Positions 1-64,000 of a stretch of DNA of 64,000 nucleotides are shown one piece after another. Position 1 is the stretch's first letter, and every line of letters starts with the position of its first letter. This DNA comes from Octopus vulgaris. Taxonomy: Eukaryota. Both the position numbers and the translations under genes were made by a program. Location: positions 152,954,001-153,018,000 of the forward strand of contig OX597816.1 in the NCBI GenBank assembly GCA_951406725.2, given 5' to 3'. The notes below the pieces were generated by a model that was not told the DNA's origin, ran no database searches, and worked only from the letters and a program-made list of their open reading frames with translations.

Positions 1-97
1 CACACATATTTAGACAAACTGGTACACACATCCATGAATGCATACTATTATATCAGAAAAAGAAAGAAAAGAGGGAACACATGTGTATGAGTGTGTG

Positions 98-138
<41 letters not shown>

Positions 139-650
139 TCAAAACATTTCTTTTTGAAAACAATCAAGGAAAACGAATGAAGCAAGAAAATTAAAGAAAA
201 TATATAACAAATATATCCAAATATATTCTATGACGGTTACCTGGACATTTGGTTAAATCCACTTCTTGTTTTGACTATGGTATGTGATGTGACTGAATGA
301 GTAGTCTTCAGGTGACTAATACCATGTTCCTACGCTCCATGTGGATCTTGTCATACAGAGATCTAATTCTAGTTCCGCTCTAACTCACAAACACACATAC
401 ATACGCTCTCAAATACATAGATATATATTTATATATTGCTATTCATAGGTACGTATGCAAAAAAATACGTATGTATATATGTATAAATATATATATAAAC
501 ACAAATCTAGCACTAGTACAATTACTACTCCCACTAATGCCACTCCCAACAACAAACCAATCCAAAATATACATCAAACAGCGATAACAATAACGACAAA
601 AGGTGCCAACACAGACACTATACTAACATTATATATATATATCTGTGTTG

Positions 651-666
651 TATATATATAAATATG

Positions 667-736
<70 letters not shown>

Positions 737-791
737 ATGTATATATATATATATATATGTATGTATATACATATGTATGTATATTCATATG

Positions 792-835
<44 letters not shown>

Positions 836-920
836 CATATATATATATACATATATATATATATGTATGTGTGTGTATATATATATATATATATATCTGT
901 GTGTGTGTGTGTGTGTGTGT
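651..920. repeat. Compound (TA)n/(CA)n/(TG)n microsatellite block, representative of dozens in the window
   Basis: Direct inspection; source of the YI/HT/CV pseudo-ORFs. Confidence 0.95.
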
Positions 921-1058
921 GTCTGTATCTATGTATGTATATCCCCATATCCTCTGTATGTATATCTTGTAAATGTCTATGACTATGATACTGATAGGAT
1001 GCTGAAGCCGATGATGATTTTAATAATGATGATGATGACGACTTCGAAAAAGAAGAGG

Positions 1059-1096
1059 AACTACTACTACTAACAACAACAACAACAACGACGACG

Positions 1097-1150
<54 letters not shown>
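1059..1150. repeat. Compound trinucleotide microsatellite (CTA)n(CAA)n(CGA)n(TAA)n
   Basis: Direct inspection. Confidence 0.95.
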
Positions 1151-1208
1151 TGTTGACTGTCAAATAAAAGTCAATAAACTAGTTCTGAAATTTGTAAAAG
1201 AAAACATA

Positions 1209-1260
<52 letters not shown>

Positions 1261-1329
1261 GTACGTGTGTGTGTGTGTGTGTGTATGTGTGAGAGCGTAT
1301 GTGTATCATAATTATGTGTATGTAAGCAA

Positions 1330-1388
<59 letters not shown>

Positions 1389-2375
1389 AGTATGCGAATA
1401 GGTACATATTTGCATGTGTGTGTTTGTGTGTTACGTGCTTTTATAGACACGTGTTGGGGATGTGTAAAAAAAAAAACCTCAGCTCAACAAGTAAACGAGC
1501 AAATGACAGAAAAAAAAAAGGAAAGGAAAAAGAGAGAATGAATGAAAATAAGAATATGCAAATTTACATGAAGTAAGTAAGGTAACACCTGAAGTGATGT
1601 TGGCATAATAGAGACGAAGTTGGCGGTAAATGGAAGGGAGGGAGGAGAGAAAGAGTGAGAGAGAGAAGGCAAGAGAAGGGAAGAGAGTGAAGGGTGAGGA
1701 AAAGAGTGAGAATGTGTGTCAGTGGTGAGGGTGGAAAATAGGTGTAGAAATGTAGTGAAAAAGACAGAATGTGTGCACGTGGGTGGGGACTTGTTTGAAC
1801 AGAGATATGTGTTTGAGGTTGAGTGTATATGTATGTATGTATGTATGCATGTATGTATGTATGTATGTATGTATGTATGTATGTATGTATGTATGCATGC
1901 ACGTATGTATGCATGTATGTATTATGTATGTATGTATAAATGTATGTCTGTCTGTATGTATAAAATAGACAGTTTTGAAGGAAGCAAAGAAAGAGAAAGT
2001 AAATGAAAACGGTGAGAGAGAGAGGGAGAGGTAAGGTGAGGTGAAAGAAAGGGGCAAGGAGAGGGAGGGAGTGAAGTGATATGGGTGGAGGGAACACGGT
2101 GATGATGTGATGACGATAAATCTCTCCCACACGATTATATCATATTCCACCTGTTCAACAAGGCGTTGTTACTACACGAAAAAGTTCTGAGTTGACAATT
2201 ATCAAAAATATTCTTATTTCTAGTTTAAAGCTATCACTCATTACAGCTATCTTTGCGACATGTATGCGCGTGCGCGAATGCGAGTGCGCGCGGGTGGGTA
2301 ATATAATTGAAAAACGTGTCTGCATCAGTAGTAAACATGTATTTGTTATGCATGTGTGTGTAAAGTATGTGTTTG

Positions 2376-2421
<46 letters not shown>

Positions 2422-2939
2422 GTATGTATGTATGTATGTGTATGTATGTATGTGTATGTATGAATGTATGTATGTATCTGTGTACACGCATCTATGTATT
2501 TATGTACATATAGTGTATGTGTGTATATATATATATATATATATGTGTGTATATGTGTGTGCATGCGCGTGTTATATGCATGTGAATATATGTATGCATA
2601 TGTACGAGTGTGGTATGTACGAGTGTGCATATATATACATGTGTGTATGTATATATATATGTGTGTGCGTACGTATATATGTGTGTGTGTATACGTATAT
2701 GTATGAAGCGTGATATATGAATATCCTTTTTTTTACCTGATTGGAGTTTTAATATTTATTTTGATTGTGACAAAATCGTAAAGGAAAGCTTTTACATAGA
2801 AAAAGAAAGCTTTGTCTTTTTTATTTTATTCTCCATTATCCTTCGTACAATCATTTACCCTTTATATTTAGATAAATCTTGTAGGCTTTATATTGGACCA
2901 AATATTGCATTCATCTGTATCTTATCAATTATGGAGCAC

Positions 2940-3190
2940 CCTTCTTCCTATTGTAATCGTATTTCAGTCATATTTTGTTCTAGACATGTTGGTACGTGTC
3001 CTCGTAGCTCCAATAATAATGGTTATAGAGTTTAAGGTGTAATTTGGGTACTCGATTTGCAGGCTTTCATCAGTAGTCCACAGATATTTTGCTTCTCTTG
3101 TATTCTTCCGCCCACTTTGAAGTCGTGAGCAGAGATTCCAAAATAGCATATTTTCATTATGTGGTCCCAAGAAACATTGCCGAGTCTGTT
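2940..3190 (-). pseudogene. Degenerate C-terminal restriction-like endonuclease (REL) fragment of a Dong/R4-type non-LTR retrotransposon
   Basis: Minus ORF LQIEYPNYTLNSITIIIGA resembles LQLLYPDYKFRFMPTIIG at 8557-8805 and the PVVIGA motif of REL domains. Confidence 0.45.
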
Positions 3191-4038
3191 ACGTCTTAAT
3201 TTGGTTGCTGTTGAAAATGTTCGCGTTCCACTTAATCTTTTTTAACCGTTAGTTTCAGTAAAGTATCTATTCTACAGAGAGTATCTATTCTGTATATACT
3301 CTATTGGGAAAGGAATATCTACAGAATATTATATCACAGTTGGCATTGATGTAATGTCTTTAGTTTTGACTTTTCCTAGCTTACATTTCTTGTCAACAGA
3401 TGGTTTCTTTCATTTGTGGAAAAGACATTAAATGGAAACATTTTTCTATCGGGTTGCATGAAGCTACGCTTCAGAGTGAGCCGTTCGTTCTGATGGAAAT
3501 AAGAATCAAATCTTACTACAGTCCAAAATCGGACAGGATAGCTATAGATGGAATGTCTCTAAATTTAGGTGAGCACGACCAGGGAAACTTAGGACTAAAT
3601 GTGGATTATGACATAGAATTTATAGGTTCTGTATTCAGCTTCGTGATGACAACCGAGTAATCTCTAAAATTAACTAACATATTCTTATGTTTCAATGCAC
3701 TTATGTTTCAATGTATATAGTGCTGCCATCTTATGATAATCAATTCATGATGGATACAGGATATTTTTAGACCCGTGTTTTGCCAGGAAACTTAGACAGC
3801 TGCTACACTTTTTCAATAATAATTTAATTTTCATATATAACTTAAAACTCTATGTTATATTGAGTACTCAAATATTTACTATATAAAATATAAAGAAATT
3901 CAGGTGGTATGAGATGAATATATTTATTTCACCTGTAGATATCCATAAGAATACGATCGGTTCGAAGTCAACATCATGGAAAAATAATTTGTTTTAGTGT
4001 ATTTATAATTCCTTTTTTATATATCTGGCTGTCTAATT

Positions 4039-4110
<72 letters not shown>

Positions 4111-4606
4111 TATACATATTCATATATATACATATTTTTATAGCCTCCTTTCCATTATTTTACTTCTTAATAATTATAGTTACTTACCCCCTAGTTAAAT
4201 ATATTGTACTGCTTATATAGTCAGCTTGAGCACCTAAGATATATTGACTTTTAAAACTTTAACCCTATTTTCGATACTAACAATAATTATAAATTGTCTA
4301 GGAGTGCACATTTTATTTTTATATATTTAACTGTCTTATACTATTACTTATATATTTTCGAACACTATCTAGATTAATGGATCTCATTAATATTTCTATT
4401 TGATAGTATTCCCTATATTTTGTTTGCCTTATATGTCCTCCCATTTACCATGCTAAACTCTATTGCCCCTCCTCTGTCTTCCTCTGTTTTATCCTACTTT
4501 TTACTTTCATTTTATATCTCATTTTGTTCATATTAATCCCTATGTTTCGTAAATACAATATCTAAATACAAACTTCCCTCTCATTTCATTTCTGTCCTCT
4601 CTCTAT

Positions 4607-5295
4607 CAATGGCGGCTCATGTATAGGCACTGCGGAACTGCAGCACTCCCTATTTCCACTCGATATTATCAATGACATTCAATATATTGAGTCCTTTTTT
4701 CTTTAATTCTTTCTTTATACTTGTACATTCTATAATCCTTAAGCTTAATGTCAGTAGCCATCTCCTAGTTTATGAAAAAAATACAAAAATCTTTGTATAG
4801 AACTGTGCGTTTCACAGTTCCAGCGACGTGGTTTTTGGTTGTTGTGCGTATACTCACAGGTCCGCTGCATGCTAGGGAGAAAGACCACTGTTGTTCCCGC
4901 AGTGGCGACCCTGGTCTGCTGGTGAAAGGTATTGTTTCTTTTTGACTCCATGTGTGTTGTACTTAAAAACGTATTTATATTCTTGAATGCGATAAAGTGT
5001 AGAAGTAGATTATTATCTGGCTTTCAGCAACAGTGTTGCAGCCAGGATTTGAAAAGTAGGGCAGATTTTCCCACCTTATTTTGTAATATAAGGGGGATTT
5101 TTGAAAAGCAAGGGGGAATTCGCGGCGAATTAACAATTAAACACACTACCCGGCAGTAGCTAAAACGGGAACTGATCACGTTTATGTATAATTTTTTCTT
5201 TTTATATGTTTATATCCTTTTACACAATACTAAAACAACGGCTAAAAATTTTCTGAAGCAGCACCCCAACTAATTTGATCTGCGAGCCGCCACGG
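4607..5295. mobile_element. Non-autonomous hAT-type DNA transposon (MITE)
   Basis: TIRs CAATGGCGGCTC / GAGCCGCCACGG flanked by a perfect 8-bp TSD CTCTCTAT (4599-4606, 5296-5303). Confidence 0.75.
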
Positions 5296-5335
5296 CTCTC
5301 TATTATAAATGCTTTTAGGTTATCAACAGTAAACT

Positions 5336-5341
<6 letters not shown>

Positions 5342-5425
<84 letters not shown>

Positions 5426-5437
5426 ATCTCTCTCTCA
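5342..5437. repeat. (CT)n microsatellite
   Basis: Direct inspection. Confidence 0.95.
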
Positions 5438-6076
5438 TAATACATACAATCTTCTCTTCCACAACCACAACACACTGTTTACTTTTTAATATCTTACTAA
5501 ATTTCTCTTCTGTAGAAAACTGCATTATTAATTACTGTCTTCCGTATGTTATTATTTGGAGATGCCATTTTGCTTTTTTAAGTGTACATTGGGTCGGAGA
5601 ATGTATGCAACCACGATATTCTATGATCTGAAGAGCTAACCTTCTTTACCTGTATTGTCTTGTAAATTGGAAAAATAGGATTATATGATTTATAACATGT
5701 ACATTAAAACAGGGATGTAAAGTAATTTATTATACACTAAAATTATTTTTCCATAATTTGACTAGGAAACGATCGTGATCTTATAGATATCAACAGGTGA
5801 AATAAATATATTCATCTCATACGTTCTAACTTCCTTTATATTTCATATGTTTCTAATGAAATAATCGTTTCAAACTGGATATACTAGATTTCAACTGCCT
5901 AGGATTATACATTACACTCCTCTGTATTGGTTTACTGTATGGTTTGTAGTCTGGTCCAAGCAGGAGACTTTGTGGATACGACCGGATTATTTAAATCCAC
6001 ATATTGTGCATTAAATTTATGTGTGTGCGTGTGCGTGCGTATGCGTGTGTGTGTATCCATGAATGTATATATATAT

Positions 6077-6480
<404 letters not shown>

Positions 6481-6534
6481 ATATCTGTGTGTGTGTGTGT
6501 GTATACAAAGAGATAGACAGACAGACAGACAGAC

Positions 6535-6565
<31 letters not shown>

Positions 6566-6567
<2 letters not shown>

Positions 6568-6784
6568 TGTTTCTTTATTAGCCACACAGGGCTGCACACA
6601 GATAGAACAAATTACAAGGTAGAGCTTTTCTTTTGGGGGTAAAAAAAGGAGAGTGGTGGTTTTCGATCAAAAGGGATCGTAAAAGGAAAGAAAAAGGGGG
6701 GGGACCCGTGGAACTTTGGTTGTGTTGAAGTCACTTAAGGTCGACCCAGGACGGCAGAGTTGCTTGAGAGCAAAGCGACACTCG

Positions 6785-6786
<2 letters not shown>
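6566..6786 (-). mobile_element. Short 5'-truncated retroelement 3' end inserted in a (GATA)n tract
   Basis: Unique ~220 bp flanked on both sides by (GATA)n; minus strand ends in AATAAAGAAAC. Confidence 0.5.
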
Positions 6787-6835
<49 letters not shown>

Positions 6836-6836
6836 G

Positions 6837-6918
<82 letters not shown>

Positions 6919-7188
6919 CAGACATATGCATATGTGTATGTATGTATATATATTCATACACAGAAAATTTATAATATTCATGCCTTATTTTATTTCTTAC
7001 TGTAATTCATTTCAATCATCATATGTACGTATGACTGTTTATGTTTGTGTGTATATATATATATATATACACACACACATAAACATACATGCTTACATGT
7101 ATATGTGTTGTGTATGTATCTGTGTGTGTCTCCCTATCTATCTAGCTCGGTAGCTAGGTAACTAGCTTGCTAGCTATATACGTGTATA

Positions 7189-7354
<166 letters not shown>

Positions 7355-7929
7355 ATACATGAATAGTTGTTTAGTTGTTTGTATATATGTATGTATGTAT
7401 GTATGTATGCATGCATGTATGTATGTATGTATGTATGTATGTATGTATGTATGTATGTATGTATGTATGTATGTATGTATGTATGTATGAATGTATATAA
7501 GTATGTATGTACGTATGTACGTATGTATGTACGTACCTGTTTGTGTATGTGTGTGGGCTTAGGAGTGTTCGTAGTATGTATACAAATTTTCAATACAGCT
7601 GGGGCCATAGCAGACGTGATCGGGCGAAGAGGGTGGTGTTAGTGCTTCCTTAAGTTTGATTGAACATTTGGGTGTGGAGTTAACCGAAACCGCGGACTGT
7701 CCAAATACATATTATACTGTATTATACTGTATCGCATTCAACGCTGCATTGTTTTCAGTTGAATAGCGTTGGCAGTAATTAGCTTATCGATAAAATCATT
7801 AGCTGTGATATGTTCTGATCGATTCATTGATCGATTCAATTATTCCAAGTAAAAGATACTGTTTCACCTTGGGAAAAGATTGAATATACAACTACACGCG
7901 CATGCATACACACACACACACAATATATA

Positions 7930-7990
<61 letters not shown>

Positions 7991-8006
7991 CATATAAATG
8001 TGTGGG

Positions 8007-8042
<36 letters not shown>

Positions 8043-8529
8043 TATCTATATATATTTCTGCCTCTGTGTGTGTGAGAGAGAGGGGAAGAGAGTGTGAGGC
8101 GGGGGTTGGACGAACAAAGAAGAGAAAGAAAAATCAATCCCTAAATATATGTGCGTTTTTTAATTGTCAATTGGCGAAAGTTACAAAAGTGCCGCAAGGG
8201 CTGGGAGTTTCCACCATGGCACTTATCACACTGATTTATCAGTTTGATAAGTACCATACACGAAACTCTCTACTCTTGAGACACCTTTGTGATTTTTCGG
8301 CTGATCAAAAGTAATAAAGATTATATGCATATGCTTGCATGTATGTATGTATGTATGTATGTATGTATGTATGTATGTATGTATGTATGTATGTATGTAT
8401 ATGCGCGGATTTATATGTTTTGTTTTATCTATGTATTCTCATGCATATAGTTGCATATCTAGACATACTCATATATACTTAAATGATAAACTTCTGGTAA
8501 GTTTTACAGATTTTTAGAGTGTCAGCGAT

Positions 8530-8830
8530 GGATTGAATCTGTATTCTTCGAATTAGCTATCTCCTTTCTGATTTTGAGACGCCTAATTTCTCAAGACAGG
8601 TATTTAGGTAGTGTGTTACATATCCCAGTACCCCAATAATTGTAGGCATAAATCTGAACTTGTAATCTGGATAGAGTAACTGCAAATTTCTCAATAGTTC
8701 AGCGTAAGTATTTTCTTTTTCGCCGATCTTCAGCCTTATGTTAACATTCGCTGGGCAGCTGATTTCCACAACTGTTCGCAGTTTCTCTTCTCTATCCCAA
8801 ATCATTATATCAGGTCTTTGTTTTTATATA
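8530..8830 (-). pseudogene. REL endonuclease fragment of a Dong/R4-type non-LTR retrotransposon
   Basis: RPDIMIWDREEK...VVEISCP...KENTY...PTIIG: PD-(D/E)xK REL architecture. Confidence 0.75.
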
Positions 8831-9207
8831 TTATACTGAGGTTTTCGCTGGGACATTCCATGAGTATTCCTTTTCATTATGAGTGGCTGTGGCTTCCAAC
8901 TCCAAGAGCAATGAGTTTTGTAGTTAGGATTTTTTCTATAACTATAGCTAGAAAGAATTTGTTTACTTGTTGAGCTGTTGTTTTCGTTCTGTTCCTTGAT
9001 TATGCTATTGTTGATGTTGTGTCCAATCATGTTGTTTGTAGTAACTCTCTGCATGCTTTAAGAATTATTTCGTGATGTGCAAATGGATACCATGAGTTTA
9101 CTTTCAGATATACTCATTAGGTTATTTTTTTTGGTATTATCTGAAATAGAATACCTGCATATCTATTAATCCCAAAAAACTGAATTATTATTCACTTTTA
9201 TTAGATA

Positions 9208-9591
9208 CTAGCAGTATCGCCCGGCGTTGCTCAGGTTTGTAAGGGAAATAACTATAAAGCATTTTTAGAGAGTTATAGCCAAAAAATAGCAAAAAAATGG
9301 AAAAAAAATGATGGTAAATTTTTTTTGAGAGTTAAAAAAGGTGGAGTTGCGTCCCCTAGACGGTCTGTGGTTTGGGTTTCTGATTCTCGACCCCATGTCG
9401 AATTTATCGATTTTTTTCAGAACTGGGGGAACTTTTCAAAATTTTCGCTGCGTTAGTTTTGAATTATGACATTGGGCTATGTGTGTGTCAAGTTTCATCA
9501 GAATCGGTTGAAAGCCGTGGTCAGAGTGAGGGTACGAGAAAACAGACACACAGAAAACGCACAGACAAACTGCCGTTTATATAGAGAGAGA
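9208..9591 (-). mobile_element. Non-autonomous Helitron
   Basis: Minus strand starts A|TCTCTC..., ends with a GC-rich hairpin (gagcaacgccgggcg) and CTAG|T; no TSD; same 3' end as 33202. Confidence 0.75.
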
Positions 9592-9876
9592 TTTTGTATA
9601 TTTCTAGATAAACATATAAATATGTGATAAATAAGACCCCAAGGTACGATATGCAGATGCATGTAATGCTGAAGGGTTGTACGTGATTGATTTGGAAATT
9701 CGTTTTCCCAAATTATTTAAATTAACTATGTACACTTGCGTCGGAAATTAATTAGCACTTCTCAAATTTCTACATTTTCTTACATTTTCTTAATTTAATT
9801 AACTTATTATCAGAAACGAACTCGTTTTTAATCAAAAATTTATTAAAACATATCCCAGCACACCACATAATTGTTA

Positions 9877-10880
9877 TTAATCGTGAAATTTAGTCAATAT
9901 CTTGTTGCTCCTCCTTTGGCAGCAATGACAGCCGCTACGCGGGTCGGCATGCTGTCTATGAGTACCTGCAGGGATGGCCCTCCATGCAGCAAGAAGTGCC
10001 CCAAACAGCTCGTGTCGGTTCCTGTATTGCTGCACATTCAAATCCCTACCCAATCGACTCCAGAGGTTCTCAATAGGGTTCAGGTCAGGTGACTGGCCAG
10101 GCCAGTCCATGACCGTCACCCCATGGTCCTTGAAGAAACCAGTTGTGAGCTTGGCTGTGTGGGAAGGCGCGTTGTCCTGCTGGAGCACGTACTCCTCGCC
10201 ACCAAAGAGGTATCCCGTACTATCTCAACGTACTTTGCTGCGTTGATGTTGCCTTCGACGGCATAGAGCCGCCCAACACCACTGTAGCTGAACGCTCCTC
10301 ACACCATCAGACCACCCCCACCATGCTTCATGGTGGGAGCAATGCAGTCTTTGTTGAAGCGCTCACCCTTGTGGCGTCGCACATGGACAGGCTTGTCACT
10401 GACGAGACTGAATCGCGACTCGTCAGTGAACATCACTGTCCGCCACTGCTGCACGGTCCATGTCTTGTGGGCACGGGCCCAGAGCAGCCGCCTCTTCCGG
10501 TTTTGGGCTGTAAGGAGCAGCTTACGGGCGGCCCTACAGGATTTTAGACCAGCTTCCAGTAATCTGGTCTTGACGGTGGTTGTAGACAACTGCTTCCCTG
10601 TCATCTTTTGCATCTCCTCCGCCAGTTGCCGGCTCGTTGCCCTTCGGTTGTACAGTGACTTTCGGATCAGCATCCGGTCCTCCCGCTGGGGCGTCAGCCT
10701 CTTCCATCCCCTACCCTATTTGTCAGCTGCTGATCCGGTTTCCTCGTATTTCTTAAATAAGCACTGAATTGTGCGCCTGGCTACACCAAGTTTTCTGGCT
10801 ATTGCAGCCTCCGACAGCTTCCCACGCCACGAGAGAGCCTCGTACCGTCTCTCCAAGGTCATGCGAGATCTTGGGCCCAT
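9877..10880 (-). pseudogene. Tc1 transposase pseudogene (DD34E)
   Basis: MGPRSRMTLERRYEAL...IARKLGVARRTIQ (HTH), FTDESRF, QQDNAPSH-34 aa-SPDLNPIENLW; in-frame stops near 10716 and 10299 plus frameshifts. Confidence 0.93.
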
Positions 10881-11038
10881 CTAGGAATGAACGATAAAAA
10901 CCAGTTATTTTCATTAAAACGATTCATTTGAATAATGTTATGCTATAACAAAACTGCTATGAGTTATTATTCATTAAACAAAAAGAAAGAAAGCAGAATT
11001 TCTCACCTTATTTGATGTATAACAGAAAGTTTTGTGAA

Positions 11039-11053
11039 CCGGAAGTGACGTCA
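11039..11053 (+). promoter_or_regulatory. Overlapping ETS-CRE motif CCGGAAGTGACGTCA upstream of the transposase
   Basis: Exact ETS (CCGGAAGTG) plus CRE (TGACGTCA) composite in the Tc1 5' region; function not shown. Confidence 0.5.
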
Positions 11054-13515
11054 CGAAGCAGAGTGTAGGAGAATTTGTGAGGAAAAAATCTTGCAAATAC
11101 ACAAATCAATTAACCTACGAGCTGTTCAAAACGTCTTACGCGATGAGAAAACTTAGTACGGTGTGATTTCGGTCCTTGCGAGGCGCTACCTATATCTATT
11201 AAACAAAGGAAGATTTGTTTGTATCCGCACTCCAAGTTGTTGTTGCACTGCTATGTCAACATCATTAGGCTGTAGACTCTCAAACCGCTCTGCAAACAAA
11301 GTTACATCATCGTTCTGCGCAACAGTGAACTCGCAACAAAGCAATAGTTCGAGATATGGCCACTAGGTGACAGCAAATACCTTGAGTGAAGAGCAAATCA
11401 AGGGTGCTAATTAATTTCTGACGGTAGTGTATATATATGTGTGTGTGTGCGTGTGCGTGTGTGTGTGTGTGTGTATGTGTGTGTGTGTGTGTGCGTGCGT
11501 GTGTGCGTGCGCGCGTGTGTGTGTGTGTGTGTGATACCCGATATTTATCACCAATAGTTCGTATTGTTTATTTGTGTCCGATGAAATACATGTAAATTTA
11601 TTCCTCAGAAATGAACGGAGACTTGACTCAAACTACGTGGCTTCGGGTTCATTCTGAAGATACGATTTTTAAAAATATGTTTTGCCATAGCCTCGAATCA
11701 CCCAAATTCCTTTGAATGAATTTTGGTAGACGGAAACTGCGGAGAAGCTCATCGAAGGAAGGGTTTCTATTCTTGGATAACAGACTGATTCGTCGTCCGA
11801 TATAACATCATCTTGCCCTTAGGTGCCTTTAGAATTACTCATACTGTTGCACCCTGTTGCAATCTATTGCAAGTATTTTGGCGTGACTCTCGGGTTTCTG
11901 TCCACCTACATTCTTTCTTCATTTTTTGCAGACATTGATTTTGAAGCTGGGCATCATTCACTTCATAATTACAAGTACAGTAATACCCAAAGGTAATGAC
12001 ACCCATTTTTTTCTCATCAGAAAAAATTATAAATAATTAGATAAACGATTGGGCACTAGATCATTTTGACTTTGAATAAATTCGGAATTTAGAAGATTCA
12101 GATACACACATTTTTCGAACCGTTACAGTATCACTTTTAGTAAATGAAATTCTAAGATAAAAATTCTAAGATACGTAGATAAAAAAAAAAAAGAAATATG
12201 AAACACGTATATTCTGTACAACTTCTTTTTTAGTTTTTGGTTTAAATTTCAAACTTCCAATCCTGCCTTAACATAACATTGGAGGCATTGTCTCCCCTGT
12301 GATAGCAGACCACTAAGGGTACACCGTGTGTCTTTCCATTTAGTTAACCACCTTACATTTTGATCTAAACAAGAGTGAGTAAACGAGAGAAAAATATTTA
12401 TGTAGGAGTCATCAAGAGAAGCAGTGCCCCCCTACGCATTTGCTCTATTGTTCTAAATTCATTCTGTGTTGTTCTCCTTCTAAAGTACTAAATCAAACTT
12501 AGAATGAGTTTTCTTGAACTAAGTCTATCTATATCGAGTAAAGAGAATATTTTCAACAATAACTTTTAAGGAACAAATTCAGCTAAAAGAAAAAAGTAAT
12601 AAAAAATAGGTGTGTTACAAAAAGTAGCATGGGGAAAGTCAGTGCAGTATCTTTCCTGTTTTTTTTACTTCTATTGAACAGGTTACACCTTTTTATAATG
12701 ATTTCTCTTCGTGATGAATAACAAGTATTGTGCTGAAGAAAAGAAAGTTGAACTGTATCACTTTTTATATTATACTTACATAAAGAAAAACGAAGTCGCA
12801 GAGGTCACAGAGTCTCGCTTTCCCTAATCGTGGGAGTAAGGTCAATTTATGGGTAGGACTGAGGTTAAGTTGTGTTGGTGTGAGGTCAGGTTGTCTGGAG
12901 TACACGACATTCCCTTCAACAAATTGGTTAATATAGATATTGATTTAGTTTTTGTAAAAGCATTGTTCGGTTATCTCAAAAATAAATAATATATCTCATG
13001 CCATTATATATAATTTTTTTATATTGATATATGAGTAGCTGAGTAAGGCGAAACAAAATATTTAGCTGATGACAAAAACAATAAATAACGACACCTATAG
13101 CATGATCACATTAAATGACGTCATTATTTAAGAGATATAGTAATGAGGAAATGAACTCTTTTATAGCTTCTCATCCGGTAGAGTTTCAGCTAGACATTCA
13201 CACAAATACTTACTTTTCAAGTGTAGATTCTAAAGCTTGTTTGTTTTGTTTTATTTTCTTGTTTCCTGGTCCCGAGTCTGCCCTGACTGAAGAGATCTAT
13301 AATCAAAGGCTTTCCAGTGGTGATCACCCGTTCCCGTATTCTTTTCAGGTATGATGCATCTAGTTTAGGCTAATCGATCGACAGAATCGTTAGAATATCA
13401 GACAAATACTTTGCGGTAGTTGTTTCGGCTGTTTGCCTGTTATTCTTCTAAGATCGATAATGCACAAATCAAGTTCTGGGACAAGTCTTCTTTCACTCTC
13501 TCTTTGTCTGTCTAC

Positions 13516-13518
<3 letters not shown>

Positions 13519-13570
<52 letters not shown>
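13519..13570. repeat. (CT)n microsatellite
   Basis: Direct inspection. Confidence 0.95.
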
Positions 13571-13574
<4 letters not shown>

Positions 13575-14072
13575 CCTCCCCCTTTTCTTTCTCTCTCTTT
13601 GAATCACACACCGCTGTGAGAAAGTCGTTTGGTGCCACTAACTGCATCTCTTCCTTCCAGAAATGGAGTAGGTTTCAGCTGAAGGCTAGCATTCACCTAG
13701 CACACTACAAAAACTATACAGAGGAACTAAGGAACATGGCATGCGTGGCTGGGCAATGTACTGTGGTAGGAACCCCACGAAATCTCTTGGCAAATTAGAT
13801 AAATGCCAATCAAAGAAAACGAATAATTCCGTTAATTTAATTGAAAAAATCATAAGAAACTATTATGTCTAATTGTACTTAAAATAAAGCAATTAATTTT
13901 ATTTTGCACTATTCCTTTTATTAATGTTCATCCGTGAGAGTATGTGCATGTATGGGTAACTGACATGAAGTGAGTGCGTGTATATAGCCTGTGCGTGTGC
14001 ATTGTGTACCTCTTTATAGTGTCCGTGTTCTGTTGGCAGTAATAGAGAGTGTTACAAATAGATAATACTGAT

Positions 14073-14265
14073 TTCAAATTTTGGCACAAGCAGCTTTGGG
14101 GGAGGAGATAAGACGATAACATCAACACCGGTATTCAACTATTACTTATTTTATCGACCCCTGAAGTCTACCTGGACGGAATTTGAACTCACAACATGAA
14201 GACAGACGAAATGCCGCTGAGCATTTTGCCTGACGTCGCTAACGATTCTGCCAACTTGCCGCCTT
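14073..14265 (-). mobile_element. tRNA-derived SINE, family A (Meta/MESC-like core)
   Basis: Homologous to 43658 and 52376; 18-bp TSD caaatagataata(c/t)tgat at 14055-14072 and 14266-14283. Confidence 0.75.
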
Positions 14266-14899
14266 CAAATAGATAATATTGATGTGGCAGTAGTGCACTC
14301 CACCAGTGTGTCATTCATCGGTCATCAGATCCCCACAGTTGGGCGGGGGTTTGGACTCTCATGTACCAAGCCAGTTCACTGCATGTTGTCCCAAATCGGC
14401 ACTTAAATTGCTCCAAGCGCTTGTCTAGGTCATTGTTTCATCGACTCCGGAAGAATGAAAGGCAATCTTGATGTCGACAGGAAATGAACTAAGTATGCAA
14501 AAACTGGATCAAATATGGAAAGACATTTTGTTTGACGCTCTAATGACTCTGCTTATCCTCCATCTTTACATAAAGTAAAACAGTTAACTAGTCTAGCGAA
14601 CATTACAGCAAGTATTACAGTAAGTATTAAGAGTTTCTTGGTTTGCTAATGAGTCCACTAAGCAAAAAGAAAACAATTCAATTACATAATAATATAAAAT
14701 GTGAACTAACAATCCAGTAATAAATAACAGCCAAAAATTATGAATAAAACAAATATAAAATTCTTTGGATTAGGTTGAAGGCTATTTTTGTCGACAATGA
14801 GTATAAAGTCAATCAAATTAAATTATAGTAAATGATAAATAATTAACTTGCGGCAAGTCTTAAAGTAATTTCAGTTTAGAATTTTACAACTTGAGCACC

Positions 14900-15120
14900 G
14901 GCCAACGAAGGAGACTCACAACGGACGCTAGACCCGCTAGAAACATACCAAATCTCCTTCAAATCATATTCTACCATCGTAAAAGTGAAGAGACATATTG
15001 GGTAATTTTATTGTAGATGCACTCTGGCCGAATAAAATATTGAATGTGATCAGCTCGAATGTCTATTGATCATAATTCTGTCCAATCAGGGATGACATTA
15101 GACTAAAGTACGACAACAGT
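14900..15120 (+). repeat. Old dispersed repeat with CAA-type tail (similar copies ~46230-46440, 51380-51560, 63550-63770; minus copies ~13250-13380, 15250-15450, 46990-47280)
   Basis: Shared colinear motifs (tagaa...caaat.tc..tcaaatca; gtcatggctggaa..cct; ..aaacaacaac) among copies, aligned by eye. Confidence 0.5.
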
Positions 15121-16539
15121 AATCTGTTTAGTAATTTCCTTATCCTAAATGTGTTTGATATTTAGAATAAACGTTATTGTTGCTGCTTCTGGCCAACAAA
15201 CGCTATGTGAGTGAATTTGATAAGCAGAAAAATAGAGAAGCCCATTGTGATTTTAATTTCAGTCAACCCTGATCGCACAAACATATATTCAAAAGCACCC
15301 CGTACAGTCGTTTTGGTGGGTGGCTATCTAGCACTACATTATCTTTTCTGTTCCGTCTCTTTTTTAAGAAGTGAGGTAGGATTGAAGGAGAAATAGGTGC
15401 TATTTCTGGAAGATCAGATGACCACGTAGAGGTTCCCTTGTTGGTTCGAGGCAGTCATTTTATTGATTCCGATGGAATGATAACAAAATCGATGTGACCG
15501 GACTTTAAATATGAGGAATGAAACCAAACGGCGCATTCTGCTATTTCTGAAAAGCTTGCAGTTCTCAATAAACCATCTTTTTGTTCGTTTATCTTTTACA
15601 CTAACTTATTAATGTACCTCGCTTATAAAACAAGAAATAAAAAAAAGCATTTCAGCAATCAATGATTTAAGCTTATAATAGATCTACCTTAACATACAAC
15701 AGATCTACGATTTGCTCAGTCGAGGGTAACTCCCAAGTACCACAACTATCCCTAACACTATTAGATCTAAAATGTAATATATAATATAAATAGACGAGTA
15801 TACATAATTCTAGACAGTTCTCCATGCACACCACTAACGGCTTCTTTAACAAATGTAGACTCCGCCCTTTTTCAATATAATGTACGTCATAGAGGAACAG
15901 AGAATCGACTTAAATGTCATAGCTGTTAAGGTGTTTTATTGATGTTAAGTGGACGTTGTTTGGAGAATTTGACATCCTTCACGATTTAAAGTTTATTTCC
16001 TGCTCATGGTCCGCTTTGTTGTTTGTTTCTTAGATTGCTTAGATCACTAGAATAGTTACAGTGTCAGGTAAAATATCTTGTGCGCAGAAAGAAGTTGGCT
16101 TCAGCTCTATTTCTGTGCTGATGATTTAATATTCAACCCCACCTTATATTTCCGAATTAGCTTTCTGTTTATTTAGAATATTCGCTATGATACCGGACAT
16201 GTCTTCCCCATAAGGATTTCTATATGTTCTAGCGGAGGCGAGAAAAAGCATCTCCGACAATTGCTCTAAGCAGTTAAAATTCTGTAATTCATTTGTCGAA
16301 ATTTTTCCAAAGCTAGTTTAAGATCTAGATGTCATGTAACTTTCTTAACCATTCGGCTGATTTTCACCATCTAAGACATTAAGATAAATCGGAAATTCAA
16401 AGGAAACGCTATGTTCGGCTTCTGTTGTGACTGATTGAAATACATGCACACTTTTCAAATCTGCGTTTCAAATCTGGCAACAGTTTGAGAGGCAGTGATG
16501 AAATGAAGACACAAGGTTGGAATACGGTGAGCTCCTTAC

Positions 16540-16900
16540 AAGTTAGGATATAAAACAAATTGATAAAGAAAATAGCTGCAAATAGTTAGTGGTTTTGGAA
16601 ATTGACAGTATAAAAACACAAAAAATTTAAAAGCTAAAAAAACAACATTAAAATCCCACTTGAACAGTAAAAAGATTATCACCGTTTAACTCACGTACTC
16701 TCTCATTCATCCCTCAGGGCTTAACAGTTTTACAATCCCTATCTTACATTATAATTTGGAGTAATTCAGTGATACCAATAGAACGGGTTGTAAAACAAGA
16801 AAACCACTCTTGAAATTGACCGTACAAAAGTAGATGTCAACTGGTTTTATTTCTCCCAGTTATGAAGGAATGAAAGAATGTATTCAAATATAAAACGATT
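16540..16900 (+). pseudogene. Highly degenerate post-RT region of a Dong/R4-type element
   Basis: NSFTIPILHYN...VDVNWFY...EG resembles INT.A.P.L.Y.FG...DVDRLY...EGGRGL. Confidence 0.45.
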
Positions 16901-18186
16901 TAACACTTCACTAAATTGAGCTAGATTATATTTACAGGCTTATAGAGAAGAACTGATCAAAGATTACCAGAAACAGAAGCACACTACAAGCAGTTTCTCT
17001 TCTAGTTAAGCTAGGACATTGCAAATGGGGAAGAAAACACTTATGGGGTTAGTATCTCATCCGTCATTCCAATACTAGTGACTACCAAGCCTATTGTCTA
17101 TAAAAAGAATTTTGCTTTAAAGAACCAATAAACAACATACACAAAACTCCAGGACTTACAAATATGCAAAAAAAAAATAGACCACGGCTAATCACTGCCC
17201 ACATATTACACAGGGAACTTTCTATATAGTATAAAATACAATACTGAAATATAATATTACACATACTGAATACCCACAGAACTCACCTCTGTAGTATAGT
17301 CAAATTGAGCAATAAACATATGACCACTGAAAAAAAAAAACAAGTTAATGATTTTTTTTATTGTCCACAATGGTTTCACCCATAACTAGAAAATGATAAT
17401 GAACGTAACGGACTGTATGTATTAAGACTGAAGAGTTGCAAAAATGTAACAGTATCAAAGGCAGAGTAAACTATTATAAAAGAAAAAAAATAAACGCATT
17501 TTTGAAGTGTTCTGAACCTCCATCAATGGAATACCAAGAGACTACAAGACCCTAAACACAGTGGTTTCTGGACACTTAGTCACCCCAGCTACAACTTCTA
17601 GGCAAATTTAAATGAAAGTTCCTCTCACAAGTCATATTTATTTTATTTTACCTAAACTGGATTTTCATCAAATTTACTTGAGCGCAGAACCTTCTTCTTC
17701 GCCCTAACTTTCCACTTTAAGTAAAAATTCTTGATGATGAGACTGGTAAGCTAGAGCCGTACCCTCAACATTTCAAGCACATCTACCATAAACCTCTTTT
17801 GCTTAAGCAATCAGCCTGCGTAAATTGGAAGAAAACTACCTGCCTCAATTTGCCAGCAGAGAGAGATGGTGCAATATCTACATCGACCTGAGCTGACGGC
17901 GTGTTCAGTTCTACCTGCGCTAATAGTTTTTAATACAGCTCCACAGATCAACCATGGAATTTCGGCTTCATAGTTCTCCGCACGTCTCGAACAGACCCAA
18001 CTGATGATACTTCTCTGACTGAAGAGCTTACCCCAAACCGGTAGCATTCCGTAGTAGTAATTTGAAAAGCCTCCAGAAATCCTTGATAGACAATTCATTT
18101 CTAGAAGATTTTCAAAGTACTTGAGCTAATAGTTTTAGCCGACGTCTACTGACGGATTTCCTGATTGGTGGTAATGATGATGATGG

Positions 18187-18382
18187 TTTCAAATTTTGGC
18201 ACAAGGCTCGCAATTTCGGAGTAGGGGAAAAGTCGATTAAATTCACCCCAGGACTCAACTGGTACTTATTTTATAGACTCTAAAAGGAGGAAAGGTAAAG
18301 TCAACCTCGGCGGAATTTGAACTCAGAACGTAAAGACGGATGAAATGCCGCTAAACATTTTGACCGATGTGCTAACGATTCT
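18187..18382 (-). mobile_element. SINE family A copy
   Basis: aaggtaaagtcaacctcggcggaatttgaactcagaacg (B-box GTTCAAATTCC on the minus strand). Confidence 0.8.
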
Positions 18383-18491
18383 CCGTTCAGCCGTTTTCCA
18401 GTAATTTGGCAAACACACAGACAAACAGACTAAGACGAGTGATTACTATACCCTGCTTTCGCTTACGCGCGTGCGGGGAAATGATAATAAT

Positions 18492-19230
18492 AATGGAATG
18501 CAATGATTCAGTGCGATCACCTGACCAGACATCGGAAACCGGACATTGTTGTAGTGAATAAAAAAAGAAAGAACATATAAGATAATCGACAAAGCATGTT
18601 CCGGTGGGAACAGGATCAAAGAGAAAGAAGAAAAAATAAATAACTATGACGATTTGAAGTGAGAAATACGTAGGTTGTGGTCAATGAGGAGAATAGACAT
18701 GATACCAATAGTATTTGGCGCACTTGGAAGTATCAGCACTCAGCTACCAATATGCTTTAAAAGATTGGTGCAAATGTAGAGGGAAGAGGTAAAAGAAAAC
18801 TAAACAACTTGCTATTTATGGACGACCTGAAGTGATTCACAAAAACTAATGCAGAAATTGGACAGACTAGTCCAGTCTGTTCGGATTTTCTCCAATGATA
18901 TTAAGATGGAGTTTGGACTCTCAAAATGTGCTACGATCGTAACGAGGCGAGGAAAGCTTGCCAGGACAGAAGGCATACGGTTGCCAAGTGGAGAAATGAT
19001 GAAGGCAATTCAACCTCAATCCAGCTATAAATTTTACCTTGGAATACTTTTACCTTGGAATACTTGAGGCAGATGGAATCAAACACCACAGCATAAAGAA
19101 AAAGACAAAAAGAGAGCGCCTGCAGCGAGTGAGAAAAATACCGGCTTCAAAGCTGAATGTCAGAAACATAATTTCGGCAATAAACTCGTGCGACGCTGGA
19201 ATCTTGAAGTGGACGGAGAAGCTAAAGGAG
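18492..19230 (+). pseudogene. Dong/R4-type fragments: REL endonuclease (18492-18780) fused upstream of RT (18780-19230)
   Basis: WNAMIQCDHLTRHRKPDIVVV...IPIVFGALGS then LNNLLFMDDLK...FSNDIKMEFGLSKCA...YLGILEAD; stops and frameshifts, including a 16-bp tandem duplication near 19032. Confidence 0.8.
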
Positions 19231-20342
19231 ATGCCGGTGATGAAAGTGTATATCTTTGGGCTTTTCTATCTTGTTCACCGTAGAACCTCTTTTTGCCATG
19301 GCCACTAAACGGAGGAAAATTGCCTACCTTTTCCTACCCCATGAAGGAGACAAAGCGATCTTAGCGATGGACTCACAAACGTATTTAACAATCAACGGCT
19401 TCGCTTATCACCGTCCAGGTGTGTCTACAGATGTCGCAGTCTCGGCTCCTGCTTGTGCGTCATCAGCCACGGCATGCCGAACACTCTGCACAGTAGGTGT
19501 TAGCAGCAGATAGACTTTCTGTCTAGTTGGACGCGTCCTTTTCACATGAAGCACAAAAGAAGATTAAAACTAGGGTAAGGCACAACGGCAGGCGGTAATG
19601 AATAACAAAATAACAAAAACGATGGATTGATGTTAAATTAAGGGCCCAGGATGGAATAACTAGATAACGAGATAAGATGGTATAACGAGATAAGGAAAAT
19701 AATAAAATTAAGTAAAATTACGAATCATTTAGAAAGTGGTGCATTTAAGACACCCAAACAAACATTTATTTTGTGCCTTCTTTGTGTTGGATATGGACAA
19801 TATTTACTGGTTATAATAACAACTAGCAAAATGTGACTGCGACAAGCAAAAGGTTTTTATGCAACAAAAGAAAAACTGTTTTCTACTGCTAGCGTAAATC
19901 GAAATAAAATAAAACAACAGAAGAACGGTGAGCCAAAAGGACAGTGGTCTAGAAATATTACATACATCATATTACTCATACTATACTTAAACATGCTAGC
20001 GCGGTATATGAGACGCGTGAGATCTGGAGAAGAAAAGACGATGAAGGATAACGTCAAAACTATCATAACGAATGTTTGTGAGTTTATAATAAACAATGAA
20101 AATATATCAGAAATAGTGTCAAAGAATAGAATTGATAATAACGAAATGAAATTAACGTGGTCAAATAATTAAAGTATTTAGCGAGTATACATAAAATTAT
20201 AGCAACAATCAATGAATTACTAGAATTAATATTTTACTTGTGTACTGTAAACCAGCGAGAAACAATATTAACTCCGAAAAGCCAACAAGAGAAAACAAAG
20301 AAACCCTCAAAATACTACAAACCAATAACCTGTTTACTGACA

Positions 20343-20394
<52 letters not shown>

Positions 20395-20759
20395 CCTTGT
20401 CATCTCTTCTCCCTTACAAGCTGGTTATTTAACTGCAAGTCATATCTTATCAGAAGAGCAAAAAAAGTATTGGAAGCGTGTGTATGGATATAAATCGCTG
20501 ATATTGGTAAACTGAGCAGTAAACTGAAAAGAGCAGAAATGGAAACAAAAATGAAATAAAAATCTAAGCCGACCATAGATTGATTACCGAAAAGGTTTCA
20601 ACATTCTCCTACCCTAGATATTGGAGACGGCACGTAAATAAATTAGCTCCAGTATTAGATAGTGTATCATGTCAAGATGGATAATATCATTAACACTAAA
20701 AGATAAAGAGACAATAATACAAAGCAGCTCTATTACCATACTCTGATTGTGCAGTGAAA

Positions 20760-21550
20760 TAGAACAATAGCACCAATGACAAGATGATGGAAAAAGAGTA
20801 AACAAATGGAAAATGAAATAACTGTATGGACAATACCTCAGAGAAATCGAAAGAAAAGACAAAATTAACACTTGGAAATAGCAAAGAAGTGATTTGAAAG
20901 GATGCACTGAGGCACTGATATGCAACATCCAGGAATAAGTTCTGAGAATTAATTATACCAAGTTCCAAATAGATAAGAGTAGCGAATCGCCCTTTTTTAG
21001 GATGTGTGGCAGCAGAAACGAAACAATCTCACATATTGTGAATGAGTATAGCAAGCTGGCTCAAAGCACTACAAAAGAAGGTGCGATAACGTAGCTAAGT
21101 TTGTTCCATGAGGCTATGTGAAAAGTACGGCCTGAACAGAACACGGAAATGGTACGACCATAACCCAGAAGGAGTCGCGAGGACAAGGAATATAATATAC
21201 TGTGGAATTTTACAATCCAATGTGACTCCCTTATCGATGCTCGGAGACCAGATATTGTAATAGTAAAGAAAAAAGAAAACCAAGATTATAGATATTGTAA
21301 TACCAGGGGATGCACGCATAAATGACAACGAACTTGAAAAGTACAGACTACTAAAAGACAAAATTGCAAGAATGTGGACAATGAGGATAGAGTCTGTCAT
21401 TCCAGTAGTTGTAGGGATATTCGGAGCACTAACAACCAAGTTCGAGAAATATGTCAGAGAAATCGTAATTGACATGAGAGCAGAGCAAGCCAACAAACTG
21501 CTCTGCTGGGGACAGCTTGGATTTTGAGATTGGCTCTTGGATGTTGAATG
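20760..21550 (+). pseudogene. 3' part of a Dong/R4-type non-LTR retrotransposon (zinc knuckle plus REL endonuclease)
   Basis: YGQYLRE...RMCGSRNETISHIVNE (degenerate CCHC)...WNFTIQCDSLIDARRPDIV...EKYRLLK...IPVVVGIFGA. Confidence 0.8.
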
Positions 21551-21589
21551 TCTCCTACGATAATCAACAACCATATATGAAAGCTTATA

Positions 21590-21960
21590 ATGCCCAGCCC
21601 TCCACTCAACGACTGTTAACTGCAGATGGGCCGTCTAACGAGCGGAACACGTCCCTTCCACTGGAAGAAGAACAAGCGCTCCAGTTTGATCAGCCACGAA
21701 GCAGGGCAAGGGACGACGGTTAGGCGATAGTAGATGATGGAAACGATGTGCACATTCGGCCCCTCCGCCTGACTTCTTCCGCTCTGCCCATTTCTAGGTG
21801 AGATTGGCTACCTTGCTCGTTACCTCTCCCGCCAGTTCTTGTCCACTTGGAGGTCCAGACCAAACCAAATCCCGATCAATTAAACCGGTCCTTTCGTCCG
21901 TTGCCCTGCAACGTTGTCGGTTGACATGGACCTGCCTCTCCAGGTGCCGAGTTTCGGGCC
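21590..21960 (-). pseudogene. L1/Tx1-clade ORF2 post-RT fragment
   Basis: GIWFGLDLQVDKNWREVTSKV...IIYYRL/VVPCPASWLIKLERLFFFQWKGRVPLVRRPIC...GGLG across frameshifts. Confidence 0.7.
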
Positions 21961-21961
21961 T

Positions 21962-22216
<255 letters not shown>

Positions 22217-22229
22217 AAGAAGATGATGA

Positions 22230-23200
22230 TGCAGCTTTGTTGATACCCGGGAATCTAAAACTTGGGCCAGATATAACTTCAAGGTCAACAATGGCCTGAC
22301 ATGGACCGAGTGCGTGCAAAACGGTTTCGTCGCTCTGTGCACGTCTCGGTCATTTCCTTCTGGCTGCATTTCCTATCGAGTTTAGCTCGAACCGATAATG
22401 TCCTTTGATAGCAATACCAAGCAAAAGATTTCTGGAAGCTAAGAATTTCCAGTTGCTCTTTCCCACCACTAGTCCTCTGTATATTACAAATTTAGAACTA
22501 AATCGACTACAATGTCCAACTGATTGAGGCAGTAAACGCCGAATGGCGTTTCAAATAAAATTGCCCTGTCTTGGTCTTTTTTGACCGAAGATTGCAGCTC
22601 GTTTGTGCAGGAAAAAGACAGCTTGTGGAAAGAGGTGCATTACAAAGGAAGGCAACACCGGCTGATTGTCCAAGAATCATGGTAGGTGGCGCAACCTGAG
22701 AAAGTGTCTGCGCATTAACAATCATTTCAAGGAATGTTGATAGCAGATAGACCGCTTAACCACTGTAACGTATGTCTTCCAATGCAAATAAAACGGATCC
22801 TCCAATCTTTCCAGGCGGGATCCGGGGAAAGGCCTGACATTTAGGCACTGTATTACGAAGGAGGCAGTATAGTCTTTCACCACCTCAGCCAAATTTGTCA
22901 GGGATAGTTCCCTTTCTGTCCGTTTTGGGTTAGGCTTGTCAGCCTTTTCGTAACCTCGCTCCAGTCCACACCCACTTGGTATTCCAGGCCAAACAAAACT
23001 CTGGGAAGTTTAATCAGTCTGTCTATCCAGCCCCCCATGTCGCTCTCTTATTAGGATTTGTCTCCTTGGGTGTGGATCTGAAAGCCGGACGACGTGCCGT
23101 GATTAAATTTTCTCTTGTTATCTCCTTGTATTTCTTTAGAATACTACCGACTAACTCCATGGTATCCAATATCATTACTGTGACGTCGTGGCATTCATCG
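22230..23200 (-). pseudogene. Possible degenerate L1/Tx1 endonuclease region, colinear with 21590-21960
   Basis: Minus strand MIVNAQTL...SAGVAFL...GVYC...GKSNWK resembles APE-type EN motifs; weak. Confidence 0.35.
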
Positions 23201-23388
23201 CCACAGCTCTCTCATGACTGAAAGAGATGTCCCTCGATTAAAGAGATACAGTACGTAAAGAAGAGTTAGTAAAAGGATACTCCTAGAAGATTAAGGATGC
23301 AATATGAAACGCCTCTGTGATGTGACAATTCACTCTGACAAACAAAGATTATTGCTGGTGTAAAGACGATGTCAGCTCCCAAGTCCAC

Positions 23389-23593
23389 TTCTATTATAGG
23401 CACAAGGTATGAATCGTTTTGGCGGGACTGAGGAGGATGCTAATCGATTACATTGATTCCAGTGCTCGACTGATACTTATTTTTTCGACCCCGAAAGGAT
23501 AAAAGACAAAGTTGACCTCGGCGGCACTTGAACTCAGAAGGTAAAGCTAGAAGAAATGCCAGTGCAGTTACAATTCTGAGAGCTCGTCGCCTT
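23389..23593 (-). mobile_element. SINE family A copy
   Basis: cgaccccgaaaggataaaagacaaagttgacctcggcggcacttgaactcagaa. Confidence 0.75.
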
Positions 23594-24275
23594 AACTGTT
23601 ACTATGATAATAGATGACTTTGTAATAAATAAACTACATGCAAACACGTACCTAAAACCACAGGATTTAGGTATACGCTCCATATACTGAAAATAATACA
23701 ACTAGTCACTGCATGTTTAATAACAGACTACTTTCAATACAATATTGCAAATACAGCATTTACGAAAGGCATACACAAGTGCACTCAATATTGTAGTGAA
23801 GGCACACAATAATATATTCAACATCAAGTTATATGTACAAAGCACACATTTCTTCTCGTAAATAAAGTGCCTTTATGGCACCTCCAATCTAGGTAGCTGA
23901 AAGCAATTACTCTCTTACCTTCTTTTCCCTCGGGCCACAAGTAAGTATTTGTATAAAACCCGCCAATAAAGGAATAATAACAACACCACCACTGCCAACA
24001 ACAACAAGAGGTGGGGTGGATTAGGCAGAGGAGGAGAAGAAGGGCGAGATAGAGAATAGATACCTTATTTAAATGAGGTTAAGATAGCACTATGCACATT
24101 TACAGTACTTTCTAAAATGCGTTCTCTCCCGACTTTACCTAGAATAAATTTTAAAAACATTTGTAAATGAAAGTTAGGCACCATTTCAGTTCTCTAAGTT
24201 TCTTACAAAAGTTTCTAGACGTAACATCAGTGTCTGAAAATATAAGTTTAGTGATTAGGATAAACGTCAAATATT

Positions 24276-24911
24276 CTTTTCTACTCTAGGCACAAGGCAC
24301 GAAATTTTTTTGTGGGGAGGGGCCAATCGATTAGATCGACCCCACTACACAACTGGCACTTAATTTAGAGATCCCCAAAAATTGAGAGGCAAAGTCGACC
24401 TCGACGGAATTTGAACACAGAACGTAAATACAGACGAAATACTTGTTTCTTTACTACCCACAAGGAGCTAAACACAGAGAGGACAAACAAGGACAGACAA
24501 ACGGATTAAGTCGATTATATCGACCCCAGTGCGTAACTGGTATTTAATTTATCGACCCCAAAAGGATGAAAGGCAAAGTCGACCTCGGCGGAATTTGAAC
24601 TCAGAACGTAGCGGCAGACGAAAGCATTTCGCCCGGCGTGCTAACGTTTCTTAATTTTTTATTATCCATAAGGGCATACATAAAACGAGCTGCACAATGA
24701 AATCGAATGATTTTACATGAAATGCGATTTGGGTCCTTTTAAAATTTCTAAATACATTATATATAATACGGATGATGATAGGACGCAATAAAACATAACA
24801 GATGGAGTGAAGGCGAGATTATAACGGACCCCACAAACCCCACCTTACCACTGACCTGGGTTTTTAAACCATATCGCCTGGCGTGCTAACGTTTTTGCCA
24901 GCTCGTCGCCT
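24276..24911 (-). mobile_element. Composite (1.5-mer) SINE family A copy carrying a nested insertion at 24650-24869
   Basis: Perfect 17-bp TSD gataaacgtcaaatatt at 24259-24275 and 24912-24928; internal duplication tcgcc(c/t)ggcgtgctaacgttt around the insert. Confidence 0.85.
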
Positions 24912-24928
24912 GATAAACGTCAAATATT

Positions 24929-25892
24929 GTAAGAATCTTTCAAAGAGTGATACAAACATGCAATTTGGCACAATTCTGATTAAAAATATGCTCTTTATGA
25001 GAGGCATGATTACCAATGGCAGCCAAAATCCACTATGGCGTTCAACATTAAAAATTAATAGTTACGATGAACAAGAAATAAGTTTTATTATAATAAACGT
25101 TATTTATTATGCAATATTTTACACAAATAGCCTTATATTTACTGTTTGAAGGATTTTTCTATCTTCTTCACTAATTCAGGTTATACGTATCAGGCGGAGC
25201 TACATATCAGGTGGGGCATATATGGAGCCAAGCTCTCCAGATCTGCCATCACCTATCACCTGGGGATGGAAAAATAATAACGATGGCACATCCACTATTC
25301 ACTGGAATGAACTAAGAGCCATAGCAGAACAATTCTAAGCACTTAAAAAGTACTCATGCGAAACTGAGGTTGCAAAACGTTGCACATGCAAGAAGTCAAC
25401 CCTTCTTTGTATTTCCTTTTATGCGTGTCCATGCATTTGTTTGATGATGAAACCTGCATAATCTGAATTAGTGAAGAAGACAGTAGGAAAATCTTTCAAA
25501 AGATAAATATAAGGCAGTTTGTGCAAAATATTGCATAATAAATAACGTATATTACAATAAAAATTATTTCCTGTTCACCGCAAATATTAATTTTTAATGT
25601 TGGACACCTTATTGGATTTTTGCCTGCATTTTCAATTTTCACATTGATGATCATACCTATCTTAAAGAGCATGTTTTAAACTATGTGTGTCAGACTGCAT
25701 ATTTGTATCACATTTTGAAAGATTTTTCTATCTTTTTCACTATAATGTTGGAAGCCATCTTGAATTTTGGTCACCATTTTTGATTTGCATGTTGGCAATC
25801 ATACCTGTCTTAAAGAGCATGTTTTAACCTATAGGTGTACCGAATTGCATATTTGTATCACCTTTTGAAGGATTTTTCTATCTCCTTTACTA
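24929..25892 (+). mobile_element. Long-TIR DNA transposon remnant, probably Academ (AcademX-like), retaining the Cys-rich C-terminus
   Basis: Inverted arms ~24930-25190 / 25455-25735; ~148-bp tandem unit (25597-25742, 25745-25892); spacer encodes TYQVGHIWSQAL..LPSPITWGW...HW...YSCETEVAKRCTCKKSTLLC; right end ...ACTA. Confidence 0.55.
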
Positions 25893-26886
25893 GTATGTCT
25901 CTTCCACCTTTTAATTTTTTAGTGGCCTATTTTAATCCATCACCTGGTTTAACACTCCCATTTAGCACTTGAGAGCCTTTAGCATAATCCACTCTGTTTT
26001 ACATTTTTAGGTTACGTCCCCGATTTAGAAATAACTTTTTCTTTCCTTCTCACTAGTTTTGGAGGTCCTAAATAATTTCATTGCCACTACCCTTTCTTAT
26101 CTGATTAGCTATTAAATATAAATGCAAAACGTATTCAACGAAAGTGGAAAATGAATGAGTAAACTAAGAGATTCTAAGACAATCATGAAGAAATCTTACC
26201 AATGGCATTTTCGTTTCAAAAGACTCATGGGCTTCATTTTTTAATGTACATTGGATACCTATGTATGCGTGTGAGTAGCATGTATGTTTGTATTCGCTTG
26301 TAATCAACTCATGGTACTTACGTAACAAGTTATGTAACCACTTGAAACTTATGTAATAAATACATTCAAAATATCAGTAACTGAATTGGTGACAATTTTA
26401 ATAATAAATTACTCCTGTTAATAACAACCTAGCGTATCCCTGCTTGGATAATATGGTTATAACGTAGTACAGATATAGGAAGTATCAAGGCATACTGCCA
26501 AGTATATGTGTTTGTGTGAGAGAGAAAGAGAGGATGAGAAGTAGTATACGTGTAATGGGTGTGTGTAAAAAGTGTCCTAAGGATGTTCTCAGCAGGTTTA
26601 TCTAAGTCATATAAATAGGAAAAAAAGAAAAGTTTGTCTCCAAGAAATATAAAATAATAGACAGATGAGTTAGAGAGGGGAAAGAAAGGGAGAAAGGGAG
26701 AGAGAATCTTTTATGAAGAACTTCTGTCAGTGTATCTACAAACGCCATATGTATGTACAGTTTATAAGCAGAATAAATTGGTTTGTTAATTGCCGACACA
26801 GACCATAGCTAGTGTTCTCGGATCTGATTGTTTATTTTATCCAATGTAGAATACTTACTGACTATTTATGTATCGAGGTCGCCAAA

Positions 26887-26996
<110 letters not shown>

Positions 26997-27706
26997 TTCT
27001 GTCGTTCGTGCATGTTTACCTGTCTGTCATGATACTTGTATATCTGTGTCTGTGATAAATGTATTTATTTATCTATACGTATGTATTTGTGCATGTAAGT
27101 ATATATGTAATTATGTATGTATGTATATATGTATTTATGGAAAACTGTAAACTCTGAGAAATTAGTTACGTACGTATTTGCTTCTATCTCACTATCCAGC
27201 TTACCACTTATCTGCATGACTGTCAGTTAATTAAACTTTCAACTTTTCCATCCATCTCACCCATCCATCCAACTTTTGATCCAGACATTCGATCATGCCT
27301 TCTTTCCATTACACTTTATCCTCGTCTTCTCCTAACTTAATTTTGAACCTCAGCCAGGACATTTTTTTCAAAATGTTTCTATCCTCTTCAGATCATCTTC
27401 TCCATTTTAAGATGCCCCTACACACCTTTCCATTTTCCCCATTTCCCGACAGCTCTCTCACCTTCAAATCAAACAAGTCTGGCTGTTTGTTTACGTTAGA
27501 AAAATAAATGCCACCTACACCGTAAGAAGGTCGTCAGCCATTTGTTCAATTTAGGTCAAGATAGAGGGAAAACATCGTTTCGGGAAACATTAACCTCAGG
27601 CTGAATGGAAAACAGAATTGTTGCGTTGCTTGATTAGCTAGAGTAACTTCAAACAACTATAGCTGGCAGTAGTATGAGTAGGAGAAGTAATTAGCATGAG
27701 CATGAG

Positions 27707-28628
<922 letters not shown>

Positions 28629-28748
28629 CATAAATATGTGTGTGTGTATATATATATATATATGTAGATATATATACATACATATATACATACATATATA
28701 TATATGTGTGTGTGTATATATATATGCATATATATATGTATATATAAA

Positions 28749-28788
<40 letters not shown>

Positions 28789-29001
28789 TTATGAGATGTA
28801 ATGGTGTCAAGAAGACCCAAAGGTGTCAGGTAATGCTGAGTAAGTGCTATGGACAGACTATAGTTAAGCTCCAAGTTCGGTGATTATGTAAATGAGGAAT
28901 CCAGCATACGTCATATATCAGCATGTGTATATATATAAAAATTTTCAGAATGTGATAAAAATCCAAGGCTGTGAAAGATTTTAGAACATTTATAAATAGA
29001 A

Positions 29002-29050
29002 GGTCTTACAGCTGTTCTGGGATATTTCATATATCCCTTCATCGGAGGGC
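29002..29050 (-). ncRNA. Degenerate minimal hammerhead ribozyme (Penelope-type)
   Basis: Minus strand CCGATGA-A-GGGATAT..ATATCCC-A-GAA-CAGCTG-TA-AGACC; core and stem I mutated. Confidence 0.4.
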
Positions 29051-29079
29051 TATTTAGATCTTTATCTCATTCTGAAAAT

Positions 29080-29153
<74 letters not shown>

Positions 29154-29164
29154 TATATAGAAGG

Positions 29165-29215
29165 AGCTTCTACAGGACTAGAACTGTTTCATTCAAGAGA
29201 AATCTTCAGGAAGCT
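29165..29215 (-). ncRNA. Type I hammerhead ribozyme motif (left arm)
   Basis: AGCTTC-CTGAAGA-T TTC tctt GAA T-GAAA-CAG ttctagtc CTG-TA-GAAGCT. Confidence 0.7.
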
Positions 29216-29606
29216 AGTTAACAAGAATTGTATTGGCATTTATACATTTAGGCAGGTTTAAAGGGGTGGTGGTGGGGGACTTTTTGGGGGTAGGCATAGC
29301 GCAAAAAATATCATACTTGGGGGAGTGGTCAAGGAGTCAGTGGTAAATTAGATAAAAGAATAAATAAAAGAATAAAAAAATAAAAAAATATATAGAAGAA
29401 TAGAGTTTTAGGTAAATAAGGAGATTCTCACTTATACCTATACACATATGTATACATATATACACACACACACACACATATACATACACACATACATACA
29501 CACACACATATGTATACATATATACACACACAGACACACATATACATACACACATACATACACACACACACATATATATATACACATATATATACATACA
29601 TATATC

Positions 29607-29646
<40 letters not shown>

Positions 29647-29802
29647 TATGCATATACATATACACACACACATGTATATATACACACACACACACAAAAA
29701 TATATACATACAACACACATACACATACACACACATATACACATACACACATGCACACACAACACACAAGTCCCTATATACACATATATACATATACACA
29801 TA

Positions 29803-29834
<32 letters not shown>

Positions 29835-30250
29835 CATATGTGTACCTATACATACCTACACATACACACATATATACATACAAATACAAACCCATTCCCT
29901 AATTTTAATTTTATTATCTTCATTTATTACTTTTGTTATCTTTGACCGCTGGTCACAAGCAACTTGGCTACGACAGCAAGTCCATTTATCTTTCTACTTG
30001 AACACAAGCACTCACTCACGCACGCACACTCATTAGCACGCACACTCACTCATTCGTACACTCATACACATACACGCACGCACGCGTTATATTCATACAT
30101 ACATACATCTACATACATTCACATATATACACATACGTACGCGTACCTACAGATTCATGTCTACACGCTTAGAAGACTAGTCTATACATATACACCAATA
30201 AATATATATACACGCATACATATACACCTACATACAAATACATACATATA

Positions 30251-30289
<39 letters not shown>

Positions 30290-30411
30290 CTATACATACA
30301 TACACCCATACATACATACATATATACACATACACACACCCACACGTATACATATACATACATATACGCGCATGCATACACATACATATACATACACATA
30401 CACATATATAT

Positions 30412-30454
<43 letters not shown>

Positions 30455-30789
30455 CATACATATACATACATACATATACATATATACACACACACATACA
30501 TACACATATACACATACACACACATACACATATACATGCGTACCCATACACACATGCGTAAAAGTATACATATATCTATACATATGCTTACACATACACA
30601 CACACACGCGCGCCTCCTTATATTCATACTTACATGCATACTCAAAAAATAAATAATAAAATATATATACGTGCAGTTATTCATATACATACAGTTATTC
30701 ATATACATACTCAAAAAATAAATAATAAATATTAAGTATATATACGTGCAGTTACCTATTATACAGACGGATACATACATATAAAACTT

Positions 30790-30842
<53 letters not shown>

Positions 30843-30983
30843 CTTACACATATGTACATATACATACACACATACATAACTCTACGTACCTACATATACA
30901 TAAACACACGAGCGTACACGTATATGTACATATACACATACACATACACACACATATATACATACATACATATACATACACAC

Positions 30984-31025
<42 letters not shown>

Positions 31026-31093
31026 ACACATATATATACATACATATACATACACACACATACACATAGACACACACACACATATATATATAT

Positions 31094-31125
<32 letters not shown>

Positions 31126-31132
31126 TATACAC

Positions 31133-31194
<62 letters not shown>

Positions 31195-31230
31195 ATGTGT
31201 GTGTATGTATATGTATGTATATATATGTGT

Positions 31231-31272
<42 letters not shown>

Positions 31273-31413
31273 GTGTGTATGTATATGTATGTATGTATAT
31301 ATGTGTGTGTATGTGTATGTGTATATGTACATATACGTGTACGCTCGTGTGTTTATGTATATGTAGGTACGTAGAGTTATGTATGTGTGTATGTATATGT
31401 ACATATGTGTAAG

Positions 31414-31464
<51 letters not shown>

Positions 31465-31771
31465 AAGTTTATATGTATGTATCCGTCTGTATAATAGGTA
31501 ACTGCACGTATATATATTTTATTATTTATTTTTTGAGTATGCATGTAAGTATGAACATAAGGAGGCGCGTGTGTGTGTGTGTATGTGTAAGCATATGTAT
31601 AGATATATGTATACTTTTACGCATGTGTGTACTTATGTGTATATATGGATGCGCGTGTGTGTGTGTGTGTATGGGTACGCATGTATATGTGTATGTGTGT
31701 GTATGTGTATATGTGTATGTATGTGTGTGTGTATATATGTATATGTATGTATGTATATGTATGTATGTGTA

Positions 31772-31802
<31 letters not shown>

Positions 31803-31934
31803 ATATATATGTGTATGTGTATGTATATGTATGTGTATGCATGCGCGTATATGTATGTATATGTATACGTGTGGGTGTGTGTATGTGTATATATGTATGT
31901 ATGTATGTGTATGTATGTATGTATAGTATGTATA

Positions 31935-31972
<38 letters not shown>

Positions 31973-32388
31973 TATATGTATGTATTTGTATGTAGGTGTA
32001 TATGTATGTGTGTATATATATTTATTGGTGTATATGTATAGACTAGTCTTCTAAGCGTGTAGACATGAATCTGTAGGTACGCGTACGTATGTGTATATAT
32101 GTGAATGTATGTAGATGTATGTATGTATGAATATAACGCGTGCGTGCGTGTATGTGTATGAGTGTACGAATGAGTGAGTGTGCGTGCTAATGAGTGTGCG
32201 TGCGTGAGTGAGTGCTTGTGTTCAAGTAGAAAGATAAATGGACTTGCTGTCGTAGCCAAGATGCTTGTGACCAGCGGTCAAAGATAACAAAAGTAATAAA
32301 TGAAGATAATAAAATTAAAATTAGGGAATGGATTTGTATTTGTATGTATATATGTGTGTATGTGTAGGTATGTATAGGTACACATATG

Positions 32389-32420
<32 letters not shown>

Positions 32421-32602
32421 TATATGTGTATATGTATATATGTGTATATAGGGACTTATGTGTTGTGTGTGCATGTGTGTATGTGGATATGTGTGTGTAT
32501 GTGTATGTGTGTGTATGTATATATTTTTTTGTGTGTATATGTATGTGTGGTCGTGTGTGTATATATACATGTGTGTGTGTATATGTATATGCATATATAT
32601 GT

Positions 32603-32643
<41 letters not shown>

Positions 32644-33033
32644 GATATATGTATGTATATATATATGTGTATATATATATGTGTGTGTGTGTATGTATGT
32701 GTGTATGTATATGTGTGTGTGTGTGTATATGTATACATATGTGTGTGTGTGTGTGTATGTATGTGTGTATGTATATGTATGTGTGTGTATATATGTATAC
32801 ATATGTGTATAGGTATAAGTGAGAATCTCCTTATTTACCTAAAACTCTATTCTTCTATATATTTTTTTATTTTTTTATTCTTTTATTTATTCTTTTATCT
32901 AATTTACCACTGACTCCTTGACCACTCCCCCAAGTATGATATTTTTGCGCTATGCCTACCCCCAAAAAGTCCCCCACCACCACCCCTTTAAACCTGCCTA
33001 AATGTATAAATGCCAATACAATTCTTGTTAACT

Positions 33034-33084
33034 AGCTTCCTGAAGATTTCTCTTGAATGAAACAGTTCTAGTCCTGTAGAAGCT
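33034..33084 (+). ncRNA. Type I hammerhead ribozyme motif (right arm)
   Basis: Identical to the 29165-29215 motif; predicted cleavage after GUA at 33078; stem II closes with U-U. Confidence 0.7.
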
Positions 33085-33167
33085 CCTTCTATATAATAAA
33101 TTATTTTTACTCTGCTATGTATTCAGTACCTTATTTACTGTGGTTAACCCCGAATCAACCCGGGACC

Positions 33168-33201
<34 letters not shown>

Positions 33202-33202
<1 letters not shown>

Positions 33203-34316
33203 TAGCAGTATCACCCGGTGTTGCTTGGGTTTGTTTCGACACTTTAGAATTGGAATTTTTGAAAAGTAAAAATTTTGCATCATGCAACTTGTTATTCTCT
33301 TCAAGTGAACATTTTTCCAGTTGAAATACACCGAAAAATGGTGACAGCAGTCAAAAATCGTAAAAAAATAGGGATTTTCATAGTAAAAAGCACTTTTTTT
33401 ATGTAAATAAATTTTGGCGTTAACATGGTCCGATTTGAATTTTATCTTCTACAGAATGAAGAGCAAGCCTTCTTCTATCATACTCTCAATTTTGGTCAAC
33501 TTGCGCTGCAGGGTCGCAAAGGAGATAGTGTTAGTTGAAGGCTACCAAACCTGCCGCACACAGACAACTTCAGCTTTATATATATAGATTTTCTACACAC
33601 TACTTTCCATCCTTAATAATGAAACTTGGTAGATCCAAAAGTTAAACACACAGACACACACACAGATACACACCCAGACACACAAGTTGAGTTTTATATA
33701 TATAGATTTCCCAACAGGGATTTCAGGGGAGAGTTTCAGGGAGTCGCTGGCGATGTATCGTGACGATCAAAAATCCGGCCTGCTAAAATTTGGTTAAAGT
33801 AATTCAAACTGCAGACTCAACGCAAAACGGTCACATTTAATTCAAAGCGTTAAAAATGTTATGAAAACAATTGGTATGTGTTCACAAAGTCCAAACAATT
33901 TATACGAAAAAATCCTCCAGGCTACATCCCGAAAATTCATTTCTTTGCCGAATTTCTACAATGTTTACGGCGATTCGTTTTTATATCTTGATTTTTTATT
34001 TTTCATGCAATTTACGCATGCTTGCACGCGTGGTGAACACAGTTCACGTCAAACAGTTGACTGAGTAAAGTTCACTATTCAATGCATGGGATAAGGCCTA
34101 AACAAACACATTATCGAATTTTGCACTTGCGAGATGAATTTCGGAACAGAAATAGCGCAGTTCAATTTTCATTCGCCTAAACTTTAAGTGACCCATTGTT
34201 TGTGGTTCTACGATTTGTTGGCTAAGAGGAGATGTGCCGGGAAGTTAAACAAACAGACACACACACAGATACACACACAGACACACAAGTTGAGTTTATA
34301 TATATATATATATATA

Positions 34317-34318
<2 letters not shown>
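33202..34318 (-). mobile_element. Non-autonomous Helitron with one 3' end and three stacked 5'-type ends
   Basis: CTAG plus hairpin at 33202-33230 as at 9208; TCTATATATATAAA-type 5' ends at 33588 and 33707, and a third related end merging into (TA)n near 34300-34318; the 33640 and 34243 blocks are near-identical. Confidence 0.65.
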
Positions 34319-34374
<56 letters not shown>

Positions 34375-35666
34375 GCTACATTGAGGTTATTAGTTTAAAG
34401 CAAGTTTAAGAATACCAACGGAATATTTACTTATGATTGTTGAGAGTAAAGACAAATATATTTTTTAAAATATATATGTTGCTTTATTCTAAATATTGTA
34501 GAATTTCTCCTGAAGATCGCCAACCTTAACTTCAGATTCGCGATACAAGCTCATAGTTTCAGTTTCAGTTTCAAGAGAAAAAATTTCAGATTTTGTAACG
34601 GAAACAAATACGTCTCTTAAACAAGTAAGAGAAAGAAAGGCAGATCATCTAGTTATGTATAGCAAGAAGCGGAAAGAAAATAATTAGAAATAACACTATC
34701 TAAGATGTGAGGATATTTCATTCACATGTCAAGGGAAGACGACTAGAGATATGGTCCTGCTTTTAAAAGCGAAAACGGGGAGAAGGGACACGTCGAGTTG
34801 GTATGTTACGTACCAATCCACACACTAGTACTGAAACACTTAAGTGAACGAGATACGAAAGGGACAAAAATATTTAAAATATTTACAATGGATATTGATG
34901 TTTGGTTTGTCACCCCCTTGTGATTCATTATGAACCGTATCGAAATAGTTTAGGGTGACATGTGTTCAAGTAGAGTCTCAATGAATGTAAAAGTACTTAG
35001 AACACCTGAAAGTTACAGAACCATTATGGTACTGTTTCCTCAAGGTTGCGAAAGAAAAGGCCATGAAACTGGTGATTCAGACGAGAAATCTCAGTTAGTA
35101 CACTTATGTGAGGGAAAAATTAAGTGTTTTCTGCTCTGATGAACTCGAAAACAACAGAGAAAAACAGAATAAGAGACACTAATGCTAACACTAGCCTGCA
35201 CTCTTGGGTGGGAGGTATGCTTTTATTACTTTTATGAATGTGAATTAAATTATCTTGACTCGATTTATCACATTTTGTCCTCTTCATATTTTGTATCTTC
35301 ACATGTATTATAACCCATTTTGCAAGACTAGTTTATTATTCATATGGCCAATGAAGAAAGAATAACTTTTCTTGTTTTTGTTGCTATTTATTTTAGAATA
35401 TAGATAACAAATCGGAGGAAGGCGTTGTACTTTTCACTGCGTCCCTTTAAGTTCTAAATTTGAAATCCCACCGGGGTGGACTTCACCTTTCATTCATTTG
35501 TAATCGATGCTAACAATGTATTGCGAATGGACCCAATCCCTAATAAATTTTATTGATCATGTACCAGTATTAGAAAACATTACACACGTGTGCGTGCACA
35601 CACACATACATACACATACACACACAAAACACACACATATGCATGTTTGTATACATATATGTATTA

Positions 35667-35670
<4 letters not shown>

Positions 35671-35722
<52 letters not shown>
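35671..35722. repeat. (TAG)n microsatellite
   Basis: Direct inspection. Confidence 0.95.
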
Positions 35723-36824
35723 GCAGGAAGAAAATTCCAAAGGGGTGAAGATCTGAGAGGGGAGAAACTGCGAATGTGACATTCATGTTTTTCCTAAAAG
35801 CACTAACAGAGTAAATGATACAGCTACGGTTTGGCATCAGACCTGGCCAACAGAAAAATACGTCTTTCTTCGGTGCTTCTTTTTATGGGTTTTCGTTATG
35901 ACATCAAAATCGTTCCAATACTAAGTATTAAGTTGTAACGACTTGTCTTACTATCTGCTATCGTAAAAAGTGCTTTTAAATTCCTTTTGGTTTTATTTTG
36001 AATAGGCACAAAGCCCACATGATGCGAATGAAAGCTGCGATATCCATATATTCGCAGACGATTTACCGCAAAAATGAAGTTAAATAACCCTCAAAACTAT
36101 ATGGAAATAAGAATACAGATTCAGCTTACATGATATTTGCCTCTACAGTGATTGACGTATTGAATTAACTGAATGGATAAGTTATTGAGTCAGTTGCACA
36201 AGGACTATGAATTAGTATCCACTCCAGGCAATCCGTTACCAAAATATGAACAGTCCCTGTTCTTTATTTCGGACTATTAAGTGACAAACATCGACATCCC
36301 ATGTCATGTCCTTTGGCTTTATGGGGTGTTATAAATCCACATACGTGGTACTAGTTATCATTTCCAGATATGTATTATCGGAAACACGACCAAATATTTT
36401 AGTAAGGAATTTTTGTGTTTATTTTTTTATTAGTCCTTTTTATATTGCACGTTTCTTAATTAGGTTTATTCGGAACAATATATATACTAGTTCCATCAAT
36501 GATTTAGGATTTCCCAGCTTTATCTTCTGGCTGTGGTTATTGCGTTTTATTGTAAGTGACGATCATGAGAAATTTGTTGCGACTCTTTCCCATCCGATAT
36601 ATTTGGAACGATGACGTCAGGTTTCCTTCAACAAAATGACAAAAAATAATTAAACACCCTTACGAATGAGAAAAAACTAAAGACCGTTCCCATGATTCTC
36701 ACTTGCAATAAAATGGCATTAACAACCGCTGTGAATCTTTGAACTATTGAGGTAATTCGAACATGCGTTGCTCTGAAGTGATTATAAAGAATTAATAAAA
36801 CAAATATATTAAAATTCATTTTCA

Positions 36825-37070
36825 TCTCTCTATATATATAAAACTGAGAATGTGTGTGTGTGTGTGTCTGTCTGTCTGTGTGTTTCCCTAAAACTTGAGA
36901 ACTACACAACCAATTTCGTTCAAGGTTTACACATGCCTTACTTAGGGTCCATGTAGTGTCATGGGCAAAAAGATTTCTAACTTCTTGCCTAGGGCGAGCC
37001 CACAGCAATATCATATCTTCTCCACTATTTCAGTCTTACATGTTAAAAGTGAAACAAAAACATCTCTCTG
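36825..37070 (+). mobile_element. Helitron-type 5' end fragment
   Basis: A|TCTCTCTATATATATAAAACTGAGAATGTGTG..., same 5' signature as the minus-strand Helitron ends. Confidence 0.55.
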
Positions 37071-37084
37071 TTGTATGAATATGG

Positions 37085-37136
<52 letters not shown>

Positions 37137-37333
37137 ATGTATAAATGTCTGTATATACATGTATATATATAGCTGTATATGTATAGATGTATTTCTATGG
37201 ATATACATGTATGTGTATACATCTATGTCAAGATGTATATATATATAGATAGATGCACATGTAATATGTACACATTTATATACACATATATATACACCCA
37301 TACACACATACACACCCACACACACATACATAA

Positions 37334-37640
37334 GTGCAGGTATGACTGTGTGGTAACAAACTTGGTTCTAAACACATGGCCTTCAGTTCAGTCCCACTGT
37401 GTGGTAACTTGGCATGTGTCTTCTGCTATAGCCTGAGACCAACCAAAGCCTTGTCAGTGAATTTTGTAGACAGAAACTGAAAGAAATCAATTGTATGTAT
37501 ATGTAAGTATATATGTAAGTCTATGTGTGTGTCTTTGTGTTTCTCCCTCATCACTGCTTCACAACTGGTGTCGTTTATTTACATCCCCATAACTTACTGG
37601 TTTCACAAGAAGAAACTAATAGAATAAGTACCAGGTTTAT
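37334..37640 (+). mobile_element. tRNA-derived CORE-type SINE, family B (diverged)
   Basis: Homologous to 57774-58153: tgtgtggtaa...gttcagtcccactg...tgtcttctgctatagcc...gtagacagaaactgaaagaa. Confidence 0.75.
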
Positions 37641-37714
37641 CAAAATATAAAACAGCACTACGAAGTGTCTCATATTTTTGTTTGCCCACTCAGTTGTATC
37701 TATCAACTTATCTT

Positions 37715-37748
<34 letters not shown>

Positions 37749-37759
37749 CGTGTATACAT

Positions 37760-40700
37760 ATCATCATCATCATCATCATTTAGTCCGTTTTCCATGCTAG
37801 CATGGGTTGGACGGTTCAACTGAGGTCTGGGAAGTCAGAAGGCTGCACCAGGCCCAGTCTGATCTGGCAATGTTTCTACGGCTGGATGCCCTTCCTAACG
37901 CCAACCACTCCGTGAGTGTAGTGGGTGCTTTTTACGTGCCACCGGCACGGAGGTCCGTCGGGGCGGCGCTGACAACGGCCACGTTCGGATAGTTCGCTTA
38001 CGTGCCACCGGCACTGGTATCGCAGCTACAATTTTCATTGATGTTGATCGATTTCGATTTTGATTCTGATTCTCACTTGCCTCAACAGGTCTTCACAAGT
38101 AGAGTTTTGTGTCCCAAGAAGGAAAGGTATGCATAAGTGGACTGGCTACATCCCAGGTAGAAGCCATGGGTTATGGTCTCACTTGTCCTGCTTAGGTCCA
38201 ACTTTTCTCTCAAGGTACTTACACTCTGTCGAGTATGAACACTGACATTACACATCCATCGGAGCATACTGGCTTCATTTCTTGCGAGCTTACGCATATC
38301 CTCAGCAGTCACGGCCCATATTTCACTACCATGTAGCATGGCTGTTCGTACACATGCATCATGCAGTCACCCTTTTACTCTGAGAGAGAGGCCTTTTGTC
38401 ACCAGCAGGGGTAAGAGCTCTCTGAACTTTGTCCAGGCTATTCTTACTCTAGCAGTTATACTTTCAGCACACCCACCCCCGCTACTGACTTGGTCACCTA
38501 GGTAACGGAAGCTATCAACTATTTCTAGTTTTTCTCCCTGGAATGTGGTGGAAGTTGGTCTCTGCGCATTATCAGTGTTTATTGCTCCTGAGCATCTGCC
38601 ACATACAAAAACTATTTTCCTAGTTAGCCTTCCTTTGACATTGCTGCACCTCTTATGTGTCCATAGCTTACACTTGGTGCATCTTATAGAATTTCTACCT
38701 ACGCCTTTTCTACAGATCGAGCAGGGCCATCTACCTGAAGGCGTTTGTGATTTGTCTACCTTTCTACTTATAAGGACTTTGGTTTTAGCTAGGTTAACTC
38801 TAAGGCCCTTCAATTCTAATCCTTGCTTCCACACCTGAAACTTCTCCTCTAGTTCTGATAGTGACTCAGCAATTAGAGCAAAGTCATCAGCATAGAGGAG
38901 CTCCCAGGGGCATCCTGTCTTGAATTCCTCCGTTATTGCCTGGAGGACTATGATAAATAGGAGGGGGCTGAGGACTGAACCTTGGTGGACCCCAACCTCT
39001 ACCCGGAATTCTTCACTGTACTCGTTGCCAACCCTCACCTTACTGGCAGCGTCCCTGTACATTGGCTCGCACAGCTCTCACTAACCATTCATCTATCCCT
39101 AGTTTCCTCATTGACCACCAGATAAGGGATCGGGGGACCTTGTCGAAGGCTTTCTCCATGTCAACAAAAGCCAGGTACAGGGGCTTACCTTTGGCTAGGT
39201 ATTTCTCCTGCAGCTGTCTTACCAGGAATATAGCATCAGTAGTACTTTTCCCTGGCACGAACCCAAACTGCATCTCATCTAAACTAACTCTCTCTCTAAT
39301 TAGTTGGGCTATGACCCTCTCCGTAACCTTCATTACCTGATCCAACAGCTTGATACCCTTATAGTTATTTGTATCTAGGGCGTCACCTTTACATTTGTAG
39401 CAGTTGACTATTATGCTGCTACACCAGTCATTGGGAATGACTCCTTCATCTATCACCTGACACTTCCAGATATTTTGAGCATCTCTGCAGTAATTCCTGA
39501 TGGGCCTGGGGCTTTCCTTGTCTTCATGCTTCTAATTGCCTTAACTACCAAGGAACTATCAACTCGGATAGCTGGTCCCTCTGTTGGGTCGACATTCAGC
39601 AGGCTCTCTTTATCCCATTGATTTTCTTGATTCAGCAACCTTTCATAGTGACGTCTCCATACCTCTCTCTTTGCATCCTCATTTAGAGCAAGTGAACCAT
39701 CATCCATACTAACACATTTCTCTCCTACCACATCACGATTCTCTCTCACACACTGTCTTGCAACACGAAATGCCTCAAGTCTTTCATCCTCACGGCGCAG
39801 AACATTGGCAAATTTTTTCTTATCTGCTTCCCCTCTGGCTAAATACACCTGCCTCCTAGCTTCCCTTCTGGCAGTCTGATATACTTCTCTGCTACCACCG
39901 TTCTTCCAGTCCTTCCAAGCCTGTTTCTTTTGTCTAATAGCCCTGTCAACAATATTGTTCCACCACCACGTTATTTTGGGTCTTGAGGGGACTTTGCACC
40001 AACCACAGATCTGGTCAGTGGCTCTCAGCAGGTTGTCCCTTAGAGACCTCCAGTTGTCTTCTACCCCATGTGAAGCTATATCCCCTTCTATTTTGTCAAA
40101 GGCTTCAAGTAATATGTCTCTAAATTTCTGTCCATTCGCAGGATCTTTAAGCTTCCAGACCCTTCTTCTCCATGTTGGTCGTCTTCTGGTCGTCCTCTTA
40201 GTCCTGATCCTAAAGTCACTAACTACCAGTCTATGTTGTGGGGTACATTCTTCGCCTGGGAAGGTTTTGGCATTTACAAGCAGCCATCTTTCCCTTTTTC
40301 TGGCAAGGATATAGTCGATTTGGCTAGTATGTCGGCCCGATCGGTAGATGACTAGGTGGCTGGTAGGTTTCCTGAAGTTAGTGTTGCAAACCATAAGACT
40401 ATTCGCATCGCAGAACTCCAGCAGCCTGGTTCCCTCCTCGTTGCGGGAACCATAACCGTAGCCTCCATGTACACCATGGAAGCCCTCAGCATGTCGTCCA
40501 ACATGCCCATTGAAGTCCCCAGCCACAAAGAGAAGGTCCCTGTCATTCGTCGAAGACGTAGTCTGCAGTAGGGTGTCATAGAATCGGTCTTTCTGTCCAT
40601 CGGGTAGCCCTGGCTAAGGGGCATAGGCCGATATAATGGTTGCTAATCCATGATGAAGCACTAATCTAATCTTAAGTATTCTGTTGCATACTCTGACTAC

Positions 40701-40794
40701 CTCAATTACCTTATCTACCCATTTTCAGCGATAAGTATACCCACACCCCCGACCCCGTCAGTGTTCCCAGCCCAGAAAATCTTGTACCTGTGTT
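37760..40794 (-). mobile_element. RTE-clade LINE, slightly 5'-truncated, with (ATG)n tail; ORF disrupted
   Basis: APE endonuclease (GVGIL, AGDFNGH, IDYIL), RT (QFGF, VHQGSVLSPLLF, YADD), PHD-like insert CSIC...CTKC..WTHKRC; breaks at ~39455, ~39062 and 38367; internal deletion near 38190; (CAT)n at 37760-37779. Confidence 0.93.
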
Positions 40795-40807
40795 ATATAC
40801 ATATATG

Positions 40808-40863
<56 letters not shown>

Positions 40864-41339
40864 ACATAGTTCTTGAACCGGTACTTCAAGTAAAGACTAG
40901 GGTAGGGTAACTGACTGCTTATTGTGATCATTCGTCTTTTGGTTTCCTGTAGCTTTGCTCTCTTTTACAAACCCAGTGAACATATATTTCCTATTTCAAA
41001 GAAATTCAAACAATAGATATAACACCCAAGTTAAAAAGATTTTCTACAATTCATCTTTTCTCGTTGACATTAAGATGCCCATCCCCAACCGGGGCCTTTA
41101 CTCTCACATTTTAGAGCTCCATGACCTTCATTTTTTAGGAGCAAAATCTTTTTAACAGGTTCAATAACACTGGAATTTTGGAATATGCGCATAAGAATGA
41201 GTAGTATGGGATACATGTGGCTCGATTACAAATTTTTTAGGGTGTGTAAAGAGGGAAATAACCTTCATCTGCAATTTTGATGAAATTCGAAACATAGATA
41301 TTCCAGTTCATTACAGAAAATATAACAGAAAAGTCTAAT

Positions 41340-41383
41340 TCTTCAATTGAATCTAACCGGGCAACGCCGGGTATCTCTGCTAG
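41340..41383 (+). mobile_element. Helitron 3' end
   Basis: aaccgggcaacgccggg hairpin followed by CTAG|T. Confidence 0.65.
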
Positions 41384-42439
41384 TTTAGAATAAATGTCTA
41401 AAAGAAAAGCTGTTCCTCGTACATGCAAATATTTATGTGTGTGTGTGTGTGTGTGTGTGTTAGAGAGAGAGAGAGGGGGAGAGAATGAGAGAGTATGTGT
41501 GGTATAAAAATATATATAATATATAATTTAATAATATATGTAACAAAGTACTCAATATAAATATAATTTATGAGATGATATTTTAAATTGCTTGATAGTT
41601 GAATAGAAGAAATATAATCAAAACTAGATTATGGACCTAGAATCTCAGATTTTCTTCAATAGTACATTATACAGATGTGGGAACAGACAATAGTACAGTA
41701 TATAGATGTGGGAACAGTCTCCCAAAATGTTAAACATTTGGATATTCAAGTCCAAGAATGTTCCTGACGTCATTTCATACAAAATTTATATCATTGCTAA
41801 AATCATAGCAAAACAATATCGTAGCTACAGTGGGTAGATAACATAATATTTTGTAGATGAAACATGTGCATTTTTTGACACATATAAGAAAGTGTTCTAT
41901 ATAAGTTGATATATATGAAATAATTTTATAAGAATTAATAGCTAAGTATATGAAACAGTAGCCATGCCTGTATATCTTATTTCAGTTTAGGGATACTTTC
42001 TGTATTTATATTACTTTTACACGTATAACTAAAAGGAAAAAACTCAAGAAATTAAAATCGTGTCATACATATTAAGGTAAATGTATGCATATATTAAATA
42101 CATCTTCTCCGGACACACAGAGATGTTTCCAGCAGGTAGTAAAGAAGATGCCATAACAGAAACATACTTCTTATATACAAAACTGATGAAGTAAAGAAAC
42201 TAACATCAGAAAAAATGGGAAAACCGGAAAATATAGAAAATTCTGTTGAGGACTATTTGCTAGAAAAGCAATTATAAAAAGCGGTCTAATTATCGAAATT
42301 AACATTACAAGGTTTTTAATTTAGAATCAACTTAGATAATTAAATTTTTTTGCGAATATATGTAGTTATCTCGATATATATATGTGTGTGTGTGAGTGTG
42401 TGTATGCATGCATGTATGTATGTTTGTATGTATATATAT

Positions 42440-42496
<57 letters not shown>

Positions 42497-43657
42497 ACGT
42501 ACGTACGTATGTATGTATGTATGTATGTATGTATGTATGTATGTATGTATGTATGTATGTATGTATGTATGTATGCATGTATGTATGTATGCATGTATGT
42601 AAGGCGAATAGGTACAGTCATTATGGTGCCTGATAGACTGATTGTGACATTTGTCCCAACCTTCTGCAATTTGAGTTCAAATCTTGCAGGATCAACTTTG
42701 CCTGCCATCTTTTCGTGTGGCTATGAAAATGTACCAATCCAAAGCGATAGATTGGGGGAATTGCAAGAACGTTCGACAGGATGGCTTGCGTTATTCATTC
42801 CGGCTCTTTGCTTTTGGAATTCAAATTCCAAAGAAGTTATATGTGCAGATTCTAATGGTGGTATTGATCACTTCGCATACTACCATCTAAGAAGCTACAA
42901 TCCTTCAATATGACATTGAAAAAGCGGCTGAAGACATTATCTTTATCCCAGGTCTCAAAGACAACACCTATGCTACAATCAAGAAAGCTCATTAATCACA
43001 ATGAAATAAAAACCCTTAAAATCTATTGAGTCCTTAGTTTTCTCAGGAAGTAACATCGCATCTAAAGAAAATTTACAGAAGTTCGTTTCACCAAAGAATG
43101 TGCTCAGGGTACTTGTAAAGACCACTATACTCTTCCCCAACACTCACTAAATAAAAAATGTGAACTATTTTTTGATGGCTTCAATGTAATCTAATAGTCA
43201 TTGCTACTTGATTTTCCTAAAAGAAATTTCTTCCTTGCGACTGTGGAATCAGTGCCATTATAAGAGTATGAAGTAAAGACATAATGGTGCTTACACCCAC
43301 ATGTTCTGAATATTTAATTGGAAAATCATTAAACAAACACATACCTTTTACAAGAAATCATATTAGTAAAACACTTTTATGGACACGGTCACACTTCTTA
43401 TATACTAACGGCTCAGCTGTTCATTAGAAACCTTCACCGACTAACTCTGTACAAACACGGTATGTTCACATCGGGCTTATGCGACTAAATTTAACCTGTT
43501 GAGAAATAGCTGAAACTTTAAAGGTTCATATGTAAAACACACACGTGCATAGGAATGAATATCAGTGTATTTGTATGCATATATCATTTAATACAACCGA
43601 CTTCGGTTGATTCTTTGACTGTTTCTTGATTTATACGATATCATTATGTTATGTATA

Positions 43658-43888
43658 GGTGGTAAGCTGGCAGAAACGTTAGCACGCCGGACGATATGCG
43701 TAGCCGTATTTCGTCTGCTGTTACGTTCTGAGTTCAAATTCCACCGAGGTCGACTTTGTCTTTCATCCTTTCGGGGTCGATAAATTAAGTACCAGTTACG
43801 CACTGGGGTCGATGTAATCGACTTAATCCGTTTGTCTGTCCTTGTTTGTCCCCTCTGTGTTTAGCCCCTTGTGTGTTGTAAAGAAATA
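43658..43888 (+). mobile_element. SINE family A monomer (tail type A)
   Basis: A-box-like AGCTGGCAGAAACGTTAG, B-box GAGTTCAAATTCC, core CTTTCATCCTTTCGGGGTCGATAAATTAAGTACC; perfect 23-bp TSD at 43632-43654 and 43889-43911. Confidence 0.9.
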
Positions 43889-44159
43889 TATACGATATCA
43901 TTATGTTATGTCCTTTCTATGAAAACATGGTTGGGATTTGAGGACCACTTATTGGTTTTACTCTCTGCAAGATACATATCGCAGAGAATTGATTTAAAAG
44001 CTTACATTTGGGGGAATAGCTTTGATATAGAAGTCCTATATTTCGTCACTTCTGCAAAGATTTTGATGAATCTCAATGTGCTCTTAAGAGAAATTGCTAA
44101 AGACCTATCTGTCTTATTTATTTATCGGCTAATCTAATCATCAGTTTGTGCTACCTGCG

Positions 44160-44284
<125 letters not shown>

Positions 44285-45414
44285 ATGGAGACACAGCAAT
44301 ATTTATTTCACTTAAATTACAAATGCTTTTGTAAAACGCATAAACTTCCCAGAATTCAGTCCCCCACCCCGTACAAATATTAGTCTTCTCATGGGCCACA
44401 GTTAAATCTAATGCATCCGATTTTCAATTAAACACTATCAGCTGGTACTTTGTTTTCCGTAGCTGAATCCACTTTGTTGTAAACATGTGCTCCAAACTCC
44501 CCATTTTTCCCGGAAACGTTCACTTGCAGACGTTCAGGCCGAGTATCAGCTGTATCAATTTCATTGGTTCGGTACAAAGGACATGGTACTCTCTTTTCTC
44601 CCTTAACCAACTTGTAAAAAAATTTCTAAAACAACTTCAGCATCGCATACGTTCAAAAAGTACTTAATTGTATTGTAGTTTATGTTTGAAAACTATAGCA
44701 TGCATCAAAGTGGATGCTACTATAGATTACTAATGGGTCCAACTTCCCCACTGAGAACAAGGACTCGATACCGTTACAATTTAGATTTTAAAGGTCCCTC
44801 AACTTTTCAATACCTTGTCTAAATATCTAAGAGATCAGCACGACACAGATATGGATGTATTAAAAAAAGAAAACATCTGGGGACATTTTATTTGAGATCC
44901 CAGACAAAATTATTACTTTGCGGCAAAAAATATTCTCTATAAAATCAATCACATACGCACTCACACGCCCCCTCCACGCACACACACAGAAAGAAAGAAA
45001 GAGAAAGAGAGTTAGTTATGGAAATATAATAGATTAAAAGTAGCAGTTAAAGCGGTGCTTCAGCAAGACCACAGTGGATAAGCTGGAACTTATAAAAGCT
45101 TCTTACCACACATAGCTATTTTTTTTATATATCTTAGTTAGAAGGAAAAGCTAGTGCCTATGACATTTTACAAGGTCTCCAACATTACTGGGAGGTAGGT
45201 GTCCTCCATCCGGAGATCCAGTGTGGATGTTTGTATTAGTAGATCCTTCTAAAGACACCTATATGAACGATGGATTAAGTCTACTTATCACCTGCGTAGA
45301 CCTCGACAGGATTTAAACCTTGAATGTATAGAGATGGAACAAATGCTACAAATCTGATGATTATATTATCCACCACCCAAGACAAATGATTTATTATCTA
45401 CGAATTATATTTTA

Positions 45415-45612
45415 CCTCCTTGTTTCATTCATTTGACTGTGGTCATGCTGGGGCACCACCTTGAAAACTTTTGTTCAGTGGTTTTCAACCAAAGTCCATA
45501 TGGCTCTTAAGGGTCCATAGGTAGGAAATGGTTGAGAACCACTGGTTTAGTCGAACAAATGTTACGGGGATTTAAACATACTAACACCAGTTGAGTTGTC
45601 AAGCGGTAGTGG

Positions 45613-45649
<37 letters not shown>

Positions 45650-45675
45650 ACACACACGCACACACACATACACGC

Positions 45676-45708
<33 letters not shown>

Positions 45709-45868
45709 TTTCGAAAATCATAGCGTAGAAGTGCTCAACTCGAACCAGAGGCGCTAGACAAGTATAATAGATGCAATAGAAAAGCTTCAAATCAGTCTGC
45801 CTGATTTGAACCTTTTCTATTGCATCTTATTATACACACACACACACACACATACATGCATACATACA

Positions 45869-45900
<32 letters not shown>

Positions 45901-45929
45901 CATACATACATACATACATACATATAATA

Positions 45930-45973
<44 letters not shown>

Positions 45974-46129
45974 CGGGTTTCTTTCAGTTTCATTCTACCA
46001 AATATGTTCTAAAGGCTTTGGTCGATTCGAGGCTATAGTAGAAGACACTTGCCTAAGGTGCCACGCAGTGGAACTGAACCTGGAACTATGTGGTTAAGAA
46101 ACAAACCTTGACCACACAGCTACGCCTAC
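45415..46129 (-). mobile_element. SINE family B copy split by microsatellite expansion and a tiny hAT MITE
   Basis: Head 45975-46129 and tail 45415-45620 match 57774-58153 in reverse. Confidence 0.65.
45476..45544. mobile_element. 69-bp hAT (Charlie-like) mini-MITE
   Basis: TIRs CAGTGGTTTTCAACC / GGTTGAGAACCACTG (14/15); 8-bp flanks only partly conserved (cttttgtt / gtttagtc). Confidence 0.7.
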
Positions 46130-47467
46130 ATTTCTAAATATTGTTTTCATATCTACATGCATAATCTTCATGTTAATACATGTATACGATTGTCGAACGA
46201 CCTTGCTACTGTATGCATAACAGAATGCCTGCCATTAAGAGGAACCTTTCTTTGATCACGTGACTTGCTAGAAGTAGCGGACAAATCTTCATGTCACATT
46301 GTACTGTTATAAAAAGAGAAGGATTCGTTGGAAAATTATAGTTTTGGATACAAAACAAGGTGGTGTGGTCATGGCTGGAAAGCCTTTGAAGGTAGGTCTG
46401 CTCCATCAAGGTTAACTTGTAGTTGAACAACAACTAAAACAACACCATTTAAGATGTCAATAGTGACAATGCAGTTGATTAAAACAACTGGAAAAGCAGC
46501 GAACTGGCGGAATTATTAGAACGTCGAGTAGAATGTCTCGTAGTAGTTGTTCTAACTCTGCTCTTTAAGTTCAGATCTTTCCAAGATCAAATTTTTCTTT
46601 TCTTCTTTCGGGGTCAATAAAAAAAGTACTAACCTAGAGCGTTGGTTTGTTGGAACTACTAGTTTTGGGCGAAACGCTTTGCAGCATGCGTTCCAATGTT
46701 TTGTGTTTTGACGCCAACACCTCCGAGGACACTCGTGTTATGTTGAATCGGCCTGTGTCGTTGGTATATCCCATGGATAAATATCAGTAGTGTGAGGAAG
46801 GAGTGACTTGCATTCACGGGCAACTGTTAGTTTTTCTCAAAACAATCTTGCCCTGGCCAGGTGGATAGTCAACATATGGCGCTGTCTGTGTCCCTGCATG
46901 GCTGCTGTACAGCTTATCGATAACGAAAAGAGAAACAAACACAACACCATCATGTTTTGAACGGAGAACATAGACATAATTAAGATACTTAGTTCTTATT
47001 CAAGCCAACGCTGATTGAATAGACCCATAATCAAAGGTATTCCAACCGTGACCATCTACTATCGGTTTTGTATATAAGATATTACATTGCTCAATACCTT
47101 GGAAGTGGGATTCAATGGAGGGAAATTGTACACAACTCATGAACGAAGCTAATGACTCTTATTGAGAATCAGTGGTGGATATTTAAGATGGTAGGATATA
47201 TGAATTGGGGGTAATTTCGCTGCTATAACCAGCAAGTTAGGCGACCACTAACAGGCTTCTCTGCTGGTTCGCCTTGACGACATGTTGTTATATAGGCGTA
47301 AGGTCACAGTTTAATTATAGGAAAGGAATAAAAATTGCGTGACATTAAAAAAAACGTGCACAGATTTATACGAATAGCAAATACATCAAATACATACTTG
47401 TAAGCACAATTTATATACTCACTCGCAGATACACAGAAACTCGCGCCCGCACAAACACATACACAAA

Positions 47468-47536
<69 letters not shown>

Positions 47537-47606
47537 TTGTGTGTAATGCTGACACTTGAATTTGTTTAATGGAAATACTTCTCAGTAGAAAGAAATGGGA
47601 GAGAAA

Positions 47607-47704
47607 GAGGAGGAGGAGGAGGAGAAGAAGAAGAAGAAGAAGAAGAAGAAGAAGAAGAAGAAGAAGAAGAAGAAGAAGAAGAAGAAGAAGGGGAGGAGGA
47701 GGAG
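47607..47704. repeat. (GGA)n(GAA)n(GGA)n polypurine tract
   Basis: Direct inspection. Confidence 0.95.
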
Positions 47705-47885
47705 TTAGAATAACACTTAGATTTATTCTTAATGCGATGTTTATCAAGTAAACAGTTCGCATTTTCCCGTATATATTGACACAAACACACACCTACACGC
47801 ACACACAGATACACACGCATACATGCATGCCTCCATCCATCCACCAATACATACATATACACATACATAGATACATGCATATATC

Positions 47886-47919
<34 letters not shown>

Positions 47920-48023
47920 CACTTATATACATACATGCAAAAATACATATACATACATCAGTATGTGTGCGTATATATATCTACATGTATACATATACAG
48001 ATACACACACATATGTTCATAAA

Positions 48024-48081
<58 letters not shown>

Positions 48082-48274
48082 TACATAACATACAAAGACA
48101 GTGGGTGTGTTGTGCAAGCAATGTAGCTCCGTGCACGCAATATACTTTAATTTGCAGTTGACACCTTCGCAACACGTTATACTTGAGCCGCACCTGATAA
48201 ATTATGTAAATGTTTCTAGAAGTCTCCATCGATAATACACACACACACTAATACACACACGCACGCACACACAA

Positions 48275-48310
<36 letters not shown>

Positions 48311-48485
48311 ATACCGTATACATATACAAAAACACAGAAAGTGTGTTTGTTGCTATTGTTGTTGCTACCGTTGGAAGCCTGGAATGTTTCTGATAATGAT
48401 GTTTCGTTGATTTTGGCCTAAATTTTTTCGCTAGATTTGCCAATTCCTTTTTTAGCTAGTTTCTACAATATACCAAAACCACTCG

Positions 48486-48539
<54 letters not shown>

Positions 48540-48580
48540 GTTATTATTATTATTATTATTGCATTATTGTTATTGTTAAT

Positions 48581-48974
48581 AAGCTGGCGAGCTGGCATAA
48601 ACGTTAGCACGCCGGGCAAAATGCTCAGCAGTATTTCGTCTGCCGCTACGTTCTGAGTTCAAATTTCGCCGAGGTCGACTTTGCCTTTCATCCTTTCGGG
48701 GTCGATAAATTAAGTACCAGTTACGCACTGGGATCGATGTAATCGACTTAATCCGTTTGTCTGTCCTTGTTTGTCCTCTCTGTGTTTAGCCCCTTGTGGG
48801 TAGTAAAGAAATAGGTATTTCGTCTAACGTTACGTTCTGAGTTCAAATTCCGCTGAGGTCGACTTTGCCTTTCATCCTTTCGGGACGATAAATTAAGTAC
48901 CAGTTGCGTACTGGGGTCGATGTAATCGACTAGTAACCTCTCCCAAAATTTCAGGCCTTGGCCTAGTAGAAAGG

Positions 48975-48975
<1 letters not shown>
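48581..48975 (+). mobile_element. Composite (1.5-mer) SINE family A copy
   Basis: Head + core + tail A, then repeated B-box/core + tail B; flanked by (ATT)n. Confidence 0.88.
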
Positions 48976-49040
<65 letters not shown>

Positions 49041-49044
<4 letters not shown>

Positions 49045-49660
49045 GTTTGACTTTTGCTTTATGTTTGTACAAGTTGGCTCCAAGTCTCACCCAGAGACCT
49101 CAAGAGACAACAGGTTGGAAGTTCGCGTTGTTGTTATGCCTAGTGTGCCATATATTTGGGTTGTTTTTTTTTGGTGTTGTACTAGTGAATGTCTAATAAA
49201 TAATTTTTTTTTTTAAATTGTTTGTTTTAAACCTTAAGATTACATAGAGAGTATTTTGCGTAGGATATGAACAGTTCCCATGGGCACTATCTTTTGAATT
49301 TCGGCCATTTTGGGGTTTCCTGGTATCTGATTTAGGTAGCAATCAGCCCCTTTCGCTATCATTCCCAGGGCACTTATGACAACAGGTATTGTTTTAGTCT
49401 TCAGGTTCCACATTTTGCTGATTTCTATTTCAAGATCTTTATATTTGCTCAGTTTTTGGTAGGTCTTGACAGATACGTTTATATCGATTGGGACAGTCAT
49501 ATCAATGAGGAGGCATGTTCTTTGTCTGAAGTCTTTCAATATGATGTCTGGCCTATTTGCATCTATCTTTCTGTCAGTTTGAATGGTGAAGTTCCAGAGG
49601 AGTGAGATGTGGTCATTTTCAAGCACTGGGGGTGGATTGTGTTCCCACCAGTTTTTTTTT
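49041..49660 (-). mobile_element. 5'-truncated Dong/R4-type retrotransposon (open REL frame 49240-49626 plus 3' UTR) in (TAA)n
   Basis: LWNFTIQTDRKIDANRPDIILKD...LLIDMTVP...KLSKYKDL...IPVVISALG...ILRKILSM*; TAA tracts on both sides. Confidence 0.88.
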
Positions 49661-49668
49661 TTGCCTCC

Positions 49669-49721
<53 letters not shown>

Positions 49722-49748
49722 GTTGTTGTTGTTGTTGTTGTTGTTAAT

Positions 49749-50119
49749 AAGGCAGAACCGTTAGCACGTCGGGCGAAGTGCTTAGCGGTATTTCGCTGCC
49801 GCTACGTTTTGAGTTCAAATTCCGTCGAGGTTGACTTTGCCTTTCATCCTTTCGGGGTCGATTAAATAAGTACTGGGGTCGATATAATCGACTTAATTTG
49901 CTTGGTTGTCCTTATTCGTCCCCTCTGTGTTTAGCCCCTAGTGGGCAGTAAAGAAATAGGTATTTTGCCTGTCGCTACGTCCTGAGTTCAAATTCCGCCG
50001 AGGTCGACTTTACCTTTCATTCTTTCGGGGTCGATAAAATAAGTACCTGTTGAGTACTGGGGTCGATGTAATCGACCTGTCCCCTCCCCAAAAATTTCAG
50101 ACCTTGCGCCTTTAGTAGA

Positions 50120-50122
<3 letters not shown>
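49749..50122 (+). mobile_element. Composite (1.5-mer) SINE family A copy
   Basis: Same architecture as 48581-48975. Confidence 0.85.
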
Positions 50123-50183
<61 letters not shown>

Positions 50184-50577
50184 GTCATTATCATTATTAC
50201 TATTATTATAAGATATATTTGTATATGTATGCGTGAGTCACTGCATATGTTTTGCGTTTACATATGGGAACAACTAGAGTGTTTATAATATTCAAGTCTA
50301 TGTGTCTAAGTGTTTATGTATATACGGGGAATCCTGCAAACATATACGTATGCTTTTGTAAATATGTATACATATATATGTATGTAGAACTATATACATG
50401 TGTGTGTATGTGTGTGTATGTGTGTGTGCGTGTGTGTGTGTAGAATGTTGTCCAAACGCATGTATTACGTTGGATCAACAATACGTTTGTGTGTGTGCGT
50501 GTGTAGTTATACATACATACAATATATATATATATGTATACGTGTTTATATGTATACATACATTAATTATAGTATTG

Positions 50578-50660
<83 letters not shown>

Positions 50661-52375
50661 CACACCCACACACATACATGCATGCATACGTACCAATTTT
50701 ATATATGTGTGTATGTAAATATAAATATGTGTGTGTCCTTGTGTTTGTGTGAACATACACACACACATACGTACCGCCAGGAGAAGTGTCAAATCACGTG
50801 TATACGCTAAACCTAGCTTTTGAAGACCATTCTAGAATTATATCACTGCCTAGTTGAAAGATATGCAAACCTGTTCCGTAAGATATAAGAAAATAATTAT
50901 AAGGGAAAACGTAAAAGTTTTCCAAAAAGTATATATCTATTTTGTAGACAGGTGTATGGTAAATATTATGGAGGCCTAGGGTAAATAGTAAGATGATGAA
51001 TGGGTAAATACCGCGTCGGCGTGAGGTAAATATAGGAGCATCTGAACATCTGCCTTAAATAGTGAAATGCTATGTACCTTGCAGTATATTTACATTTTAT
51101 TACTTCTCACTGGATAGGAGAAGACTGGATCTTGATACTGTGGAAAAAAAAACAAAGAAAGAAAGAAAGAAAGAAAGAAAGAATAAATGAATGAAAAAAG
51201 GAAAAGAAAAAGGAAAAGAAAAAGGAAGGAAGAAATGCATAAACTGCAAATTATCATGGGGTCAGTCTCTGCCTGGGTGCGCGGAGGACTGCGTTGCTCT
51301 TACAGTGTGCAACCAAGAGAGATATCGGAGGTTCCTGAGTCTAACACACCATCCGGTTTAAGGGAGACTTAGTTCAAGAAGAGACGCTCGGCATGATCGA
51401 ATAGCTGCTAAATCTCGCTTAAATCACATTCAACATAACTCCTTGCAAAAAGGATACATTGGGTAGTATAAACATATACAAATAAGACGGAATGATCATG
51501 GTTAGAACACCTTTGGTCTTAAATGTATTCACTCAGAATTGACGAGCAGCTAAATAACATTACTCACTGGCTCCTTGAAAATTTTTACCCTGTGTTCATT
51601 GACCATTTGGGTGGGCGTCAGAGTCGCACCAGTTTTACTAAACTGGAAGAAACTACAAAGGTACTAATGTCCGCTGGATAACGTTCTGTTTTAAATCAGC
51701 AATCGGCAGTGACATTGAAAATTCAACGACAGGGCCCACCTAATTCTCAATAAGTAGCACATGGCGACGTAATTCATCATAGGAACAGTGATGCCGTTCG
51801 TTAATGTGCATCACTGAGGTTTTCAGCTCAGTTCTTTACCACAGGAAAAATTAACATTTGTCACGGCAAAGTCCTATCAAAGTGGATATCACTTTCTGAC
51901 AGTTAATGTCACACAGACTGAAGAATAAACAACGACCCTGTGTATAATAAAGATCTAAAATAATCTCCTGGTAGTTCTGTGCTCTGTCAATCTAATCACT
52001 GTGCGTAGTCGAATGATCAGAAGTTGTTTTACTATCATTATCTTTACTTTTTCAGTCATTGGATTGCGACCTCACTGAGGTACCGCCTTGAAGAGTTGTT
52101 GAGCAAATCAACCCCACTACTTACTTTTTAGAGTGGTAGTTATTCCATATCAGCAATACGAAACAGCTGTAAAAAAACAAGACTTCATTTAATCATTTAT
52201 TTGTATACGCAAATTTCCGTGTGAATACATTCCTTACATCACCTACTGTTTGCTTGCCTTTTTTACTTCCGTATCAACTCGATGATGATCTTTCACATAG
52301 CCAACTTCCCATCTCAGTGCTACCTGCTCCAGATGAGGAAGGAGTTTAAGTTTAATCGAATACTACTTGGTGACT

Positions 52376-52597
52376 GGCGGCGAGCTGGCAGAAACGTTAG
52401 CACGCCGGGAGAAATGCTTAGCGGTATTTCGTCTGCTGCTACGTTCTGAGTTCAAATTCCGCCGATGTTGACTTTGCCTTTCATCCTCTTGGAGTCGATT
52501 AAATAAGTACCAGTTACGCACTGGTGTCGATATAATCGACTTAATCCGTTTGTCTGTCCTTGTTTGTCCCCTGTGTTTAGCCCCTTGTGGGCAGTAA
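52376..52597 (+). mobile_element. SINE family A monomer
   Basis: ggcggcgagctggcagaaacgttagc...gagttcaaattcc...tail A. Confidence 0.88.
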
Positions 52598-52660
52598 CTA
52601 TACCACACTAACGTTCTATAAAACGTTGTATATACATGTGAATATATGTGTGCCTGTGTG

Positions 52661-52779
<119 letters not shown>

Positions 52780-52840
52780 ATAAAAATGGTAAGGCAGCAA
52801 AAGAAAGAAAGAGACCTCGATATTATGTAAATAGGGTAAT

Positions 52841-53117
52841 TTATCTGTAAATGTAATATGTGACAATTATTCGGTAGCCATGATAAAACTCCGAGTTTCG
52901 GATGCCGAGGTGGAAATTCACGCCGCCATCTCTTCAGTTATCCGGCCATCGGAAAATGCTATGAAAAATGAATTTTTCCTTTGTATAACGGTCATTTTTC
53001 ATAACATTTTTCCGATGGCTGGATAACTGTAGAGATGGCGGCGTGGATTTCCACCTCGGCATCCGAAACTTGGAGTTTTATCATGGCTACCGAATAATTG
53101 TGACATATTAAATTTGC

Positions 53118-53121
<4 letters not shown>
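52841..53121. repeat. ~130-bp-arm palindrome with a hammerhead motif in each arm
   Basis: Arms 52841-52971 / 52992-53121 with a ~20-nt spacer. Confidence 0.9.
52882..52942 (-). ncRNA. Type I hammerhead ribozyme motif with long stem II
   Basis: GATAA-CTGAAGA-GATG..GTGAATTTCCAC..CATCC-GAAA-CTCGGAG-TT-TTATC; the mirror copy 53022-53082 has the mutated core CTGTAGA. Confidence 0.6.
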
Positions 53122-53163
<42 letters not shown>

Positions 53164-53167
<4 letters not shown>

Positions 53168-53250
53168 TCTCTCTCTTTTTATTCTCATTCGTTTTATTCT
53201 CTCTAAACAGAGAGAGAATAAAACGAATGAGAATAAAAGAGAGAGAGAAT
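53164..53250. repeat. Near-perfect ~40-bp-arm hairpin between (TA)n tracts
   Basis: ttctctctctctttttattctcattcgttttattctctct-aaacag-agagagaataaaacgaatgagaataaaagagagagagaa. Confidence 0.9.
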
Positions 53251-53257
53251 ATATATA

Positions 53258-53405
53258 TATGTTTATCTTCTCGTGTTCCTTTCTGTTGAAGAGCGTAGGC
53301 TCTAAACGTAAAAGACTTTCTCACCTTCCCAAGCGTTAAACTAAAACACCTGTTTGTTATTTATACATCTGTCTTCATCTTTTTTTTTTTTGTAAATTCC
53401 AACTA
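53258..53405 (+). mobile_element. Penelope-like pLTR remnant with a degenerate minimal hammerhead
   Basis: CTTT-CTGTTGA-A-GAGC gtag GCTC-TAAA-CG-TA-AAAG; homolog of 6191-6370. Confidence 0.5.
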
Positions 53406-53913
53406 TATATGTGGGTATGTGCACGTGTGTGTGTGCGCGCGCGCACCTGTGTGTGGACTTGTATACGTGTACATGCATGGTTGTATACATATGTGCATCT
53501 ATTTTGGCGTATGTGTGGGTTCGCATGTGTGTGTTTCATGCGAGTCTGAGTGAGCATTTGCATATAGGCACATGTACGTGGGTGTGGGTGCGCGCATGTG
53601 TATGTATGTACATGCGCTCACACGCGTTAATGTCCTGTAATTTGCATTTGTATTTGTGTAGCATTTCTCCGCTTTTTTCCGTCCTTGTTTTCGCATATAT
53701 TCGCTGCTTTCTACCAAAGAATCTAGTGCTCTTAGCTTAGATTTTCATTGGGGCTGGCCAGATTGGAGCAGTTACGAATATAACCAGCCGAAACTGCAAA
53801 GATAATCTGGAACTCGACTGACGAAAGAAAATTCCCGATGACCCATCCTTGTTTTTTTGTTGTCTCTGTATTCTTTTTTATATACATATAGCAGCGTACG
53901 TACACTTTGGTCT

Positions 53914-53964
<51 letters not shown>

Positions 53965-53967
<3 letters not shown>

Positions 53968-54154
53968 GGTCCCGGGTTGATTCGGGGTTAACCACAGTAA
54001 ATAAGGTACTCAATACATAGCAGAGTAAAATTAATTTATTATAGAAGGATAGAACTGTCATTCAAGAGAAATCTTCAGGAAGCTCTTGAGCTTCCTGAAA
54101 TTTCTCTTGAATGAAACAGTTCTAGTCCTGTAGAAGCTCCTTCTATATAATAAA
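53965..54154. mobile_element. Head-to-head pair of the same HHR element that caps the 29-33 kb palindrome
   Basis: 53965-54085 is homologous in reverse to 33034-33170 with small deletions; 54088-54154 is a forward copy (core CTGAAA, one base lost); centre GAAGCTC-TT-GAGCTTC; (TA)n on both sides. Confidence 0.85.
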
Positions 54155-54629
54155 TATATATATATATATATATATATATTAATAAATAAAATAAAAAATA
54201 TGCATATATATAAACATATATGTACGTATTATACACGCATATATGAGTACAGGACACCAAAAAGGACGTCAAACACAATGAGAAACGAAAGCATAGACAC
54301 AACCCAAAGGAACTGGACATTTAATTAAAAACAGCAAAAAAATAGAATACAGGGCAATTAACACAAAGAAAAAACTCCTTCTTCAGTAGCTAAAGCTTTC
54401 ATCTACTCTACGTTTCGAAGGATAAAAGCGAGACGTATCTTCGATAAGAAAACTTTCCTTCCTACGAAAAGCAAATCAATTAAAATTTGAGATCTTTTCG
54501 CAGAGGGGTAAAAAATAGTAACAACAGGACAGTAACGACAGTGCAAATTGTAAACAGTATAAGACAGGACAAGGAAAACAAGATAAGAAGGGCTGTTGAC
54601 GCCGAACGAAAAAAAGCATTGCAAACGCA

Positions 54630-54683
<54 letters not shown>

Positions 54684-54689
<6 letters not shown>

Positions 54690-56770
54690 TTATTTTATTT
54701 TATTTAGTTTCAGCTCACAAGCTGTGGCCATGCTGGGGCACCGCCATTTATGGTTGCTACATGATTTTACTTCACGAATGCTTTTTAGCAAATGCCATCT
54801 GGTGCATTAGAGAGTTCGATGCAGCTGCCCTCATCTGCACCTCCTGCCGTGAAGTTGGTTCATCTAGGACACCTGACAAGAAGAGATCCAGTTTCATTTT
54901 AAAGACATCTGCATCCACCCCATGCAGGTCTCTTAGGTTCTTCGGGAGGATATTGAAGAGCTGTGGGCCTCGGAAACCCAGGCTATCACAGTATCTTGTC
55001 CTACATCTTGATGGCAAATTTGGAATCCTTGGCAAAATGCAGTGGCGCCCAGTTCTGGGATTTGTGTAACTCTCGATGCCAAAGTTTGGGACAAGTCCTT
55101 CTAGGATCTTCCAGATGTATATTATGGCATATCTTTCTCGCCTACGCTCTAAGGAATAGAGTCTCAGTCTCTTGAGTCTTTCCCAATAGCTTATATGCTG
55201 CACAGAGGCTATCTTCTTCGTGTAGCTTCGTTGGATCGCCTCAAGTTCTGTGATTAACTTGACACTGGATGGTGACCATAGCTAAGAGCAATAGTCAAAG
55301 TGGCTTAGGACAAGCGTCCTCCACAGGACCATCATGGTTTCCTGGTCTCTTGTTCTAAAGGTTCTAAGAATCCATCCGGTCCGCCGCCTACATTTCATTG
55401 CCAATTTAGCAACATGCACATGAAAGGTTGCATCATCATCATCACCCAGGTCTCGCACTGATTGTGCCTCTGGGATTGCAATCCCTCCAGGTCCAGTGTA
55501 TTTATTGGGTATTGCATTTAGTTTTGCATGCTGATAGTATAAAGCTTGAAACTTTTCAGCATTGAACTGCATGCTATTCTTTTCAGCCCACTTGTATATT
55601 TTGTCCAGCTCACATTGCAGGTGAGTAGCGTCTTCAGGGTTCTGTATTGCCTGTGAAACTTTTGTTTCATCTGCATAACTTGTGATCGTGGCTCTCTGCG
55701 TGGCTGAGGGATGTCTGAGAGGGCCATTATGAACAGTAGTGGTCCCAGAACAGTGCCTTGTGGAACACCGCTCACTATTTGCGTGTTAATGGAAGTGGCC
55801 CCATTGGCTACTACCACCTGACTTCTATCCTTCAGAAAGTCATGAAGCCATTCTCCCAATTTTCCAACTATGCCAAGATCACGCAGTTTGTGACATATCA
55901 TTCCATGATCGACTTTATCAAAGGCCTTTGCAAAGTCGAGATATATGACTTCCACATTTGAGTGGTTGAGCAGTCGTTTCAGCACCCAGTCATAGTGTTG
56001 TAGGAGCTGAGTTAAGCAGCTTTTTCCTGGTCGGAAACCATGTTGGGTGTCAGGCAGCAAGTCATTTTCTTCAAGGAAGGGGATTAGTTTCCTTCTGACT
56101 ATTCATTCCATGACTTTGCTGATGTGTGAGGTCAGAGAGATAGGTCTGTAGTTCTTGGCCTCCGCTCTGCTACCTCCTTTATGAATAGGGCATATTTTAC
56201 CTTCCTTCAGTTTTCTTGAAAGTTTGCCAGTTGCAAGGAAGCTCTGAAAGAGGAACTGCAGTGGTCTTGCTAGGACTCTCTTACATACTTTTAGAAGGAT
56301 TGCTGGGAATCCATCGGGACCAGTAGCTGAGTTTGTTTTCATTTCATCAATAGCCTTTATTACATCGTCTTCCTCTATATTGATGTAATCAATCATCGCT
56401 GCCTCTGATTTTATATCTGCAGTGGTGAAGAAGACAGTTGGATTGCTGACTTGAAAATGCCCTAGGGGTGGAGTGAAAATACTCTTGAATTGCTCATTTA
56501 GTATTTCACTTACCCTCCTTGGATTTCCTGTGAGTGTGCCATCCTTTTCAAGGAGTGGCCCTGTCTTACAGTGCACCGTAGCTGTTTCTTTGGCATACCT
56601 GTAGAAAGCTCTGGGGTTAGATTTTATGTTGTCTATAGCCCAGGCTTCTTTGTCTGCTCTTTCTTTTTCATGGGTGAGTTGCAGACATTTTTCAATTTCC
56701 AACAGTTTTATTTTCAGACGGGACTTTTCACTGCTTTCAATTTGTTTGTTTAGGCGATTTGAAACTTTTG
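54684..56770 (-). mobile_element. CR1-type LINE, 5'-truncated, with (TAAAA)n tail, inserted in (TA)n
   Basis: GPDG...[62 protein letters not shown]; several frameshifts and stops. Confidence 0.9.
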
Positions 56771-56795
56771 TATATATACATATACATATATATAC

Positions 56796-56899
<104 letters not shown>

Positions 56900-56918
56900 C
56901 ACATATACACAATGCAAC

Positions 56919-57313
56919 AAGCTGGCAGAAACGTTAGCACGCCGGGCGATATGCTTAGCGGTATTTCGTCTGCCGTTACGTTCTGAGTTCAAGTTTCGCC
57001 GTGGTCGACTTTGCCTTTCATCCTTTCGGGGTCCATAAATTAAGTACCAGTTACGCACAGGGGTCGATGAAATCGACTTAATCTGTTTGTCTGTCCTTGT
57101 TTGTCCTCTCTGTGTTTAGCCCCTTGTGGGTAGTAAAGAAATAGGTATTTCGTCTGTCTTTACGTTATGAGTGCAAATTCCGCCGAGGCTGACTTTGCCT
57201 TTCATCATTTCGGAGTCGATAAATTAAGTACCAGTTGCGTTCTGGGTCGATCTAATAGACTGCCCCACCCACTCTCCCAAAATTTCGTCGTGCCTTGTGC
57301 CTAGAGTAGAAAA
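56919..57313 (+). mobile_element. Composite (1.5-mer) SINE family A copy
   Basis: Same architecture as 48581-48975. Confidence 0.85.
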
Positions 57314-57671
57314 GTATATATATGTGTGTGTGTACATATATATATGTACATACATACATACATATATATATATATATAAACACGCACACACAGCAACACA
57401 CCACAAACAGCCGGCAATGAACCTAAATTTTACAAACTATGCATACAATTTAATACAAAAGGTAAGATCAAATACAATGTGCCATACCTGACATGACACA
57501 AAAATAAATAAACGGAAAGTAGATTATGAAATATAAAGAGTTGAAGCACTGAGATGGACGTGGGAGGATAGAGAAACTATAGAGAGAAAGAAATATTGGA
57601 ATGTGTGTCTGTGTGTAAGTCATCTAATAGTCCATAAGTCAAGAATGGAATATATATATATATATATATAT

Positions 57672-57773
<102 letters not shown>

Positions 57774-58153
57774 GTAGGCGTGGCTGTGTGGTAAGAAGCT
57801 TGCTTCCCAACCACATGTTTTCCGGGTTCAGTTTCACTGCTTGGTACCTTGGGCAAATATCTTCTAGTATAGCCTCGGACCGACAAAAGCCTTGTGAGTG
57901 GATTTGGTAGACGGAAGCTGAAAGAAGCCCGTCGTATGTCTATATTTGTGTGTTTGCGTTTCTGTTTGTCCATTGCTTGACAACCAATCAATCTTGGTGC
58001 GTTTACGTCCCCGCAACTTAGCATTTCGACAAACGACACCAATAGAATAAGTACCAGGCTTACAAAGAATAAGTCCAGAGGTCAATTTCTTCGACTAAAA
58101 GGTGGTGATACAGTATGGCTACTGTCAAAACGACTGAAACAAGTTAGAGAATA
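57774..58153 (+). mobile_element. tRNA-derived CORE-type SINE, family B (full length)
   Basis: A-box TGGCTGTGTGGTAAG, B-box-like GGGTTCAGTTTC, CORE-like ACCTTGGGCAA, LINE-like tail ending TGAAACAAG. Confidence 0.85.
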
Positions 58154-58183
58154 AATATATACAAAAACAATATATGTATATAT

Positions 58184-58260
<77 letters not shown>

Positions 58261-58521
58261 TTTGTATATATTTATTCTTTTACTTGTTTCAGTCATATAT
58301 ATATATATGTGTGTGTGTGGATGTATGTATGCATATATATATATATTGAAAAGGGTGCATGACGGAACGAAAATTTTAAGAAAAGAAAATATATGAGGGG
58401 AAACTTTACCAGTTAGTGTGTGAGATAATAAGGCACTAAAAGAGAATGATTTTCCCCAGATGCAACAAAATATGCTTCAACACAGGAACTCACATAAAGA
58501 ATCCAAAAACGATTTATATAT

Positions 58522-58883
58522 ATAAAGTGATGGTTTGTTACCAACCTAATGTGGCAACTTATTTAGCCCCAAGAAACACCGTTTCTAGTTGGCTACGTGA
58601 CACAAGCATTCTGTGTCCTTAGGTTTTCAAACAAGGGAGATAAGCATCTCCACCCGACAAAGCTACCATACAGAGACTAGTTTCAGGGTAGTTGCCCTTC
58701 ATCAGTCTGGAGTAGCTTCGCCTTGCTAGCTGTCGGTGCTAAATCGGTGTTGAAAATTTAAGGACAGAGAAAGCTTGTGTCACGTAGCCAACTAGAAATG
58801 GTGTTTCTTGGGACTAAATAGCAGTAGCGTTCTTCCCTTTCCTGGGACTACGACATTAAGTTGGCAACAAAACATCACTTTAT
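58522..58883. repeat. ~360-nt fold-back element with an apical hammerhead
   Basis: Outer arms 58522-58552 / 58853-58883 (about 28/31) and inner arms 58560-58630 / 58750-58820 (about 65/71), counted by eye. Confidence 0.9.
58671..58709 (-). ncRNA. Canonical minimal type I hammerhead ribozyme
   Basis: CAGA-CTGATGA-AGGG caacta CCCT-GAAA-CTAG-TC-TCTG; GUC cleavage triplet; palindromic stem III; stem I extended by AAGCTAC/GTAGCTT. Confidence 0.85.
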
Positions 58884-58952
58884 CGTGCTGCTACTGCATA
58901 ACTCTCTCAGATATTTAGAAATGCAATGTTTCTAATTTTGATACATACATAC

Positions 58953-59009
<57 letters not shown>

Positions 59010-60740
59010 TGAACTATTGTACCGAATTCAATTCTGTTTCGGCAATGGTGATGTGGGGCGGGCTCTACTCTTCCTAAGGAGCTGGTTGGTGTACGACTTC
59101 AGTCTTTTTCAAGCTTACTTCCAACCTGTCTGGAATTTCATGAGGAAATTTCTATTGCCTCTGGCCCATATTGATGTAGAATTGTGGTAAAGGGGTTTAC
59201 CACATCAAAAGCTACAATATCATTGTTTATGGATTTAGGGTTGATTTAACAGGTCCAGGTCGTCCCTAATAAGACTTGGTATGTATTTTGAAATAAGTTC
59301 CAATAATATATCTAAAAAGTTGCTGTGCCTGTGTGTTTCACAGTTCGGGCCTGCTAGGATTGGTCAGAGTTTAAGGTCAGTGGGATATTGTATGGTCATG
59401 CAACTTAAAGTTGGTTCTTTACATGCATTCTTAATAGTTTGATTCTTATAGATTTTGGGGAAACCGTAGAAGTAGCTAGTCTTGCAATTAAAATGGGTTA
59501 GGTAGTCACATTCTTTGTTAAACCTTTTTGATGTCTGTGAATGTGTGCGTTCAGTTTAGTTATTGTCTTTGATTTTTGGTAATTATTTACCTTTTTGTAG
59601 TAGGTCATATCTTGTAATGTAGATAGTATATCTGTTTTGTAGTGTTCAATATCCATAGTAACTATAACACTTTCCTTATCTGCTTCCTTAATTGTAATGT
59701 CATCATTGTTTTTCAGTTCGCGTATAGTATCCCATTGCTTTTGACTGGTATTGGGTATTGGGCTTACTTTTAGGGTGTGGAAGCTCTTTGTAAGGGAAGG
59801 TAAATATAAAAATCACAAAATTTATCTAAAGCTTTAGTCTTATCTTTCGTAGGATTGTAATCGCTTTTGTTTCTTACAAGTGATTCGTCCCTGTTTTCTT
59901 TATCGAACAATTCCTCTGTTAGACGTAGTTTTCTACATATCTCTGAAATATCGTGCTGTATTTCATTGGAGTTAGGGTACTGTGGTGTTTGGGTAAATTT
60001 TAGGCCTTTTGATGAGTTTTTTGGATAGGTTAACTATTTTCAGTTTCTTATCTTCGGTTTGTATCATCTGGTGTCGAGAACTCGGTCGGTTGGACCTTTT
60101 ATTACTATTTATATATCCGAGGACATTTTCTTTGTTAACTTGCTCCCTTTTGTATCGATTTCGTGCATTTTGTTGTTCTGCATTGTGGTAGTTTCTCTCT
60201 GTAATTGTTTTTAAGTTGATATTTTTATCCGTTGTGTGTGTGTGTCTTCGGCTTTGGAGAAAGTTCAGTCCAATCGGAGGGAAAACTTCTTTTATTTGGA
60301 TTATTTTGTTGTCTAAGTAGTCTTTAATTGTTCCTATGAAACTGGTGAATATAATTTCCATACTTAAGTGTTTGATTAATCGGTTGCGAATGGTGTTTGT
60401 GGATTTTAACTTCCTTTAGAAATGAATTATCGGTAGATTTTAACTTTCTTCAGGAATGGGTTATCTTTTTTCAAACGAGATTCAGAATTGGAGAACCAAA
60501 GAACATTTCTCTTTCACCTTTGAAGAGAGGTTAATTCCTCGTTCTCACATTTTTCTTTCCCGAGTTTAATATTGTTTTCTCGGCTTTCGGATGTTTTTGA
60601 AATTTGTTTGCATTTGTGCGTCAATTGTTTAAATTTTTATTCGTTGGAATTTACTCCTAGTAGTAGTAGTTGGGTTTCCATTCTGAATTTATCGAGAGCC
60701 GTCTTTTCTCTAGGTTTTTGCTGTTCTTCGGGTTCATTAG
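59010..60740 (-). pseudogene. Degenerate Penelope-like element reverse transcriptase (N-terminal half)
   Basis: IVNLSK, GLKFTQTP, NDDITIKEADKESVIV, FYGFPKIYK, L*PILAGP, VAFDVV match PLE motifs KGLxF, IKxADKG, FYGLPKIHK, RPI, SFDV. Confidence 0.82.
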
Positions 60741-60753
60741 CGATATGTTTTGC

Positions 60754-60798
<45 letters not shown>

Positions 60799-60866
60799 GG
60801 AGTAAACACATAAATGTGAAACAAGGTGGAAAAAAGAGTACTCAAATACCAGTGGTAGAGTAAAAA

Positions 60867-60904
60867 CTGTCTGATGAACGGCAACGAGAAACTCAGAGTA
60901 ACAG
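60867..60904 (+). ncRNA. Minimal type I hammerhead ribozyme motif in a pLTR-like piece (60796-60938)
   Basis: CTGT-CTGATGA-A CG gcaa CG A-GAAA-CTCAGAG-TA-ACAG; stem II closing pair is A-A. Confidence 0.7.
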
Positions 60905-60936
60905 ATTTTGTTGAATTTTCTGCTGCTTTAAATAAA

Positions 60937-60991
<55 letters not shown>

Positions 60992-61003
60992 CATACATAT
61001 ATA

Positions 61004-61215
61004 CGACGGGCTGCTGAAAAGTTCCTGGCGCGGGATAAAAGAAAATTCAAGGGAATCAGTTAATCAGGATTTTATTCAACATATTACCCTCTCAGATTCA
61101 CACACTTATTGTAGCGGTCCTTCAGTTTTTCTAAGTTCTGTAAAAGAACTCGAAACTTTGGGCCTTCAGACTTTCGCGATACCCTTTAAGACAGGACCTT
61201 TTCAGCGCCCCTTCG
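61004..61215 (-). mobile_element. Mariner-derived MITE (internal deletion derivative)
   Basis: TIRs CGACGGGCTGCTGAAAAGTTCCTG / CGAAGGGGCGCTGAAAAGGTCCTG, TA on both sides; internal LKDRYNKCVNLRG*YVE* is a mariner C-terminus. Confidence 0.8.
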
Positions 61216-61234
61216 TATGTATATATATATTTTT

Positions 61235-61462
61235 CAAGAAAGGGAGCCGCGAAGACCCGCTTAACTACCGACACGGTTGTGGATCCGTGGAATAAGCTGC
61301 CGGACGAGATAGTGAAAATGCCGACGACCGCTCGGTTCAAAGTCTCTCTTGACCAGAAATGGCCTGAACTCTTTGCATGAACACCCTCCCTGTACATAAC
61401 TCCATGTCCCCCTACATGGCCTTGCTTTTTGCTTTTTGAGCCAAAAAATTAACTTAACTTAA

Positions 61463-61465
<3 letters not shown>
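61235..61465 (+). mobile_element. CR1-type LINE 3' end with (AACTT)n tail
   Basis: VVDPWNKLPDEIVKMPTTARFKVSLDQKW, short UTR, aacttaacttaactt. Confidence 0.75.
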
Positions 61466-61499
<34 letters not shown>

Positions 61500-62360
61500 G
61501 ACAGGAATACATAGACACCTTTATAAACATTCTTTAAATCTGGTATTATTCATTCAAATTATGTATTAATTGTTATAATGTGAATATATATAAGCGTAAA
61601 TTAGGTAGGTGTTGTACTGAATGACGTACGCAAAACATTCTTGACACATTGAAATCTACTTTAATGTATGCCATTATTGGTCCGTTTGAGTTATTTGTAC
61701 CTTAGCCTGTCTTTTTATTCATTGCTCGTGCCTCCGTGTTTGTGTGTGTGTTTGTGTGTGTGCTTGCGTGTTCACGTATGCGTATGTATATGAGAAAGAG
61801 GGAAGAGAGAGAGAGAGAGAGAGAGAGGTTGAGAAATAGAGAAAATGAAAAAACTATACCATTCGACTCACAGACATGAAATTATCCATATAAACCAGAG
61901 TCCCTCCCACCACCACCACATACACACATGACATACGTTTTCAGATATTTTCCCATGTCACTTCCTGACATCATTGTTGTTGCTCAGACGATTCTCGAAC
62001 GTTCACCCATTTCGACACAGTGCAACTCACTGCTGCCGCCACCTCCACCACCACTAGCACATCACTATGTTATTCACTAGTAAGTACATACCACCACTCC
62101 GACACTACAAAATACATTCTATCACCATTATTCTTGTTCCCAAGTCGGACATACCGTTAGAACACTAACCAACGGCCATCAACTCTACAGCTGTACCCAT
62201 TTTTTTAATTAATGACTTGTATGGGGCGAGGTATTTCCTTATGCAACCACAATATACTATATAGTATATTAAAAACTTTTTATAAGTTAATACTGTGTTC
62301 TATTATGTAAGCAGTGCGCTTAACGTCGTTTATTAAGGTTATCTCTACAGATATTCTGTA

Positions 62361-62464
62361 GAAATTATAACCAGCACTGACCTTTGCTACGACCTTTCGT
62401 ATTCGAGATATCTGACGCCTTGGATACGAAACGTCGTAACAAAATCAGTGCTGGCTATAATTTC
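62361..62464. repeat. Diverged ~46-bp-arm palindrome carrying the 3' half of a hammerhead in each arm
   Basis: Arms 62361-62407 / 62419-62464; right arm GAAA-CG-TC, left arm (minus) GAAA-GG-TC. Confidence 0.7.
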
Positions 62465-62904
62465 TTATATAACCACTTATTGTAATAACTTAGGCGAGAA
62501 AAAGACGATATCCATAACCTTTTTTAACTCTTCCAATACTTGTGGGAGAAAAGCAAGAAGTTCTTCTATAAAAAACCTGGTTCGAATCCCAAGGGTCCGG
62601 TGTTTGTATTCAAATAGAAGAAGGATCAAGTCTATCACACAAGATTTGGTACAGTCGACTTCGCCTGGTTCAGTTTCTGTCTGCCGAACTTTACTTATAA
62701 ATATTTGGCTGATCTGAACTATGGCATAAAATACTTGTCTAAAGTACCTCGCAGTGGGGTCGAACGAATCCAAAGCACACAGCTACGAAGACACACCTAT
62801 GTCACAGCAATACCTGTCCCATCAATATACCAACGTATAATATAGGTAGCTATGCACTTTATACTGTTATCTGACTCAAAGTGGGTGAGGTCACTTGATG
62901 ATAG

Positions 62905-63058
62905 AAATCTCAATTTATCCAGATGTTGATGTACCGCTCACGGCGGCGTTGGAGAGAGTAGAGTTTCAAGGCTTTAAGGTGGTCCCAATAATCGAGATCA
63001 GTTATGCCTTCAATTCGTTTAATGAGTCCTCTCTGGGGTGATTCAATCCTTGAGATGT
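62905..63058 (-). pseudogene. CR1-type LINE ORF2 C-terminal fragment
   Basis: IESPQRGLIKRIEGITDLDYWDHLKALKLYSLQRRRERY, homologous to the C-terminus of the 54.7-56.8 kb LINE. Confidence 0.8.
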
Positions 63059-63256
63059 TTATATATATATATATATATAAAACTACTCCCATCCAACATG
63101 GATGCGATTACCAACATTGTTAAGTGAATCGCTTGGAAAATGTGAACCATACCGCAAGATACCGTTGGTAGCACTATTAATCCACAAAGAATATTTATTC
63201 ATCAAATGCGGTGTTTTGCACTCATTCTCACTGTTCCATACTATCGTTTACATATA

Positions 63257-63298
<42 letters not shown>

Positions 63299-64000
63299 TG
63301 TGTACCTACATGCACAAATATACGCACACGTATGTGTGTGTGAGCGAGTTTGTGCGAGTGTGTGTGCATTGGCAGGTTTACTTTGACTTACTTTAGATTT
63401 GCAACCTGAAAAGCTTTTGAAGTGGAACCGTTACTGCTTAGTAACTAACGGTATTCTCTTTCAGCCACACGAGTTTATTTAATTCTCAAATTCAACAGTT
63501 AAGGGTTTGAAAATCCAGAATGTACAGGAAAAATTATATTTTAGGCAGCAGAGAGCCTTAACACAGACACCTGATCTTTTAGAAATAACTGTCAAATATC
63601 CTTCAAATCATACAGTCGTCATGAGCAAGCAGAACACAAGGAATAATGTGATTCTAGATTGTGGTGTTCCTGAAAAAAAGGACGGTCGCGGCTGGAATTC
63701 CTTAGACCATACGTTTGCCATGTCAGTACTGACCTGTTGTTTAAACTTAGATATACTTAGATATGTTTCGACCAAAGATTAGTCCAGGCCATGTCTAACT
63801 CAACAGCACCTATATATATAAACATCTCGACAGAGGGCACTCACTAAACAAATTGAAGAATTCAAGTAAACAAAACGATCGTCAATTATATCGTGCACCT
63901 ACCAAATATGATGATGAAGCGAACCTGTACACACTTAATATGCATACCTCTTGTGGTCAGAATTTCGACTGAGGAGGCTATCATTTATCGAAATGGGTAC

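Follow-up and report, generated by a model that had tools for sequence, protein, structure and literature searches.

A head-to-head pair of hammerhead repeat copies in a TA tract of the Octopus vulgaris genome, with a likely origin in one Penelope-type integration

Type I hammerhead ribozymes of animals can have a minimal helix III of 1-2 bp closed by a palindromic loop of 2-4 nt, and in the accounts given by PMC4209133 and PMC7229834 such ribozymes are weak alone and active as dimers. The animal retrozymes are proposed to depend on Penelope-like elements (PLEs) in the relevant sections of PMC7229834 and bioRxiv 10.64898/2026.07.22.740005. For insertions of PLEs themselves, PMC8557442 describes (TA)n targets, partially tandem copies, a further copy that is inverted, 5'-truncated and placed at the 5' end, and a tail that is confined to one of the two ends. 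Here, we report a hammerhead-bearing hairpin locus in octopus that can be compared with these systems. The stretch 58522-58936 holds two partial copies of one repeat placed head-to-head in a TA tract, and we consider it probable that they were left by a single Penelope-type integration in which both ends of the tract primed cDNA.

The locus lies in a stretch of 64,000 nt of Octopus vulgaris DNA (contig OX597816.1, positions 152,954,001 to 153,018,000), which is called the window throughout and from whose first base all positions are counted. As ruler (R) for the repeat unit we used a natural full copy from the same genome, L025:1464-1815, which has 352 nt and 42% GC; on this ruler the hammerhead begins at R93 and is cut after R123. 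The pieces found in the window were placed by blastn against this unit. The features of the locus are the following:

58511-58521: left flank, a short TA run that touches the 3' end of copy 1 (sequence)
58522-58760, minus strand: copy 1, R38-297 running from 58760 down to 58522, 80% identity (blastn)
58560-58630: left inner arm, pairs with 58750-58820 (repeat search)
58647-58733, minus strand: hammerhead domain, type I (sequence, regex, covariance model)
58749-58766: head-to-head junction, a single 11-mer TAAGTTTTCAA, in the window TAAATTTTCAA (sequence)
58750-58820: right inner arm, pairs with 58560-58630 (repeat search)
58760-58936, plus strand: copy 2, R175-352 running from 58760 up to 58936, 87% identity (blastn)
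58821-58852, plus strand: segment of 32 nt present in the right arm only, an asymmetric bulge of the hairpin
58937-59010: right flank, an ATAC/TA microsatellite that touches the 3' end of copy 2 (sequence)
59150-60093, minus strand: remnant of a Penelope-like reverse transcriptase (RT), a separate element, residues 15-336 of a 776-residue ORF, with frameshifts

The inner arms of the hairpin comprise 71 nt each, are 92% complementary and are separated by 119 nt according to the repeat search, and comparison of the region with itself by BLAST adds outer arms of 31 nt and 90% (58522-58552 and 58853-58883). A reading made before from the sequence alone (the sequence-only reading) had described paired arms of about 71 and 31 bp and a highly paired minus-strand transcript, and both points hold: the minus-strand RNA of 58522-58883 folds with -191.7 kcal/mol compared to -90.7 +/- 5.6 in 100 shuffles (z -18.1), and none of the 100 shuffles folded equally well. 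The element extends beyond these arms to 58936, since a tail of 55 nt (R298-352) follows in the plus-strand copy, which is missing from copy 1 and remains unpaired on the left side. Alignment with other copies showed that the 32-nt bulge corresponds to a deletion in the minus-strand copy. The microsatellite of the right flank is likely the target tract. Just left of the element, 58424-58515 is part of a far more abundant repeat, with a summed contig word depth of up to approximately 1.3 million (run X3) compared to 2-5 thousand over the ribozyme. Many contigs continue beyond 58503 with a common sequence that is absent from the window, which suggests a small deletion near 58503 in the window.

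The hammerhead reads, on the minus strand, AAGCUAC UC CAGA CUGAUGA AGGG CAACUA CCCU GAAA CUAG UC / UCUG UAUG GUAGCUU. Its core elements CUGAUGA (58705-58699), GAAA (58684-58681) and UC are all intact. Stem II has 4 bp (AGGG/CCCU) with the loop CAACUA, helix III consists of 1 bp (A-U) with a CUAG cap, which gives the 6-nt palindrome ACUAGU, and stem I is composed of 4 bp (CAGA/UCUG), an internal loop and a 7-bp helix (AAGCUAC/GUAGCUU). The cut is predicted between C58675 (C17) and U58674. The intact CUGAUGA/GAAA/GUC core on the minus strand, the 4-bp stem II, the CUAG palindromic stem III, the 7-bp extension of stem I and a cut after C58675 had all been proposed in the sequence-only reading, and we could confirm them in the sequence. 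It must be mentioned that the bare core pattern (58705 to 58675), which matched once in the window against 0.22 matches expected, was matched at least once in 21 of 100 shuffles. The core pattern alone is thus weak, and the case therefore rests on the helices and on the conservation in the family. The covariance model, which was built including the window copy, scored 105.5 bits at this copy. Rfam reported no hammerhead in the whole window at gathering score; searches of 601 nt and 76 nt at E<=10 also gave no hammerhead, and all that these Rfam searches returned were TA-repeat 'miRNA' and chance snoRNA-like matches.

Ribozyme copies of the family were collected by BLAST with the natural segment. 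All 13 core positions are kept in 33 of 56 distinct ribozyme-spanning copies, and in 17 of 40 if the window and the pattern-drawn loci are left out, while the ACUAGU palindrome is kept in 45 of the 56. Over the 16 pairs of helices I-III, 87.6% of the cells in the 56 copies are paired compared to 24-51% with slid partners, which is a lenient control because the structure came from the same sequences. Column shuffles reached 87.3% paired cells and were as high as the observed value in 116 of 500 cases, as expected for copies in neutral decay. Since the overall covariation is no better than in shuffles, the helices rest on one compensatory pair and on the fit to the known motif. This is pair 3 of stem II (G-C 17, A-U 12, G-U 4, A.C 20), the switch of which tracks two subfamilies visible in the alignment. 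The active fold of the 73-nt domain (-24.9 kcal/mol) lies 2 kcal/mol above the minimum free energy (MFE, -26.9). In the 415-nt transcript it is likewise only 2 kcal/mol above the MFE (-196.6 and -198.6), hence the arms are no obstacle. Having a single ribozyme, the window locus could cut its own transcript once at most. A second, diverged hammerhead-like repeat was seen elsewhere in the genome (L044:5921-6260, plus strand), which scores 34 bits with the family model and has a variant core (C for U4) and an 8-nt palindromic helix III. Its last approximately 36 nt (6225-6260) are 83% identical to the 3' end of the 352-nt family and are followed by (TA)n; a young PLE that is 5'-truncated faces it head-to-head across a TA/GA microsatellite.

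Compared with its relatives in the genome, the hairpin is composed of two partial copies of a non-coding hammerhead repeat of about 352 nt and is not a unit of its own. A search of the own genome (2.8 Gb) yielded 2529 first-look candidates, of which 40 were scored and gave at least 116 matches, and the copies in the genome number on the order of a thousand. The family is old, with a median pairwise identity of 85.6%. Most of the listed matches covered positions 124-324 of the query on one strand and, overlapping with this, the reverse of 1-134 on the other strand, which therefore represents a plain unit without hairpin, the 3' part of which is matched again by the 5' arm of the query. Alignment of 16 copies with their flanks revealed a longer common unit, in which the 3' end frequently runs straight into the 5' start of the unit, and mapping on the L025 unit showed full units, solo copies, 5'-truncated copies, partial tandems and inverted pairs. 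The sequence-only reading had suggested examining copy number and shared boundaries, and it had taken copies without the inverted arm as the sign of a one-off rearrangement. Many copies indeed exist and most of them are without the arm, but the arm is not a one-off, and the inverted junction differs between loci. The longest stop-free stretch in a dimer of the unit has 71 codons, and such a non-coding unit of 352 nt with a type I hammerhead falls within the definition of animal non-LTR retrozymes, which covers units of ~170-400 nt free of LTR, PBS and PPT. A tRNA scan of 58000-59300 found none. Among public runs, none recorded as RNA contained the stretch; family members at 85-99% likeness are present in contigs of four runs, three of which are only presumed to be RNA. 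Among the papers listed by a literature search on octopus hammerhead ribozymes, none describes the 352-nt family.

The arrangement of the copies was analyzed at 75 loci from three samples, drawn with the whole hairpin, with the intact-ribozyme pattern (15 genome matches; none for the reversed control) and with the 131-nt tail alone; the hairpin- and pattern-drawn samples are biased by their own queries in their proportions. After merging overlaps, 122 distinct pieces at 67 sites remained, of which 28 sites carry a solo unit. Among adjacent pairs (gap <=60 nt) at the 75 loci, 28 are head-to-head, 27 are on the same strand and none is tail-to-tail. A single segmental duplication (L013/14/17) accounts for three of the 28 head-to-head pairs, and a further one is the pair in the window. 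The tail-only sample has head-to-head pairs at 10 of its 29 loci and again no tail-to-tail pair, and many of its copies begin at graded points from R49 to R218, i.e. they are 5'-truncated. The 27 same-strand pairs are mostly partial, and two intact cores in tandem, 356 nt apart, occur at only one of the 67 sites (L015). The 95 free 3' ends fall into R289-298 (35) and R350-352 (45), with 15 elsewhere, and by a crude count TA repeats directly adjoin 28 of the 80 canonical ends. The junctions of the inverted pairs vary by locus (R38/R175, R3/R201, R1/R205, R230/R1, R140/R175 and others), thus the inverted pairs arose repeatedly. At one locus (L055, 1323-1826) the arms of a head-to-head pair are 97.6% identical over 124 nt; judged by this identity, the pair is much younger than that of the window, or it has been homogenised. 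Another head-to-head pair (L065, 5024-5204; G000:C1, ~88.58 Mb) has a ribozyme in both arms, with covariance-model matches of 107.6 and 86.7 bits on opposite strands.

Both copies in the window are 5'-truncated and inverted relative to each other; their 5' ends meet at 58760 and their 3' ends point outward to the TA repeats. Copy 1 bears the hammerhead, ends in the short form (...CAUCACUUUAU) and has an internal deletion of approximately 25 nt, as shown by alignment with 16 other copies. Copy 2 is without hammerhead and ends in the long form (...UUUCUAAU plus UUUG); the best other copies are 92% identical to it over 131 nt. The unit contains two mutually complementary 11-mers, with that at approximately R36-46 being the reverse complement of approximately R165-175, and the single 11-mer of the junction sits where these two would overlap. 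Both are exact in one copy (L011, positions 38 and 168), and they pair with each other in the predicted fold of the unit. Two further loci have a junction almost at the same place (L003, R38/R166) or nearby (L002, R60/R163), and at another one R175 is joined to a different partner point, R140 (L091). The recurrence near R38/R175, which spans two different subfamilies, can be explained because cDNAs ending there have complementary 3' ends in the form of the 11-mers.

These arrangements can be combined into a proposal for the origin of the locus. The repeat would be a non-autonomous retroelement that relies for its copying on the RT/endonuclease of a PLE. Its RNA would be reverse transcribed from either of two fixed start points, unit 297 or 352, which end in ...UAU/...AAU and could anneal to a (TA)n end. 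Within one event, both broken (TA)n ends would prime cDNA on repeat RNA, the two cDNAs would stall or end near unit 38 and unit 175, and the complementary 11-mers would finally link them. The ribozyme, if paired in tandem or between molecules, is expected to cut after GUC via the 6-bp helix III formed by ACUAGU, and such dimer-type cutting could turn multimeric transcripts into monomers of about 352 nt. In this proposal, every inverted pair is head-to-head because both ends of the tract prime and the cDNAs join at the 11-nt site. For the family as a whole, we see the chances as evenly divided that it records PLE integration of this kind, with both (TA)n 3'-OH ends priming at the two fixed starts and the cDNAs joining at the 11-nt self-complementary site. 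The inverted 5'-truncated copy, the tail at one end and the 3' ends at a microsatellite, which characterize PLE-type insertions, were all found, and the combination of 5' truncation, partial tandems, inverted copies, one-sided tail and TA flanks corresponds to the published footprint of PLE insertion. The long hairpin is then a by-product of insertion and not a selected RNA rod.

Among the other explanations, it is very unlikely that the hairpin itself is a functional or replicating unit, i.e. a rod-like, viroid-like or hairpin-retrozyme RNA that was selected or stems from a hairpin master. Such a unit would fit to the very stable predicted fold (z -18), to the position of the ribozyme in the apical domain with an active fold compatible with the arms, and to the near-same junction at L003 and the nearby one at L002. 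However, 28 of the 67 sites carry solo units and the inverted pairs have many different junctions, and the recurrence of R38/R175 in two subfamilies is explained by the 11-nt complementary sites. The identity between the two arms of the window is 87.9% over 99 nt, near the family median, and each arm has 24-26 relatives among 73 other copies that are closer to it than its partner arm, hence the pairing was not maintained since the insertion; in such an old, star-like family this comparison fits both an origin at insertion and inheritance. Moreover, there is one ribozyme in one polarity, so that a monomer cannot be released. For ordinary units, the z of the fold is only -0.83 (the 356-nt cut-to-cut monomer of L015) and -4.4 (L025). 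The viroid-sized rod of the sequence-only reading was thus not upheld as the unit, given that most copies lack the arm, junctions vary and the unit itself folds with z -0.8 and -4.4.

It is highly improbable that the hairpin represents the terminal repeat, a pLTR with an inverted 5'-truncated copy, of the PLE of which the remnant at 59150-60093 was left. The remnant was identified as PLE by tblastn with PLE ORFs from the same genome and by a protein search of the own genome, while Pfam found no family in four of its reading frames. It is close to the element and on the same strand, and pLTRs of PLEs are described as bearing hammerheads, often with inverted copies (PMC4209133, PMC8557442, in their parts on these repeats). 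In addition, a unit pair at L050/L065 is directly preceded upstream by a short fragment of this RT family, with 72 residues in L065, and by chance we would expect fewer loci than these two (window and L050/L065) to combine this RT family with a unit pair. Nevertheless, the remnant breaks off at residue 336 of the 776, and tblastn found its 3' half and the endonuclease nowhere in the window. The sequence-only reading had correctly placed the remnant nearby and on the same strand, but the distance to the edge of the element is 214 nt and not about 130, and it is filled by a (TA)n tract and approximately 140 nt of unrelated sequence. The 3' ends pointing outward on both sides are the mark of a self-contained insertion. 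A better-preserved PLE of the same family (L049) has a different 3' UTR without hammerhead match. PLE coding sequence occurs within 1.5 kb of the unit at only two of 45 loci (window, L050/L065) and at none of the 29 tail-sample loci. A pLTR should stand on both sides of an RT-endonuclease ORF, and no PLE ORF was found beside the unit at 43 of the 45 and at all 29 tail-sample loci. With the incomplete remnant (residues 15-336 of 776, 3' half missing) and the (TA)n between, the idea that the hairpin is its terminal repeat had to be given up. The alternative offered in the same reading, an independent retrozyme-like unit, was right in kind: the locus belongs to a hammerhead repeat of about 352 nt, with many copies away from any PLE ORF. 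A LINE-type RT fragment at 55518-56933 on the minus strand (Pfam RVT_1, E 9.9e-16), split by a TA/TATG microsatellite, has no relation to the PLE remnant.

Many PLE families exist in this genome: at least 150 of 3348 candidates were scored, and open frames of 776 residues are frequent among them. Five PLE-bearing loci of 10 kb and 12 shorter ones contained no strong covariance-model match inside any PLE, and the model run over 20 sources gave no match inside a PLE. Among the PLEs examined, there was no autonomous one with the hammerhead or the 3' tail of the 352-nt repeat. Three candidates for an autonomous partner were rejected. The PLE at C15:77.6 Mb has a unit 1.5 kb upstream but no second copy past the ORF; the young 776-residue family has an unrelated, GC-rich 3' UTR; and L049 has no hammerhead downstream of the ORF, whereas upstream, in a rearranged region, its other strand bears only a unit-like 1.x-mer of 67% similarity. 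The 3' UTR of L049 (reverse complement, 5138-5470) ends with ...CACTTTACTATTTTCTTAT, followed by (TA)n, and this end has a faint likeness to the two 3' ends known from the hammerhead repeat, ...CACTTTAT and ...TATTTCTAAT. A shared priming motif is possible, and the likeness is short, AT-rich and maybe due to chance. An inverted architecture was also seen at the scale of full elements, with two young PLE copies of about 4 kb head-to-head at 99.8% identity (L045:961-4943 and 6017-10000), which contain the 776-residue ORF and an upstream frame of 487 residues. A further PLE (L043) has an inverted repeat of 287 nt (97.6%) at its 5' end.

We also give hardly any credence to two independent insertions in opposite orientation into one (TA)n microsatellite. 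The family prefers TA tracts, microsatellites can gather several insertions, and L044 indeed has a PLE and another hammerhead repeat with (TA)n between them. But independent insertions should give head-to-head and tail-to-tail pairs equally, which contrasts with 28 to 0 in all loci and 10 to 0 in the tail-only sample, and the copies in the window abut without a microsatellite between and have the junction 11-mer in common. The least credible explanation is a DNA transposon of the foldback or MITE type, bounded by terminal inverted repeats and a TA target duplication. Inverted termini beside TA and a size of ~360-415 bp are opposed by the unequal ends (unit 297 versus unit 352 with the 55-nt tail), by the lack of an inverted terminus in most copies, and by the signs of reverse transcription that the family bears, namely 5' truncation to graded extents, partial tandems and 3' ends at two fixed points.

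Taken by itself, the window locus represents a known class of insertion in an old and worn state. The family adds a case of animal hammerhead repeats with the full PLE insertion footprint and supports the idea that retrozymes ride on PLEs. The head-to-head rule together with the junction microhomology gives a concrete picture of two-sided priming, an integration step of a sort that is listed as not understood in the discussion of PLE integration in PMC8557442. If the integration of two cDNAs from both tract ends is true, short non-coding hammerhead repeats would offer a tractable way to follow how PLEs integrate and, furthermore, would be a steady source of genomic long-hairpin loci. The case also calls for caution in sequence scans, because what looks like a 'rod' of viroid size, tipped with a ribozyme, can have arisen at the DNA level as a by-product of insertion.

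With hammerhead viroids and viroid-like circular RNAs, the locus has the size range, the high self-pairing at the window and the hammerhead motif in common. In contrast to them, it is a genomic DNA repeat with one ribozyme per locus in one polarity, and the rod is not conserved in the family; neither ribozymes in both polarities nor a conserved whole-unit fold were found in the 352-nt family. LINE-1 twin priming, as reportedly proposed by Ostertag and Kazazian in 2001, is said to use the second DNA end as primer and to join an inverted segment at microhomology. The likeness is that a second priming on the other DNA end would give an inverted segment at microhomology here as well. In LINE-1, the inverted segment derives from another region of the RNA that lies further 5', whereas here the same 3' portion is found in both arms, so that two templates, or two passes on one, would be needed.

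Like axolotl HHR_Amex1 and the newt satellite ribozymes, as far as these are presented in PMC7229834 and PMC4209133, the predicted ribozyme is a canonical metazoan type I hammerhead with a minimal helix III. It differs from them by an A-U pair at 10.1-11.1, by a sequence outside the core that is unrelated as far as compared, and in having no Rfam type I match. With PLE insertions as described by Craig, Yushenova, Rodriguez and Arkhipova (2021, PMC8557442, in its account of insertion structures), the family shares the high degree of 5' truncation, the tandems, the inverted copy, the tail and (TA)n. The unit, however, is without ORF and ten times shorter than a PLE, and its tail has 55 nt compared to the 30-40 nt given there for PLEs. 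The closest match are the animal non-LTR retrozymes, for which the descriptions by Cervera and de la Pena (2020, PMC7229834) and by Li, Clavereau and Pollet (2026, bioRxiv 10.64898/2026.07.22.740005) give a short unit without coding capacity (170-400 nt) that bears a type I hammerhead and has low GC (42% here), dispersed and tandem copies, PLEs in the same genome and a proposed PLE-dependent spread. Unlike those retrozymes, the octopus copies are mostly single, 5'-truncated or 1.x-mers and not long arrays, with tandem intact ribozymes at one of 67 sites; the family is old and known here from genomic DNA. By these features, the 352-nt family appears to be of the animal non-LTR retrozyme kind, represented at the window by an old and worn copy.
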